Positions 1 to 64,000 of a DNA stretch of 64,000 nt are shown here, piece by piece. Within the stretch, counting starts at the first letter, position 1. Each line of letters opens with the position of its first letter. The notes under the pieces were generated by a model. That model had not been told where the DNA came from. It did no database searches and worked only from the letters and a program-made list of their open reading frames with translations. Source of the stretch: Lytechinus pictus (taxonomy: Eukaryota). Location of the stretch: assembly GCF_037042905.1 (NCBI RefSeq), contig NC_087248.1, forward strand, positions 6,014,001-6,078,000, given 5' to 3'. The position numbers and the translations under genes are program-made.

Positions 1-869
1 TTGATATCATTGTTAAAATGTTTATGCAAATATATGCCCTATCGGAGGGAAATAAAAAAAGCTTTATAAAACAAAAAAAAATGATTCGACTTATGATTGC
101 AGCTGGATTAGAGATCACACGCGATTCGCCCATGAGATGGTGGTATGATTATATCTAGCAGATATCTGTGACTTAAGTGTGTTTACATGTACAAATTCCT
201 TATTTACACAATTTATGATTAATTGAAAAGATTCAACAGTAAAGGAAATAAAATTCAGTTATATTGATATCGAGTAAATCATCACATGACTTCAGTAAAT
301 CTTAATGGGGCGTTGTCATCAGCCTTCCCGGTAATAAAGGCTTGTAAATCTCTGAGATTACCATTCAAAATGCACTTCTTAAACCGATTTATATGATTAT
401 GTAAATATACTTTTAATTCATCATAATAACCAAAAAGGCATACACAATAACGTTTTATTCACAACCCTTGGGTCCTGCGTGTCCTAAAATATTGGATGGG
501 GCATTTCGAAACTGTTTGATAACTATTTCATCACTGCCATAGACTAACTAAAGACGAGTATCATAAAACAATAAAATAGTTTGATTTATCAATCACATGG
601 TAGGCCTACATGCAGAACTACAGATAAACTGCAAAATTATAATTGACGTTATCTTGTTTACAAATGGCGCAAACAACTTTGATTCTGAAATGCAAAATGC
701 AAACAATTCATGACTCAAGTACCCTCTTCTCCTTCCTCCCTCCTCCCATGGACCTACTACTCTGTAGGTCCATGCTTCTCCAAAAGGGGGATATGAAATA
801 GCTGATGATTCGTTCAATATTTCATTTTGCTCGGATATTGATTGTGCAGTAATCACTGATATTGTTTAA

Positions 870-1665
870 TGGTAAGTTTCTATACTGAAATATTATTTAC
901 TGTAAGTTTAGTTGATGAATTTGCAAGAACAGAAATTCCACATTGTGCGGTATTTTTATTCGTTAATGCACCAAACTGGGTGTCAACAGATTTACTCCAA
1001 CACTCAATCATTCTTTTTAAATCGAGTCGATTTCATAATATTCAGGGATTGTTTGATTCTAAATGTAAGAGTATTCTCTGGTGGAAGGGACATTCCTCAG
1101 TTACACTATAACAATCGTAAGTCAGGGGTGCCGAATTTGCTAGAACGAACGAGAAAAGGACAGTATATTTCTATTAGAAAATTCAAATATTATTCCTGGA
1201 GAATATGGAGAAAATTACAATGGAAATCAATAATGACTGTTTGAATCTATGCATATAAGTAATCAAGTAAAAGCAGTTAAAAATTTTCCTCACTTTAAGA
1301 TTGCATTAAAGAAGCACCTAGAACTGGAATCTACTCGAGAACAGTATTCCCAGTAAAAGTCACACATTTTGTACAGTTGGTGTTAAGTAATGTAGATAAT
1401 GTAGTTATGATAAAATACAATTCTTTTTTAAAATTAGGTAGATTATTGTTTGCTTCAGGTATTTGCAAATTATTTGACTGATGGATGTGTATTTTTTACC
1501 ATATTCCTGTACTTGTCGTAGTGATGTATGTTTAATGTTTTATACTAACAATAGGACCCCATTGGAAATAAGCCTTTCGGCTGTCATGTGCCATGCTGTC
1601 ATGGTATTCTTCAATTTCATTGTAAACTCCTGTGATATTCTTGACGAATAAAATCAATCAATCAC
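870..1665 (+). mobile_element. Degenerate 3' end of a CR1/L2-type LINE
   Basis: Broken ORF2-like C-terminal residues (HYNNRKSG..RTRKGQ and, further on, SNQVKAVKNFPHFKIALKKHL), followed by an AT-rich 3' UTR ending in AATAAA and an (ATCA)n tail at ~1648-1665. Confidence 0.5.
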
Positions 1666-2569
1666 GATTAATTTCAAATAAAGCCAGTAAGTTCCATGAT
1701 ATAATTACAATCTGTTTATTTTCTTCTAAAGTTCGCACTTGGATTTAAGACTTGCAAGACAACATGATGACATGACTGAGAATAAAAATGCCAACATTCA
1801 GCAAGACGATTCACAGTCCATACGAGGTAATTCATTTTACATGATGGTGCAAAAGACGTAGTAGGGGACCATTTGCTGGTTGGGCTTTTGTTTCGGTGGT
1901 TGAGGAAAAGGGTCCCGTCCATTTTTAGCAGAATGTTCCGTTGACACTCTCTTGTGCAAATTGATAGTCCGAGTTAAAGTCAAAATGTGCGAGGTACTTT
2001 TGAAATAAGTCAAAAGCAAGTTTGGATGTTATTCAGACGGTTTATGGCCTATTGCATGCTGTGTACATATATATATATATACCAACGCATGCGAAATGGT
2101 TTCGGCTGGAGAGGTGATCTGACCCATGGAATCAATTGCCAGTGATCAATGCAATATCGATTCGATAAACTGTAATGATCTATATCTAAGCCTTAATTCG
2201 GTAAGTTTTTCCTTACTCAATATGTACTCGATTTGTTTGAAAAACCACTTTCTTATCCATGTCATAATCTACATTTCGCATGTCTCCAGCCAGCTGGAGT
2301 CATAGCCATGATACAGGTACAGTCCCACCGCGAGCTCAGGCAGGCAAATGGCATGGCATGGCATGCTAGTATCGTATGAAAGAGCTTTGCACACGAAAAG
2401 CAAGATCCATAGGGCCTGTAACACAAAGCTTAGCAATGATTGTAGAACACTTTTCTACGTTTGATTGTATTGACTGTAATGTACAATCAATCTAGACAAT
2501 CGAATCTATGATTAATCGTTAACTTTTGAGTTACCCGACTCTAATCTCGCGTTGTAGAGGTTTGCGAAA

Positions 2570-3140
2570 GGTGGCTAATATCGGGAGGGATTCAGCAACA
2601 TTCCGGAGGAAACCAGCAGATATCGGCTCGTTTTGAAATGTTCAAAACCAGCTGAGTACCCTTCAAAATGCTCCCGAATGCAGTCACAACAAATTTAATT
2701 CGGGCAACATTCGGGGTGTATTCGAATGATAATGGGTTGGATTAGGGGAGGCATTCGGAGTATTTTGGCAAGATTGGGACCTTTTCGTATCATTCGGGCA
2801 GTAACGGTCCGGGCTCGGCGCATACGGCCATATTCGTTCCGATTCGGGTCACCATGCGGATGGCCATTCGGCTGTAATCGGAGCGATCGGGCCACATTTG
2901 AGTCGGTTCTGGCCACCTTTGCCTCAATTCTTGACAAAACTCGGTTGGAATTCGGCTTTTTTCGGGATGGCCAAAATCTATTCGGGTCAATTCTTTGTGG
3001 GTCTGCAGTGCATCGGGACCTATTCGGGACCCATTTTGTCTCTATTCTGATAGCTCTCCGAATCACAGACGAATAAGTTCCGAAGCCATCCTAACCATGC
3101 CATATTTGGACAGAATCAGTCCGAATTTATTCGAGAGAAT
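2570..3140. repeat. Interspersed repeat fragment rich in ATTCGG/CCGAAT motifs
   Basis: GC-richer block with recurrent ttcgg/ccgaat motifs in both orientations; overlapping ORFs on both strands have no recognisable domain. Confidence 0.4.
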
Positions 3141-3574
3141 TTGGTTTTGGTGTAAACATAACTTAAATTCCACTTTTAGTTTGATATAGCCTAATTCTAG
3201 CCATGTCTATTTGAAATATATCTGGACTGCAAAATGCCCCGGTATTAATTTAACACCAGCCCGGTATCTAAATCGGAAAACACCAGTTTAGAATTAAATC
3301 TATATTATTTCAACAGTAATTGGCGTTGCTTAAATGTCTTTCTGGTGTTAGCCTAACGCCAGTCTGGTTCTGTTTAAAAACGTATCTGATGTTTCTTATA
3401 TACATGTAGATACCGGGCTGGAGTTAAATTTCTGTTAACACCGGCATTTTTAGTATGATGTAAATCTGAGAGCCGTTTGGAGAGAACTTCTTGTAAATTG
3501 CACAGATGCAAGCCATTGCTCTTAAATAAGATTTCGTTGTACCATATATCTTTAACCTTTTTCTTGTTCAGATA

Positions 3575-4555
3575 ATGGCCTCCAGGATGGATCGCTGGTT
3601 TAATATTTTCTTGCCTTCACTTCAAACGGAGCTGTTGTTTTTTGTGTCCGCCATGCTAACACTATCTTTAGTAAAACTTGGATCTGCATCAGATGTGGAC
3701 TCGATTGAACGAATGACTTTAATTGCTGATGAAGCTGGTAATATACCATTCGAACTCCACTGGGACATTGATGAAAGTCTCGAAGTACACCCTTACTTTA
3801 CTATTCACTTAAACTCACTGGAACGCCCTTTTAACGTAAATGGACAAAATGATCCGCTTGGGTTTATGAGCGAATCTCAAGCCATGAGATTTACAGTTAC
3901 AAAAACTGATTCGAGAAGAGGTTTTATTGCAGTAAATATACATATAACTAATGTCCAGATTTCGGACGCTGCTGTGTATATATTCAAATTGATTTTGTTT
4001 GATCACCCGCATAACTTCCACAGAACGTTGAGGAAAGAGGTAGAAGTTTTCATTCCCCGTGGTCGTGCAACGTGTAAAATTAGAAATAGTGCTTACTCAT
4101 CCCATTTGCGTGAGGTACACTGCAAAGCTGATACAAGAGGACATAATACCACCATAACGTGTTTTCAAAACGGAATGAAGGCCCCTTATAAATGTCGTCA
4201 TCAAAAATCAAACCAACATGATATGTCACATACACATACTCATCGGACATTTTGGTTGAGTAAATTTGGTGATGTCTCGTGTTGTTCACACGAAACAAAA
4301 GTTAATGTAAATGAAAGTACTTGTGTTGATTTTAGAGGAAATTATCAGTCATATGAAAAGCCTGTAAGTTCGAGTAGGCCTAGTATGGTTCCTGAAATCT
4401 CATTTGATCCCACATCCATGAAGCCCTACCTAGCACCAACAGATTCGGGGTGTAGTAAACACGACGTAAATTTTATATTCGAGTCATTTCTTCTTGTAGC
4501 TACGATCTATATTCTACATGTATCAACTTGCTCTCATTCATGTGTAATAACCTAG
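3575..4555 (+). CDS. Single-coding-exon Ig-like cell-surface protein (326 aa): signal peptide, Cys-less V-type Ig-like domain, Cys-rich second domain, S/P-rich stalk, hydrophobic GPI/TM-like tail
   Basis: ATG directly follows a strong acceptor (ttttcttgttcag|ataATG); candidate non-coding upstream exon donor at 2201 (tcg|gtaagt). Ig E-F strand motif IHITNVQISDAAVY; second domain C..C..CFQ..FW..CC..C; C-terminal FIFESFLLVATIYIL. Paralogous to 9283..9987. Confidence 0.8.
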   Translation: MASRMDRWFNIFLPSLQTELLFFVSAMLTLSLVKLGSASDVDSIERMTLIADEAGNIPFELHWDIDESLEVHPYFTIHLNSLERPFNVNGQNDPLGFMSESQAMRFTVTKTDSRRGFIAVNIHITNVQISDAAVYIFKLILFDHPHNFHRTLRKEVEVFIPRGRATCKIRNSAYSSHLREVHCKADTRGHNTTITCFQNGMKAPYKCRHQKSNQHDMSHTHTHRTFWLSKFGDVSCCSHETKVNVNESTCVDFRGNYQSYEKPVSSSRPSMVPEISFDPTSMKPYLAPTDSGCSKHDVNFIFESFLLVATIYILHVSTCSHSCVIT

Positions 4556-5809
4556 TGTAAGAGTCAATACAGGTATTCCGCTGTTTTCTTTTTCGTTTCG
4601 TGGTCAAATTATCATTGTATTACTATACATCTCAAATATTCATACCATGTGATACATCACCCAAGTGAAAGCCATTTACAACATCAAAAGACAAAGGACA
4701 ATCAATGGTGATCACTGAAGTAAAGATTTTATTCATGATTATTATACATAATGATTATGTAACACGTGGTATACTAAAAAATATGGACAATTCGTCGGAA
4801 AAACGAAAGTTATACTTCCGACGACCTCTACTATAAAATGATTAAAATCGTTTACTGATGGTTTATAATGATATCATTTTTTTTCTACTGTTTGACTCAG
4901 ATGATAAATTATGTCTTGTTTTGATAGAAATATGACGCATGACCATGCCATATTAACACATTTCAACGTCTTCCAAATGTAATTAGTTGCTTAAAAGAAC
5001 TATAATTATGAAATATAATATGGCATTTATGTAAACAGTGCTTTTCAATTGAAAATCAATATTATCCTACCCATTTCACTAATATATCTTTGATTTTATT
5101 ACGTACATGCATCTACCTCGTATTGTTTTTAAATATTGTGATATGAAAAATAAATACCAATACCAACATGATTTGAGTGTTGTCGCACCTTGTATGAGCG
5201 GATGGTATTATTTGTGTAGTCAATAAAAAAATCAAGAATAAAGAAAATTGTAAATAATGAATGTATCTCATGTAAATATTTGTAGAAATGATGGGAAGGA
5301 AATGGGAAATATCTTAGTCAGTCTTTATCCAAATGGTTTACTAGGAAATGGTCTAATTCGAAGGTAATAATACTAATAACAATAATAATAAGCTCGTCTG
5401 ACACCAACATGTCTAAATAGAGTTGGTCTACTACCTATTGAGTATATCAACCATTTGGTCAAAACATGAATTGGTCTATCACTCACTTGGTCTAATTGTC
5501 ATTTGGTCTAATGTCCAGATGGTATAATGACTTCGCGTACTTACTTTTTTTTGCACTTTGTCAAATTGAAATAAGGTTCATAAACAGTTTACCTAACCAG
5601 CGGTGTTAGACCAAATGGATATAGGATGAAATTGATATCGTCTTACTGGAAATTAGACAAATTGGCAAAGGGACGACATAGCAATTGCACAAAAGGCATC
5701 ATAGACGAAGTGAATGCTGACACTAAACGAAAAAAAAAAAAACACATATTGGGTGTAGACCTAGGGATTCCCCCTCGTAATCATGATAAATAGCAGGGAT
5801 GTTGTTGAT

Positions 5810-6070
5810 GGAGATGATGATGATGATGGTAGTTATAACGACTGTAATGATGATAGTGCTAACAATGATGGTGATCGTGATGATAAGGGTGTGGATTTTA
5901 AAGAGGATTTTTTTTAACCAAAAAAATTGATTGTGATAACAATAGTAATGATGAGGATGGTGATGATGGTATTGATGGTACTGACGGTGATTATAGCGAT
6001 GATTATGATAATGGTATTGATGATTATGGTGGGGATGATGATAATAATGATGATAAATGATAAATAAATG
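5810..6070. repeat. Degenerate (GAT/GGT)n trinucleotide low-complexity tract (another at ~6328-6435)
   Basis: Visible (gat)n-type repeats; source of the spurious poly-His/Ile ORFs. Confidence 0.85.
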
Positions 6071-6149
6071 ATAAATCCATAATTTATTGTTCGAAATAGA
6101 CATGAAATGAAATACTCCGAAAATTTGCTTTGCCCAATTGATCGTGGGC

Positions 6150-6326
6150 CCGGCAGCCGCTGTGCAGCGCCAGATCGACGAGGCTCTATCCCTTTAATCG
6201 TTGAACGCCAAACAGGGTAGCAGCAACTCCCATCTTTTAACGTCTTTTGGTCTGACGCGGCCGGGGTTTGAACACCCGACCTCCCGGTTGTGAGACGGAC
6301 GCTCTACCAACTGAGCCAACACACCG
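6150..6326 (-). mobile_element. tRNA-derived SINE
   Basis: Minus strand reads cggtgtgtTGGCTCAGTTGGtagagcgtccgtctcacaaccgggaggtcgggtGTTCAAACCccggcc (pol III A and B boxes) and continues into a non-tRNA body. Confidence 0.75.
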
Positions 6327-6533
6327 ATGGTAATGATAGTGGTGATAATGACGATTATGAAAATGATGATGGTGATGATGATGGTGGAGATGGTAAAGGT
6401 TGTGGGGATGATAAAAATGATGGTGATGATCGTGATCTAACTGTTTTCTAGTATTCTTTATCATCTACATCAGATGCTGTTGAAAAAAACATTTTTTAGC
6501 GTCATTATCTTGTCTGTCGCAGAATTCGTATTT

Positions 6534-8536
6534 TCACTCGTTTCCCATCACTTTCTCAAAGAAATATTTGCTTCTAGGCTTTCCGATCACGGTCGAAACG
6601 ACATGGCACTTTTCATAATGTTGCAGGTCTCCGCTTTCATCCTGTGGTTCGTCTTTATAAGCGTAGGACATCCTCTTATCAGAAGAACTGGAAGAACAAC
6701 AACTCTTCGCACAATCACTTGACGATCCATCAGCTTCCAGGACGCTATCGACGTTTCCTCGGAAATGGCAGTGGATTTCCTCACTAGACTGTGAGTCATT
6801 CAGACTTGACAATGCCAAATCAAGCCTCTCGTTTGGAATCTCATAGAATGGACAATCACTTACTCTTGACGATGGTGGTCGCGGTTCTGTAGATTTCAAA
6901 TCATCTACACCAGTTAGTTGGACAGCAGGTGTTTGAGATTCGTACCTCCCCCAATCTAGCAACTTTCGCCATCCTAAAGCAACCATTGTGGCACAAAGTA
7001 GAAGTCCAAGAACCACTGCAAAAGCAAGGGCAACCTTCCAGAACATTCTCCAAAATGTCTTGGATGCATCGGCGATAGAGTTTAGTGTTGTTATATTTGA
7101 TGGTGTGCTGGTGTGTAAGTAAAATGTTACGTTCGTCAAAATTTCTACTTCTTCGTTACTTACTAGAGTTTCAGTGGAACTACTCAACGTATCACAGAAT
7201 GAGTAGCATGCCACTAAATTCTGTTGAGCTTCTTGAGTTGTGCTATGATCACAAGTAACAATACCAGGTCCCATCAAGTTCTCTAGAATACTGCAAGATA
7301 TGATGTAGGTCCATTCAGTATCGTCTTCTCTCAAAACATATTGCCCTTTCTTTTCGAAGATGGCTGCGCCGTTCAAGGACCATCGGAAAGTGATGTTTTC
7401 GGTGCTTCTCACTTTGGTAGAACATTTAGAGAGACATGCTGACTGTCCTCATCATACATGTCATACGTAAGAGTAGTCCAATCTTCTCGTTTACTATCAT
7501 GACTATCAACATATTTTGGATCATTAGATTCGCAATCGGGTAATACATTTTTATTTACGTGCCTAACGATAACGGACGACTGATGTCTAGAAGTTCCATC
7601 AGCGTTCCATGCCTCACACGTGATATTCAAAACCTCTCCGTCTTCTGTTGGGTTTACGAATACGGTCAAATCTTTCGAATGGGAGACACATTGTACAAAG
7701 GCTTCTTCTGGAGAACAAGGCCAATGGTATCCTTCTACCGGTGGGTACCCAGCTCCCAAACATTGGAAAGACATGGAGACTGCCATTGGCCAGGATATCT
7801 CAATTTGATCTGGAACAACTTCTACTGCCGGAGGATGAATGACATTAAATGGACCCAGTGAACAATTAGCTCTTCAACCTGGAAACTCCGTGCTCGTTGC
7901 CAGACAGAATATAATTTCATGGTGGAGTAATCGTGTAATGGTGATGTTTGCTATGAGTGTTGAACTGGCTTCTTCGTGTTCTTCAGGTGGCGCAAATTGT
8001 GAATCTTATGATGTTGAATTCGACCACACCCATCTAAGTACAGCTAGAGGATTGCTCCGAGATGCTTCACACTGAATGTCAAGCTGGTCTCCTTCTTCAA
8101 GATCAGCTGAGCTGGTTTGTCCACCACAGGTCAGTCCATCTTCCCTTAAGAAGTACAGATCATTCAATCTCCCATAGGTGGAAGATAATATTGGGACTGA
8201 CAGATCATAAATTATCAGTGAACATCTATACAAAGCGTCTATTTCTCTTGTAACGTTCTGAAAGAGGAGTCGGGAGGTTACCTGTCTCGGCTCGTCGTCT
8301 GTTGATGATGTAATTTTGGCAACGGTTTCTCTTGAACATTCTCGGTCTTGCTGTTTGTCCAGTATGAAGATGCAGAGGAAACATGTACGCTGGATTGGAG
8401 GGTGCACTCGAATGACCCGATTCACCCTCCTGTACGGTGGCATCTATGGGTTGCGTTATAAACGTAAAATTATTCGAGCACAAGATATATGCATTGCATT
8501 ATACTGAATTAGTACAAGTATCAGCAATAAACTCAT
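6534..8536 (-). pseudogene. Intronless multi-Ig-domain type I membrane receptor (nephrin/CADM/CD22-like architecture), disrupted
   Basis: Signal peptide MSLLLILVLIQ from ATG at 8536. Ig motifs are spread across frames: FITQPIDATVQEGES, FECTL..YW, LLFQNVTREIDALYRC, IQCEASRSNPLAVLRW, FQCLGAGYPP..YHW, ITCEAWNADG, ITFRWSLNG. TM VALAFAVVLGLLLCATMVALGW and a Tyr-containing tail. In-frame stops at 8006-8008 and 7874-7876 plus about four frameshifts. Confidence 0.75.
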
Positions 8537-9282
8537 TTTTGCAAAAGACATACGACCTTGGTCCAGTAGGCCTACATGTACATAAGTTTCAGAAGTTGAA
8601 AACGCGAAGTGATGTCAGATGAATGGTAAAATTTTATCATGATGGGATGTTTAAAAGATGTATACAAATTTCAAACAAGGACTTATTGGGTAAAATATTC
8701 CACGTTCTTGAAGTATTTTGATCGAAACTCTTCCTTGAAGTTAAGCTGATAGGTTTCGACTTGCGTGATAAATTATCTGGATAAGTGGGTGCTCCAATTA
8801 AAAAAAAAGGTGCATACTAAGTTTCTCTTCGTTTGAACAACGGAAGTGGTTCTTTGCTTTGTTTATTGTTTTACAAGAGCATTACGAGAGATGTATGGAG
8901 AATCAGCATGACACTTCTAATACCCACTTTCCCTGAAACGTGTTCTTGACAGTGCATAGCAATCGGAAATTAGACAATTGCACTTACAAGAAACTTTGAA
9001 AATCTTCGCTCGTTCATCGTTGATTGATTTCGTTTTATCTTTCAACTGCACGTTATTCTCGTATTACCAAAGTTGAAGCGATGAACTGCATTCCACAAAT
9101 TTCAGGCAACTTAAGCATTTCGTAATATACTCAAAAGTTTATGCAGTCTTGATTTTTATCCGGGAGGAACTTTCATTTGTTGAGAACATTTTCGACATTG
9201 AGCTAGTATATAGCCCTTGGACGTAATATTTGCTTAATTGAATGGTAAAACTAGTCTGAAGTACTCTATTTGTACGAGCAGA

Positions 9283-9987
9283 ATGGGGCTAATACACACA
9301 TTAGCAGTACTTTTCATTAGCCTTGTTACTTCGGGAATATCTTCTGCTTCCATAAGAGGAAGACAAGTCTATGAATTTCCCGAGGGGGAAGATGCCACAG
9401 TTTTCTTTCACCATGACACCACTTCAAGTGAAACCACCTACTCCTACGACTTATTTGCACCCGATCAAGACTGTGTCTTCTGCGTGGATGGGATCATGGA
9501 TACGTCGTGCCTTTCACCTGGACAAAGACACCGTGTCCTGGTACAATCCAACAGGAACAAAACTTTGAAGATGGTGTCCATGTCGCTTCAGGAGATAGTA
9601 CGATCCGATAGAGGGTTCTACATTCTAGCACTGAGGGAAACAATTGATGATCGCGTTACCAATCTAATCCAAGTGGCTTACATAGATGTCACCTTTCCTC
9701 CCGGTGAGGCACGGTGTGAGCTTCGATCCTCTCTGTATGGCCCCAAATGGAAAGAACTGCACTGCACCGCAACGGTCGGCAACGACGGAAAGGGTAACCT
9801 TACCTGCTTCCAAGACTCGACGGAGTGTGTATTTCTGAGTCCTGTTACCTACTCTTCAACCCACATATCTGCTACATTCTGGGTAGATCCGGATAATCCT
9901 GTACAGTGCTGTTCATTTCCTACCGATGATTCGATTACACGGCAGTCGTGTCGGCAGTTCACTCATTCTCCAGTGGCAAGAGACTAA
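9283..9987 (+). CDS. Single-coding-exon secreted Ig-like protein (234 aa), paralog of 3575..4555
   Basis: ATG at 9283 gives signal peptide MGLIHTLAVLFISLVTSGISSA. Ig motif MSLQEIVRSDRGFY; second domain ARCEL..ELHCTA..LTCFQ..FWV..QCCSF..CRQF matches the Cys spacing of the upstream paralog; no hydrophobic tail. Confidence 0.8.
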   Translation: MGLIHTLAVLFISLVTSGISSASIRGRQVYEFPEGEDATVFFHHDTTSSETTYSYDLFAPDQDCVFCVDGIMDTSCLSPGQRHRVLVQSNRNKTLKMVSMSLQEIVRSDRGFYILALRETIDDRVTNLIQVAYIDVTFPPGEARCELRSSLYGPKWKELHCTATVGNDGKGNLTCFQDSTECVFLSPVTYSSTHISATFWVDPDNPVQCCSFPTDDSITRQSCRQFTHSPVARD

Positions 9988-11914
9988 CATGACTGAAGGC
10001 CATTGGACGGCATTTCTTAAGTTTTAAAATGAAACAATAGGTTTAAAATTCCTAGTTTGAACCTTTATGAATTAACCATAAGTGTTGCATCCCGACGATA
10101 CCCGAAGCCGTAAACTTCTTAGATTGGTGGCAAGTCGAGCGAAGCAAAATGGGTTTTTGAGACTTTTATGTATACGCTGTAATTGCGTATGTGATAAGAA
10201 ATGTATCTATTTGATATTGTTAATCGGTGCGTTTTTACTTAGACATTTGCACATAAATATTTATCTCCTTTTACTCTATGATACATAAAATAGCAAACAT
10301 ACATTATGTGAATTCCAACAGACTAAATATCCTTCAGATTGGTTTCTAAACCTGTATTATGTTCTTCAGTGAACAGTTTTTTACATCGATGTTCTGTAGG
10401 AATGATCAATACTGCACAAATCCTATTTTCTTTTTTTGAATTATTCGCCTTGTATCTATTGAATACTGGTAATAATGATAATTTTCTTTCTCTCTCTCTC
10501 TCTCTCTTTTGCTGGTTAATTATGCACTTGCCACATTTTCAAAGAGCCCATTTATATCATACTATGTGGATTGAAAAGAAAGATAATAAACGTTTAATTA
10601 TGTTACTGTGCAATGTACAAGTATATTGATTTATTATTAGTGATTTATTATTTTCTCAGCTTCGTCACCTCACATTGCATCAGTACCATTACAAAATTAC
10701 TTAAGTTCAACTCTTGTCCCTTTAAATAGATCTATATTGTTACTTTGGGAAAGGTAGCTTTTAGGGGTCTTTAGACTGTAGATAGATATAGGGACGATCA
10801 TGGATATACAAAAAATAAGTTTTATTATTGTGTCATATTTTTGATGAAATTTGTATTAGGTTAAATTAATAAATTCAATAGAGCAATAAATTAATATAAA
10901 CTCAATTTCGTCATGTTCGTGGGGTGAATTTGGCACCAGCGAGATTTCCAGCTCATAAATTTATGACCTCAAAGGGGGTATATATCGCAGAAAGTTATTT
11001 AGAAGCAAAAAATGTATGTTATACCTGCATTTATGGAACAATAAAATCATCTTGTATTTCGAATGCTGTATCAAATGAAAATGTTATAAATTTATATCGT
11101 CGTGATTTTGTTCTAGATAATTAGTGAAGGAAGACAAATTACAGTGATTTATAATGATCTTAAGGAGTAGTTTCGATCTTGATTCGGAAGAATAGATAAT
11201 TTATTTTCTGAAGTTTAACATTCGGGTTACGGATTGACTGGATAGCCAACTTAATTTTTCATACAAAATGAAACTAGAATGTTATGATAAAACGGTGTTG
11301 TCCAAATACTATCAAGAACCTGTTTCCTACCAAGTGGCCATTTCATAACACTTGTTATAATATCACGTATTCTATAATAGTTGAAAACTACTGAAATCCT
11401 TTATTTTGATTGGCTGATTGTAGAATTGTTATAGAAATTTTGCATCTGTTATTATACAGGTTTTCATGAAACATGACCCTCATATGAAATAACAAAAGAT
11501 CCCGTTTCATGAGGAATACTATCACTGACAAACTTCCATGCAAAAATGGTTATCGTCCTTTAATATCAATATTCTTACTTGGCCAATTATAATGATGGAT
11601 TTCACAAACTGAAAACCTTCATGAAATGACTCACAATTGCAGTTACCATTTGATCACTTTTTAACATTCTACTTTTTACCACTACATGTATGTTTGTTCT
11701 CTGTCTCGTGCCATCTTATTCATTCTCTCACCAACCTTCTCCCTCTATCTATGTCAATTCACCTGTTTTCCTTTCTCTCTTTTCTCATCTCTCGCATTTT
11801 TTTACAATACACCTATTTCTAAATTTCAACTCCTTTATGTTTCTCTCTTATCTATTTATTATTCATTCTTTACCCCCACCTTCACCCGCTCTCCCATCCC
11901 CCCCCCTCCTCTTC

Positions 11915-11948
<34 letters not shown>

Positions 11949-12439
11949 TTTCCTTCTCTTTCCGTTCGTAATTGGTTGATATTATGTGCCTTGCATCTCA
12001 TCTTTTCTGTTCTTTTCATCCAGCCTCATTATATCTATCCACAATTTATCACTCTTCGACAGTAGCCGTCACTTATGGTTTCAAGTATTAATGGCTGATT
12101 TTTATTACATATCACGTCCACAGAGAGCGATACAGTATTTACCATTCCATACTTTGTGTCAAAGTTCGATCTTGTCATTGTATTCAAATTCACCAGATAA
12201 GATTTGATTTATTATCTTTTTATTTAATGATGTCTGATTCTTGATAATATTATACAAATACCTTAAACAGTGTGTCTTGATGACCCACTCTTTCAAAGTA
12301 CAGAAGTGCTTTGATCGATAATAAATTTTGCGGTATTCTATTTTTACGATCGGAGTTTAAAGAAGTTTTTTTCTGGCTGAATCGTCTAGAAAAAAAACAA
12401 AACCCAGTGATCATACAAATAATCACGTATTAATTTCAT

Positions 12440-13020
12440 AATTTTCTTTATTCCTTAATGATATATTCAAGTAACATTTAGTAGATTAATGTTCACTGCA
12501 CGGAGAGAGATGTAAACGGTTTGAAGTAAACGTACGATTATTCTTCTGAGCTCGATTTACACTGCAAAATTTGTGTTGTAAAGTTAACAAGAACGTCTGC
12601 ACAGTACACCACATCAATCTTTACACCAGTGTCCGATGTGTAAATTTGATACCTAAGGTTGTGATCCAAATATCAGGGCCCCGTCTTACAAAGAGTTACT
12701 ATTGATCCGATCAATCAAGTATATGATAATCCATCAATGTCATAATTTTTTCTTTTGGAAATTTGCTCAATTTTCTTTGGAAACAAAGAGAAACATACTG
12801 AATTGCCAAAAATACAGTGAATGTATGAATATACATAATTTCTAGAAAATATTTTGATTTATTAACAGGCATTTTAGATGTTGACGTTGCTGGCTTTACA
12901 TGTATGCGATTGATCGAATCATTCGCAAATCTTTGTAAGACAGGCCCCAGATGTGGGACTTGTGAAGAAATAAAGTTTGGTAGGTCTGTATCGATCACCA
13001 TCCTGCGAACTTGCTATTGC
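12440..13020 (-). other. Candidate 3'-UTR exon of centrocin-like gene A
   Basis: Strong minus-strand acceptor tttacttgttctttttacag| at 13021-13022 and AATAAA at ~12447-12452; pairs with the perfect donor CAG|GTAAG at 15486/15485 just after the gene A stop. Confidence 0.45.
12677..12947. mobile_element. MITE, PIF/Harbinger-like
   Basis: TIRs ggccccgtcttacaaaga / tctttgtaagacaggccc flanked by a CAG 3-bp duplication. Confidence 0.65.
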
Positions 13021-13109
13021 CTGTAAAAAGAACAAGTAAAATAAACACTCTTTATTTAATGAAACTGTCTTTCATTTCTTATTCCGAATTAAGATGGGTA
13101 TACCTCATC

Positions 13110-13590
13110 CATTTGAAAAGGTCAAGTCCATCTCAATAGGAATTTTATTTGAATATAAAGGAGAAAACAAACAAGAATAGAGAAAAGAATAAAAAGGAAA
13201 AAAAAAACACAGGAAAGTTTAAGATATTTTAAAATAATTTGCATAAAGAAGTTATATGCTTGGTGCATTGATATGTCGATGATGTCAACAAATCACTGAG
13301 TCATTTTTGTATTGTATGAATTATACAATGTTTCAATTCTTGCACAAATACAATAAGAAAACATTAAATCGCAATATGTTATTTCAATTTCAATTAAATA
13401 TTTTTAGGGAGGAAGTAGAAAATTGAAATTTGTTATATTATCGATTCCTTCTTTTGCATACCAACCGATACATATGAATTTAGCAAAACTTGTATATGTA
13501 ATAACTCCCTCGATGAAATTTTCAGCATTAAGCTCGTTTGATTGTTCTCTTTTTATTCAATCAACCTTTTATTGGGGTGAGTTTCCCTTT
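13110..13590. mobile_element. Degenerate Kolobok/T2-like MITE (similar copy at ~25588-26169)
   Basis: Ends aaaggtcaagtccatc... / ...ggggtgagtttcccttt and internal gatgaaattttcagca motif shared with the element at 18279-18849. Confidence 0.5.
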
Positions 13591-13681
13591 ACATTTTCTT
13601 ATGGTAACCTGGACTAGCCCGTGGCACTCGTGATCTACAAGGTAAAAATGAAATTGGGTGTTTTTATATAAAATATCAAAT

Positions 13682-13830
13682 AGGCGCGGTAGCTCAGTTG
13701 AGAGCGCGACGTCTCGCAATCCGAAGAACTGGATTCGAAGCTTAGTCAGTCATATTGACGCTCATTAGAAAGATTTCATGGTAAGTTTGATATGGTTCTT
13801 ATCGGATGAACATAATAAACCTTTAATGAC
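13682..13830 (+). mobile_element. Degenerate tRNA-headed SINE fragment
   Basis: ggcgcggTAGCTCAGTTGAgagcg...ggaTTCGAAGc A/B-box-like head without an intact cloverleaf. Confidence 0.45.
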
Positions 13831-14323
13831 TATTGATTTCCTCATGGTATATCTATCATTAGCATTAGGGTTACCATTAAGTGTTCTGAGAAATACATGT
13901 AAGTAAAGTTGGTTGTCATGGTTTCGTATTCATATGCTAATCAAACAAAAGTTCAAGGTAACCGACGGGCGAAACATAAACTGAGTGTCTCAGCCCCTCA
14001 CAATCCATTTCACTGGTAGAATAATGATCTAATTAAATCACCTAGTCAAATTTGTTCTTGATAGATGAGTTGCAAAAAGAATTATGTATATACTGTATTC
14101 ATTTATAGCTCATGGTAAAGGGGTTATCACGGACGGATATTTTTGCTATTTTTTTTTCAACAGTATCCATGTCAAATACTTGATCAATATAAGTCTTCAT
14201 ATCAAAATGTACCAATAATTTGATATGGAAAATAAAAAGGTTTAAGTCTCTCACCACAGAATACCATGAGTGTCAAGAATTGAAATGTGTTATCAAAAAT
14301 AAATAAGAATCTCTTAGCTATTA

Positions 14324-14355
<32 letters not shown>

Positions 14356-14420
14356 ACATTTTACAACATTTTCGTTAGGGTAAACTTCCCCTTTAAATAC
14401 CTCTGATGATGTACTATTGA

Positions 14421-14606
14421 GTGTGTGTGTATGTGTATTTGAGTTTTGTCAGACGTGGATCAATCAGATATGATTATTTACGTCTGGGACCGACCTTTAA
14501 CGTCACCATCCGAAAGACGTGACCGGGGCTCGAACCTCGAACCTCTGCATCAATTTGTAACTTCCCCACATAGCTTGGATTACAGGCGCACGCCACAACG
14601 CCCAGT
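14421..14606 (-). mobile_element. SINE with 7SL/Alu-like head, B-box, Deu-like core and (CA)n tail
   Basis: Minus strand ACTGGGCGTTGTGGCGTGCGCCTGTAATCCAAGCTA matches the vertebrate 7SL 5' end recalled as GCCGGGCGCGGTGGCGCGTGCCTGTAGTCCCAGCTA at 28/36 positions; then GGTTCGAGCCC, gtctttcggatggtgacgttaaa, and a CA tail. Confidence 0.65.
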
Positions 14607-14735
14607 TAGCTATTGGACACTAACCACAACCATGGCGCCATCAATCGAATATTCTCCAAACAATTTCCACTCAATTGTAATGATTAACATACTCAATATT
14701 GAATTTGTATGCCTACGATAAAACAAACTGTAGAG

Positions 14736-14739
<4 letters not shown>

Positions 14740-14780
<41 letters not shown>
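14740..14780. repeat. (AT)n microsatellite
   Basis: Perfect AT run. Confidence 0.95.
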
Positions 14781-14783
<3 letters not shown>

Positions 14784-15510
14784 AGGCGCAGATCCAGAGT
14801 TGGACTTTACGGGGCCCGAATTTTCCTTTTTAAAATGAGAAGAAGAAAGAAGACCAGCAATCCGATAATGAAGGCATTTCGTTTCTAGGAAAGATTGACA
14901 AGCAATGAAAAAATAAGGGGGGGGGGGTCATCGCCTATTTTTCCGGGGTGCATAATGAAAGCATTTTATGGGGTGAAGCACCGGTATGATTTCAAAATTT
15001 TCAGGATTTGTCCGCACCTTCCACAACCACCTCGATCCGCGCCTGTTATAGCTCTATGATCAGGAAAAATATTAAAAGAAACTATTCTATTTGGACTGAA
15101 ATTGTCTAAAATTGTACATTAATCTAGAAAAATGCGTAAATTATCTCTTTTCTTAAACTTCTACATTCATTAAGAGACAAAGTTTGTTTGAAATGAATTA
15201 AAAATTCTACATTCACGAATCATAAGATAGTAGACCACTAGGGGCACATCCGGTCCGTACCCCCCCCCCCCCTTGAGAGGCATAATACAAATTTGTACGG
15301 TAATGTAAATATGCCGTTATGACACACAAGTGTCCACCCCCCCCCCTTCCTTTTTCAAAGCGAGAACTCTCTTTTTTCTTTTTTCTTTTGCTTGTCAATT
15401 TTTTATGTGGACGAAATGAACTTAAATTTCGGGTGAAAACCTTTATTTATTCTTTTTTTTTAGGGGGACTTGGATCCTTCCTTACCTGTAGTAGACTCAC
15501 GTTGATGAAA

Positions 15511-17976
15511 TTATCCAATGATGCCACAAGCCTTGCGAACGCCATTTACAAGCTTCTTAACATCAGCTGTCTCATAGAGGCCATATTCCATGTCTTCTTC
15601 TGAAATCATCTCCGGAAACGCAACTGACATTCTATAGGCTAAACCAATTTTTAGAAAATAAAAAGGAGTTTTGCTAATACATCTGTAATACTAAATTGAT
15701 TCTAGTTAAGAGAGAAAAGAGCATCAGCATATCGATAAGATGTGACTTTTTCAATCAGATAAACGTGCTGTTTCGAATGGTCTTGACTTCCAAAAATCGG
15801 TAATGAAATCATAATGTTTAATTAATTTTCGGGGCAGAAGTTGGGGGATGATTAAAACTTCATAACATAACATCATGAACAAACATGTACAAAGAGCGAG
15901 TGATGTGAGTTCATCAGCCTGATATTATTGAACATCCCAGATATCTTGCAAAGAATAATAATAAACAGAATTGAACAATGGCAAAACAATGAAAGACTTT
16001 TGATGTCAGTTTCTATTTCAGTGTGCAATCTTAATATAATCTGACACTATTTACTCAAATCATGTTAAGTGACAATTACCCACACGGTGTGGGAAATGTT
16101 TCACAGAGTAAATGAAAGGGACTTGTAGGGTGTAAAAAGGACTTCGTTTGACAAAATTCGATTTTTTTTTATTTGATTTTGATTTTATTTGATTTCTGCA
16201 TTCATCAGCTTATGATAATCATGCAACATAAAACATTTCAAGTTTTACAAAACAATAATACAATAGTCATATAAGCATTGACAAATATTATTCACTTGAA
16301 AGAAAATATCATAGTTTAAAGGAATGCAGGAGACCGCCATCGTGAGCGATTAAGCTTGAAAATGATGGCGGCCTCGTAAATATTTTGTCAAACAAAGTCC
16401 TTTTTAATCCGTCAGTTACTTCAGCAAGTCAATTTTTTAAAGGTGAAGGTCTGACAAGTTGTCGGAAGAGATGTCAGTGAAACGCTCCCTGAATACCGTT
16501 TCACTGATGACAGTTGATGGCGCACTTACCTAAATCACGTGAAGGAATTTGATTGACGACATCACACCCAGATTTGACTCCTTTCTTTATGTCATTCCCG
16601 ATCGTCTTTCCTGCATGTTTCACCTTGTTGAAAGCCTTCTTAAACCAGTTCTGCAGCTCCACGTCATCCAAATCTAAATCATCATCTTCTGTAAGCATGG
16701 TAAGTAGAAGAGATAAATTGTATTGTCCGTCAGCTTCAAAATACCGGAATGATTTTTCCCTTATGATTAGACAGTCGCCATGACTATTCAATTTTCAGAC
16801 TAGCATTTAAAACCCATCTTTTTTCTAGTTTGTATGTACATAAAAAGCGTTTTGGGCCAAATAGGAAAGGCGCACACATCATAAATAATGCTTAATAATA
16901 ATTGTGTGAGAAATATTTTATATGCTTTGCGAATAGCACTTGTAAAATGAATTCGATGCATTTGTAATTATTCGAGACGATTGAGCCCCTGCACATTTTA
17001 TTACATAATCAAATATTGCACATCGACGAACAAAATGATTAATCAATGTACAAATGGGACAAAATATTGATCATTTTGTCGTACATTACTGATGAGAAAA
17101 TATGAGATTTAAACAGCTCTGGACGACAAATGTCCATCAAATACTCCCCAGAAAAGACTAACAGAAGACTAAAAGATTCGTCCTTACACCATGTATAATA
17201 TTATGCCATTATACTAAACTATCCCTTTCTCCTCATACCAACTCTCTCGCTCCCTAACCCCCCCCCCCTCACTCTAATTCTCCCTCTCTCCCCCTCTTAA
17301 TCATGTTAATACACACTCTCTCTATCTTTCTCTATCCATCCATTTATTATATCTATCTACCCCTCTCCGTCCCTCTTTCTCTCTTCGTATGTTCGTTTCT
17401 CCATATCATTTTCTCTCACACCCACCCCCTTCTCTCACCGTACTTGTCTGTGCGATGGTGTAAATATATATTATTTATTTATATTTTTAATAAGTGCTCA
17501 AAACTGATTCACAGGCTTGTACAAGTTAGAAAACAAAGATAAACTTTTGAAAGTGTTGGGTAATCTCATGTTTTGCAGCAATAAGATATTCAGATCTAAA
17601 CTCCATCGTATAATAAAGGAAATAAAGGAATGAACCTCAGGCTTTTTTTTTGTTTACATCGACAAATATGAAAACGAGTACAGAACAGGAAAAAAATATA
17701 TACATTAATAATTGTTATGGTATTTGCTTCATGTAAACATTCTTTGGAAAGTCGACAATTGCACTCCCTCTTTAGGTTTTGACCTCCAAGTACTTTTCCA
17801 TACATTTCCAGAAAGGGGTAACGAACGCACACTCAACCATTAATGTACAAAGTAAGGATTTTATTGATCTTACCAAGCATATCTTCAAGCATGTATTCAT
17901 CAAATTCTTCCTCATCATAACCATATCCCAACGACACTGCCAACGCCAAAGCTAGGAAGAAAATCGTCACCTTCAT
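15511..17976 (-). CDS. Centrocin-like antimicrobial peptide precursor A (129 aa); coding exons 17976-17874, 16688-16530, 15638-15511
   Basis: GT-AG phase-1 introns join to MKVTIFFLALALAVSLGYG-YDEEEFDEYMLEDMLEDDDLDLDDVELQ-NWFKKAFNKVKHAGKTIGNDIKKGVKSGCDVVNQIPSRDLAYRMSVAFPEMISEEDMEYGLYETA-DVKKLVNGVRKACGIIG*. Heavy chain resembles centrocin GWFKKTFHKVSHAVKSGIHAGQRGC. An alternative in-frame exon-3 acceptor (tcag) lies 15 nt downstream. Confidence 0.85.
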
Positions 17977-18278
17977 TTTGGTGGTATTTGATCTGCAAAG
18001 GAGATAAACAAAATGTTTTTTAAACTGTTTCAGTAAAGCTTCAAATTCAATTTTAAAAAAAATCATGACTCCAGTGAAATTGAATGATTTCATTTCGTGA
18101 TAGAACCTGAAATTTGAATGATTTTGATTTTCATTAATGTTTCCTTTTCAGCCTACACAATATAATGAACTCCAATGATTCCCATTGTTATAATGATTGT
18201 TGGCCTAAAAACATTTCAAACAAAATACACAGACAACACTGGACTAGGACAACTTATACAAGTAAGATTTGAATTTAA

Positions 18279-18849
18279 AGGGATGCTCCGGGCTGAGAGT
18301 ATTTATATCTAAATAAATGGAGTACAATTCAGAAAGCAAAATGCTGAAAATTTCATCAAAATTGGATAACAGATAACAAAGTTATTGAATTTTAAAGTTT
18401 AGCTATATTTTTTTAAACAGTTATATGCACGTCGTCATGAATATTCATTAGGTGGGCTGATGATGTCACATACCCACATTATTTTTTTTATGTTATTACA
18501 TGTAATCATAATTGTTTGATTTTTTTCATATGTGTAAATGATGTGTCTCCAATATAATGAATTACGTTGCAGCAATAAATAACTAAATAATGCACTTAAT
18601 CAGTTGTTTATCCAATTGTTGTAGTTTTTTATAGAAAAATTCTTAATAAACCTAATTTCATGTAATAAAATACAAAAGAACTAGCGGGGATATGACATCA
18701 TCAGCCCACCTAAAGAATATTCATGTAGACATGCCTAGACCTGTTTCAGCGAAATAATGCATATCTTTAAAATTCAATAACTTCGTTATTTGTTGTCCGA
18801 TTTTGACTGATCAAACTTCAATTTTCCGCAATTTGCCTGGATCATCCCT
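18279..18849. mobile_element. Non-autonomous Kolobok/T2-like MITE
   Basis: TTAA target duplication on both sides; TIRs agggatgctccgggc / gcctggatcatccct; long imperfect internal inverted repeat. Confidence 0.8.
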
Positions 18850-21549
18850 TTAATTTTTTTTTTTTTCTTTTTTTTTTTAATCTTCGAATGATTTTCATTT
18901 GATGTATTTTTAAAGAAACATTGAACTAAACAAGGAGGAAATATTTGAATTATTAGTATAAAGATGCAAATATGCCAATCAAATTTATAATTCGTATAGA
19001 TTAGGATAACAATTTTGCCAAATAATGACGCACTGGCTTAATACCGTATCTATCTGGTCTGAAGAACATTAGTTATAAACTGGTTAATAGTCAAATCGTG
19101 GAATCAGGATTGCATGAAATTGTAATGACATTAATTATCTTGCGCATATATTTTGAAACGAATCACATTTTTAATACTATAAAATTCCATGTGAACAAGA
19201 TATCACAATGGTATTGTCGTTGGGGATAAATAATGCCCTACAATGGAAATAAATTAACCCCCCCCCAAAAAAAAAAAAAAAAAAAAAAAAAATGGTTAAA
19301 CTTCGTGTAAGAAGGACTTGATTTTTTTTAAGGATTATAAAAATCTACACTATATGGTAACGAAAATGCAAATATCTTTAAAAGCTACAACTCTACACTC
19401 TGATATGGAATTGACACATTTCCGATAATAAATGTTCAGTATCTATATAGGTTACTGAAGAAACATAAACGAAAACAAAATCATGGTATGGTTACCCGTG
19501 TGCTGTAACGATGATGAGATGAATCTATCTTCCGATACGAACGAGGGTGATTCTTTGATATAAACTGCAGCAATATATCTAGACCAACGTGCTTATCTTG
19601 CCCTCTCGCACCTTTCACTCACTCTGACACCAAGCGGATTGAGTCTTTGATAACGAAAAATATATGAATATACTTGATACATGCCTTTTTATTCACGATT
19701 TTCATACACTGCTATAAAAGGTAAACGCAGTGCAAACACATTTTATCCCAAAGCTCCGCTGTTATTGGCCAATTGTTGTGATCACGTGACGAGGAGCAGT
19801 GCGGAATAGAAAGGAGATGTAGGCTATATAGTGTTAACTTCACTGTCATGAATAGAGTTATCTCAGCATATGGCCGTCTAACACATCTTGTGGTAAAATA
19901 TCACTGGCTATGTTGAAATAATGGATTTACAGGAATGAATTAAATAAAAAATGAAATAAAAATTGTTTGTGCTAGTTTTTTGTTCTACTCCCGTTCTTTT
20001 AGTTCATTTACATTTATACGTGCTTGGTCGGTTCGTTCTTTGTGAGTGTGATGGAGATGAGAATCAAAACTATTTATATTTGCTTTCTTCAGGGCCCTGG
20101 GAACGATTTTAAATGGGGGGGGGGGGGGGTAATGTGTGTTTTGTTTTGAAATTGTTCCAAAATGAAGGAGATGTTGGTAAACAAAAAAAAAAGACGAGCA
20201 ATTTTTGCTTGTCAACCTGATTTGCAGGGGGTTGTTGGCTATGATAAATAACATTCGCAGCACTTCCTGAAGAATATTTGGGTGTGAACAGCATCCCCAG
20301 CCTCAACATTCAGATGAGCTAAAAAGTATACCACGGGAGAAAGGTTTATAGCATTGTCCAAATAGAAATGAAATGTGTCCGTTAGTTTAGTTACTTCAGG
20401 TTGTTTTTATACGACTTATGCGAAATGAGGCAATTGAGTTCTTTCTTTTTCTTGAATAAACAAAAAAAAATCCAATTAATGAGAATGATTTTGCTACACT
20501 CAGACAGTAATAATCATGAAAACTGCATTAAAAAAACTTATTACGGGTATAGGCAAAATAACAAAAAATTAATCTTTTTGGTTTTACCATGAGTCAACTT
20601 TGGTAGTCAGTGAGTTCTAATGAGTTCATGAAGACAATTCCATTGTTCCACTACCAATACATTGCACTTCATATACTTTTATTTTTTGCTTGTTTGTTAG
20701 TTTGTTTGTTTTTTACTACCTAATGCCTTCCCATATTCTAAAGTATGCACCTTTTTGGTTTTCTTTTTTTTTCTGAAATACTAGCATGTTCACAGTCTAG
20801 ATATCTAAAATCGGAAAGCTTCATAACAATCCCTTTCATGTATACTCCTGGCTCATCCATCTTACTCAAGCGTGAAGGTAATCGTTAAAAAAATGGTGAC
20901 CATATGTAATGATTTCTAGGATAAAACGAACATCTTTCTAATATAACTGGTATATGTCCAATACCAGCAGTTTTCATAGAGTGTGTCTTGGATTCATCTC
21001 ATCTGCTATGCAATACCATTCTTGATTCTTCCTGAGTGTACGGGTAGGCGATCGATCAAATTTGAAGCACAATTAGTTGTCGTAACGTTACATTCCATTG
21101 GTGATGATAATGATTGATGATTGGAGGTATATCTTCTTTAGAGGGCGCTTTATCTATCTACAAATAGATGAATTCTGACACAAGACCGGTAGTTTTCATT
21201 TTCAGGGTTATTTTCCTCCTGTAAACCTCGATTCCAGATTGCAACAGTAAGGTAAGTTTGTCCATATTACTATCCATTTTGTTCATATGTTATTTTGTTC
21301 CCTGAAAATGACTTGTTCATAATTGTATAGATGTAAGAAACACATGAAGAAGAATCGCTGTGTAGGGAGGAGTGGGAAAGTCAAAAAGAAAATAATTTTA
21401 GATGATCAAAGTTTATTGCTGTATAATATAGTCATCATGTTGGCAGGATGAATAACAATCTTTGGATATATCTAAATCTTAGAAATTCATTTTAAAAGGT
21501 CATTTACGACTTTGTAGTAGGGCATAATATCCATATTTTGGTGACAGTA

Positions 21550-21788
21550 CGCTGTAAAAACTGTGGTGTTAAAACTGACACCAGTTGGTGTTAATAGAGG
21601 ACCACACCCTGAGGTGTTAAAATAACACCCTAGAGATTGAACATAACACCAAAGAGTATAAATGTAACAATCATAGGTGTTGTAATAACACCTATAGGTG
21701 TAAAACTAACACTACCGATTTAACACCGGTGTAAAATAACTGGTGTGGTCCTCTATATACACCGGTTAACACCACAGTTTTTGCTGTG
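21550..21788. mobile_element. MITE with TA flanks and internal taacacc/ggtgtta repeats (related fragments at ~3228-3452 and ~12560-12670)
   Basis: TIRs ..aaaaactgtggtgttaa / ttaacaccacagttttt.. Confidence 0.7.
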
Positions 21789-22446
21789 TACTTTTTGAAC
21801 TCAATCATTGATCATATGCACCGCTTCCAGTATTAAACGTATGAGCCCATTGAAATTAATTATTGTACCTAAGATTCTTTACATTGAAAGAAGACACGAG
21901 GGCTTGCTTATTTTACAAGCACTGCTTTCAGGCTTTTAGGCAAGCCTCCTCCGTTTTGTTACATCATTTTGTTTTCTTAGCTGAGTCTGATTCGTTCTTG
22001 TTAAATTGGGATGTTTTAAATTCAAACCTGAATTAATCACTGAATGATTTATTATTATACATTCATATTGTTATGTTTGATATCATTTTTGTAAATATTT
22101 GACTCTGTGGGCCTAATGTTAGTTTNNNNNNNNNNNNNNNNNNNNNNNNNNNNNNNNNNNNNNNNNNNNNNNNNNNNNNNNNNNNNNNNNNNNNNNNNNN
22201 NNNNNNNNNNNNNNNNNNNNNNNNNNNNNNNNNNNNNNNNNNNNNNNNNNNNNNNNNNNNNNNNNNNNNNNNNNNNNNNNNNNNNNNNNNNNNNNNNNNN
22301 NNNNNNNNNNNNNNNNNNNNNNNNNAATAACAAAAAAATCTTGGTGAATCCTATTAATTCTTAGTATTGAAATGAAACTTTATTGTTTTGCTTCAATGTT
22401 TTTTTTTTTTCGGGTTAAGTTCACATCAGCGGACTGTCAATTCATA

Positions 22447-24858
22447 ATGAACTACTCGTCGATTGTCATCATAGTGCTGCTAGCTGTGATCGGGTTAGAC
22501 CTCGGACAAGCTACTTACGATCATGACCTTGAATTTACAGAGGATGAGTTCCAAACTCTAATGGATATGATGGAGGGTAAGAGTTTTCTTTTCAACTTTA
22601 ACACCTTTGAATTTCAGATGGGAGGAGAGAACAACTGACTTTTATCATGGATAGAACAATGTAAACCCAAAACTAAGAGTGGGGTGGGCTGGCTTAAGTT
22701 TGCATTCATATCATAAATGAGAAAAACAGAAGAGGAAGAAAGAAATATGTTTATGTAAAGACTGAAGTAAAGGCAGAATAATAATTGGTGTTGTGGGTGT
22801 AAAACGACCGAGAGAGAGGGTCAGAGAGAGAGTGAGGGAAAAGTTGGATGATGGGGCGGCGGCTCCCTGTATGCTAGGTTCATAACCCACACGGAAAACG
22901 TATTTAATCTCCCTTACTTAAAATCATTATTTCAAGCTATACTGGAGACAGATAATGAAAACGTCAAGAATGTGCATAACGAAGAAACAAAACGCACACA
23001 CCAGCGACACGGTTGAGTTTTACAGATGTAAAACGATTTTGATTTGTAAGAACATAACTGAATGAAAGATTGATGAATGATTTTCCTGGTTTTAGTTTGA
23101 ATAATTGATTTGTACTGCTTACTGGTACATTGCATGTGCATATGCTCGACAAAGACCCTCATTTTTTTCAAAGCGCTGCAAGTTTCTTGTTCAATATTTA
23201 AACGATTGTAACAGATTCGGAGGCTGAACGCGATTGTTCTATTCGTTAGCATAAACACTATCATTTTGTTTTTGTTTTAATTATCTGTTATCTTTCTATT
23301 GATGTGTTGTTATATGATTGATATTTCATTACCTATTCATGTTTTACACTTAATGATTACCAGTTATCTGTTATTTTCTTTCTATTTTATTTATTGATTT
23401 GTTGTTTATATGATTGACATTAATTACCTCTTAAAACTGTAAACTTATATTCATACTTTGTTTCTATTTAAATTGATTATATTGCACTTGTTTTATTTAC
23501 GTTATGTTTAAATTGTAAAGCGCTGTATTGTATTAAGTTCTATATAAAAGCTCCATATTATCATTTATTATTATCATTTTATTTTCAATATCTTAACAAT
23601 TACAATAGATTCAGAGAATGAACGAGATGTGCGCCTCTCTAACTGGTTTAAAAAGGCATTTAATTCTGCCAAAGATTGGACGAAAAAGGCCGCCAGTGAC
23701 GCAGGGAAATGGACGAAGAAGGCTGCCAGCGATGCAGGAAAATGGACCAAAAAAGCCGTCAAAGACGCAGGCAAAGCAATCAAGAAAGGATGTGGATATG
23801 TCAACGAGATACCGGTAAAAGAACTTGGTAAGGGATTCTCTTTCCTGTATTTCTACTTTCAAAAGTCAAAATACAATGTCAAGATTCAGAATTTGATATT
23901 CATTTGCTGTCATTACAATTGGGCAAATTTTTATTTTCGTTTCTCAATCATTCAGTCTAACTCCTTTTCCAATTTTACTGATTCAGATAANNNNNNNNNN
24001 NNNNNNNNNNNNNNNNNNNNNNNNNNNNNNNNNNNNNNNNNNNNNNNNNNNNNNNNNNNNNNNNNNNNNNNNNNNNNNNNNNNNNNNNNNNNNNNNNNNN
24101 NNNNNNNNNNNNNNNNNNNNNNNNNNNNNNNNNNNNNNNNNNNNNNNNNNNNNNNNNNNNNNNNNNNNNNNNNNNNNNNNNNNNNNNNNNNNNNNNNNNN
24201 NNNNNNNNNNNNTGCTGATGATGACGATGTCAATAAATCATGGTGATGGAGATGATGATTATGATTAAGCGAAGGTTGCAATTATTGTCTGACAAGTTGT
24301 CATATCTGACAACTTTCCTTGATTTTGATTGGCCGAAAAGCGCAGGTGTTTGACTGTTGCGAAAGTAACTGCTGGATAAAACAAACTCTATATTGTCTAA
24401 TAAATTGTCTGACAAATCTTTTCAAGGAACTTCCCTGTGCCCATGCAGTCTTAAGAATTGTAATTGATTCGATTGATCTCAACTATGGAAAGTCAGCAAA
24501 AAAAATAGTTTTTAAGTGTTTTTTTAATTATGGCATAATATGCATGCAACGTTGTCTTAAAAAAATCAGTCCGCCTTTTCCCTTTCCAAGTGGATGATGC
24601 TGTGTACGTTTCCTACATGAATAATTATGACATCGGTGGCTTTCCATAGCTGATTTCAGTTTCAACCTAAAACATATAATATAAACGTGTAATAACATGA
24701 CAACAAATACTCAAATATACATTTTAAATATATTTTATTCAGTTTATCACAGAACGAAGGAGATGACAGAAGAAGAGTTTATGTCGGATGTCGACGAGGC
24801 TCAGCTAGCAGCAGCTTACAATGCTTTAAAATCAGGTTGCAAAATCATTGGAAAGTAG
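22447..24858 (+). CDS. Centrocin-like antimicrobial peptide precursor B (154 aa) with repeat-expanded heavy chain; coding exons 22447-22576, 23609-23827, 24743-24858
   Basis: GT-AG phase-1 introns join to MNYSSIVIIVLLAVIGLDLGQA-TYDHDLEFTEDEFQTLMDMMEDSENERDVRLS-NWFKKAFNSAKDWTKKAASDAGKWTKKAASDAGKWTKKAVKDAGKAIKKGCGYVNEIPVKELVYHRTKEMTEEEFMSDVDEA-QLAAAYNALKSGCKIIGK*. Same exon layout as gene A. An N-gap in intron 2 could hide further sequence; an alternative exon-2 acceptor gives a start at 23615. Confidence 0.85.
23644..23775 (+). repeat. Coding 33-nt tandem repeat (four 11-aa units each starting with Trp)
   Basis: TGG codons at 23644, 23677, 23710 and 23743; units WFKKAFNSAKD / WTKKAASDAGK / WTKKAASDAGK / WTKKAVKDAGK. 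Confidence 0.9.
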
Positions 24859-24965
24859 AAGGATGCACATCGACTTACTCTCCCTCTTTCAAATCAGGTG
24901 TCTCTATTATGCTACAATCTGACAGTCATACCAAGGAAACCGCCTGCAAACCGAACGATTGTTAC

Positions 24966-25350
24966 CGTGTTTACACTTGATCGGCTTTTGGTTCAGAACC
25001 AAAAGCCGATGCAGAATCGGCTTTTGGTTTATCTTGCACTGCGTTTACACGCTGTTACAGCTCGCGGTTCAGAACCGCGAGCCGATGCAAAAACCCAAAG
25101 ACAACACTGTATCCGTGCGCTTACAATTACGTCAAAATGGTAAAGTAAATGAAATGCGCACCAATTGCCGATGCAGAATCGGCTTTCTGTTTACACGTAG
25201 TCAAAAAGCCGATTCTGCATCGGCTCGCAGTTCAGAACCTACTACTTTGGTGGTGCAAAATTGCCGGTTCTGAATCGCGAGCCGATGCAAGTTAATCGCG
25301 TTTACATGCTATGAGAAAGCCGATGCAAAAGCCGATTAAGTGTAAACACG
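24966..25350. mobile_element. MITE just downstream of the gene B stop codon
   Basis: TIRs cgtgtttacacttgatcggcttt / aaagccgattaagtgtaaacacg; internal gccgatgca and gttcagaacc repeats. Confidence 0.75.
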
Positions 25351-27929
25351 ATATGTATGTCATAGGAAATAATATTATAACTTGGGACGGACTGAATTAG
25401 GTTTCGCCGGTGTCACCGGGTATTACTCTATAAGAGAATAATCATTATCCCCAATAACATGTTATAATAATCAGATCATTCTACATTAAATTTTACTGGT
25501 CAGATGTCTAAATAATAAATACCATCATCCTTTGCCTTTGGGGTCCAAAATTTGTTTGCATTTATTCTTTGTTTCGTTTTCTAATTTCAAGGACAAGTCC
25601 ACCCCCCCCGCAAAAAAAGGAGAAAAATCCAGCAAGCATAAAACTGAAAATTTCATCAAAATCGCATGTAAAATAGGAAAGTTATGACCTTTTAAAATTT
25701 TGCTTAATTTCACAAATCAGTTATATGCACATCCTGGTCGGTACTGATGACTGAGGACTGATGACAGCACTCACTCACCCACTTTTTCGTTTGTATTTTA
25801 TTATATGAAATTAGAATATTATATTCTCCTCATTGGGAAATAAGCTTTCTTCCTCCATGAACATGGGGAATTACAATTGTTTTACCATTTTATGGTTCAG
25901 TCAAGCTGGTCCTTATTATCAAATCTGTAAAATTGAAATATTGTAGATTTCAAACAATAAAAACAAAAGAAATTGTGAGTGACAGACATCATCGACTGTC
26001 TCATTTACATGCCACTGAGTTGCGCATAACTGTTTTGTAAAAAAAGTGTCAAGTGTCATAATTTTCTTATTTTACATTCGATTTTGATGAAATTTTCAGC
26101 GTTATTCTTCTTTGATTTTTCTTCATTGATTGAAATAAAAAAAAATTATGGGATGGACTTGAGCTTTAACTCTTATGACACTCGATATATGCTGAAATGC
26201 TTTGTTAGATTTGATGAAAAGTTCTTGAAATAGCGGTTCATCCGGATACAAAATTAATGTGTCAAGATGTAATTTAAAAAAAATGTATTTCAGACATACG
26301 AAACTGAGAACCAAACGATTCATCATACGAACAATACAATGTTATTTTATCAGATACAAATGTTTGTTAATGTTAGTTCCTCTTATTTTCATTAATGCAA
26401 CTTATATTTTGTTTGCCAGATCACAGGTATATACATGTATAGTTGTATTTGTTTAGTTTCCAATAATGATCGGACCTTGTCTATATAATATCATTAGAAA
26501 AGTTGCTCTTGTGATCATGATGATTATAGGACGGTTATTTTTGTCGTTGTTAGCAAAGATCTTGACGACGACTACGATGATGATAAAGATGATAACAATG
26601 ATGATAACAATGATATAGATGGTCATCATGGTGTTNNNNNNNNNNNNNNNNNNNNNNNNNNNNNNNNNNNNNNNNNNNNNNNNNNNNNNNNNNNNNNNNN
26701 NNNNNNNNNNNNNNNNNNNNNNNNNNNNNNNNNNNNNNNNNNNNNNNNNNNNNNNNNNNNNNNNNNTTGTTATTGATGTTATTTTGTTCACTCGTCTTCC
26801 TCCTTACTTTTCATCCTTTCTTTCAGCTTCTTTTCCTTTTTTCCCTCTTTCTTTCCACTTTTTTCTCTTTTTTGTTTGTTCCGTCAATAGGGGGGGGCTC
26901 GCCACCCCCCCCCCCCCCCGATCTGCCTACGCATATCAATAATAATTGCGAATTTGTTATTTTTTTCATCCCTGGTATTCTTCAGCACCCACAGTAAGCA
27001 AACATAAATCTGACAATGTATACTATGAGCATTATGTTTGTAACAATGATTTGTTAAATTTCACTGGCGTATAGATGGGGGAGGCTTAATATAGCACCCG
27101 CCCTTTATAAACATATTTCCACGACCACGAGGAACTTGATTTGAGGAAAAAGAGGAAATTAACGAGAAAGGTAAAAGGTAGAAAAAATATTGAAAAAGTG
27201 CAAGGCTGATATCATTAATACAGTCATGTCAAAATGTATCACAAATATATATTTTGGTTCTAAAAGCGTCGAAATTCTATCTTGCCTGTGACTTTTAAAG
27301 AGATTTTGCCCTACATGCCATAGACCTATACTTTCCCTAAAAGATTTTGGCTCATTATGCCGCTGTTATACAATTCAATGGTTTATGACATCATCATGAC
27401 GCCTTCATCTTTAGACATAACATGCACACATTTGTATTATTTTTTTTTCTTTGTATGAATTCATGTAAAAAAAATATGTACACATTTGGGAGATGGTAGA
27501 AAATAAGGGTTTATTTGAATTGCATTGAATTGAATTGAATTTAATTTAATTCAATGACGTTGGATGTTTGCCCTGTTGCAAAGAGTAAATAGCGAGTTGG
27601 TTTTCCCCACTTGTTTAAAGGGGAAATGTATACAGTTAGTTGACTATAATCATGATAATAAAAAAAGTGCATTAAAACAATTTAGTTACAACGATTTGAA
27701 TTGTGAATCTGTTTTAAACCGGGATAAGTAACATAACAAGGTCATTATGCGAATGGGTTACCCGATAATTGATCGTGCCAAAGGATTATTTTTTAACATA
27801 TGATTATCATACTATGCCCTCAAAAGTTTACACTTTGTCGCTGTGTCGCCAATAGTAGTATAAGTATATATTAGTATTTATTTATTGTCAAAAAATGGAA
27901 ATTCTTCTTGTTTACATGCTGTGCAACAA

Positions 27930-28261
27930 AATAAGGACAACAAATTATGTAAATTCATACACAATGAATTCTACATTTGGAACATGACAATAAATATAAT
28001 AATACTTACACTGAAATGTTCATGTATGTTGGGTCAGGTTTATTATTTACTTTGTAATTAAATCAATCCAATAATGTCTTTCTTTAATAACTCCCAAATT
28101 TCAGATAATTGCAATAAACTTACCTAATGCCTTTCTTAATTAAAAACACTGCTATGACTTATTATGTAAGTATTATTATGTTTATTGTCATGTTCCAAAT
28201 GTATAGATTATATTGTTCTTGTTCATTGTGTATGAATTTATATAATTTGTTGTCTTTATTT
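27930..28261. repeat. AT-rich foldback (inverted repeat, ~80-nt arms)
   Basis: acaacaaattatgtaaattcatacacaatgaa..ttggaacatgacaataaa..atacttaca is mirrored by tgtaagtat..tttattgtcatgttccaa..ttcattgtgtatgaattta.ataatttgttgt. Confidence 0.65.
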
Positions 28262-29000
28262 GTCTCTCTTTCTGTTATTGAAATAAACAATTCATCGTCA
28301 GGATGAACTCCCCTTTAAAAATAATCCAGACATAATTTAAGACATAGGCCCTATTCCAATGTACTGTGTATTTATTAATCGTTTATTCATTAGAATGTAT
28401 TTAACCATGCAGGTACAGAATATCAGCAAAAAGGTTGTTTTCACCAATCCCCTGATTATGCTGGTGAAGAAAAAATATCACAGCATAGTAAATATCCTAA
28501 ATCACCGAAAAGATTCATCTGATTGATGTGTAGACATAAGAAAACGTTCTTCATTCCACAATCACGAAAATTTACCTCTTTTTTTTTAAAGCTATCGCTT
28601 GTTAGGCTGCAAAATTTGTCAGACCGTATTAGTAACATCTACAGTTACAACTATGACGGTCTGACGAAGCTTGCAGCCTACAAGCGAAAGCTTACCGAAA
28701 CACAGGTAAATTTCCGTGATTGAGGAATAAAAAACGTTTTCTCATAGTTGATATTTTGTTTGTAATGAAAAGGTGTACGCCCTAGCCACTCGCTAACACG
28801 AATAAGACATCTTTACAGTTATAAACTTCAATATTTCCCAGACTTTCTAACAAAATTTGTAAACTGTATTTTCTTATGCTAAATAGGGCGTAGTGAGTCC
28901 TCTTATTAAGTAGGCCACCTCTGTACTGGACGAAAATTGACAAAACTACATTGAGCAGTTGCCCCTTTAAACACCTTTGAATTCCTTTTCCTGTCACTTA

Positions 29001-29162
29001 TACCTTGGTCACATTTGCTCTACGGCGGCCGTACGGCGAGTTGAAAACAGCCGTTTTAACATTTTTTGTACCAGCTGTATATAGGTGGTTTGAATCAAAA
29101 TTAATAAAACGGCTGTTTTTGACTCGCCGTACGGCCGCCGTAGAGCAAATGTGACCAAGGTA
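29001..29162. mobile_element. Tourist/PIF-Harbinger-like palindromic MITE
   Basis: Near-perfect ~55-bp TIRs (taccttggtcacatttgctctacggcggccgtacggcgag...) with a TTA duplication on both sides. Confidence 0.85.
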
Positions 29163-32109
29163 TTACTGGGGATTCCCAAAGACGATACCATTTTAATAAC
29201 CGGTGAAGCATGATCCAAATGAGGGATTTTTTTAGGAAGAATATCGATTTGTCTGCTTTAACTCCATTGAAAATTGGATACTGAAAAAAAATAGATATCC
29301 TCAAATTAAATTTGTAAGTGACTTAACTTCAGCGTTCATTTGAAACCACACAATTATCGTTTCGAAAAAAATTACTTCCCTCCTCCGTTGATACTGTAAG
29401 CCTACTAAGCACGCATGCGCATGTATCATTCCAGATATTATTGGTATATCACTATCAGCTTTTGTAAAGATCACCTTCTTTGATTGTTGGCTTGATGTGG
29501 AACATGTTGAAAGAGAACCATCTTGTTACTGTCTTCTACACCTGAAGGTGATTGATCTCTCCACAAAATGGACTACACAGTATTACCAGAGTGATAGGGT
29601 GAGTACACTCCCCTCCCCTCTCCCCCCTCTCTCCCCCTTCTCTCCTCCTCTAATCTCTCTCTCTCGCCCTCTCTCTCCCTTTAACACTTCCATATACTGA
29701 TCTGATTTCGTTCTTCCAGAAAAGGCTCTCTCACACGATCACTTATTTTATTTTTAAGCGCTTAGAGACATGTTTTGCGATAAGCGCTACACAAAAAATA
29801 TCATTATCATTTATATAAAATTCCGTCCTTATTAGTTTACGGACGGAATCACGGAATACGCATGGAGGTGATGTTGAAAAGCTTTTCAGGGCTCAAAGTT
29901 AATCTGAATTTCTTTACATGTAGCTTAGAGTTTGACATTTAATGATACACTTGGGATAACATTTCAAAATAGTTTAAATTTTCAATGCGATATATGCAAT
30001 TTTGACATTCATTATATCCCTGTTGAAGTTACATTGTATTGGAAACAATATTGAAAATGCACCCAATTATAATTGATGCGTCAAGTATGAGAGAACATTA
30101 TACAGTGCGTATAAAAAACGGGACATTTTTTAAAAGTCTATCAAAATTTGTTTCAAGTTATGATGTCTATATTTTGATGTTAATAGATGCTCTGAAGTCT
30201 TATCCTCCAAACGCCATTCAAAAAATAAGTTTCGTTCATGCTTGAGTGAACATGGAACATTATTGTCAGGGGTCCCCCAAAAAGGCTTGCGCGAAGTGGC
30301 AGAAAATGATAATATATGGACGATCATACATTTTGTTTATCAGCAGTCTTCAGTAGACATTTCCATTGTCTTTACCGGCATTTTCGAATTATGCTTTCAA
30401 ATCCATTTACAAAGCATTGATTTATTTGAATTGTTTGTTGTTGATTTTTTTTTCATTTAAATGTGTTATCTTTTAGCATTCGTAAGTAAGAAAAAGAAAT
30501 ATCAACTCATGCAAAGAGATACAGAATAAAGTTTCATCGTAAGCCTGCAGACTCATGCATATAGCATGACACTTATTTCATGCCCCCCCCCCCTTGAGCA
30601 GATACTATGCCAACATTTGCTTGTAAATATAAAGCGGAAGAACAGCATTTGGGGACTAGGGGAGTGACGGTAGTGTTTACCCCCGCCCCGAACAGAAAAG
30701 CCGAATTTGTGTGTTAATGCAATAATGAGAAAAATATTTTTCATACTCTTTACACCCAGTCATAAATACTTTATAATATCTGGTGAGAATATACGGTTCC
30801 CATAGCCGGGGAGGGGGAAAACGGAGTCGAAAAAAGGTGTGGGGAAGAAAGGGGAAATGCACTGTTTTCCCCCGCGCGGAGTGCTGAAGCAAAGGTTTGT
30901 ATGAAGAGAGAGAAGAACGTCTCGTTTACATTTTTTTGGCAAAAAAAATAAAAAAAATAATAAAGCTATTCTCTTCTTCCCTTTTCTCTCTCCGTTTCTT
31001 TTCCTTCCTTTTTTTTTCTTTATGGGGGCGTTTTTGTGGGAGAGCGACCACCCCCCCCCCCCCCCCTTGGCTACGCGGCTAATTGAATCATCTAGCTAGA
31101 CAGATCTCTTAGAAGTACATGTAAATGTAAACGCATGTTGAGAAAAAAAAACTGAAGTTTCCCTTCCTTTATGTAGCACTGATGGGTCAGAGCACTTTCA
31201 TGATTTGAATAATTTAAGGGCCTTTTCACACGTGGGAAGATCTGTCTAGCTATAGGGATGTAATAAGCTATAGATATGTATATTTAAAAAGGGACAACTC
31301 AATAAAGGGCCTTTTCTCACGTGAATCTTGAATCATCATTGTATTGATTGCAATTCGTCTTAAGAATCATCGGACCTTTCACATGCTCACTCGAAAGCTG
31401 CGATTTGAATTCGAATTCCCGAGCGAATTGAATTCGTGATTGTGATTAGCGTTCATTTCATACATTAAAACCTTATACATCCGGGAATATCAATTGTTAT
31501 TTCGCAATTTTCTTCTAAGCTTCATGATGGTGTTCATTCATTCCCTGTCATGACTACTCATCATCACAAATAGTTATTAATAATAATAACATTTTATTTA
31601 CCCAGGGTAGCCACCTCAGTTAGAAAACTGCTCTTCCAGCGGGCCCTGCTTAACATAATATAACCAATATGAAACGATTTGGGAGCAACTGGGATGATCC
31701 TTGTGCTTGAAATGGCAATATAAAAATCAAGTATTTCTGGGGGGTTGTTTAAAATTGAGGCGAGACTTTGAAAAAGTCAGATACAATCATGTAGCCTGAT
31801 TCGAAGAAATGTAATAATAAGGGAAAAAACGGGGGCAACGACAAAAATGTTGTAAGAAAAACCAATTCGAGAAGTACGTAGGGATAAACTCGTCCAGATC
31901 ACCTCCCCTCGACCCCAAACCCTTCATATTTCTCATAACTTAAGATATTTAAATTTTATTAGGACGAATCCTATACTTTCAGTGAACAAGTCTAATAGAC
32001 ATTGAAATATATAACTTTATCACTGGATTTCACAGATATAAGAAGCCAAGGCAATCATGGCGGGGGCAAGAGCAGATAGCAGTAAGTGAAAATTATTTAT
32101 TTTTACATG

Positions 32110-32585
32110 TGATGATGATCATGATCATGATGATAATGATTGTGGGGATGATGCTAATGATATTGATGATGATGATGATGATGATGATTCTAATGATGAT
32201 GATGACGAGGATAACAATGATGGTGATGATGGTGATGATGATTATTATGAAGATGATGATTTAATGATGATNNNNNNNNNNNNNNNNNNNNNNNNNNNNN
32301 NNNNNNNNNNNNNNNNNNNNNNNNNNNNNNNNNNNNNNNNNNNNNNNNNNNNNNNNNNNNNNNNNNNNNNNNNNNNNNNNNNNNNNNNNNNNNNNNNNNN
32401 NATGATGATTATTATTATGATGATGATGATTGTTATTATTATGTTGTTCATGATAATGAAGATGATGATGGTGATGATCATGATGATGATTACGATAATT
32501 ATGATGGTGATGATGATGATACATGATGATACATGATGATAATGATGATGGTGGTGGTGGTGGTGGTGATGATTATGATGATGAT
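32110..32585. repeat. (GAT)n microsatellite spanning an assembly gap
   Basis: Visible trinucleotide repeat on both sides of the N run. Confidence 0.9.
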
Positions 32586-32650
32586 ACGTATTAACTGGCA
32601 TATTCTAGAATAATTTCAGAGGTAGCCAAAGCTTGTGGATGGGATCTGAA

Positions 32651-33167
32651 CCCGGGGGGGGGGGCACTCAGTATATATTGCATAGTGGGTATGTGCCGCG
32701 GAGGGGACCCCCATTTTTACACTCAAATTTCCGTTCCGAGGCATAGCATTTTTGTCTTATTGAGAAAAAGAACAAAGAAAGTCGCTCCAGAGCATAGCAT
32801 TTTCTTCTTCTCGAGAAAAAAAGAAGAAAAAATCCGCTCCAGGACTTCGCATATTTTCCGTAACGCCGTTCCGGTCGCAATTTTGGTGAAAAGCGGCCGC
32901 AGCTCGCTGTCCGAACATCGCCTCTGCGCTAGCGCGCCCGTCAGTCGTGCCGCCGTGCTAGCTGCATGTACGTTAATAAGGATGCATACGCACTCGCACG
33001 CAGGCGACCCGTTCCAAGGACCCCCGTTTTCACAAACATTTGTAGTTCCGAAGCCCGTTCCGAGGACCCTCCTTTTTACAATGAGCCCGCTCCAAGGCCC
33101 CCGTTTTTTGTCTCGCCCGCGGCACACCCCTTCCACTTTTTTGGTCGAGTGCCCCCCCCCCCCCGGG
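32651..33167. mobile_element. Non-autonomous DNA transposon with CCCGGGG(n)GCACT termini
   Basis: TIR cccggggggggggggcactc / gagtgcccccccccccccggg; perfect 8-bp target duplication GATCTGAA. Confidence 0.85.
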
Positions 33168-33406
33168 GATCTGAAGTTCTTTGTCAGTGACATTCACCTA
33201 CAAAACCATCCTCAGCTGCAGCATGGGATACGAGGGTTTTAGTACAGCTTATACTAGTAACTGTCATTAAATATCACTCACAACCCGCTTCTTGAAACAC
33301 CCTCAGCAGAAAATAGAATATGCGATTTCTACAAGTACAATATGGATATTATTTGATGTTGTTGGGGAAGAAATCCATGCACGAGTGTCGAGATTCCTGC
33401 TTTGAA

Positions 33407-33945
33407 CCCGGGGGAGGGGGGGGGCACTTCCATTGAAGAGTGGATACCACGCGCGACTCCAAAGAAACGCGGGAAAAAAATATCTTTTCAAGATACGGCA
33501 ACGTAATAAGGGTGTCAAAACACTAAAATACTGAAAAGAAAAAGGGTATAATAATAGTCGCTAAGAATGCTATACGTGTTTACGATCAAATTTGCGAGGG
33601 TATAAGACAGACTAAAATTGTTTATAAAGGATATACTTTTTGCCCCAACACAGTTACGAGTCCGATTTCAGCGAGGTGAATGTAAGTAAAGGTAAAGCCG
33701 CAATCCATAATCACGTCCGTGACATCATTAAAATATCGATGCTGTTTTATATTTGTTTAGGGATCAATATTAAGGGAATATTAAATTATTTTGTCAAGGG
33801 TACCGTTTTGTTTCAAATACTTATCAAGCATGTTAAGGGGATGGTTTCACATATGTAAAATACTTGTTTAGGGTGCTTTTCGAAACCCAATGGTCGCGCC
33901 TGGTATCCACATGTCAGTGGAAGCCCCCCCCCCCCCCCCCCCCCG
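33407..33945. mobile_element. Second CCCGGGG-ended non-autonomous DNA transposon
   Basis: TIR cccggggg..gcacttcca....gtggatacca / tggtatccac....tggaagcccc..ccg; 8-bp duplication GCTTTGAA/GCTATGAA. Confidence 0.7.
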
Positions 33946-35562
33946 GCTATGAACATGATTGATAACAACTATCTACTAATTGAATTTGTATATTGGAATT
34001 ACTCGAAATGTGTTGATTAAGCTTCTCAAATATTATCTGTTTTATGAATATATACATTACCATAACTGTTTGCATAATATGAAACGACCGACAGGCCTTG
34101 ACACGCTTAATGTTCGCTCCCGTTCCACCCTAACCTTAAGTCTTTACCAGTGAATAACGATTTTCCTAAATCAGAAGCTTCCCTATAAGCTTTAATCATA
34201 TAATAGTTTTAAATTATGATTAAACACTTTCTTATAGAAAGTTGTCTTTCTACAGGCTAATTGAAGAAAGCTGCACTGAAATAATGAACATTCAAAGTTA
34301 AGAAGGTGCAAGTATATAAAAGTGTGAAAAGTTTTTATTCTCTAGATAAACAAATGAAATTATAAAATGCCTGCATAAGCCTCAATATATGTATAATTGA
34401 GAATTAACTAAAATTCAAGTTTACATTAACATCACGATTACCAAAGAAAGGGCATTTTTTTCAAAATCATCGATCTGCAAAATGGCGAAATACATGTCTC
34501 TAACTTAAATAAGCACAGAATATCGTTGACCATATGCATAAAAGAACATTTTTGGCACATTAATCCATGCAACGCATTAATATTCTCATAAAGATTACTT
34601 TGAATTAATCTTGTTGTCGTTGTCAGGAGCATAGGATGGCATTTGTTAGAATATGAAAATATAAGCAAAAAAAAAAAACATTCTCTACATAAAAATGGCG
34701 TAACCTTTTGACTAAAATGTTTTGAGAAATATAACTTGGTCGAAGTTTTCTACATTATTTATTGTCAACCCTTCATCTTAAAATATATTGACCTATCAAG
34801 TCATGTCTGAAGGAGATTTTCGAAGTTTAAAGACGAGAATTTTAACACCATTACATAATAAAGAATAAATTTCAGTATTTCTTTTCGTTTAGTTCAATGT
34901 GTGCTCACATTACCGTACAATTAAAATTTTAATAAATACAATACAATTGAAATTTTATTACAATTGTTTGGTACATAGTATAGCTAAATCGATTTAACAA
35001 TACAGGGTACTCGATGGATAAATTATATCAAGTTTAGTATAAGGAAAAAAAGAGTTATGACAGATATTAAAGTCAGAAGTGAAGTCACTATATGAATTCT
35101 TATTTTTCTCATTTAATACCATCATATACTTTGAATAAGAATTAGTTGCAATATATGTTGATCAATATTGTATTCCACTTTAAAAAATTGTTAAAAATCA
35201 ACCACAATTGTGGTTAATTCTTCTAACACATTTTGGTCAGACATAATTCAACAGCACATCCTCCTACCTCTGTGTTTTGATCAATCGGTTTTTGTTATGA
35301 TTGTTAGGTCAAGAAGGTACTTAAAAATATGATTCTCATAGCGATTTTTCGTGAGTTTGCAATGCATAATATCGCGAGTGACCATTACCTCTTCCACCAA
35401 CATACCTCCGGAATGCATCGTACAGGCAGGAGAAGAAGATAGCTTAGTCACAACGCTTCAACAGTTCAAAGAATCCGTAATTCCATATTGCTAAGGCGCA
35501 TGATTATTGTAACCTGTCATCGAATGGCATCGACTATACGAAACTTCAACGAGTTCATTTCG

Positions 35563-38500
35563 TCATACGCCCTCAGGGCATATTCCCTGAAACTGCAATG
35601 TTCTTGTGAGAGGGCAAGGGCTCACGAAGAGAAGGAAGAGGAAGACGATGATGATGACGGCGCCGCTGATGAGAGCGAGAGTGCCCCAATTCCGCGCAGA
35701 TGTTGAAGACTTTTGCGCTCCTTCGTAATCACCTGCTTCGAATTTGACGGGAACCTAAGGATCGAAGTAAAGTAAAAGGTGAAACACGAATGGTGCAATT
35801 CAGACATAATTTAATCCGAAGTATCAGAATTCTTCTACAAAATTATTTGCAAAGATTTTTTTTACAACTTGAGAGCCAACATGACCGAGATGAGGTTATT
35901 CATTAATATGTCTCATTAAAGATGCACTTGACAAGGGGATCGTAACGATTTTCGAAATAGGATCAGACTCGAAAGTTATGAAGTATTGATAATCATATCC
36001 ATGATAAGCGCTCAGTTGAATCGAGACAGATACGGCCAATAGATGGCGTAGTCGATTACGTCAGTATATCATGGATTGAGTATGCCCACCGTCGTTCGTT
36101 AACTCAGTTCAAGTGAAAGACATGTACCTGTACTCATACTTGCTTGGTGAGAAAGTTCTAATAAGCCATGGTAGTAAACAATAAAAAAAAAACCTAACCC
36201 ATCCTATGTTTCTTGAGTGGCTCTGAAGCGTTGGTTTTTTTTCATATATTTACCATTTGATGATAGAGAGTAAATTATGTTCACATGCACTGGCAAGGGA
36301 TGGCGCCAAAAAAAAAGTAACAGGGGAGCAACCACCCCTCCCCTGCATGTGATTTTCAAATGAACCCCTAAAAATAAGAAAAGAGAGGGCTAGTTTGAGA
36401 AAAATACAGCGTTTCCCCAAACAAATATCCTGCATGCACATCAAGCCATTAGAAGAGTCGATATCAATTAGGTTTAAATCTAACATTTTTAAAATACTTA
36501 ATTTTTGTCTCGCCTGCATAGCAGAGCGAGACTATAGGCGCCGCTTTTCCGACGGCGGCGGAGGCGGCGTCAACATCAAATCTTAACCTAAGGTTAAGTT
36601 TTTGAAATGACATCATAACTTAGAAAGTATATGGACCTAGTTCATGAAACTTGGACATAAGGTTAATCAAGTATTACTGAACATCCTGCCCGAGTTTCAG
36701 GTCACATGACCAAGGTCAAAGGTCATTTAGGGTCAATGAACTTTGGTCAAGTTGGGGGTATTTGTTGAATTACTATCATAACTTTGAAAATTTATGGATC
36801 TAGTCCATGAAACTTGGACATAAGGTTAATCAAGTATTAGTATACATCCTGCTTGAGTTTCAGGTCACCTGACCAAGGTCAAAGGTCATTTAGGGTCAAT
36901 GAACTTTGGTCAAGTTGGGGGTATTTGTTGAATTACTATCATAACTTTGAAAATTTATGGATCTAGTCCATGAAACTTGGACATAAGGTTAATCAAGTAT
37001 TAGTTAACATCCTGCCTGAGTTTCAGGTCACATGACCAAGGTCAAAGGTCATTTAGGGTCAATGAACTTTGGCCAAGTTGGGGGTATTTGCTGAATTACC
37101 ATCATAACTTTGAAAATTTATGGATCTAGTTCATGAAACTTGGACATTAGGTTAATCAAGTACCACTGAATATCCTGTGCGAGTTTCAGGTCACATGACC
37201 ATGGTCAAAGGTCATTTAAGGTCAATGAACTTTGGCCGTGTTGGGGGTATTTGTTGAATTATCATCCTAACTCTGAAAGTTTATGGATCTAGTTCATAAA
37301 ACTTGGGATATAAGAGTAATCAAGCATCACTGAACATCCCCTGTGAGTTTCAGGTCACAAAACCAAGTCAAAGGTCAGTTAAGGTCAATAAACTTAGGCC
37401 ATGTTGGGGTAATTGTTGAAGTGCCATCATAACTTTGAAAGTTTATGGATAGAGTGAATGAAATGTGGACATGGGTGTAGTTGACAGTCTTAAGTCTCCG
37501 TTCAAATGCCATTTATGGTCAATGAACGTGGTATTATGTCATTATATGAATGATGTTTTTGTAAATGATTATTTTATAGTAGTTTTCAAAGTTAGCACTG
37601 CTGCTATATTAAATTGCGTAATGCAGGCGAGACTGCCAGAGGCGTTCCACTTGTTATAAAAGAGGAGACAACGTGACTTTTTTTCATCCAACTTACCTCT
37701 TTAGATCGTATCAAAGAGAAAATTCCAAAGATGAAACAAAAGGCCATTCCCACGAAGGAGTACCACATATAGTCATTGGGTCGAATTGGTCTCTCAACTA
37801 CCTTCTGTGTGTTCGGAGTTTCGTGATCTTCGGGCTTTATTCAGAAAAAAAAATGAAAAAGACATGGGGGTCAGAAGGAGAGGGAGTGAGAGGGGAGTGG
37901 GCAAGAGATCGGATAGAAATCAAAAGGTCAATGAAAAAACGCAAGGGAAATGCAGGATTAGACACAACATTGGACGAGAGAAAGAGAGAGAGAAAAAAAA
38001 AAACACTGATGAGTACATAGGATCAAAGATTTGTAATGATGAAATATTCTAATATCACAAATCGACAAAGGCTGACATGCTTTAATACCAGTGCAAACAT
38101 ATTTAAGTCCGGTAAATAAATCATAAAAGTTGTTTGCGTTATCCAAACAAAAAGGGTCCACTGATGTTCAGTATGTTTAGTGAGTTACAGAAATAGGATA
38201 TTTCGACATTGTCATTCCTTTCGCTTTGTGCATCCCAAGAGTATTTGCTTAAAATCGACAGTTTGCTTTATATGTGAAATACAGTGTACGTGTACAGTAT
38301 GTAAATAAATGTGTTAAAATGTGTTAGCAATGCAGGCAACCTCCTTTGCGAGTACATGGAAACACAATCTACCGTAGTATAATATATGTAAATTATTTGT
38401 CTTTTACTTATTTTCCCAATTTAATTGTTATTACGTTTTATCACTTGAATTCCCAGGAGAATGTTAGGTGTTCGTGATCGAAAACCTTCTTTTGGCCTAA

Positions 38501-41500
38501 GTCGTCATGAATCGATGGAAAATAATGACTTATGAGGGACGAATCGATTCAAGCGAAATCTGTGTCATATTCACATTGATAGAAACGAAAATAAGCGTTC
38601 TTTTTGTGCTTTGAGCTGATAACATCTTTCCTTAGAACAACATTTAAGTGGAGACTGAATCGGTAAAAAAAAATGGAATTATCCACATAATATTCACAAA
38701 CATGTTCTGAGAGCTTTAAAAATGAAATATGTATTTAAACAGAGACGTGCGTGAGTGACATGTCAAAGGTGTAATAAGGGGAAAGAAGGGCAGAAGGTGC
38801 GAAAAATATGTAAAAATTAAGGAGAAATAAACAAAACTAGTCTTAACAGCCATTAAAGGGTAGACATTTTCGCATACATTCGTTATTCCGAAGCTTCGTT
38901 ATTCCGAAGGTTCGGATATTCCGAAGGATCGTTATTCCGAATGTTCGTATTTCCGAAGGTTCGTAATTCCGAAGGTTCGTTAGTCCGAAAACGAAATGAG
39001 GTTCGTAATTTTGAAGGTTCGTTAGTCCAAAAACGAAGTGAGGTTCGTAATTTCGAAGGTTCGTTAATCCGAAAACGAAATGAGGTTCGTAATTCCGAAG
39101 GTTCGTTAGTCCGAAAACGAAATGATTAACGAACCTTATTTCGTTTTCGGACTAACGAACCTTCGGAACTACGAACCTTATTTCGTTTTCGGATTAACGA
39201 ACCTTCGGAACAACGAACCTCATTTCGTTTTCGGATTAACGAACCTTCTGAACATCGAACCTTATTTCGTTTTCGGATTATCAAACCTTCGGAATAACGA
39301 ACCTTCGGAATAACGCTACAAATGTTCGGATTAACGAACTCTTTTACGTTTTCGGATTAACGAACATCGAGGTATAGGCAATTTACGTGTTTCGGAATTA
39401 CGAACCTTCGGAATTACGAACCTTCGGAATTACGAAGTGTAACCGACATTTTTATATAGATCGGTCTCGTTGCTACCTCGCAAGAACTGCATAATTTCGT
39501 GACCCAGTAGAATATTATGAAGCTATACACCTCTTCATAGGCATGATGGGAGGTTAGAATTTGAAGCATTTTAAGATTATAATTTAAGCTGAAATCATTC
39601 TAACCTCTGAGTGCAGCAAATGCGCAGACCAAAAAAAACCCAGAAAATTAACAGAGAGATTTGAAGAAAAATCAAATCTTTGAAATATACATCAGAAAAG
39701 AAGCATCTCAGGCTTTGAAATACAAATTCCAGGAGCTCGGTAACTTTGCATTCTTGCTGATCGAAATGAGACCTAAGTATTTGTCAAGGATTTTATCTAT
39801 TTTACTGCTAGTCGGGAAGTGGGCAACGTCAATAAATAATGCCTAGATACGCCACTGGTGCATGATGTAGTATTAGTATAACACTAAATGTTTATCGAAA
39901 TTGTAGCTCAAGTTCCACTCGAACTCAACTTCAAAACCGTTCAATGTCGATCGCTTTACCGACCAATAAACATCCATACCTGTACGACAACTATACTGGT
40001 ATCTCTTAAATATGTCCTTCCGTCCGGTCCAATCCGAGTTACCATCGGTCGTTGGAGGATAGGTTCAATATTAGGATCAATCGTAACTGGTTCTATCGAC
40101 GACCAGTAATCGACGCTCTGTTGGTTCTCGTAAGTGTAAGTGTTCGGATCCCGTTTCGACGTTGATCGGGAAATCAGTTTCTTAAATCGGCCTTTCTTTG
40201 GGGATCCTCGGGAATGTTCGGGCGATGGGGAGGTGGCTGTCGAGGTTTGGGGCATGAGATTTGCGTCATGCTGTTGATAGTTCGGTTTGACTGTTGTGTG
40301 TGAGATGGTAGCGGGTTGGTCTGACTGGTATTGCGGGGTCGTTCCTGCTTCATCGTAACCGACATCATCGACGTCGGTTCTTTTCCTGTACACGCCTTGT
40401 CCTGGTGATTTCGGGTCGTGTTTGGGGTTTTCACCACTCCTCTTCCGAGCTAATTCCTCCATCGTCTCTTCATACGATGGCGGAACTGCAAAATAAAAGG
40501 GAAAACAAAAAGTAATAAACGAAGAAAAAAGGAAGAGAAACAAACGATAAGCACAAATATTTATGTTTGTTTTCATATTGATATAATATATGAAAATTTG
40601 TATGCATGAATTGAATTTGGGGATAGACCTACTGGCGTATCTTTCATTGGCATAGTATATCATATTGTTTACATACGTGGCAGAATCAGGAGATATAAAA
40701 AAGAGTTGACATCATGGTAGGAATGGTAAAAAGGAAGGATGTGACACCAAGATCAACAAATAACAAGTGGAATGCCTCTGGCCGTCTCACCTGCATCACG
40801 CGATTCAATATAGCAGCAGTGCTGATTTTGAAAACTACTATAACTCGCACAAGATGTTCAGTGATACTCGGTTACTCTTATTTCCACGTTTTATTAACTA
40901 GACCAATACACTTATAGAGATATGATGGCAATTCAACAAATACCCCCAACGTGGCCAAAGTTCTTTGACCTTACATGACCTTTGACCTTGATCATGTGAC
41001 CTGAAACTCGCACAGGATGTTCAGTGATACTTGATTACTATTATGTCCAAGTTTTATGAACTAGACCAACACACTTTCAAATTAATGGCTGTAATTCAAC
41101 AAATACCCCAATTTGGCCAAAGTTCATTGACCCTAAATGACCTTTGACCTTGATCATGTGACCTGAAACTTGCATAGGATGTTCAGTAATACTTGATTAC
41201 TATTATGTCCAAGTTTCATGAATCAGATCCATAAAATTTCAAAGTTATGATGGTAATTCAACAGATACCCCCAATTCGGCCAAAGTTCATTGACCCTAAA
41301 TGACCTTTGACCTTGGTCATGTGATGTGAAACTCATGCAGGATGTTTAGTGATACTTGATTAACCTTATGTATAAGTTTCATGAACTAGGTCCATATATT
41401 TTTTAAGTTATGATGACATTTCAAAAACTTAACCTTAGGTTAAGATTTTGATGTTGATTCCCCCAACATGGTCTAAGTTCATTGACCCTAAATGACCTTT

Positions 41501-42134
41501 GACCTTGGTCATGTGACATGAAACTCAGGCAGGATGTTCAGTAATACTTGATTAACCTTATGGCCAAGTTTCATGAACTAGGTCCATATACTTTCTAAGT
41601 TATGCTGTCATTTCAAAAACTTAACCTCAGGTTAAGATTTGGTGTTGACGCCGCCGCCGCCGTCGCCGCCGCCGTCGCCGTCGGAAAAGCGGCGCCTATA
41701 GTCTCACTCTGCTATGCAGGTGAGACAAAAATCACTGATCATGTTTCATAACAAAATCTCATGAAGCTATAACGTAACACAGCTTTGTCAATATCGTAAC
41801 ATATTGTCATCATAATGACAAAATCAATGTTTTATAGAAAGTGGTATTGTGGAATAATGACATTGAACAATTACACTGGTAGTACCTGGTACATTGTTTA
41901 TCAATGTCAGAATACTCGGATGAATCATAATACTCGGATGAATCAGATCCCGTTCTCATATAGGATGCTCTAATGAAAGACTTCATTATTCTGATAAACA
42001 TGATAAATGTACTAACCAATAAGCAGAGTTACGGAAAGGAAGGAAAACTTGAAAACGGTTGGAGTAGAATCGGCGTAATAGTCGTAGCAGTACGGGTAGT
42101 ATTGGTCGTAATAATAGTAGTAGTGGTGGTAGTG

Positions 42135-42177
<43 letters not shown>

Positions 42178-42531
42178 AATTAGAATTAGTAGTAGTATAG
42201 TCGTAGTAGTAGTAGTAATAGTAGTAGCAGGAGTAGTAGTAGTAGTAGAAGTAGTAGTAGTAGTAGTAGTGGTGGTAGTGGAGGTATAGCAGTANNNNNN
42301 NNNNNNNNNNNNNNNNNNNNNNNNNNNNNNNNNNNNNNNNNNNNNNNNNNNNNNNNNNNNNNNNNNNNNNNNNNNNNNNNNNNNNNNNNNNNNNNNNNNN
42401 NNNNNNNNNNNNNNNNNNNNNNNNNNNNNNNNNNNNNGGAGTAGTAGTAGTAGTAGTAGAAGTAGTAGTAGTAGTAGTGGTGGTGGTGGAGGTATAGCAG
42501 TAGTATAGTAGCAGCAGTGGTGGTAGTAGTG

Positions 42532-42582
<51 letters not shown>

Positions 42583-45092
42583 TAAGTGGTNNNNNNNNNN
42601 NNNNNNNNNNNNNNNNNNNNNNNNNNNNNNNNNNNNNNNNNNNNNNNNNNNNNNNNNNNNNNNNNNNNNNNNNNNNNNNNNNNNNNNNNNNNNNNNNNNN
42701 NNNNNNNNNNNNNNNNNNNNNNNNNNNNNNNNNNNNNNNNNNNNNNNNNNNNNNNNNNNTTGTAATTGTAGTAGTAGTAGTAGTGGTGGTGGTGGTGGTG
42801 TAGTCCTAGTAGAAGTATAGTAGTAGGCCAACTAGTTGTAGCATGGTGCTAATGATAGTACATGTAGCTGTAATTGTTTTCTTTTATCATACATGTAGTA
42901 GACATGTAGGCAGCAGTAGCAATATAAAGTAAGTATATAACTTAAGTTTATAGAAAAAGTATTTTTTGTTCTAGAAGCAGTAGTTATATTTGTGTGTGCT
43001 GACGTACATAATCTACAGTATAGTAGGAAGACAAACAACATAATTAATGGTGTTCAACATTATCATCATACTCCAATACTTACATTATCAAAATCTAAAA
43101 ACGATATTACTGACGCAGTACGGTGGCCACGGGAAGCTAATGTTGTCCCGGCAAAACGCAATCCCACATACACCCAGCAAAATCACTAGGAACACTGCCA
43201 CAGATCGAGTGTATGGATCAAAATGGTAGATTTTCTCTGTAATCATCCGTGTTCCTATAAAATATCCTTCTTTTTTGGCTGCGCAGAGTAAATACAAATA
43301 TGTTTTGATACAATAACTTGGCACATTGGCAAGGTCGTGCTATTGAACGAATTCACTGCGGTTTGTTCAAACACAAAACAATGGTAGCTAGTGGCATTAT
43401 ATCAATATAATCTCTGAATTAAAGTCAGTCCTAGTAGTAGATTATCGTATCCAGTCTGAACGTCTGGAATGTATTAGGACAGAGTATGTTAGAGACTGAG
43501 TTAAAAAAGAATAAAAACATTACAACAAACGGATATGAACACAAAACCGCACGGTGACAAAAGTGTCAAGGTCTGCTGCAGTTGACTTGATATTCTAATG
43601 ATCCAAGTTCAAATTAGTAGGTACATAGCTTACGTGAGTAATAACAGTATCGAGTAATGAACCCAGTTATATTGCGATAAAACATTGGTACAATTATTTT
43701 TAAAGTCTATGATTTGAATCGCATTACGACTGTACCAACATAAAATTCTGGAAATGAAATGGGGGAAAAAGCCGAAATAAAAAGGCAAAAGCAAATGAAA
43801 ACAAAATATCATTTTAAAATGATTACATAACAACGAATTTGAATGTCAATTCTAGAGAGATATACTAGACACGATACGCAATGTGAATTAAAACTAAGAA
43901 AAAAAATTGTGATAATTGACCCTTCCAAAAAGAGGAGAATGTTAATAGATTATCAATATACTGTTTGCTTCATTAACAGCGTATAGTTTTTTTTTCAATT
44001 TAATGTGTTCAGCCCTCTTGATCAGTGGTGCTTTGTCATATACATTTATAACTGGGAAATATATAATATTTCATAATAATTGCAACATCCTTTGAGTATT
44101 ATAAGTGTGTCATCCACCTGATTTTTTTAAAGGACCTCCTTTAAAGGGTCACTCATGGTTTTTAAAAGGGGGGGGTAGTCTGTGTTTGAGGGGAGACTTG
44201 ACAAAAGAGAAAGGTGGTAGTTTTAAAGAATTTGAACATGGAATGATAAAGTTATGGTTATTTTATCTAAAAATGATGTTACTTATACTGTTTACTCTTT
44301 AGTAGATTGTGGTATGAAAAACTTTCCCATTTATCATGCATTCTACTTTCCATCACAAGTGTTCTAGATCAGGGCTATAGATATAATTATTAATCCAAAC
44401 CTCCATATTTTTTTTTTTTTTCAATTTTAGCGGGGGTACATAAATTATGGAACTCGTGCCAAATAGTCCGTAGCCCGACACTCCTTGTAATGTGACCAGC
44501 GGAGAGGCCCAATATAGTGTTAGATTCATACAAAATAGTATTCAGGCTTTGATTGTGTTCGAAATCACGCAGTATTGCCTACTTGCCCCATTGGAAATAT
44601 GATGTTTCACACTGAATTCAATTCATCTAACAGTTACTCCGTTCAGTAAAATATATATGTTAAATTGGCTTAATGTTTTTTTATAGGAAGTTTGATCATG
44701 ACCTTTTGCAGCTGTGCTTTTCTGTCTAGGTCAAATAAATTATATGTTAAAAAGAGATTTCTAAGAAAACTTATCTCATTTTTATGACTCTGGGTGTCTT
44801 ACATACAAACGAAGAGCTCACGTGTTTATATTTATTACCTCATATCTATTTGAAGTACCAAGTATGTAATTCGTTATTTTAGGGTCATGATGCAAATGGC
44901 ACTTGCATTCTTAATGTTTTTACGATTATTATGTGAAATCATATTGTCAGGAATAATAACACAAAATTTTAGACATATGGTTACATTTTCGTTCAATCAT
45001 TTTAATCTGGGTGCCTATATAACATGTGGGATAAAATGATATTGAAAATGAATGTACCCACCTCTCCTCCCTGAGCGTTTGGATGATGCCAT
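35563..45092 (-). CDS. CD225/dispanin family (IFITM/PRRT1/TRARG1-like) membrane protein, ~288 aa; exons 45092-45062 (tentative), 40485-39980, 37834-37697, 35754-35563
   Basis: Spliced product MASSKRSGRR-VPPSYEETM...DTSIVVVQ-PEDHETPNTQKVVERPIRPNDYMWYSFVGMAFCFIFGIFSLIRSKE-VPVKFEAGDYEGAQKSSTSARNWGTLALISGAVIIIVFLFLLFVSPCPLTRTLQFQGICPEGV*. The P.DY..hydrophobic-C..G..S..GD.EGA..S..A-TM pattern is the CD225 signature; all junctions are GT-AG and in phase. The first exon (aagcATGG, AG|gtgggt) is less certain. Confidence 0.8.
36502..37655 (+). mobile_element. Helentron/DINE-1-like (HINE/pearl-type) non-autonomous element with ~5 internal 163-bp tandem repeats
   Basis: Starts in a T run with tgtctcgcctgca, (GGC)n microsatellite, repeat units starting at 36643, 36806, 36969, 37132 and 37295, and the subterminal inverted repeat tgcaggcgagac before a terminal cttgtt. 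Confidence 0.75.
38875..39445. mobile_element. Foldback MITE-like element made of inverted arrays of 14/42-bp units (gttcgtaattccgaag)
   Basis: Left arm (ggttcgt.attccgaa)n and right arm (ttcggaat.acgaacc)n, symmetry centre ~39125. Confidence 0.75.
40762..41731 (-). mobile_element. Second copy of the 163-bp-repeat Helentron/DINE-like element, opposite orientation
   Basis: Ends aacaagtggaatgcctctggccgtctcacctgcat and gctatgcaggtgagacaaaaa are reverse complements of the ends of 36502-37655. Confidence 0.75.
42060..42830. repeat. (GTA)n microsatellite with two assembly gaps
   Basis: Visible trinucleotide array. Confidence 0.9.
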
Positions 45093-47727
45093 GCTTGAGA
45101 TTCAATGCTGGGGGTATGTCGCAATGAAAAGAATTATAATCATAATGAGTTTATGGCTTAAAATATCCGGAGGTCGTATCATAATATGATGCATCCCTTG
45201 TCAAATAACCGTTGCATGGCGATGAATAGAGATGTTTACAAACGTCTGTTCATGTGGACTCAGCATTCGTTTGCTACTGATACTATACTGTGTGAAGAAC
45301 GAAAACGATTTACAGCGCTAAATCATGTAAATGTCTGTTCTTAAGGGTTCTTAGGAGCTGAGTATTGGTAGCTTCTGCTAGCTGCATCGGTTTCCCTCGG
45401 TTATTATGAGACCAAAATAGTATCACAATTCGGCAATATTTCATGCTACAAATGCTGCACATGAGTACATCCTTGCACCAAGCTAGCGATCTAGGCACTC
45501 CACCACGATATTCTGAACGGCAAAGGAATGGAACATTAATATGATGTACAACTGGTCGTGAAATCTATCGGTATTATGTTGCCTAGTACCACGGGTTCAC
45601 ATGTTAAACGTGCTGCATTCCGCTAAAAATAGTAATTCATAAGCGATATTATCCATCAGTATACTGCTGCTGATAGAGAGTGGCCGACTTTCCTTCTGCA
45701 GAAAGAATGTAATTCCTGAACAGAAAGCCTTCAACTCGCTCGGGGCGTTCAGTAGCCATGAAATGCACAATACACACTGAGAGCGACAAGGAGAGTCAAT
45801 ACAATAATGACAATAGGTGACGTATCGTCACCCCTGACTGAAGATCGTCAATAAAAGTGAAGCGTTGACCCCGCCCAGCTTTAAACGTGCCTGACTATCC
45901 AGGTTCTTTCCCAACATTGGACTAGATGTTTAATTCTTACACTTCCCTGGTTACTCACACTCGTTCGTATTTTATATCAGAATATTACAATTTAGCTGAG
46001 ACAAAGAACCGTTATCTGATCTAAACGATCTGCACTACACATTACAAATCGGACGCATCCGAGCATTAATCAACAATTCATTCTACAACGCGATCTACAT
46101 GTAGGCCCTTTTTCAATCCGATGTTTCAGCAAAAGAATTGACGAAAATGCGATTAGATAGCTTCAAAGACCCTTTTATGCTATATGATCGCATTTAGGTC
46201 ACTGTGTTTGCTAAAATATCAGACTGGAAAAAAAAATCTTTATTATATTGATAGAGTGCTATCATATATCTTGAACATATTTTTATCATGGAGAACAATG
46301 CAAATTCATTTTAAATTCAAACTAAATTAAAAGCTCAATATGCCGTCTGATTGTCAAAGCTTTACATTTCGAGTTTGCAGGAAACTGACAAAACTTGAAA
46401 GCGTTTAGAAACTTCGAAACTTCTCACTTCCGCCGACGAGCAACGGGGTATTTTGTGAGGTGTCCATTATTCTAACGAATTGTGTAGGCCAGCACTACAT
46501 CGTAACCTATAAACAATTTTTAAAAGGAAAAAAATATCAATTTCATTGATTAAAATATTGGAAATCCCTGAATATAGGGGAGGAAGGGAAAATTGTTTTA
46601 AAATATTTCATTATCAAATCGTTCATTTCATCCATAACAAACGGTGGGAGTTAGATTATATCATATTTTATTCTTAAAACTTTTTAATTCTTCCTCCTCA
46701 TCCTCCTCATTTAGGAAGGGGGCTTCATGAGAGGGTAAAAATGTGTCTTGCTCCCTCACCACTTTTTAACAGCCCCTCCCTCTTCCAGTGTCCCTGCTTA
46801 TGTACACAGACATTCTCTCTAGCTATCACGGTTCCATGGCATTTGATCTAGCGACAATCGCTCGGCAGCAAATTCCACACATACTAATGGATGACCAAAT
46901 TCATCCCTGGGTTATACCCTATACCCTACCATAAAACCCTATTGTAACCGTTACCTTATATCACTTAGACGAAATAAAGTCGGAGCAAGTGTCGCCGGAG
47001 TAAATATCGTGTTACCCCCTACACACGCGCACCCACCCCCCCCCCACACACACACACAATAAACACACTCTAAATGTGTGATAGAGAAGGGGAAATGATT
47101 ATATTCACGTATTTTGATCGAGAATATACATATTTCCAGGCTCATTTGCGTAACATTGTCACATGTTCATGTCTAAAAATTATAGTCGTGTGACATTCTG
47201 CTTTTATATGCCTATGTCTCTGGGTCCCTGATTAGAATTATTTTTCTCGGAGGAGCAAAGTAAACGAAGCTCATGAATTCTGCGAGTATTATTTGTTTCA
47301 TTTAAACCTTGGTGTCCAGTAATAAATTGTTCATGATATAAAACTTGATGCCATAAGAACCTGCTTCCACGAACCCAAATGTGAAATTTACATTTGGGTT
47401 AGTGCACATTCAATGTGGCCGTCATTGTTTCGTCTGTTGGTTGAAAACTTGTTTCACGTAACACATGTATGTTTCTGTTATGTCCAATTACAGTATAGAG
47501 TACTTTGAAACTTTTATGACAATAATGGCTCATTATAAAAGGTTTATTTTCGTTCATTGACATCGTTGATGTCGAACAAGCTTCCAAAGAATTTTTACTA
47601 ATTTCATGTTCTAGCATGATTTAATAAAAGTACTTTTTGAGTGAGCAATTGACACTCCCCTAATGACTCTCACAAAAAGATAAACCTTCTAATAATTTAA
47701 TTCAATATGTATTATATATTTTTCCAG

Positions 47728-50700
47728 CACGCTTCGGTCCCTCTCCTCCATCTCTTCTTGACTTCTTGAAGAAAGTTTTAAGAGAATACACCGATGGACA
47801 AATAATGAAGGTGAGCATGTCAGAATATATTTACAGTGGCGTAACTACGGGGGGGGGGAATGGGGGGGCACGTGCCCCCCCCCCCCCCACCGGCTGGCTA
47901 AAAAAAAAAAAAAAAAAAAAAGGGGGAAAGGATAAAAAGAAGAAAGAAAGAGAAACGTAGTGGAGAAAAAGAAATTATTGTTTTTTATATATTATGATAT
48001 ATTTTATATATATTTCATCATATTAAATAAGATTTTTTTTCATAAATTTATGAAACATAGTTGGCTTAGGGCGTATAGGGCTAATGTGTTCATCATTTCT
48101 GGTGCGTGCATTGTCAGGGTAATGAGATATTGTATACATAAACCAGTTGTACTAACATCCCGTTTTCAAGTCAATATACACCAAATATATTTCCTCGCAC
48201 TTCGAGTATTTATTGTTTTATGTAGTTACATATGCTTTTATAATGACTTTTTCATGATTGCCCCCTTTTAAGGTATGAATATCAAACATTTCCTTCCGTG
48301 TTTACGTTCGCATTAGTGGACTGTCGAGATGCCTGCTCTTCATATAAAAAAAAATTCAGCTCGCGCTCGCATCATTTGGTTAGTGAAATACGTATGGTCT
48401 TGGTGAATTCCTACAAACAAGCCTTAGAATGCCCCTCTTCAGGTCTGAATTTCAAAAATTTTCAGCTCGCGCTTCGCGCTCGCAATACTGATTAGTCAGA
48501 TATGTATCATGTTCATGATTACAATGACTTCAAAAGGTGTTATATGGGTTAGGTGCAATTCTAACAAAATCAGCAAGCGCTTGCATGGCGCTCGCATCAG
48601 ATGACTATGGTTAGATATGTATACTCTCTATGAATTCCCTTAAACAGTCCTTAAATGTCCCTTTTTGGGGTCAATACATACACAAAAATTTCAGCTCGCG
48701 CTTCGCGCTCGCGTTGTTTGTTTTGTGAAAGAGGTACGTATCATGATTACAAAAAATTGCTTATAATATCCTTTATTAGGTCTGAATATCAAAAATTTTG
48801 AGCTCGCGCTTCGCGCACGCATTATTTGATAAGTGAGATACATGTCCGTTTAATGGCACCGTCCATAAAATATCTCTATTAGGTCAGTATACCTGGAAAA
48901 TGAGCGCGCTTTGCGCGCCTACTAAGTGACACAACATTTTTGTTGGTGACCCCCCCCCCCCCCCATGCCATGACCCACGGTACGCCACTGTGTATATATA
49001 TATATATATATATATCTATATATTTATGCACATATACCTCCACATTATTTATTCATTGTATACTAATAATGGAAAGGGTCATAGTATAATGATCTCATTA
49101 TTAATGATTATAAATAATGGGAATGAGTAATAGTGACAATCACTAGAATAAGAAAATAAACGTCATTAAATTGGTAAGCTATATGACACAGCTAATTCAG
49201 TGAACAACTAAAAGTCATTTTGATGTGATATTGATCAGCTATCATTTTTATGCAATAAATTATTAAGGAGCTTAAAAATAACAAGTTTTTGTGTTCAATA
49301 CAATTTCAGATAAACGACTTACTCTTATTTACTTATAATGTAATAATTTTCCGGGTTTTTTTTAAATAACAAAGGAAATAGTACAAAATGCCGAGGACGC
49401 GGGAGCCAAGACAGTTCGCTTTCTCTATGACTGTCGCGAACATGGGACGAGTCGTCTTCATTGGCCTTCTCTCGCCCCATTCCAAGGCCGGGCTCTGTAC
49501 GCTTACAACGACGCCTTGTTCAAGGACAGAGACTGGGAGGGTATCCAGAGGCCAGCCAGAAGCAACAAGGAAGATAACCCACTCAAAGTTGGACGATTCG
49601 GTATCGGATTCAGCTCAGTCTACCATCTTACAGGTACTATGATACAGTCTGAGTGACCAATGAAACCGACTGCAGACCGATCTGTCATTGGAAATAACAA
49701 CATATTTGAATGGTCTGGAGTCGGTTTCACAACTGTCGTTAGAGAGCGTATCAAAGGTACACTCTTGCTCTTACGTGGTGTAACATCTATTTATCTACAA
49801 CCACTTCATTTTGACCATTTCGTCTAATTTCCATTCGACTACAAAACCGGTTTTTCTGGGCCTGGACGGATCCAGCAACAGCAAACACGTTCTTCACAAA
49901 GGCATCCTCTTTCAGCGTGACTGCTGAAGGATCTAAGAGGGGGTACAACATGCTCCATGATATTCTTTGTGCTCAAATTTGACTCAAAGAAAGGACGGGA
50001 CGTGCCTCGTGTGCTGGCCAGCCCCTAGACCTATACCAGAACTATCTGATATCTTGATCTTGTAATTTCAGGGGCGGAAAAATATCAAGGAAAAATTGAA
50101 AGAAAAGGAAATGTCACTAAATATTAAGGAAATTTTCTCCCACGTAATATTTGACAAGAAAAAAAGGACATCACTTGTGCATGAACGACAATATTCCCAT
50201 TAACAAAATAATTTCAATTTGCTGTGACTCTCAAGGGGGGGGGGTGGGGGCACAGGGTTTGAACGACATATTCATAGTAAAATATTGACTATAACTTTCA
50301 AAGGGGGGGGGCACGGGCCGGAAATTCTCCCACCAGCCCCCCCCCCCCCCTCCTGGATCCGCCACTGTCTAATATCAAGTTTAACAACCAGACTTTTTCT
50401 TGTAACGTACTCGGTTAAATAGTATGAAACGTTTCTTGGGGTTCGCAGCCTTTGCCTTCTTGGCTTCTACCTTCTTGGTCACCTTCTTGGGTGGATCTGA
50501 TTGGTTATAAGCCCTTATTGACACAGCTCATCTGGAAATTAGAACAAGTGGTTTTAGATAAAGTGTGTTGAACCAAATAGAAAATGCTTTGATATAACCG
50601 TTTCCCAATCTCACTTTCAAAATGAACATCAAATAATTTTCATTGTTAAAACCCAATATCCTTGTCCTAAATTATTTGGTGTACATTTCGATTATTCTGC

Positions 50701-53700
50701 CCGCTTATCATGATTGATTCTAGTTAAGGGTTAATGAATAAATAGAAGAAAGGAAAAGCTATAATCAAGCTTGGTTTTTTTTATTACACTTTTGTGGGAT
50801 ATGAATTTAAAAATCCCGCATTATTAATCCGAAAGATTTGAGCACCTTGGAAATGAAGCCATGAAATGATCAAATTTCTATCAAATTTGCTTTATGTCCT
50901 AATGAAATTTATCTATAAACCAAGTGATATCAATAGCAATACTAATTTGAACTCATTATAGGCATATGCATAATTCCTCCATTTATGAATTGAGAAGTTT
51001 TCTCTTTTAAAAAAGAACTGTTTTGACGACATATGTGCATAACGGTTTAGTGATTGTGATAACTTTATTTTCAGGCAAAATGCCAAGTAATTAGGCAAAG
51101 TTCATATTCACATCAGTGTACTGTCATATCCTCTTAGCGGCCACACGTTCTTAATGAAAACTCTTGAAAATCCTGTCCTTACTGGCCCTATGGTAATATA
51201 TGATAATAACAAACATGATTAGTGACCTTTTATTTTTTATCTATGTTCTCTCATAAATCATAGATCTTCCAAGCATCCTTAGCGGTGACACACTTGCCTT
51301 CATAGATCCACATGAGCGTCACTTTGGAAAGGGCGAAACAGGAACAAAACTGAGTGTGACCGAACATGCAGACACTTTTAATTCGCCAGACTTCGTTGAT
51401 CAATTCACACCATACAACACCATATTCCAAGAAAGCACTTACACCATGAATTGTGGGGAACCATACGACGGAACTTTGTTCCGATTCCCAATACGGCAAG
51501 AAGGAAGCACTCTCTGTGAGAATGAGTATGATGACGCTGCTATGGAACGCCTCCTTGAATCCTTCATTGATGATGCTGATGTTGTACTTTTATTTCTTCG
51601 ATCACTGGAGACAATCGACATCAGCAGAAGGCTTAATCGAGGTCAAACCCAAATCCGATCAAGAGCAGAGATATGCCCCATATCCCTTGAGGATATGAAA
51701 TCCAAGCGAAGAGGGTTCTCCCGAGCATTAGAAGAGAACGGCAAGATGGAAATTAGACAGAGAGCGAGAGCCTCTTTAACCCATCAGCTCACGTTGACAG
51801 TGGAGGTTGCAGAGTCGAAACGTCGAATGGATTGGATCGTGAGTCAGGTTGTTGGAGGAAAAGAGATGCCAGACAATTTGATGAGTATCGCTGACAAAAA
51901 CGGATACCTACCTTGGGTCGGTGTTGCTATGCCTTACAACTTGCCCCGGAAAAAACGAGATGGTTTCCGTGGACGAGTGTTCTGTTTCCTCCCTTTACCT
52001 CCTGGTGATGAGAGTTTGACTGGACTTCCGGTTCACATTCACGGGTTCTTCGGGGTTAACAGTGATAGAAGATCAATCAAGTGGCCTGGTGCTGATCGGA
52101 TTCAAGGAGATGTTGATGCGAGATGGAACTTCCTACTGGTGACGAAACTGATGCCAGATGCATACATGGATATGCTGATGTTTGCAATTAGAGAGCAGAA
52201 GTTGTCTCCTGATGAAATCTACAGATCTTGGCCCGACCCCGATAAGGTCAGACCAGAGTGGAAACGGCTTCTCAAACCAATATTCCAATTGCTAATCAAG
52301 CTCCCTGTTATCTATACAACCGTTGACAACGAAACAGGTCTATGGGTTAAGATTGAGGATGCTGTCTTCAACTTTATGACAGGTGAGGACAAAAATACCG
52401 AACGAATCCTGTTGAATGTCCTCAAGGCTGCCAAGATCCCTGTTGCTGAGGTACCAGAACACATCAAGAAAGCCATCAAAAGTAAAGAATACGTCAACTT
52501 CAATGCCAAAGTGATTTCACCCGAGATTATCATCGATTGTATTCATAAGAGCCAGCATGGAGTCTTGGAGACCCTGAGCAGTGATGACAAAATGTCGCTA
52601 TTGGAGTACATCATGATGAAGACAAAGACCCCTCGACTTATTGGTCTAAGGCTCCTTCCGTTGGCAAACGGTGATTTCGCCCAATTTTCAACTAGATCAG
52701 CATCAACTCCCTCTGTCTTCATACCCACGAGAGAACTTGACAAGAGCCTTTGCTACAACATGGGTAACAGGCTTATCCTGCCTAACATCAACGAGAACTT
52801 GCATAAACTCCTACAAAAAGCCGGTGAGAAGTGTTTATATTTTAAATCAAGTATGTACTTATGACATGTTTTCCAGCTCTTGTTTGCACATTAAATTTTT
52901 TTTTTTATCATAATGAATTGTTTCTTAGTAGTGTATTGCATGATTCAATTTCAATCTATCTTTTATCAGCAGTTTTAATTTTAATTTCCTAGATATTGAG
53001 TAAATTAGAATTTCCTTTTCAAATACGTATATTATTTAATCGGAACTTTGATCATATTTCAATATGCTTTTCATTATGACTTGATATCTACCCGTTGTAC
53101 ATCCTTATGATTCATCGGAATTACTATAATTATTTTTGTTTTACCTTTGTGTGATTTTATTTCAGGAAGCAAATTTCAACTATACTATTTTTTTCCAATG
53201 TTCTTTTGATTCTTAGCCGGGCATGGATCCGTCCAATTGCAAATGATGTCAGATAAAAACCTAGCTCGGCTGATTCGGGACACCCTGCCAAAAGAATGGT
53301 TCTCGTCAAACCGAAGTAGCACTCTACTCTGGCATCCTGGCAAAGGAAACCAACCTCCACGAGAATGGCTGCATGGGATCTGGAATTTTCTGAATACAAT
53401 TCAACGTAAGTCAATTGGTATATATGAAGGACTTCCATTGATACAGGTTGAAGAGAAGCAATCAGGCGAAGTTGTCCTTACTTTCCTTAAACGGAACGCA
53501 ACTAATATCTGCCAGAACTATGGTTCAGATAAACTTGATCGGAAAGAGAATTTGGTTCTTACCAAAATTGGCCTTGTCGTCTGTTCTTGTCCTCCATTCA
53601 TAGATACTGCTCGACTTATAGGGGAGGGTTACCTCAGAAGTCCAACAAGAAAGGGTGTAATTGGTGCGTTGACAGCCGTACAAAATGGGAAATCGCTACA

Positions 53701-56700
53701 AAAGACTGTCGAGAATCTTCCAAAGGAAGAAAGACGGTTACTAGTGAGGTTGTGCACCAACTGTTCTCTCACTGATGCAGAGAGAAATGTTCTTGCTCAC
53801 ATACCCTTCTTCGACACAATACCAAGAAGCCCATTTATCAGAAGTAAAGTTATGTCTGCAGGTGATGAACGTGTTTTCTTTTGCAGAATGTCTTCAGACC
53901 AACTGCCGAACTTTCATCTTCCAGATTATGACTTGATTTGTTGCCTTGACAATGCAATTCTGAATTTCATTTCCAATCTAGGAATGAAAGAAAAAGAAAG
54001 GAAGGATTGGTTGAAAGACATTGTAAATACTATTTGCAATGGTAGTCAAGACAGGGCAGCTCTCCAGGAAGTAGGGCTATGGATATTGCATGATTTGAAA
54101 GCTATCAAAAGAGATATTGGCAGTCACCTGTTGAAGCTGAAGTCGTGTGACTTTATTCTTACCCGTGCAAATGGGCTCAAATCACCCGAATGTTTATTTG
54201 ATCCAGAAGACCGGCATGTATCTGCACTATTTGGCAATGGATTCTTCCCATCTGGAAGGTATGTGAACGAAGGCCTCTTGGGATCATTACGGGAGCTTGG
54301 TCTTCGTCATAAAAGTAGTGTCAAAGCAAATGAATTAGGCAAGTTGGCTGAAGAAATAACTAAGGAGAGCAATGCTAATAAGGCAGGCATCTTGATGTCT
54401 CTCTTGGGAGAATATCCTGACAAGCTTAAAGAGCCCGTTGCCAGTGAGAGTGGCCTGACACTGCAGCAGTTCTTGGCTGACAAAAAATGCATTCCATGTC
54501 TTCAAGAGAGCCCAGAATTCTATCCTCAAGACATTCCATGGCACAGGTCTAAGGGAGAGAAAATGATCAGTCCGGGCGAAACAGTTATGTCTAACAAAGT
54601 TAACATTCTCGCCTCTGGTGCAACCACACCATTTCCGAAAGAAGGAATTCCAAAAACCCTACTACGTAGTCTAGGAGTGAAACAGCATGCTAACATCACA
54701 TCAATCATTCAACAAATAGCCGCTGTTTCAAAGTCTCTTGGAGGAGTCGAAGCTTCTGATAAATCAACGAAACTGGATAAAATGGTTCATGCTATTTACA
54801 CCTTGCTATCAAGGACGGATAGGAATGAGCAAGTGATACCCCGACTGACATCAACCTTACCTGCATGCATTTGGACTGGCACACAGTTTGTGGATATTCA
54901 TCGGGCAGTATTATCGAGCGAAGTGGACGATTTCCATCCCTACATTTATTCAATACCAAAAGAGTTCAGGGAAAAATATCAAAATTTGTTCCTAACTCTG
55001 GGGGTCCAGACGAGCATATCCCTTCAGCAAATTCATGACACCATCATGCAGATACATAAGCTCGAGCCTAAACTTGGTTCTGTGACAGAACGGATGAATT
55101 TCTGCATAGAAAACAAGCGTGTTGTGCTAAAGGCGCTCAGACTCCTCCATAAAATCTGCGAAGGTAACCATTGTAGGTATCCACCAAATACCTTGGTACC
55201 AACGAGTAACGAAAACTCTTTGGAATTAGTTAAACCTGGCGATTGTGTTTATGAAGATGGCAGCAGTCGCGGAGATTCTGACGAAGTTCAGGATAAGCTG
55301 AAGGAAGACAAAACTTTCATCGTCGATGGGTCATTGCCTATAGCCATTATTCGATCTTTGGGGATTCCACCCCTTAGTCGAAAGATTCTTGCACCTGAGG
55401 ATTTGATAGGTATAGAACAAGCAGGCCAGTATGAACCACTCACCACAAGACTGAAGAATATCATTAAGGATGGCTATCTGGAGAGTTCAATACCAAAAGA
55501 AATGATTCAAAATGCTGAAGATGCAGGGGCAACTAAGGTACATTTCATGTTAGACCTTCGGGAAAATTCTGAAGTGTGTTCAAGTTTGTTTGACAAAGGT
55601 ATGACTGATTGTCAAGGGCCAGCACTGTGGGTATTCAATGATGCATGTTTCTCACCCGACGACTTTCAGAACATCACTAAGCTTGGTGGTGCGACTAAGG
55701 AACTTGACACATCCAAAATCGGGCGTTTTGGGCTTGGTTTCAACTCCGTTTATCATTTAACAGATGTTCCCAGCTTCCTGAGTAGAGAATACTTGCAGAT
55801 TTTCGATCCACATACAGTACATCTTGGTTCCATGCTACGAAGCAAAGAAAGCCCGGGGATCAGGATAAAGCTACAAGGAAACAACGCAATATCTATGTAT
55901 AGAGACCAGTTTGCACCATATGAAGGTGTTTTCAATTGTTGTCTGCAAGAGAATGATGGCAATGTATATTATGATGGTACACTTTTCCGGTTGCCTCTAC
56001 GATCAAGACATGCAGCACTGAATAGTGAGATCTCTGGTCAACATTACGATGAACATAAATGTAAATCACTACTCGTGGATCTTTGGCGTTCTTCAGAAGA
56101 TTTATTGGTGTTTACCAAAAACGTCCGTGAAGTCAAAACATTTGTGCTTCCTTCTAACGCAAAGCAGCCATCTGAATCAAGTCCACTGTTCGAAATTGGA
56201 AAAGAGCCTGTTGCTGGTCGTGATATAATAGCAGAATTTATGCAGAGTAAAGGGGATGCAAGAAAACAGAAACAGATCAAACCTTTGATCCAAGAAGAAT
56301 GTGTTGTGCGAAGCTTAACTCCGTTCGGAAAGCAATATCTCAAGATTCACGAAAAACCAAGAAAGCATGAGCTGATGTCAGTCACAAGCGTCGGAACAAC
56401 ATCAGCATACAAAATGTGGCAAACATCACAAGGGCAGAAAACAGGATTGGCACCTGTAGGTGGTGTGGCAGTGAAATTACCTCTGTCTGATAAGCTAGAC
56501 GGTAAACTCTACAATGGCTTGCCACTCGCAGTTCCACATAGCCACCTTCCTTGCCATTGTAATGGATTCTTTGCAATCTCAGCAGACCGTCGGAATTTAT
56601 GGAAGCCCGCGGCCGACTCAGATTTTAACTACTTTATGAAATGGAATGAAGCTGTCTTTGAAGATGTCATATCACCAGCCTACATGACTCTGTTGACAAA

Positions 56701-59700
56701 TGATAGGTTTCGCTATCAGGTCTCAAAAATGCCGTCAAATATACGCATTTCAGGAGTGAATAGTTCACCAACTAACTTCTACACGCTGTGGCCGAAGGAC
56801 AAAAACATTCCCAAGGGCAGTGATGGCTATGCTATGGTTAAGGGGTTCTACAAAAGATTGGTTGTCTCTGATTCACTTAGCCCAAATATATTTTGGGAAG
56901 GAGAAAAGACGTGGGCATTCAAGGAGGCTATGTTTGTTGATCCAGTTCTTCATGAAATCCCGCACATCGGTGTAGCAGTAAAGACGGTTCTTCAAATGCA
57001 ACACACGAAGCGAAGTGTTACAGAGATGCCAACGGAGATACGACTAAACCTAGAAAGGATGGGATACGGGGAACAACTGAGAAAACAAACCTGTACCGAG
57101 CGCGATTTCTTCCTGACATACTTTCTTCCCAAGATATCCATATTTCCATCCGAAGTTCGAGAACCCCTTATTCACTACTGTTTGCAGAACACTGACTTGC
57201 GAGAGACTCTGAAAACCATATCATGCATCCCTACTTCTCCAGACGGTAAGATCTTGAAGAGGCCTGGAGAATTGATACATCCTCATGGAAAGGCAGGCAA
57301 CCTTTTTACGAACGACGACGGACGGTTTCCCCATGGTTCCTTTGCAAATTGGGACTGTTTGCATATTCTGGTGCATTTAGGGATGGTACAAGATGATATA
57401 TCTGACATGGACTTCATCAAATGTGCACAGAAATTAGCGGGGGAACCTATTCACCATGAGTATGATCGCATACTAGTTGACTACCTTACCTACAGATTGA
57501 AGTCAGAGGAGTGTTCATGGGCAAAGGACCAATCACTTCGGAACAAAATGAGTAAGGTTGCTTTCCTTCCTGTCACCTACATGAATTCCTCTATGAGAAA
57601 AGCATCATGCGATACCATATTTGTGCCCGAAAGACTGGCATTGGTCAGCGACGTGTACCCGGTTCTAGACGAAAGCAACATCAGATTTCCATTTCAGGTT
57701 AAGAGATTTCTTGGTATTGTTCATGAACCAAAGGTAGGTGTCGTACTCCAACAACTCAACTCCATCATCTGCAGACCTGAAATTTGTGGAAACCTTCTTT
57801 GTCGAGACATCTATGAATACCTCGATGCACGACTAAAAAAGGAAGAAAACATACCCGAGATTCGAAAATTCTTTCAAACAAAAGAGTGTCTGTTGGTTGG
57901 CAAAACGTTCAGGAGTAGCGATCAACTGGCACTTGACTTTGAGGAAGAGTCGGTTGGATCTTACCTCTTTCGGTTACCCAGCAATTTGCGTAGCTTCGAC
58001 ACCCTTCTAACAAACGCTGGCATAAGAATCCGATTTTCAACAAATGACTTTGTGTCTACTCTGAAGCATATCAATGACACAACTTCTGGAAAGCTAGATC
58101 ATAGTGCATTCGAAGAAGTTATGAAACTAATAAAATGCTTGGTAAATGCTGCATCGACTTACCCCATGGAAATGCAAGAGGTTTCTCCAAATGATATTTA
58201 TGTTCCAGATACCAACGGCTACCTCCGAACTGCTGATAAACTCTCTTTCTGTGACGTAGACTGGATTTCAGTGCCAGATGGTGTGATCAAAGCTCACGGT
58301 GATATCCCCCTACCTTGGGCGAGGAAACTTGGAGTGAGAGATATTCGACAACACATCCTTGAAAGCTATTCTGTGCCTGTGCCTGGTCTTAACAAAATTC
58401 GATCGGAGAATCTATTGCAATTTGGGCAACGAGAACCCCTAACAGAGAGAATAAAGAACATCCTCAAAGGATACCCATGCGATGATACAATACTCAAAGA
58501 ACTTGTGCAGAATGCAGATGATTCATGTGCTACTGAAGTGCACTTAGTTCTTGATCTCCGTACCCACCCTAAAGACCGACTCTTTAAAGATGAAATGTCT
58601 CATCTGCAAGGTCCTGCTATCTGTGTATACAACAATAAGGCATTTACTGATGGTGACATCGAGGGGATTCAGCGACTAGGAGTTGGTGGCAAAAGAGACT
58701 TATCCTCAAAAGTTGGAAGATTTGGTGTAGGTTTCAATGCGGTCTATCATCTAACAGACTGTCCTAGCTTTTACACAAACGGCGATACGCTGGGAATGTT
58801 TGATCCAAATGTCGCATATGTACCTAATGCTACCCAAGAGTATCCAGGCTTTATGGTAAAACCAACTGGTAAACTGACGGACGACTTTCCAAACGTTTTC
58901 AACTGTTATCTGCCTGATTTCTTTGACATAAAGGATTCAACCATGTTCCGATTGCCACTGAGAACGGAATTCATGGCAAAACTATCGAAAATCTCTCCTG
59001 AGGCACACGAACCCGATAGTATAAAGCCACTGATCCAGAAATTCAAGGAAGGTTTACCAGAATTGCTCCTTTTCCTGAGCCATGTTAAAAAGGTCAGCAT
59101 ATCCACTATTGATGAAAGCGGAAATATGATTGGAACGTCTAGTGTTCATGTAAGCATATCGGAATCTGAACAACATGAATTAGATACATTTCTTACGACA
59201 ATATCCACTGAAGAAATTGATCCAGTGACTGGAGCCGCAAAGTCTCTTAGAGACATTCCAGTGACGAAAGTGCATTATGATATCAGAGTGACTGTAACAG
59301 AACAGCGAGCCAAAGACGTGAAAACCCAAACCATTCAAACGGAGGACTGGTTAATTTGTCAACAACATGGCTTTGAAAATACAAATGACGTCCCAGATAC
59401 TCTGTTAGAGTCATATAACAGCGGATATCTTCATGTCTTGCCATTGGGTGGAGTTGCTGTGCCATTGGGCAACCAACAGGCTCCAGCGAAAGCATATAGC
59501 TTCCTCCCCCTTCCCATAGAAACGGGTCTCCCTGTCCACGTCAATGGATCTATTGAGTTAGATGAACGTAGACGAGACATTTGGAGAGCATGCGACGACA
59601 CCAGAGCACAGTGGAATCGTCAGCTCATGAAGAAAATCGTGTCACATGCATATGTCAAGGCGCTTTGCAGTCTTCAGGATAAAATCATGGCTCGCATTGA

Positions 59701-62700
59701 AGAAGCAAAGGATACGTTAGCAATGCAAGACATCGTATCGTCATATAACGCGATTCTACCTACAGTAGCTGAAAATAGGTTCTGGGAAGAAGTTATTACA
59801 CACGTTTATAGAATAATTGCTGATTGTGCCCAACCAATGTTTCCCTCGATAGTGCGAAGTGTATCTGACAAAAGAGAAGGCGAATGCATCATTGGGGTCA
59901 ATGAAGTTGATACTTTAGAATGGAGGACCCCAAATTCAGAATCTCAGAGACCAGGATACTTTGATTCTCCAATCTCAGAAAATCCGTGCTTTAGATCGAT
60001 TGTAACAGATCTTGGATTTCCTCTAATTGAATGCCCTTGTGAAGTACAGGCAATGTATTCAGATAGCTTGGAGGAGAACAGAAGAGGGGATATCCTTGAG
60101 GTCACGCCTGCTAGTTTGATCAATCATCTCTCGAGTAATGTAGTAGAAGACGTAGGGCTGAGTCCAATACAATTACCGAAACCAATTTCTGACACAGTGA
60201 TACAAGACACATGTACATTGCAAGCCATTCTGGAGTATTGTTCACAATATGAAGACTTCAAAGACAATACTGAGGCCCTCCCTCTTTTATTAACATCAGA
60301 TGGACTTCTAAGAACGTTCGCAACTGAAAGACCTGTATACAGTACCGAGTTTGACTACCTCTTTTCATCCAGCAGTAGCAATTTCCTGGATAAATCGATA
60401 AGGAATTATTTCAGCGAAGATTTCGATGTTATCTCTCATTTTGACATATCCAGTGTTGCTGATTTCTTGAGGAATGAGTTATGTCCTACAAAATTCAATT
60501 GCAACCAGTATATTCAGTGGGATAAATCTGAACCGACACAAGAATGGATCAGCGGCCTATGGGAATGTCTCGCTGCATGCACAAGTCGCGATGACGGGTT
60601 GCAGTGCCTTTCGACATGGAACATTGTGCCTTGCCGCAAGAAGGAAGCTACAGGTGTAGTTTACCACCTAGTTCCACTGTCAAAAGCTACCTCTGTGGTG
60701 AATAAGCTAAGTGGCATGTCTAACATATTTACTGCTTTGAGTTCTTTAGGAGTTTCTGAGGTTGATCATTTTTATAACCATCCAGAAGCAGAACAACTCA
60801 TAACCAGGTTGGTCGCCCACGAAGATAAACCAGATACAATGGTTGCAGTGCTTGACCACGTCATTCAGACAAATCCTAGTCAGTTCGATCAATTGACATC
60901 CGATCAACGCGACCACATCTTACAGTACATAACGACACACATGCCAGAGAGATTGATGAAAAATGGTGACAACAGAAAGATCATCAAAGATCTACCATGC
61001 TATAAACAATTAGACGGGGCTTACATTTCACTATCACAGTCACCAATCGTATATGTGATAAAGGGAAATCTATCCTGTGAAGAGATGCTGAAGTGGATGG
61101 CGGAATACAATGCCACTTTCCTACGTGAAGACTACGGCTTGAAAGAACTATTCAAGGCAGTAGGGTGTATTTTTGTATCTGAATGTGAGGCCCTCTTCAA
61201 GTTCATCTTCCCAAAATTCGACCTGTTGTCGTCAGAGACACGACTGCAATACCTCGAAACCCTCTCAAAGCATAAGCGCACAATGGAAGTGGGTGGTGAG
61301 CACTGTATGAAGCTCCAAAGCTTTCAGCTACTGGAAAACAGCGCCGGAGTATTGAGACGTGGCAGGGATTTCTTCGACCAAGGAAACAGAGTGTTCCAAG
61401 AAATGCTCTCTGAGAATAAATTTCCATCGAAAGAAATCATAGACAAGCTCGGCCATTCTTTCGTGCTTAAATTCGGAGTGCAATGTAAAGTCACAGCAGA
61501 CATGTTTCTTGAGTATGCAAACGAACTATCGATGAATCTGGGGAAAGAAAAAAAGGAAAGAAAAAAACTTGCTGAGCAATCAAAGACACTCGTAAACGAA
61601 CTCTTTCGAAATTGCACTCTTCACACGGATGTATCATTTCTGAAAAGGATCAAACTCATTGACTTCATCGTCACTGACGCCCCAGAATTGTCTTTGGCGA
61701 AACTGCACGCCTACCATATGGACATAAATATGGGGGTAAGATTCGATTCATCCAGTGTACATGAGAATAAGGAACTTGTGTGGTGCTCAATGCGGCTTCT
61801 ACCAGAATATATTTCAAGCATAGAGTCCCACTGTCACTGTCACCGTTCGAAAGATTTCATACTAGAAAAATTAGGTGTAGTAAACAAACCAGTGATCGAA
61901 AGTGTCATTGAGAATACAAGAAAGATGTGTTGTAACGTCCATGATCAAGAGATAAGAGACTTTCAGGTGTTAAGCAAGGTCATGAAGACAGCTTACCATT
62001 ACTTCAATTCAGCTTGTGATCGTCATCAGGAGAATCATCGCTGTGGAGATCGCACTGATAGATGCAGAGCGTGTCAAATGATGAGCGACAAACTGTCAGA
62101 CGTACCATGCGTAGTCATTCAAACTGTACCTCCTCTTGTCAAACCTGACTCAGTATGCCGTCTTTCTTGTGGGGATCTGTTCCAGCCTCATCTGTACCAG
62201 TTGCCTGATAGTTTGATCCCATTCAGCAAGTTCTTGTACTGCCTTGGATCCACTCCGACACCGTCGTTTCGTCAGTTAGCCAAAGTGCTTAATGGTCTCG
62301 CAAGTCACAGTACTAAAGAAGTGAAAAACCCAAACATGCTTCAAGCAATCATGAGTGCTTCTAAACTTTTCCTCCAGGAGATCGAGTCCTTGACATCAGG
62401 TGCCACACTGAAAACGTTGCAAGCTGACTTGGAAGATATTCAGATTGTTCATCTTCCTGGTTCTTCGAAGGGACAATTGTTGCCCTCAACAGAAATCTTC
62501 ATCAAGGATAATACCGATCACACCAAACGCCTTGTCCGATCTCATGTACCATTTATGCCGGATGAACTTACAAAGCTGTTTAAAAATGCCCAGTCATTGA
62601 TAGATTCATTTCCACAACATCTCAGACCCCGATCCCTAAAGGCCTGTGTGATCGAGAGGGTGGGTACATCAGCAAGGCCTTGCTTGTACCAGCAGAATGG

Positions 62701-64000
62701 CCAGTGTAAATTTGGAACCAGACTAAATGGCATCATTAAGTCATTGGAATTTTCTGAAGCAGTTAAACGTTTGATCGAAGAAGGGTGTGATACAGGAATC
62801 GATGCTGATCACGAAGGTATTGCTAAACTTCACAGTCTACAACTGCAGTGCATGGCGGAGCTACCCACTTTCTTATTCATTGACGGGATGAAGATTGAAG
62901 GTAGTTTAGCAAACCCTGCCACCTGCATGAATACTGAGGATGGTGCATGCATAAAAGTTACACATACTGAGGACAATGAGCGCTCAGCATACATAGAAGT
63001 AGTGAAGGGTGTTGCCCAAGCTGTGGTGCAACACGTAGGTGGGATTGATCTAAAGCATTGTCGTTCCTGATAGACATGTTGTCTGCTGATTCCTCACGTG
63101 AGATTCCAAAACTCCTTCGTAATTACAAGCTGATCAGACCAAACGAACAAACTGAAGATCATGACGAAGGAATTGCCCCACCGAAACTGGGCTCCAGGAT
63201 CCCTACTGACATCTTGCATTTGCTCGAGCAAAATCTTTATCTCAGGTTCATAAAGGGGGAGTATGTGGCGTATCAGCTCGACAACGACCTTGGAGAGCAC
63301 GTCGTTCCTATCCACATCTACGCTCAAGTACTAGATATTCCTGAAAACCTTCTATCACCTCTTCGCAACAAATATCTTATTGACGTAGGGGCGGAAGATC
63401 CTCTTTGGGTTAGTGGATTGAACCTATTCAAATTCTTGATACCAGATGAGCCTGTTGAAACAGGCATGTCAATAATAGTGTATTGCCATCCATCCGATGG
63501 ACATGGACCTGAAGACCCCGCCTCAAGACAGACCCCGCCTACAACAGATGTTCCTCAGACAGAGGTTCCACCAAAACCTCAGCCGTATCCAGATAACATC
63601 GATGAAGCAAAAGAAGAGGTTTCTAATCAACTGGAAGAAATCTGGGAACTTGATGAAGAAGAACGGAAGAAAGCGATCAGGAGAATGTACTTGAGATGGC
63701 ATCCAGACAAACATCCAGAAGAAAGGAAGATATTCGCTACTGAAGTCTTCAAACATTTGCAAAATGAAATCGAGCGCCTGAAGGCGGGAAGAAAGCGCAC
63801 TGGAAAAGCTGGGAATACTGGTAAAAGTAGCTCAAGTGATCCGAGGGGCGGTGGCAGTTTCTTCGATGATGATTTCTTTGAATTTATGAGAAATTGGGCG
63901 AGAGAGGAAGGGAGGAGGAGAGAATCATACCAGAGGAACTTTAGAGAAAGCGGATATTTTGGAAATTCAAGATCAAGACATTGTCCTCCATCATTTGATG
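47728..64000 (+). CDS. SACS: Sacsin-like protein, 5' exon not identified, runs off the window; exons 47728-47810, 49375-49633, 51264-52823, 53217->64000 (one-base frameshift at ~63052)
   Basis: Spliced N-terminus [27 protein letters not shown]|[11 protein letters not shown]...[16 protein letters not shown]|DLPSILSG. Two more HATPase-like sacsin repeats in the giant exon ([27 protein letters not shown]; [27 protein letters not shown]). J domain [12 protein letters not shown] (HPD at 63700-63708) lies in the shifted frame. Alternative in-phase donor at 52850. Confidence 0.9.
47834..48990. mobile_element. Non-autonomous hAT-like element in a sacsin intron
   Basis: TIR cagtggcgta / tacgccactg, degenerate 8-bp flanks (tatattta/tgtatata), internal repeats of agctcgcgcttcgcgctcgc. 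Confidence 0.7.

What the first reader, a model, noticed from the sequence alone, without database searches (positions are those of the whole stretch)
15511..24858. Head-to-head pair of spliced centrocin-like heterodimeric antimicrobial peptide genes, probably a distinct subfamily
Seen in sequence: two divergent genes share the same three-coding-exon layout with both introns in phase 1. Both precursors read signal, acidic pro-piece, Lys-rich amphipathic chain starting NWFKKAFN with one Cys, conserved GCxxVNxIPxxxLxY, acidic linker, and a short second chain with one Cys ending CxIIG(K). Established knowledge: sea urchin centrocins are disulfide-linked heavy/light-chain AMPs cut from one precursor, with bromotryptophan near the N-terminus and an amidated light chain. 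Inference: these are centrocin relatives, but the light chains (DVKKLVNGVRKACGII, QLAAAYNALKSGCKII), the linker motif and the additional coding intron differ from the centrocins I recall, so they may be an undescribed branch that ORF-based annotation misses.
Basis: partly seen in the sequence, partly recalled or inferred. Interest (0 to 1): 0.9.

Follow-up and report, generated by a model that had tools for sequence, protein, structure and literature searches.

The report
Paired centrocin-like peptide genes in urchin
Two back-to-back sea urchin (Lytechinus pictus) genes are real and conserved, and one is shown spliced and expressed; they encode secreted precursors built like centrocin antimicrobial peptides and belong to a small gene family that databases list only as "uncharacterized".

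Summary
Gene A (minus strand) and gene B (plus strand) each have three coding exons, with both coding introns in phase 1.

- **Gene A transcripts:** spliced cDNA contigs from two studies give all its junctions. They also add a non-coding first exon and a 3'UTR intron, so gene A reaches about 12820-19663.
- **Assembly gaps:** both gaps lie in introns of gene B. No coding exon touches an N.
- **Database identity:** the deduced proteins equal L. pictus RefSeq models LOC129258513 (129 aa) and LOC129258509 (154 aa), both named "uncharacterized protein".
- **Precursor layout:** signal peptide, acidic pro-piece, cationic amphipathic chain starting N-W-F-K-K with one Cys, acidic linker, then a short tail with one Cys ending in Gly or Gly-Lys. 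This is the published centrocin layout.
[quoted passage not shown] The light chains do not match.
- **Family:** seven loci in this genome and at least six in S. purpuratus. The same head-to-head A/B pair exists in S. purpuratus, so A and B are old lineages, probably distinct from the canonical centrocins.

Processing, the disulfide link, Trp bromination and antimicrobial activity remain inferred. Annotation did not miss the genes; only their function is undescribed.

The parts
19496..19663 (-). Gene A exon 1, non-coding (5'UTR). The transcription start is near 19663.
   Evidence: The cDNA contigs in X1 and X5 end at 19641 and 19663, with the joint 17992|19496. There is no ATG in the 184-nt 5'UTR. 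An AATAAAAAG TATA-like element lies about 25 nt upstream.
17874..17992 (-). Gene A exon 2. ATG at 17976. Encodes the signal peptide and most of the acidic pro-piece. Ends in phase 1.
16530..16688 (-). Gene A exon 3. Encodes the end of the pro-piece and the whole cationic chain NWFKKAFNKVKHAGKTIGNDIKKGVKSGCDVVNQIPSRDL. Phase 1 at both ends.
   Evidence: Joints 16688|17874 and 15638|16530.
15486..15638 (-). Gene A exon 4. Encodes the acidic linker and the C-terminal Cys peptide. Stop codon at 15513..15511, then 25 nt of 3'UTR up to a GTAAGG donor.
   Evidence: The contig lies on 15485-15638 and then continues on sequence found at 12990-13019.
13021..15485 (-). Gene A 3'UTR intron.
   Evidence: Donor CTACAG|GTAAGG and acceptor tttttacag|GCAATAGC. 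The contig parts that do not lie on the stretch match 12990-13019.
12820..13020 (-). Gene A terminal non-coding exon. The lower end is approximate.
   Evidence: 151 nt (X1) and 200 nt (X5) of contig lie beyond the joint. An AATAAA signal sits on the minus strand near 12860.
19758..19791 (.). Conserved promoter block (CACGTG E-box plus palindromic ATTGGCCAAT), about 100 nt upstream of the gene A start.
   Evidence: It is the only non-coding block between the two start codons that is conserved with S. purpuratus, at 88% over 34 nt.
21198..21251 (+). Gene B exon 1, non-coding (probable).
   Evidence: A 679-nt contig in X5 starts here and leaves the stretch at a CAGTAAG|gtaagt donor.
22126..22325 (.). 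Assembly gap 1, inside gene B's 5'UTR intron.
   Evidence: It lies between exon 1 (21198-21251) and the exon that carries the ATG.
22420..22576 (+). Gene B exon 2. ATG at 22447. Encodes the signal peptide and acidic pro-piece. Ends in phase 1. The 5' border at 22420 is inferred from an AG only.
   Evidence: Conserved with S. purpuratus.
23609..23827 (+). Gene B exon 3. Encodes the cationic chain NWFKKAFNSAKD(WTKKAASDAGK)x3-like...KKGCGYVNEIPVKEL. Phase 1 at both ends.
   Evidence: All sampled words are held by cDNA runs of two studies.
23677..23775 (+). Three tandem 33-nt units, giving 11-residue Trp-led repeats that lengthen gene B's heavy chain.
   Evidence: Tandem Repeats Finder: period 33, 3.0 copies, 78% matches. 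The same three repeats occur in the S. purpuratus ortholog.
23991..24212 (.). Assembly gap 2, inside the gene B intron between coding exons 2 and 3. Its right flank (24213-24267) is a GAT-rich microsatellite.
24743..24858 (+). Gene B exon 4, coding part. Encodes the acidic linker and QLAAAYNALKSGCKIIGK. Stop codon at 24856-24858.

Best explanation
Genes A and B are two old paralogs of a sea-urchin gene family that encodes small secreted prepropeptides of the centrocin type.

Shown:
- Both are intact genes, and gene A is transcribed and spliced.
- They sit head to head, with transcription starts about 1.5 kb apart.
- The pair and its exon structure are conserved in S. purpuratus.
- Each product has a hydrophobic signal, a strongly acidic pro-piece (net -16 and -10), a Lys-rich chain that is amphipathic along its whole length (net +6 and +10) and begins N-W, one Cys followed by the invariant motif V-N-x-[IL]-P, an acidic linker, and a +3 tail with the second Cys ending in Gly or Gly-Lys.

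Inferred by analogy with the centrocins:
- The acidic pieces neutralise the cationic helix during export and are cut away.
- The two Cys form the single disulfide that ties a long heavy chain to a short, C-terminally amidated light chain (N-terminal Asp in A; pyroglutamate from Gln in B).
- Trp at position 2 may be brominated.
- The heavy chain kills microbes by inserting its amphipathic helix into their membranes.
- Gene B's heavy chain has been lengthened by three 11-residue repeats.
For: - **Gene reality:** spliced cDNA contigs from two studies cover gene A with zero intron depth. The same runs hold all sampled words of B's large exon. Translations equal RefSeq P0008 and P0003.
- **Conservation:** the S. 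purpuratus locus L033 carries both orthologs head to head with the same intron phases. Gene A is 75% identical overall and 28/34 in the heavy chain. The A clade has support 98/95 and the B clade 92/94.
- **Family:** seven loci in the genome share the same three-exon split. Invariant positions are W49, G75, C76, V79, N80, L87 and C125.
- **Physical chemistry:** charges are as stated. The best 18-residue hydrophobic moment in the heavy chain is 0.63 in A (equalled by 8 of 2000 shuffles) and 0.67 in B (1 of 2000). The moment over the whole A chain is 0.61. AlphaFold2 predicts helices only.
- **Link to centrocins:** the published layout and sizes match. Centrocin 1 heavy chain against gene A scores 61 with 0 of 2000 shuffles reaching it, and against the C11 paralog 66 with 0 of 2000. 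The family heavy-chain profile scores centrocin 1 at 12.9 bits (0 of 5000 shuffles) and EeCentrocin 2 at 12.5 bits (1 of 5000).
- **Published chemistry that fits:** the EeCentrocin 1 light chain starts with Asp and is amidated after Gly-Arg. The EeCentrocin 2 light chain is pyroglutamate-blocked.
Against: - No peptide-level data exist for these genes.
- The linkers have no dibasic cleavage sites, so processing is assumed, not read from the sequence.
- The tails show no sequence similarity to the EeCentrocin 1 light chain.
- B's heavy chain is only weakly similar to centrocin heavy chains (18 of 2000 shuffles).
- A five-sequence family profile searched against 1.84 billion proteins did not return canonical centrocin precursors at E <= 0.001.
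- Two deep RNA-seq runs show no reads on gene A, so expression is restricted, and I could not learn to which tissue.
- The AlphaFold2 model has low confidence (pLDDT 58).
Confidence: 0.62

Rival explanations
1. Same genes and secretion, but the linker is not removed. The product is a single-chain helical hairpin held by one intramolecular disulfide. It acts as a soluble membrane- or lipid-binding protein, antimicrobial or not, rather than as a two-chain peptide.
For: There are no dibasic or other recognisable cleavage sites at the proposed chain ends. AlphaFold2 also predicts helices in the linker. Between Lytechinus and Strongylocentrotus the gene A linker is about as conserved as the chains, 23/31.
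Against: In centrocins the equally acidic 24-residue interchain is removed. The C-terminal Gly or Gly-Lys and the conserved Gln before the tail look like peptide-maturation signals. Acidic and cationic segments alternate, as in pro-peptide-masked antimicrobial peptides (PMC10608444).
Confidence: 0.15
2. The peptides are processed but serve a non-immune role, for example as secreted signalling peptides, as cytolytic components of pedicellarial venom, or in egg or larval surface biology. The likeness to centrocins would then be convergence of amphipathic cationic helices.
For: Similarity to centrocins is limited to about 12-28 residues of a low-complexity amphipathic chain. The profile also picks up unrelated bacterial proteins with Trp-led 11-residue repeats, so the repeat motif arises independently. 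The tissue of expression is unknown.
Against: The W-F-K-K-x-F-x-K-V-x-H-A match with centrocin 1 is order-specific (0 of 2000 shuffles). The whole precursor layout matches too, including heavy-chain start position, one Cys per chain and the C-terminal Gly signal. Both families occur in the same group of sea urchins.
Confidence: 0.13
3. These are simply the Lytechinus orthologs of the already described centrocins 1 and 2, not a separate branch.
For: Short queries with three published heavy chains found no other centrocin-like locus in this genome. Precursor sizes are close (129 against 119-121 aa).
Against: S. purpuratus has its own gene A ortholog, whose heavy chain is 82% identical to L. pictus A. 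The centrocin 1 heavy chain of the congener S. droebachiensis is only about 54% identical to it, and that alignment needs gaps. The light chains do not match. The empty genome searches are insensitive: the same query type also missed gene A itself.
Confidence: 0.1

Closest known systems
Centrocins 1 and 2 of Strongylocentrotus droebachiensis (Li et al. 2010; heavy chain in PMC3561256)
   Same: The heavy chain starts x-W-F-K-K and shares W-F-K-K-x-F-x-K-V-x-H-A with gene A. There is one Cys near the heavy-chain end. The precursor has a signal, an acidic pro-piece, an interchain and a short light chain with one Cys and a C-terminal Gly(-basic). The heavy chain is cationic and amphipathic.
   Different: After the Cys, the heavy chain reads x-x-V-N-x-[IL]-P instead of S-A-L-G-F. 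The tails are 16-19 residues rather than the 12-residue centrocin light chain, and show no similarity to the one published light chain tested (EeCentrocin 1). Gene B's heavy chain is 56 residues because of three 11-residue repeats. There are two coding introns plus two UTR introns, against one intron as I recall from the 2010 abstract. No peptide has been isolated.
EeCentrocins 1 and 2 of Echinus esculentus (PMC4805251)
   Same: The layout is 20 + 30 + 30/32 + 24 + 15 residues, with the heavy chain starting at residue 51. The light chain of one starts with Asp and is amidated, as predicted for gene A. The other starts with pyroglutamate, as predicted for gene B from its conserved Gln. The N-K-V-K-H-A block of EeCentrocin 2 is present in gene A.
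   Different: Overall heavy-chain similarity is weak: the family profile gives 5.5 bits for EeCentrocin 1, reached by 115 of 5000 shuffles. The light chain DIGKYCGYAHALN has no counterpart. The EeCentrocin heavy chains hold two modified Trp each (positions 2 and 3 in EeCentrocin 1, 1 and 9 in EeCentrocin 2), whereas gene A has one Trp.
Halocidin and dicynthaurin of the ascidian Halocynthia aurantium (as summarised in PMC10608444)
   Same: These are helical antimicrobial peptides made of two chains joined by a single disulfide.
   Different: They come from another phylum and are not cut from a heavy-linker-light precursor of this type. No sequence similarity was tested or expected.

Membership tests
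Centrocins (heterodimeric sea-urchin antimicrobial peptides) | Precursor order: signal, anionic pro-piece, cationic heavy chain, interchain, light chain, C-terminal Gly(-basic). | tested here: met
   The published layout is.
Centrocins (heterodimeric sea-urchin antimicrobial peptides) | The heavy chain begins x-Trp (or Trp) about 50 residues into the precursor. | tested here: met
   Trp is at position 49 in gene A and 56 in gene B, and at 51-54 in the paralogs. In EeCentrocins the heavy chain starts at Gly-51 or Trp-51.
Centrocins (heterodimeric sea-urchin antimicrobial peptides) | Exactly one Cys in the heavy chain, near its C-terminus, and one in the light chain. | tested here: met
   Cys76 and Cys125 in gene A; Cys105 and Cys149 in gene B; no other Cys. 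Both are invariant in 16 family members.
Centrocins (heterodimeric sea-urchin antimicrobial peptides) | Heavy-chain sequence similarity to published centrocin heavy chains. | tested here: met
   Gene A against centrocin 1 scores 61, reached by 0 of 2000 shuffles. Gene A against EeCentrocin 1 scores 43, also 0 of 2000. Gene B is weaker: 18 of 2000 shuffles reach its score against centrocin 1.
Centrocins (heterodimeric sea-urchin antimicrobial peptides) | Light-chain sequence similarity. | tested here: not met
   The EeCentrocin 1 light chain scores at chance against the family tail profile (3501 of 5000 shuffles reach it). Pairwise against gene A, 856 of 2000 shuffles reach its score.
Centrocins (heterodimeric sea-urchin antimicrobial peptides) | Conserved prepro and interchain sequences, reported as 58-79% similar among known centrocins. 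| tested here: inconclusive
The family profile did not return them at E <= 0.001 among 1.84 billion proteins.
Centrocins (heterodimeric sea-urchin antimicrobial peptides) | The interchain is removed and the chains are joined by one disulfide. | not testable with these tools
   This needs mass spectrometry with and without reduction.
Centrocins (heterodimeric sea-urchin antimicrobial peptides) | 6-bromo-tryptophan near the heavy-chain N-terminus. | not testable with these tools
   Only the conserved Trp can be seen in the sequence.
Centrocins (heterodimeric sea-urchin antimicrobial peptides) | Micromolar antimicrobial activity of the heavy chain, and expression in coelomocytes or late larvae. 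| not tested
   Gene A is abundant in cDNA of two studies and absent from two other RNA-seq runs. Sample identities are coded.
Centrocins (heterodimeric sea-urchin antimicrobial peptides) | Gene structure: one intron reported for S. droebachiensis centrocin genes. This is my recollection of the Li et al. 2010 abstract and was not verified here. | tested here: inconclusive
   Gene A has four introns, two of them coding and phase 1. The published count may cover only the PCR-amplified part of the gene.

The most novel reading that the evidence does not exclude
The A/B pair is part of an undescribed, ancient centrocin-like superfamily of camarodont sea urchins: seven loci in L. pictus, at least six in S. 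purpuratus, and at least three lineages older than the Lytechinus-Strongylocentrotus split. The canonical centrocins would be one divergent branch of it. Within the family, heavy-chain length is set by gain and loss of a 33-nt (11-residue, Trp-led) repeat, from no clear repeat in gene A to about seven copies in the chromosome-13 paralog. That would give a natural length series of amphipathic helices. The A/B pair would be driven by a conserved shared promoter region containing an E-box and a double CCAAT element.
Probability: 0.4. Interest if true: 0.55.

Novelty: new variant of a known kind. Interest (0 to 1): 0.45.

Why it matters
Centrocins have been characterised as peptides in two sea-urchin species only. 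In the papers I could search, no antimicrobial peptide gene has been characterised in Lytechinus. If these genes make centrocin-type peptides, about a dozen "uncharacterized LOC" entries in three model sea-urchin genomes gain a function. L. pictus would gain effector genes for innate-immunity work that could be tested by knockout. The family also offers a set of natural heavy-chain variants, from 34 to roughly 100 residues, as templates for antimicrobial peptide work. This is an annotation and family-definition advance, not a new principle.

Tried and rejected
- **124-aa model of gene A.** My first model used the acceptor at 15623. The cDNA contigs and RefSeq use 15638.
- **Word-index protein searches.** The three searches returned only Lytechinus and S. 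purpuratus "uncharacterized" proteins and no named centrocin.
- **Profile search of 1.84 billion proteins.** It gave other urchin family members, one metagenomic triple-repeat precursor and bacterial repeat proteins, but no canonical centrocin.
- **Published heavy chains as queries on the own genome.** Three 30-32-residue queries found nothing. The tool is insensitive at this length, since it also missed gene A, so this shows nothing.
- **Pfam.** No family reached its cut-off. Moricin reached 17 bits on gene B, below its cut-off of 27.6.
- **AlphaFold2 and Foldseek.** The gene A model had pLDDT 58. Foldseek against AlphaFold DB clusters gave only noise, best E = 0.24.
- **Literature.** None of the six RefSeq locus (LOC) identifiers I searched appears in the searchable papers. 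Nothing describes centrocins in Lytechinus beyond 4-residue alignments in PMC4857251.
- **Full centrocin precursors.** The paper supplements do not hold them.
- **Inverted duplication at DNA level between A and B.** None was found, so the duplication is old.
- **Complex prediction of heavy chain with light chain.** Not run, because the tails are shorter than the tool's 30-residue minimum.

Full report
**1. What is in the sequence**

Reading 15000-25500 on both strands and locating splice motifs gives two divergent genes.
- Gene A, minus strand, has coding exons 17976..17874, 16688..16530 and 15638..15511.
- Gene B, plus strand, has coding exons 22447..22576, 23609..23827 and 24743..24858.
- All four coding introns start gtaag, end ag, and interrupt the codon after its first base (phase 1).
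- With these borders the translations are 129 and 154 residues. They are identical to two L. pictus RefSeq proteins, P0008 (LOC129258513 isoform X1) and P0003 (LOC129258509).
- The window is therefore Lytechinus pictus, contig C4 at about 6.01-6.08 Mb of an 812-Mb assembly.
- My first model of gene A used an AG 15 nt further in and lacked AYRMS. That was wrong (see section 2).

**2. Transcript evidence and the gaps**

Runs that hold gene A's large coding exon were found in two studies. Laying two of them, plus two raw RNA-seq runs, on 15300-21299 gave the following.
- One spliced contig per run (729 nt at depth 469 in X1; 801 nt at depth 11 in X5) lies without mismatch on 19496-19641/19663, 17874-17992, 16530-16688 and 15485-15638.
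- The joints are 17992|19496, 16688|17874 and 15638|16530, all GT..AG on the minus strand. Intron depth is zero.
- Both contigs run on for 151-200 nt onto sequence that lies at 12990-13019 of the window, behind a tttttacag acceptor.

Gene A therefore has five exons: a non-coding first exon, three coding exons, and a last non-coding exon reached through a 2.5-kb 3'UTR intron whose donor lies 25 nt past the stop. It spans about 12820-19663, more than the finding's range.

A 679-nt contig of X5 starts on 21198-21251 and leaves at a gtaagt donor. This is most simply B's non-coding first exon. The two transcription starts are then about 1.5 kb apart.

The two raw RNA-seq runs (about 6% of each read) put no reads on gene A, so expression is not ubiquitous.

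The gaps do not touch coding sequence. The gap at 22126-22325 falls in B's 5'UTR intron and the gap at 23991-24212 in B's second coding intron. No exon holds an N. The right flank of the second gap is a GAT-rich microsatellite, and the same repeat fills about 500 nt of the corresponding S. purpuratus intron, which plausibly explains the gap.

B's coding junctions were not seen in reads. Three things support them:
- all sampled words of its large exon occur in the same cDNA runs;
- the L. variegatus protein is identical;
- the S. purpuratus ortholog reads through the same junction in an independent assembly.

**3. The proteins**

Each precursor has these parts:

| Part | Gene A | Gene B |
|---|---|---|
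| N-terminus | hydrophobic signal | hydrophobic signal |
| Pro-piece, net charge | -16 | -10 |
| Lys-rich chain from N-W-F-K-K-A-F-N to five residues past the first Cys | 34 aa, +6 | 56 aa, +10 |
| Linker, net charge | -5 | -5 |
| Tail with second Cys | +3, ends G | +3, ends GK |

- There are exactly two Cys per protein.
- The cationic chains are amphipathic helices. The best 18-residue hydrophobic moment is 0.63 in A (equalled by 8 of 2000 shuffles) and 0.67 in B (1 of 2000). The moment over the whole 34-residue A chain is 0.61.
- AlphaFold2 predicts only helices, at low confidence (pLDDT 58).
- B's chain contains three 11-residue units encoded by a 33-nt tandem repeat.
- Pfam has nothing for these proteins.

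**4. A family, and an old one**

- Searching the genome with gene A's exon and with a five-protein profile finds seven loci: the pair here, three tandem copies on C11, one on C16 and one on C13. All are split into the same three coding exons.
- The C11 copies have the same two phase-1 introns and also a donor a few bases after the stop.
- Database relatives are all "uncharacterized protein" entries of L. pictus, L. variegatus and S. purpuratus, plus one marine metatranscriptome sequence.
- Invariant positions across 16 members are the Trp, G-C-x-x-V-N, a Leu seven residues after the Asn (L87), and the second Cys. The Pro of V-N-x-[IL]-P is nearly invariant.
- The S. purpuratus locus of the B ortholog (L033) carries an A ortholog on the opposite strand upstream. 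It is 129 aa and 75% identical (heavy chain 28/34), with the same phases and a donor just after the stop.
- The six coding exons are colinear between the two species. One 34-nt non-coding block is conserved, at L. pictus 19758-19791. It holds an E-box and a palindromic double CCAAT, about 100 nt upstream of gene A's start.
- A maximum-likelihood tree groups the orthologs: A clade 98/95, B clade 92/94, C13 with an S. purpuratus gene 91/94.
- The head-to-head pair therefore predates the split of Toxopneustidae and Strongylocentrotidae.

**5. Relation to centrocins**

Published facts (PMC4805251 and PMC3561256):
- Centrocins are a 30-32-residue cationic heavy chain and a 12-13-residue light chain joined by one disulfide.
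- They are cut from a 119-121-residue precursor of 20 (signal) + 30 (pro) + heavy chain + 24 (interchain) + 15 residues. The last 15 are the light chain plus a Gly-Arg that is removed, with amidation in EeCentrocin 1.
- The heavy chain starts x-Trp or Trp, and that Trp is brominated.
- The EeCentrocin 2 light chain is pyroglutamate-blocked.

Genes A and B match this plan part for part. This includes a tail starting with Asp in A and a conserved Gln before the tail in B.

Sequence tests against composition-preserving shuffles:

| Comparison | Score | Shuffles reaching it |
|---|---|---|
| Centrocin 1 heavy chain vs gene A | 61 | 0 of 2000 |
| Centrocin 1 heavy chain vs C11 paralog | 66 | 0 of 2000 |
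| Centrocin 1 heavy chain vs gene B | 35 | 18 of 2000 |
| Family heavy-chain profile vs centrocin 1 | 12.9 bits | 0 of 5000 |
| Family heavy-chain profile vs EeCentrocin 2 | 12.5 bits | 1 of 5000 |
| Family heavy-chain profile vs EeCentrocin 1 | 5.5 bits | 115 of 5000 |
| Family tail profile vs EeCentrocin 1 light chain | -2.3 bits | 3501 of 5000 (chance) |

- The family profile did not bring back canonical precursors at E <= 0.001, and I could not obtain them for a direct test.
- S. droebachiensis is a congener of S. purpuratus. Its centrocin 1 heavy chain is only about 54% identical to the S. purpuratus gene A ortholog, and that alignment needs gaps. The canonical centrocins are therefore probably not the orthologs of gene A.
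- My reading is that genes A and B work like centrocins and are probably distant relatives forming separate, conserved lineages. Family membership is established for the layout and the heavy chain only.

**6. Mechanism, and what is inferred**

Shown: gene structure, transcription of gene A, conservation, and the charge and amphipathic pattern.

Inferred:
- signal cleavage;
- removal of the acidic pieces that mask the cationic helix;
- one inter-chain disulfide;
- C-terminal amidation from Gly or Gly-Lys;
- pyroglutamate in B;
- bromination of Trp;
- membrane attack by the heavy chain.

The invariant V-N-x-[IL]-P after the first Cys, and the D-V-x-L-x before the N/S-W, are candidate processing signals. 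This is inference only.

**7. Verdict**

I file this as a new variant of a known kind, of moderate interest.

Noticed in passing
window 18290-18830: A high-copy element with nested inverted arms (18356-18410/18752-18806 and 18415-18527/18634-18746) sits in gene A's 5'UTR intron. Word depth reaches the thousands in the cDNA runs, and reads with many variants map there, so it looks like a transcribed MITE-like repeat.
   Followed up: partly
L033:9885-10030 (S. purpuratus GCA_000002235.4): In the S. purpuratus B ortholog, the signal-peptide part of exon 1 is out of frame by one base with the rest. This is why the RefSeq model (116 aa) starts at an internal Met and has no signal peptide. It could be an assembly error, an allele or a decaying gene.
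   Followed up: partly
L031:409-1362 (ENA ERZ23496718 metagenome scaffold): An intronless 317-aa precursor carries two copies of an acidic spacer followed by SWFKKAFNKVKNFGKK..., nearly identical to the start of gene A's heavy chain, plus a third, divergent unit. It has one Cys, in the signal region, and none in the repeat units. The source organism is unknown.
   Followed up: partly
proteins P0020, P0024, P0031, P0033, P0034 (metagenomic; apparently bacterial, source organisms not checked): Metagenomic proteins with long runs of Trp-led 11-residue repeats (for example NWTENAVDDAS) match the repeat part of the urchin heavy chains. This is probably an independently arising amphipathic 11/3 repeat, not homology.
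   Followed up: no
window 15486-15513; L013, L015; L033 near 3894: A splice donor 4-25 nt after the stop codon, hence a 3'UTR intron, recurs in gene A, in the C11 paralogs and in the S. purpuratus gene A ortholog. Gene B has a candidate donor at 24897|24898 that was not verified.
   Followed up: partly
window 12672-12952: A 71-nt inverted-repeat pair overlaps gene A's terminal non-coding exon, so part of the 3'UTR may derive from a small mobile element.
   Followed up: no
window 24963-25353: A cluster of short inverted repeats built on GCCGATGCAGAATCGGC lies just downstream of gene B. It looks like a foldback or MITE-like element.
   Followed up: no
RefSeq entries seen: The identical gene A protein is filed under two L. 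pictus loci (LOC129258511 and LOC129258513), but this assembly holds one copy only. RefSeq isoform X2 (128 aa) uses a NAGNAG acceptor at exon 3, which was not seen in the contigs.
   Followed up: partly
gene A protein, residues 52, 60, 63, 73: All four differences between the L. pictus and L. variegatus gene A proteins fall in the heavy chain. The gene B protein is identical in the two species.
   Followed up: no

Follow-up and report, generated by a model that had tools for sequence, protein, structure and literature searches.

Tandem Trp-led 11-residue repeats lengthen the putative heavy chain of a centrocin-type precursor in Lytechinus pictus

Centrocins are two-chain, disulphide-linked antimicrobial peptides (AMPs). 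A 64,000 nucleotide stretch of the Lytechinus pictus genome, here called the window, contains a gene whose second exon encodes a run of 11-residue units, each beginning with Trp. The question raised by this locus is whether the units are a genuine extension of an AMP heavy chain and, if so, what the lengthened chain might do. The gene is referred to as gene B, and its features on the + strand are as follows.

22447 to 22576, + strand: coding portion of gene B exon 1; Met, a signal-like hydrophobic stretch and the first part of the acidic propiece, ending in phase 1
23609 to 23827, + strand: second exon of gene B; the last of the acidic propiece (SENERDVRLS), the entire heavy chain and the first interchain residues (IPVKEL)
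23644 to 23775, + strand: four in-register 33-nt (11-residue) Trp-led units, from direct reading, Tandem Repeats Finder and codon shuffles
From 23644, + strand: unit 1, WFKKAFNSAKD
From 23677, + strand: unit 2, WTKKAASDAGK
From 23710, + strand: unit 3, WTKKAASDAGK
From 23743, + strand: unit 4, WTKKAVKDAGK
23776 to 23808, + strand: degenerate fifth unit, AIKKGCGYVNE, in register and without Trp; the heavy-chain Cys is TGT 23791-23793
24743 to 24858, + strand: coding portion of gene B exon 3; an acidic interchain, the single-Cys light chain (…EAQLAAAYNALKSGCKII) and Gly-Lys at the C-terminus

Direct re-reading places the Trp codons at 23644, 23677, 23710 and 23743, as in the original prediction, and gives the predicted 51 residues from Asn to Cys, with 4 Trp, 15 Lys, 4 Asp and a net charge of +11. 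At the protein level units 2 and 3 are indistinguishable, and the only nucleotide differences between them are the five synonymous ones already listed (AAA/AAG, GCC/GCT, AGT/AGC, GAC/GAT, GGG/GGA). Tandem Repeats Finder reports 23677-23775 with a period of 33, 3.0 copies and a score of 121. At offset 33 the in-frame self-identity reaches 0.525; 5000 codon shuffles give 0.287 +/- 0.034 (z = 7.0; shuffle maximum 0.459). Unit 1 resembles units 2-4 far less, at 16/33 nt and 5/11 aa. Judging from its sequence, unit 1 (WFKKAF) is no recent copy but the ancestral N-terminus of a centrocin, and the tandem repeat consists of units 2-4.

Short tandem repeats are often misassembled and gaps flank gene B, circumstances in which an assembler could have over-collapsed or over-expanded the 33-nt units of a heavy chain that is in reality of ordinary length. 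That this happened here is exceedingly improbable. Exon 2 (23608-23826) is present in the X1 and X3 transcript contigs, which come from two studies, with 0 mismatches and 0 gaps, and 100% of its sampled 31-mers are present in 8 runs from 8 samples. The same four units are found in the independently assembled L. variegatus and Strongylocentrotus purpuratus genomes. An assembly artefact is ruled out by these three lines of evidence, and the repeat stands in independent data. The flanking gaps are runs of N at 22126-22325 and 23991-24212. A match in the own genome, locus L001, has letters where the window has N, and these letters were excluded.

Gene B has three exons, is transcribed, and has a product of 154 aa. 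The X1 and X3 transcript contigs cover exon 1 (22430/22416-22575) and splice it onto exon 2, the joints being 22575>23608 and 23826>24742 (both 'cut +1', GT..AG), and the stop codon at 24856-24858 ends the coding part of exon 3. A 'cacag' acceptor for exon 3 was rejected, since it results in an in-frame stop; the contigs use 'ttattcag' at 24741-24742. Total-RNA runs X21 and X22, of which ~6% each was read, have zero reads on the gene B exons, which carries no information on tissue. The translation of the spliced CDS is identical to NCBI XP_054752742 / XP_041461310, and this protein is labelled 'uncharacterized' in both L. pictus and L. variegatus.

The published centrocin precursor has a signal of 20 residues, a pro-segment of 30, a heavy chain of 30-32, an interchain of 24, and a light chain of 15 followed by a dipeptide (PMC4805251). 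The signal and cleavage sites of gene B are placed by analogy with this precursor. Read against the same description, the gene B protein has its parts in the same order: a hydrophobic leader comes first, acidic sequence follows as far as S54, the cationic heavy chain starts at N55, and an acidic interchain separates it from the light chain. There is one Cys per chain, C105 in the heavy chain and C149 in the light chain, and these are the only Cys residues of the protein. Centrocin heavy chains carry a Trp, the residue that is brominated, at position 1-3; the heavy chain of gene B opens Asn-Trp (N55-W56) and stops just past its single Cys. The light chain, which holds the other Cys, terminates CKII-GK. 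The departure is in length, as the gene B heavy chain has 51 residues to the Cys and ~56 in total, rather than ~30-32.

Homology to the characterised centrocins runs through intermediates. Directly compared with the S. droebachiensis centrocin 1 heavy chain, the gene B protein gives a weak match (E = 0.004). Its match to a centrocin-like paralogue, P0094, has a BLASTP E = 6e-18, and in hhalign the match to this paralogue (A1 against P0094) stands at 99.4% (E = 1.7e-21); the paralogue in turn matches the centrocin 1 heavy chain with E = 3e-7. A paralogue, gene A, lies head-to-head with gene B.

15511 to 17976, - strand: gene A, head-to-head paralogue located by tblastn; single-Trp, 29-residue heavy chain (NWFKKAFNKVKHAGKTIGNDIKKGVKSGC)
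17976-17874, 16688-16530 and 15599-15511, - strand: gene A exons, with splice sites from GT/AG and frame

Exon 2 of gene A matches the centrocin 1 heavy chain with E = 8e-7, and S. purpuratus has the same head-to-head pair (L009). A word-index search with the centrocin-like exon matched only an L. pictus protein and no named centrocin, and heavy-chain sequences were therefore taken from papers, that of centrocin 1 from PMC3561256. In 10 family members W56, G104, C105, V108 and N109 are invariant in the heavy-chain region, as are E135, Q137, A139, A140, Y142, K146 and C149 in the exon 3 part. No family match was found for the gene B protein in Pfam (above cut-off), PHROGs or the ESM Atlas, and all of the centrocin-family proteins found carry the 'uncharacterized' label in NCBI. 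The alignments make an indirect but strong case that gene B belongs to the echinoid centrocin family. The original assignment of gene B as an AMP heavy-chain gene is thus upheld by the layout of the precursor and by homology.

Relative to gene A and the centrocin-like paralogues, the heavy chain of gene B is 22 residues (two hendecads) longer because the 11-residue W-T-K-K-A-A/V-x-D-A-G-K unit has been duplicated in register. The lengths from Asn/Ser to Cys in family members are 29, 29, 29, 40, 40, 51, 51 and 80 residues, and across this series the genes have 1, 2, 3, 4 or 7 Trp. The length of the chain has therefore changed by 11-residue steps in evolution. The paralogue with 7 Trp has an occasional 11+7 spacing. 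The suggestion that length is tunable by repeat number applies across paralogues and species, where there are 29, 40, 51 or 80 residues to the Cys; within gene B no sign of it was seen. There, four units have been present since before the Lytechinus/Strongylocentrotus split, and no copy-number variant was seen among the eight samples in contigs, which drop rare variants.

The S. purpuratus orthologue (L009 10851-10982) has the same four units, as does a second L. variegatus locus (L010). Exon 1 in S. purpuratus carries an apparent 2-nt difference in frame. Codons specific to individual units are common to S. purpuratus, Ser being AGT in unit 2 and AGC in unit 3, and Asp GAC in unit 2 and GAT in unit 3. 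The duplication is therefore old and under purifying selection. Concerted evolution as the source of the identity of units 2 and 3 is excluded by these synonymous codons, common to both genera. Between gene B and S. purpuratus there are 10 synonymous and 0 non-synonymous differences in units 2-3, and 50 synonymous and 23 non-synonymous differences across 109 codons, with an overall omega of ~0.03. Selection on the peptide, which had been proposed from units 2 and 3 of gene B, is supported by these counts. From the sequence comparisons, the array predates the Lytechinus/Strongylocentrotus split and is maintained by strong purifying selection. For an immune effector, an omega of ~0.03 is strikingly low.

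The gene B product might not be antimicrobial, and might instead be a secreted or granule peptide for lipid binding or packaging that has an endogenous partner. Such a partner would explain the very strong conservation of the sequence, seen both in the omega and in the 0 non-synonymous changes between gene B and the second L. variegatus locus, and the apolar face of the chain is low in hydrophobicity, like that of perilipin-type coat helices. We consider this rather unlikely, given that the heavy chain is highly cationic and that the protein has full-length homology and a common architecture with the centrocins, in which the heavy chain is the antimicrobial part.

An 11-residue period was expected to give a straight amphipathic face, and the geometry agrees with this. 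The hydrophobic moment of the 51-residue chain is highest at 98.0 degrees, where it reaches 0.57 (z = 7.1 vs shuffles). The local direction of the moment stays within 158-176 degrees on an 11/3 helix, but drifts by 78 degrees on a 3.6 helix. The register table of the units has a W/A/A/T/A face. Helices of the 11/3 type formed by 11-mer repeats bind lipid surfaces (PMC6164224). Structure prediction, proposed as a check, gives a single helix for the isolated heavy chain (AF2, residues 2-54, pLDDT 82.9), with the caveat that single-sequence AF2 is biased toward helices for peptides of this type. The AF2 model of the whole precursor is too poor for a fold search (pLDDT 47), with the heavy-chain helix broken at residues 75-80. 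The Gly in each unit is a possible hinge. Consisting in each unit of Ala, Thr, Gly and a single Trp, the apolar face is weak, and binding to ordinary bilayers might therefore be poor.

Gene B is probably a centrocin-type AMP precursor in which the hendecad-lengthened heavy chain acts as a long 11/3 membrane helix. By analogy with centrocin processing, a heavy chain of ~56 residues would be joined through Cys105-Cys149 to a light chain of ~16 residues, the latter possibly blocked by pyroGlu at the invariant Gln137 and amidated via its Gly-Lys end. The heavy chain, in contact with an anionic membrane, would form one helix of ~8 nm with 11/3 periodicity, the four Trp making a straight stripe centred on a shallow Ala/Thr face with Lys along both flanks. 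K4-D8 pairs may steady the helix, and the Trp stripe, possibly 6-brominated, would anchor it at the interface. The extra units would raise charge (+11) and membrane avidity, and repeat number may be the means by which the family has altered chain length across evolutionary time. The Centrocin 1 heavy chain has the N-terminus GW(Br)FKK (PMC3561256), and in the heavy chains of the EeCentrocins of Echinus esculentus every Trp is brominated (PMC4805251). Bromination of the gene B Trp residues may be supposed by analogy, the EeCentrocins serving as a precedent only.

The same repeat could be imagined as a polyprotein, with the units cut apart, for example after the unit-final Gly-Lys, to release short Trp-led peptides that might be amidated. 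G-K precedes every next W and resembles a monobasic signal for amidation or cleavage, and near-identical units are typical of multi-copy precursors. This is nevertheless highly improbable. The canonical centrocin heavy chain contains K-K yet has been isolated intact (PMC3561256, PMC4805251), and dibasic K-R or R-R spacers are absent from the gene B repeat. One helical register runs through to the single Cys, the putative partner of the conserved light-chain Cys, and the 98-degree peak in the moment across all 51 residues would be needless in separate 11-mers.

It is also improbable that the Trp hendecads associate with one another as a coiled coil, in a straight or right-handed bundle of the kind suggested for the W-marked 11-residue repeats of phage tape measure proteins, so that the peptide would be an oligomer (a pore or fibre) and not a surface monomer. 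A phmmer search with exon 2 does match tape measure proteins with repeat units that have W1, A5 and D8 in common with it. An 11-residue W repeat is documented for this class (PMC3271669), and Ala-rich faces suit the tight packing of helices. The +11 charge and the Lys on both flanks would, however, work against self-association in solution, the gene B protein is without a PHROG or Pfam family match, and the likeness to tape measures, probably convergent, extends no further than a short repeat of low complexity.

The reading of gene B as a centrocin with a lengthened membrane helix allows at least seven 'uncharacterized' Lytechinus genes, in addition to S. purpuratus orthologues and relatives, to be placed in a family and given a function open to test. 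In the characterised centrocins the heavy chain spans 30-32 residues. The genes described here put 29, 40, 51 or 80 residues before the Cys on this one scaffold, using a single conserved hendecad, with one to seven possibly brominated Trp. This is a ready, evolution-tested series for relating helix length, charge and the number of Trp or bromo-Trp to the potency and selectivity of amphipathic AMPs, and it connects AMPs with the 11/3 lipid-binding helices of synuclein, apolipoproteins and perilipins. A broader idea, which we put forward only tentatively and regard as doubtful, is that W-T-x-x-A-A-x-D-A-G-x is a general helical 'ruler' that evolution has arrived at more than once, in urchin AMPs as well as in phage tape measures, RHS-toxin tails and secreted proteins of protists and insects. 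Echinoids would then have graded brominated-Trp helices, with target-membrane selectivity or killing mode set by length. If so, their membrane helices would measure ~4, 6, 8 and 12 nm, in 11-residue quanta, and nature would supply the length series for a question normally approached with synthetic peptides.

Among known systems, the long linear helical AMPs cecropins and moricin are single chains of 35-42 residues with no internal repeats. The gene B heavy chain resembles them in its positive charge, its many Lys, its N-terminal Trp and the amphipathic helix predicted for it. Residues 86-111 match Moricin in Pfam with E = 0.0041 and 17.3 bits, below the cut-off of 27.6, and membership of that family was rejected.

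The phage tail tape measures likewise have a variable count of Trp-led 11-residue units with Ala at 5 and Asp at 8, change length by the gain or loss of units, and show an occasional 11+7 spacing (PMC3271669). These 600-2500 aa virion proteins have neither a leader nor Cys pairing, whereas gene B is a spliced animal gene with a leader, and its protein has no match to a tape-measure profile in PHROG at E <= 0.001. The likeness is probably best read as convergence on the hendecad helix.

Apolipoproteins, alpha-synuclein, perilipins and group 3 LEA proteins share with gene B the 11-residue period and a moment that is maximal near 98 degrees. Small apolar residues on the buried face (Ala, Thr, Val, Gly) and Lys at the interface are also common to them, and the long unbroken helix on the lipid surface that they form would be expected in gene B by analogy (PMC6164224). 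Gene B is without sequence homology to these families (none above cut-off in Pfam), making the analogy one of mechanism only. It differs from them in being presumably secreted, much shorter and strongly cationic, with a Trp in every unit and a predicted disulphide at its end to a second chain.

The nearest systems are Centrocins 1 and 2 of S. droebachiensis and EeCentrocins 1 and 2 of E. esculentus. The centrocin literature surveyed, largely as titles and abstracts, makes no mention of repeat-extended centrocins. As in these peptides, the prepropeptide of gene B is ordered in the same way, the heavy chain opens with x-Trp (WFKK[A/T]F), one Cys sits towards the end of that chain and another in the light chain, the propiece and interchain are acidic, and the C-terminus is a Gly-basic dipeptide. 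Their heavy chains have 25-27 residues to the Cys, against 51 in gene B, which differs in having four Trp exactly 11 apart and an extension that is a tandem hendecad repeat.

Gene B, the repeat-bearing three-exon gene, is transcribed. Among reads aligned to 22330-24900, run X1 (study P1) gave one contig of 616 nt on the gene, at depth 126, and run X3 (study P2) one contig of 679 nt. Each consists of three blocks (22430/22416-22575, 23608-23826 and 24742-24900 in X1/X3), linked by GT..AG skips of 1032 and 915 nt. The spliced contigs give the following exons:

22447-22576, + strand, gene B exon 1
23609-23827, + strand, gene B exon 2
24743-24858, + strand, gene B exon 3

Both introns are phase 1. 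The spliced CDS encodes a product of 154 aa (P0001), identical to the NCBI 'uncharacterized protein LOC129258509 [Lytechinus pictus]' and to L. variegatus LOC121412595. A hydrophobic leader is followed by an acidic propiece ending in ERDVRLS, a heavy chain from N55-W56 through just beyond C105, an acidic interchain (IPVKELVYHRTKEMTEEEFMSDVDEA), a light chain (QLAAAYNALKSGCKII) and a Gly-Lys end. Given the invariant Gln137 and the Gly-Lys end, the light chain may carry a pyroGlu and an amide, as reported for EeCentrocin 2. No reads fell on the gene B exons in the portions searched (~6% each) of the deep total-RNA runs X21 and X22, therefore expression is not ubiquitous. Within intron 2, a short stretch at 24222-24393 has depths in the thousands in four of four RNA runs, with many variant letters, 'opposite strands' joints and loose ends; it is therefore seen as a dispersed, transcribed repeat with inverted structure.

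The Trp codons of exon 2 are spaced at 33 nt and lead four 11-residue (hendecad) units:

from 23644, + strand, unit 1, WFKKAFNSAKD
from 23677, + strand, unit 2, WTKKAASDAGK
from 23710, + strand, unit 3, WTKKAASDAGK
from 23743, + strand, unit 4, WTKKAVKDAGK

A fifth unit without Trp, AIKKGCGYVNE, continues the register and carries the heavy chain's sole Cys. The original prediction, of four in-register units in a chain of 51 residues from Asn to Cys with 15 Lys and 4 Asp, is correct in every detail on direct reading; the chain has 4 Trp and a net charge of +11. Units 2 and 3 are identical in protein and differ at the five synonymous sites that had been listed. Tandem Repeats Finder reports period 33, 3.0 copies and a score of 121 for the exon, and its self-identity at offset 33 is 0.525, against 0.287 +/- 0.034 in codon shuffles (z = 7.0). 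The prediction had named an assembly artefact, visible in raw reads, as one way in which it could fall. The repeat is intact in spliced RNA, with 0 other letters and 0 gaps in exon 2 of both contigs and 100% of its sampled words present in 8/8 runs of the two studies (eight samples). This is independent material, and an artefact is therefore ruled out. It is unlikely that the units are cut apart at each Gly-Lys as a polyprotein, since dibasic spacers are absent, the register is unbroken up to the pairing Cys, and centrocin heavy chains survive despite internal K-K.

The same four units are found in LOC115928299 (P0002), the S. purpuratus orthologue, where units 2 and 3 are once more identical in protein. 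In the window, S. purpuratus and the second L. variegatus locus alike, unit 2 encodes Ser by AGT and unit 3 by AGC; Asp is encoded by GAC and GAT, respectively, in the window and S. purpuratus. By these codons the units are orthologous one to one at the DNA level. Unit-specific codons common to both genera show that the duplications are older than the Lytechinus/Strongylocentrotus split, usually placed at some tens of millions of years ago, and that gene conversion has not homogenised the units. The predicted selection on the peptide is well supported. Over 109 codons, the window and S. purpuratus differ by 50 synonymous and 23 non-synonymous changes, giving an omega of about 0.03 with dS saturated; of these, units 2-3 account for 10, all of them synonymous. 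Compared with the second L. variegatus locus, exons 2-3 show 14 synonymous and 0 non-synonymous changes. For an immune effector an omega this low is unusual, and an endogenous function in lipid binding or packaging is conceivable.

In L. variegatus the protein is encoded at two loci of a single chromosome (LOC121412595 and LOC121412841). The latter, at CM031018.1:16856505-16878803, may represent either a gene duplicate or a haplotype left uncollapsed in the assembly. Exon 1 of the S. purpuratus orthologue (L009:9886-10016, Spur_5.0) is 2 nt longer than in Lytechinus, so that translation from the leader ATG runs into a TGA immediately ahead of the donor. XP_030851247, the model at NCBI, begins at an internal Met, without a signal peptide. 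The 2-nt difference may reflect a genuine indel, allelic variation or an error in the sequence.

For the 51-residue chain, the hydrophobic moment peaks at 98.0 degrees per residue with a value of 0.57 (z = 7.1 relative to shuffles), and is 0.47 at 100 degrees. In an 11/3 register the spokes around the helix run W / A / A / T / A(V) / G / K / S / K / K / D, so the four Trp line up as a straight stripe along the centre of a shallow Ala/Thr face, bordered by Lys on both sides, and Asp8 lies a turn away from Lys4. On this helix the direction of the local moment keeps within 158-176 degrees, against a drift from 169 to 247 degrees on one with 3.6 residues per turn. AF2 predicts the isolated chain as a single helix (residues 2-54, mean pLDDT 82.9); the whole precursor, from a 10-row alignment, is modelled poorly (pLDDT 47), with a break at residues 75-80. 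Apolipoproteins, synucleins and perilipins are established cases of 11-residue repeats that form helices of 3.67 residues per turn and lie on a lipid surface (PMC6164224). Together these points argue for a surface-lying cationic helix of ~8 nm, anchored by its Trp stripe. It would act on anionic membranes as the antimicrobial part, with the light chain as a disulphide-linked cap as in centrocins, in which the heavy chain alone carries the activity (PMC4805251). All Trp of EeCentrocin heavy chains are 6-Br-Trp (PMC4805251), which makes four bromo-Trp plausible here.

A rival, oligomeric reading, with the Trp-led hendecads packed into a self-associating bundle, comes from an unexpected outcome of the phmmer search with exon 2, which returned 78 cluster representatives. 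These include phage tape measure proteins, C-terminal tails of RHS toxins, marine protist transcripts, a secreted protein of the wasp Eretmocerus hayati and a 2552-aa Nematostella protein. In tape measures, a Trp-marked repeat of 11 residues is known to occur in variable copy number (PMC3271669). P0001 matches no tape-measure profile, so the likeness is read as probable convergence on the hendecad helix. The unnamed hendecad W-T-x-x-A-A-x-D-A-G-x recurs in the phmmer matches P0004-P0080, and in those scanned against Pfam it matched no repeat model. In this set, which is biased toward the query, Trp-spaced units agree with the urchin unit at A5 (83%), D8 (66%), T2 (39%) and G10 (39%).

The head-to-head pair that gene B forms with the following gene is kept in S. 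purpuratus:

17976-15511, - strand, gene A, paralogue with the same three-exon plan

The heavy chain of gene A has 29 residues and a single Trp (NWFKKAFNKVKHAGKTIGNDIKKGVKSGC). The 812 Mb L. pictus genome holds five further family genes: C13 and C16 have one each, and C11 has a tandem array of three. The last (G000:C11:11129800-11164700) are ~16.5 kb apart with near-identical exons, and their exon 3 matches score identically. They encode the centrocin-like P0094 (heavy chain SWFSRAAHKVSHAVSHAARDVGHAVKKGC), which matches the published centrocin 1 heavy chain, GWFKKTFHKVSHAVKSGIHAGQRGCSALGF (PMC3561256), at E = 3e-7; gene A does so at E = 8e-7. P0001 matches P0094 at E = 6e-18 (BLASTP), and hhalign of the repeat-bearing proteins with P0094 (99.4%, E = 1.7e-21) covers the heavy-chain end, interchain and light chain.

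Heavy-chain lengths in the family, counted from the residue preceding the first Trp up to Cys
Gene A: 29 residues, 1 Trp
P0094 (C11, centrocin-like): 29 residues, 1 Trp
P0092 (C16): 29 residues, 2 Trp
S. purpuratus LOC115928446, LOC105442346: 40 residues, 3 Trp
Gene B, S. purpuratus LOC105442769: 51 residues, 4 Trp
C13 gene, both Lytechinus species: 80 residues, 7 Trp

All lengths except the longest fit 29 + 11n; 80 is 29 + 4x11 + 7. S. purpuratus P0089 resembles the C13 protein with four Trp rather than seven, and P0090 and P0091 the C16 protein with three rather than two. This series indicates that the heavy chain has been altered in whole hendecads through echinoid evolution. The predicted tuning of length by repeat number thus holds between genes and species; it does not extend to standing variation in gene B, where no indel variant of the repeat was seen in two contigs and eight samples. 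The C13 paralogue (G000:C13:7236434-7237743; LOC129273936) has seven Trp-led, His-rich units (WTHKAVHDSKH and similar), with one spacing of 7 residues rather than 11, and two NCBI isoforms of 181 and 202 aa that differ in the propiece.

The repeat-bearing family proteins are unnamed in NCBI; no family in Pfam, PHROG or Atlas covers P0001, and no repeat-extended centrocin was found described in the centrocin literature, seen mostly as titles and abstracts. Centrocin precursors of S. droebachiensis and Echinus esculentus consist of a signal of 20 residues, a pro region of 30, a heavy chain of 30-32, an interchain of 24 and a light chain of 15, and their C-terminal Gly-Arg is removed (PMC4805251). 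Gene B has the same precursor architecture and departs from these centrocins in one family trait, heavy-chain length. Its homology to P0094, which itself matches centrocin 1, together with this architecture, makes the gene B product a member of the centrocin family. The repeat-extended form should therefore be seen as a centrocin variant new to the surveyed literature, rather than as a new kind of system.
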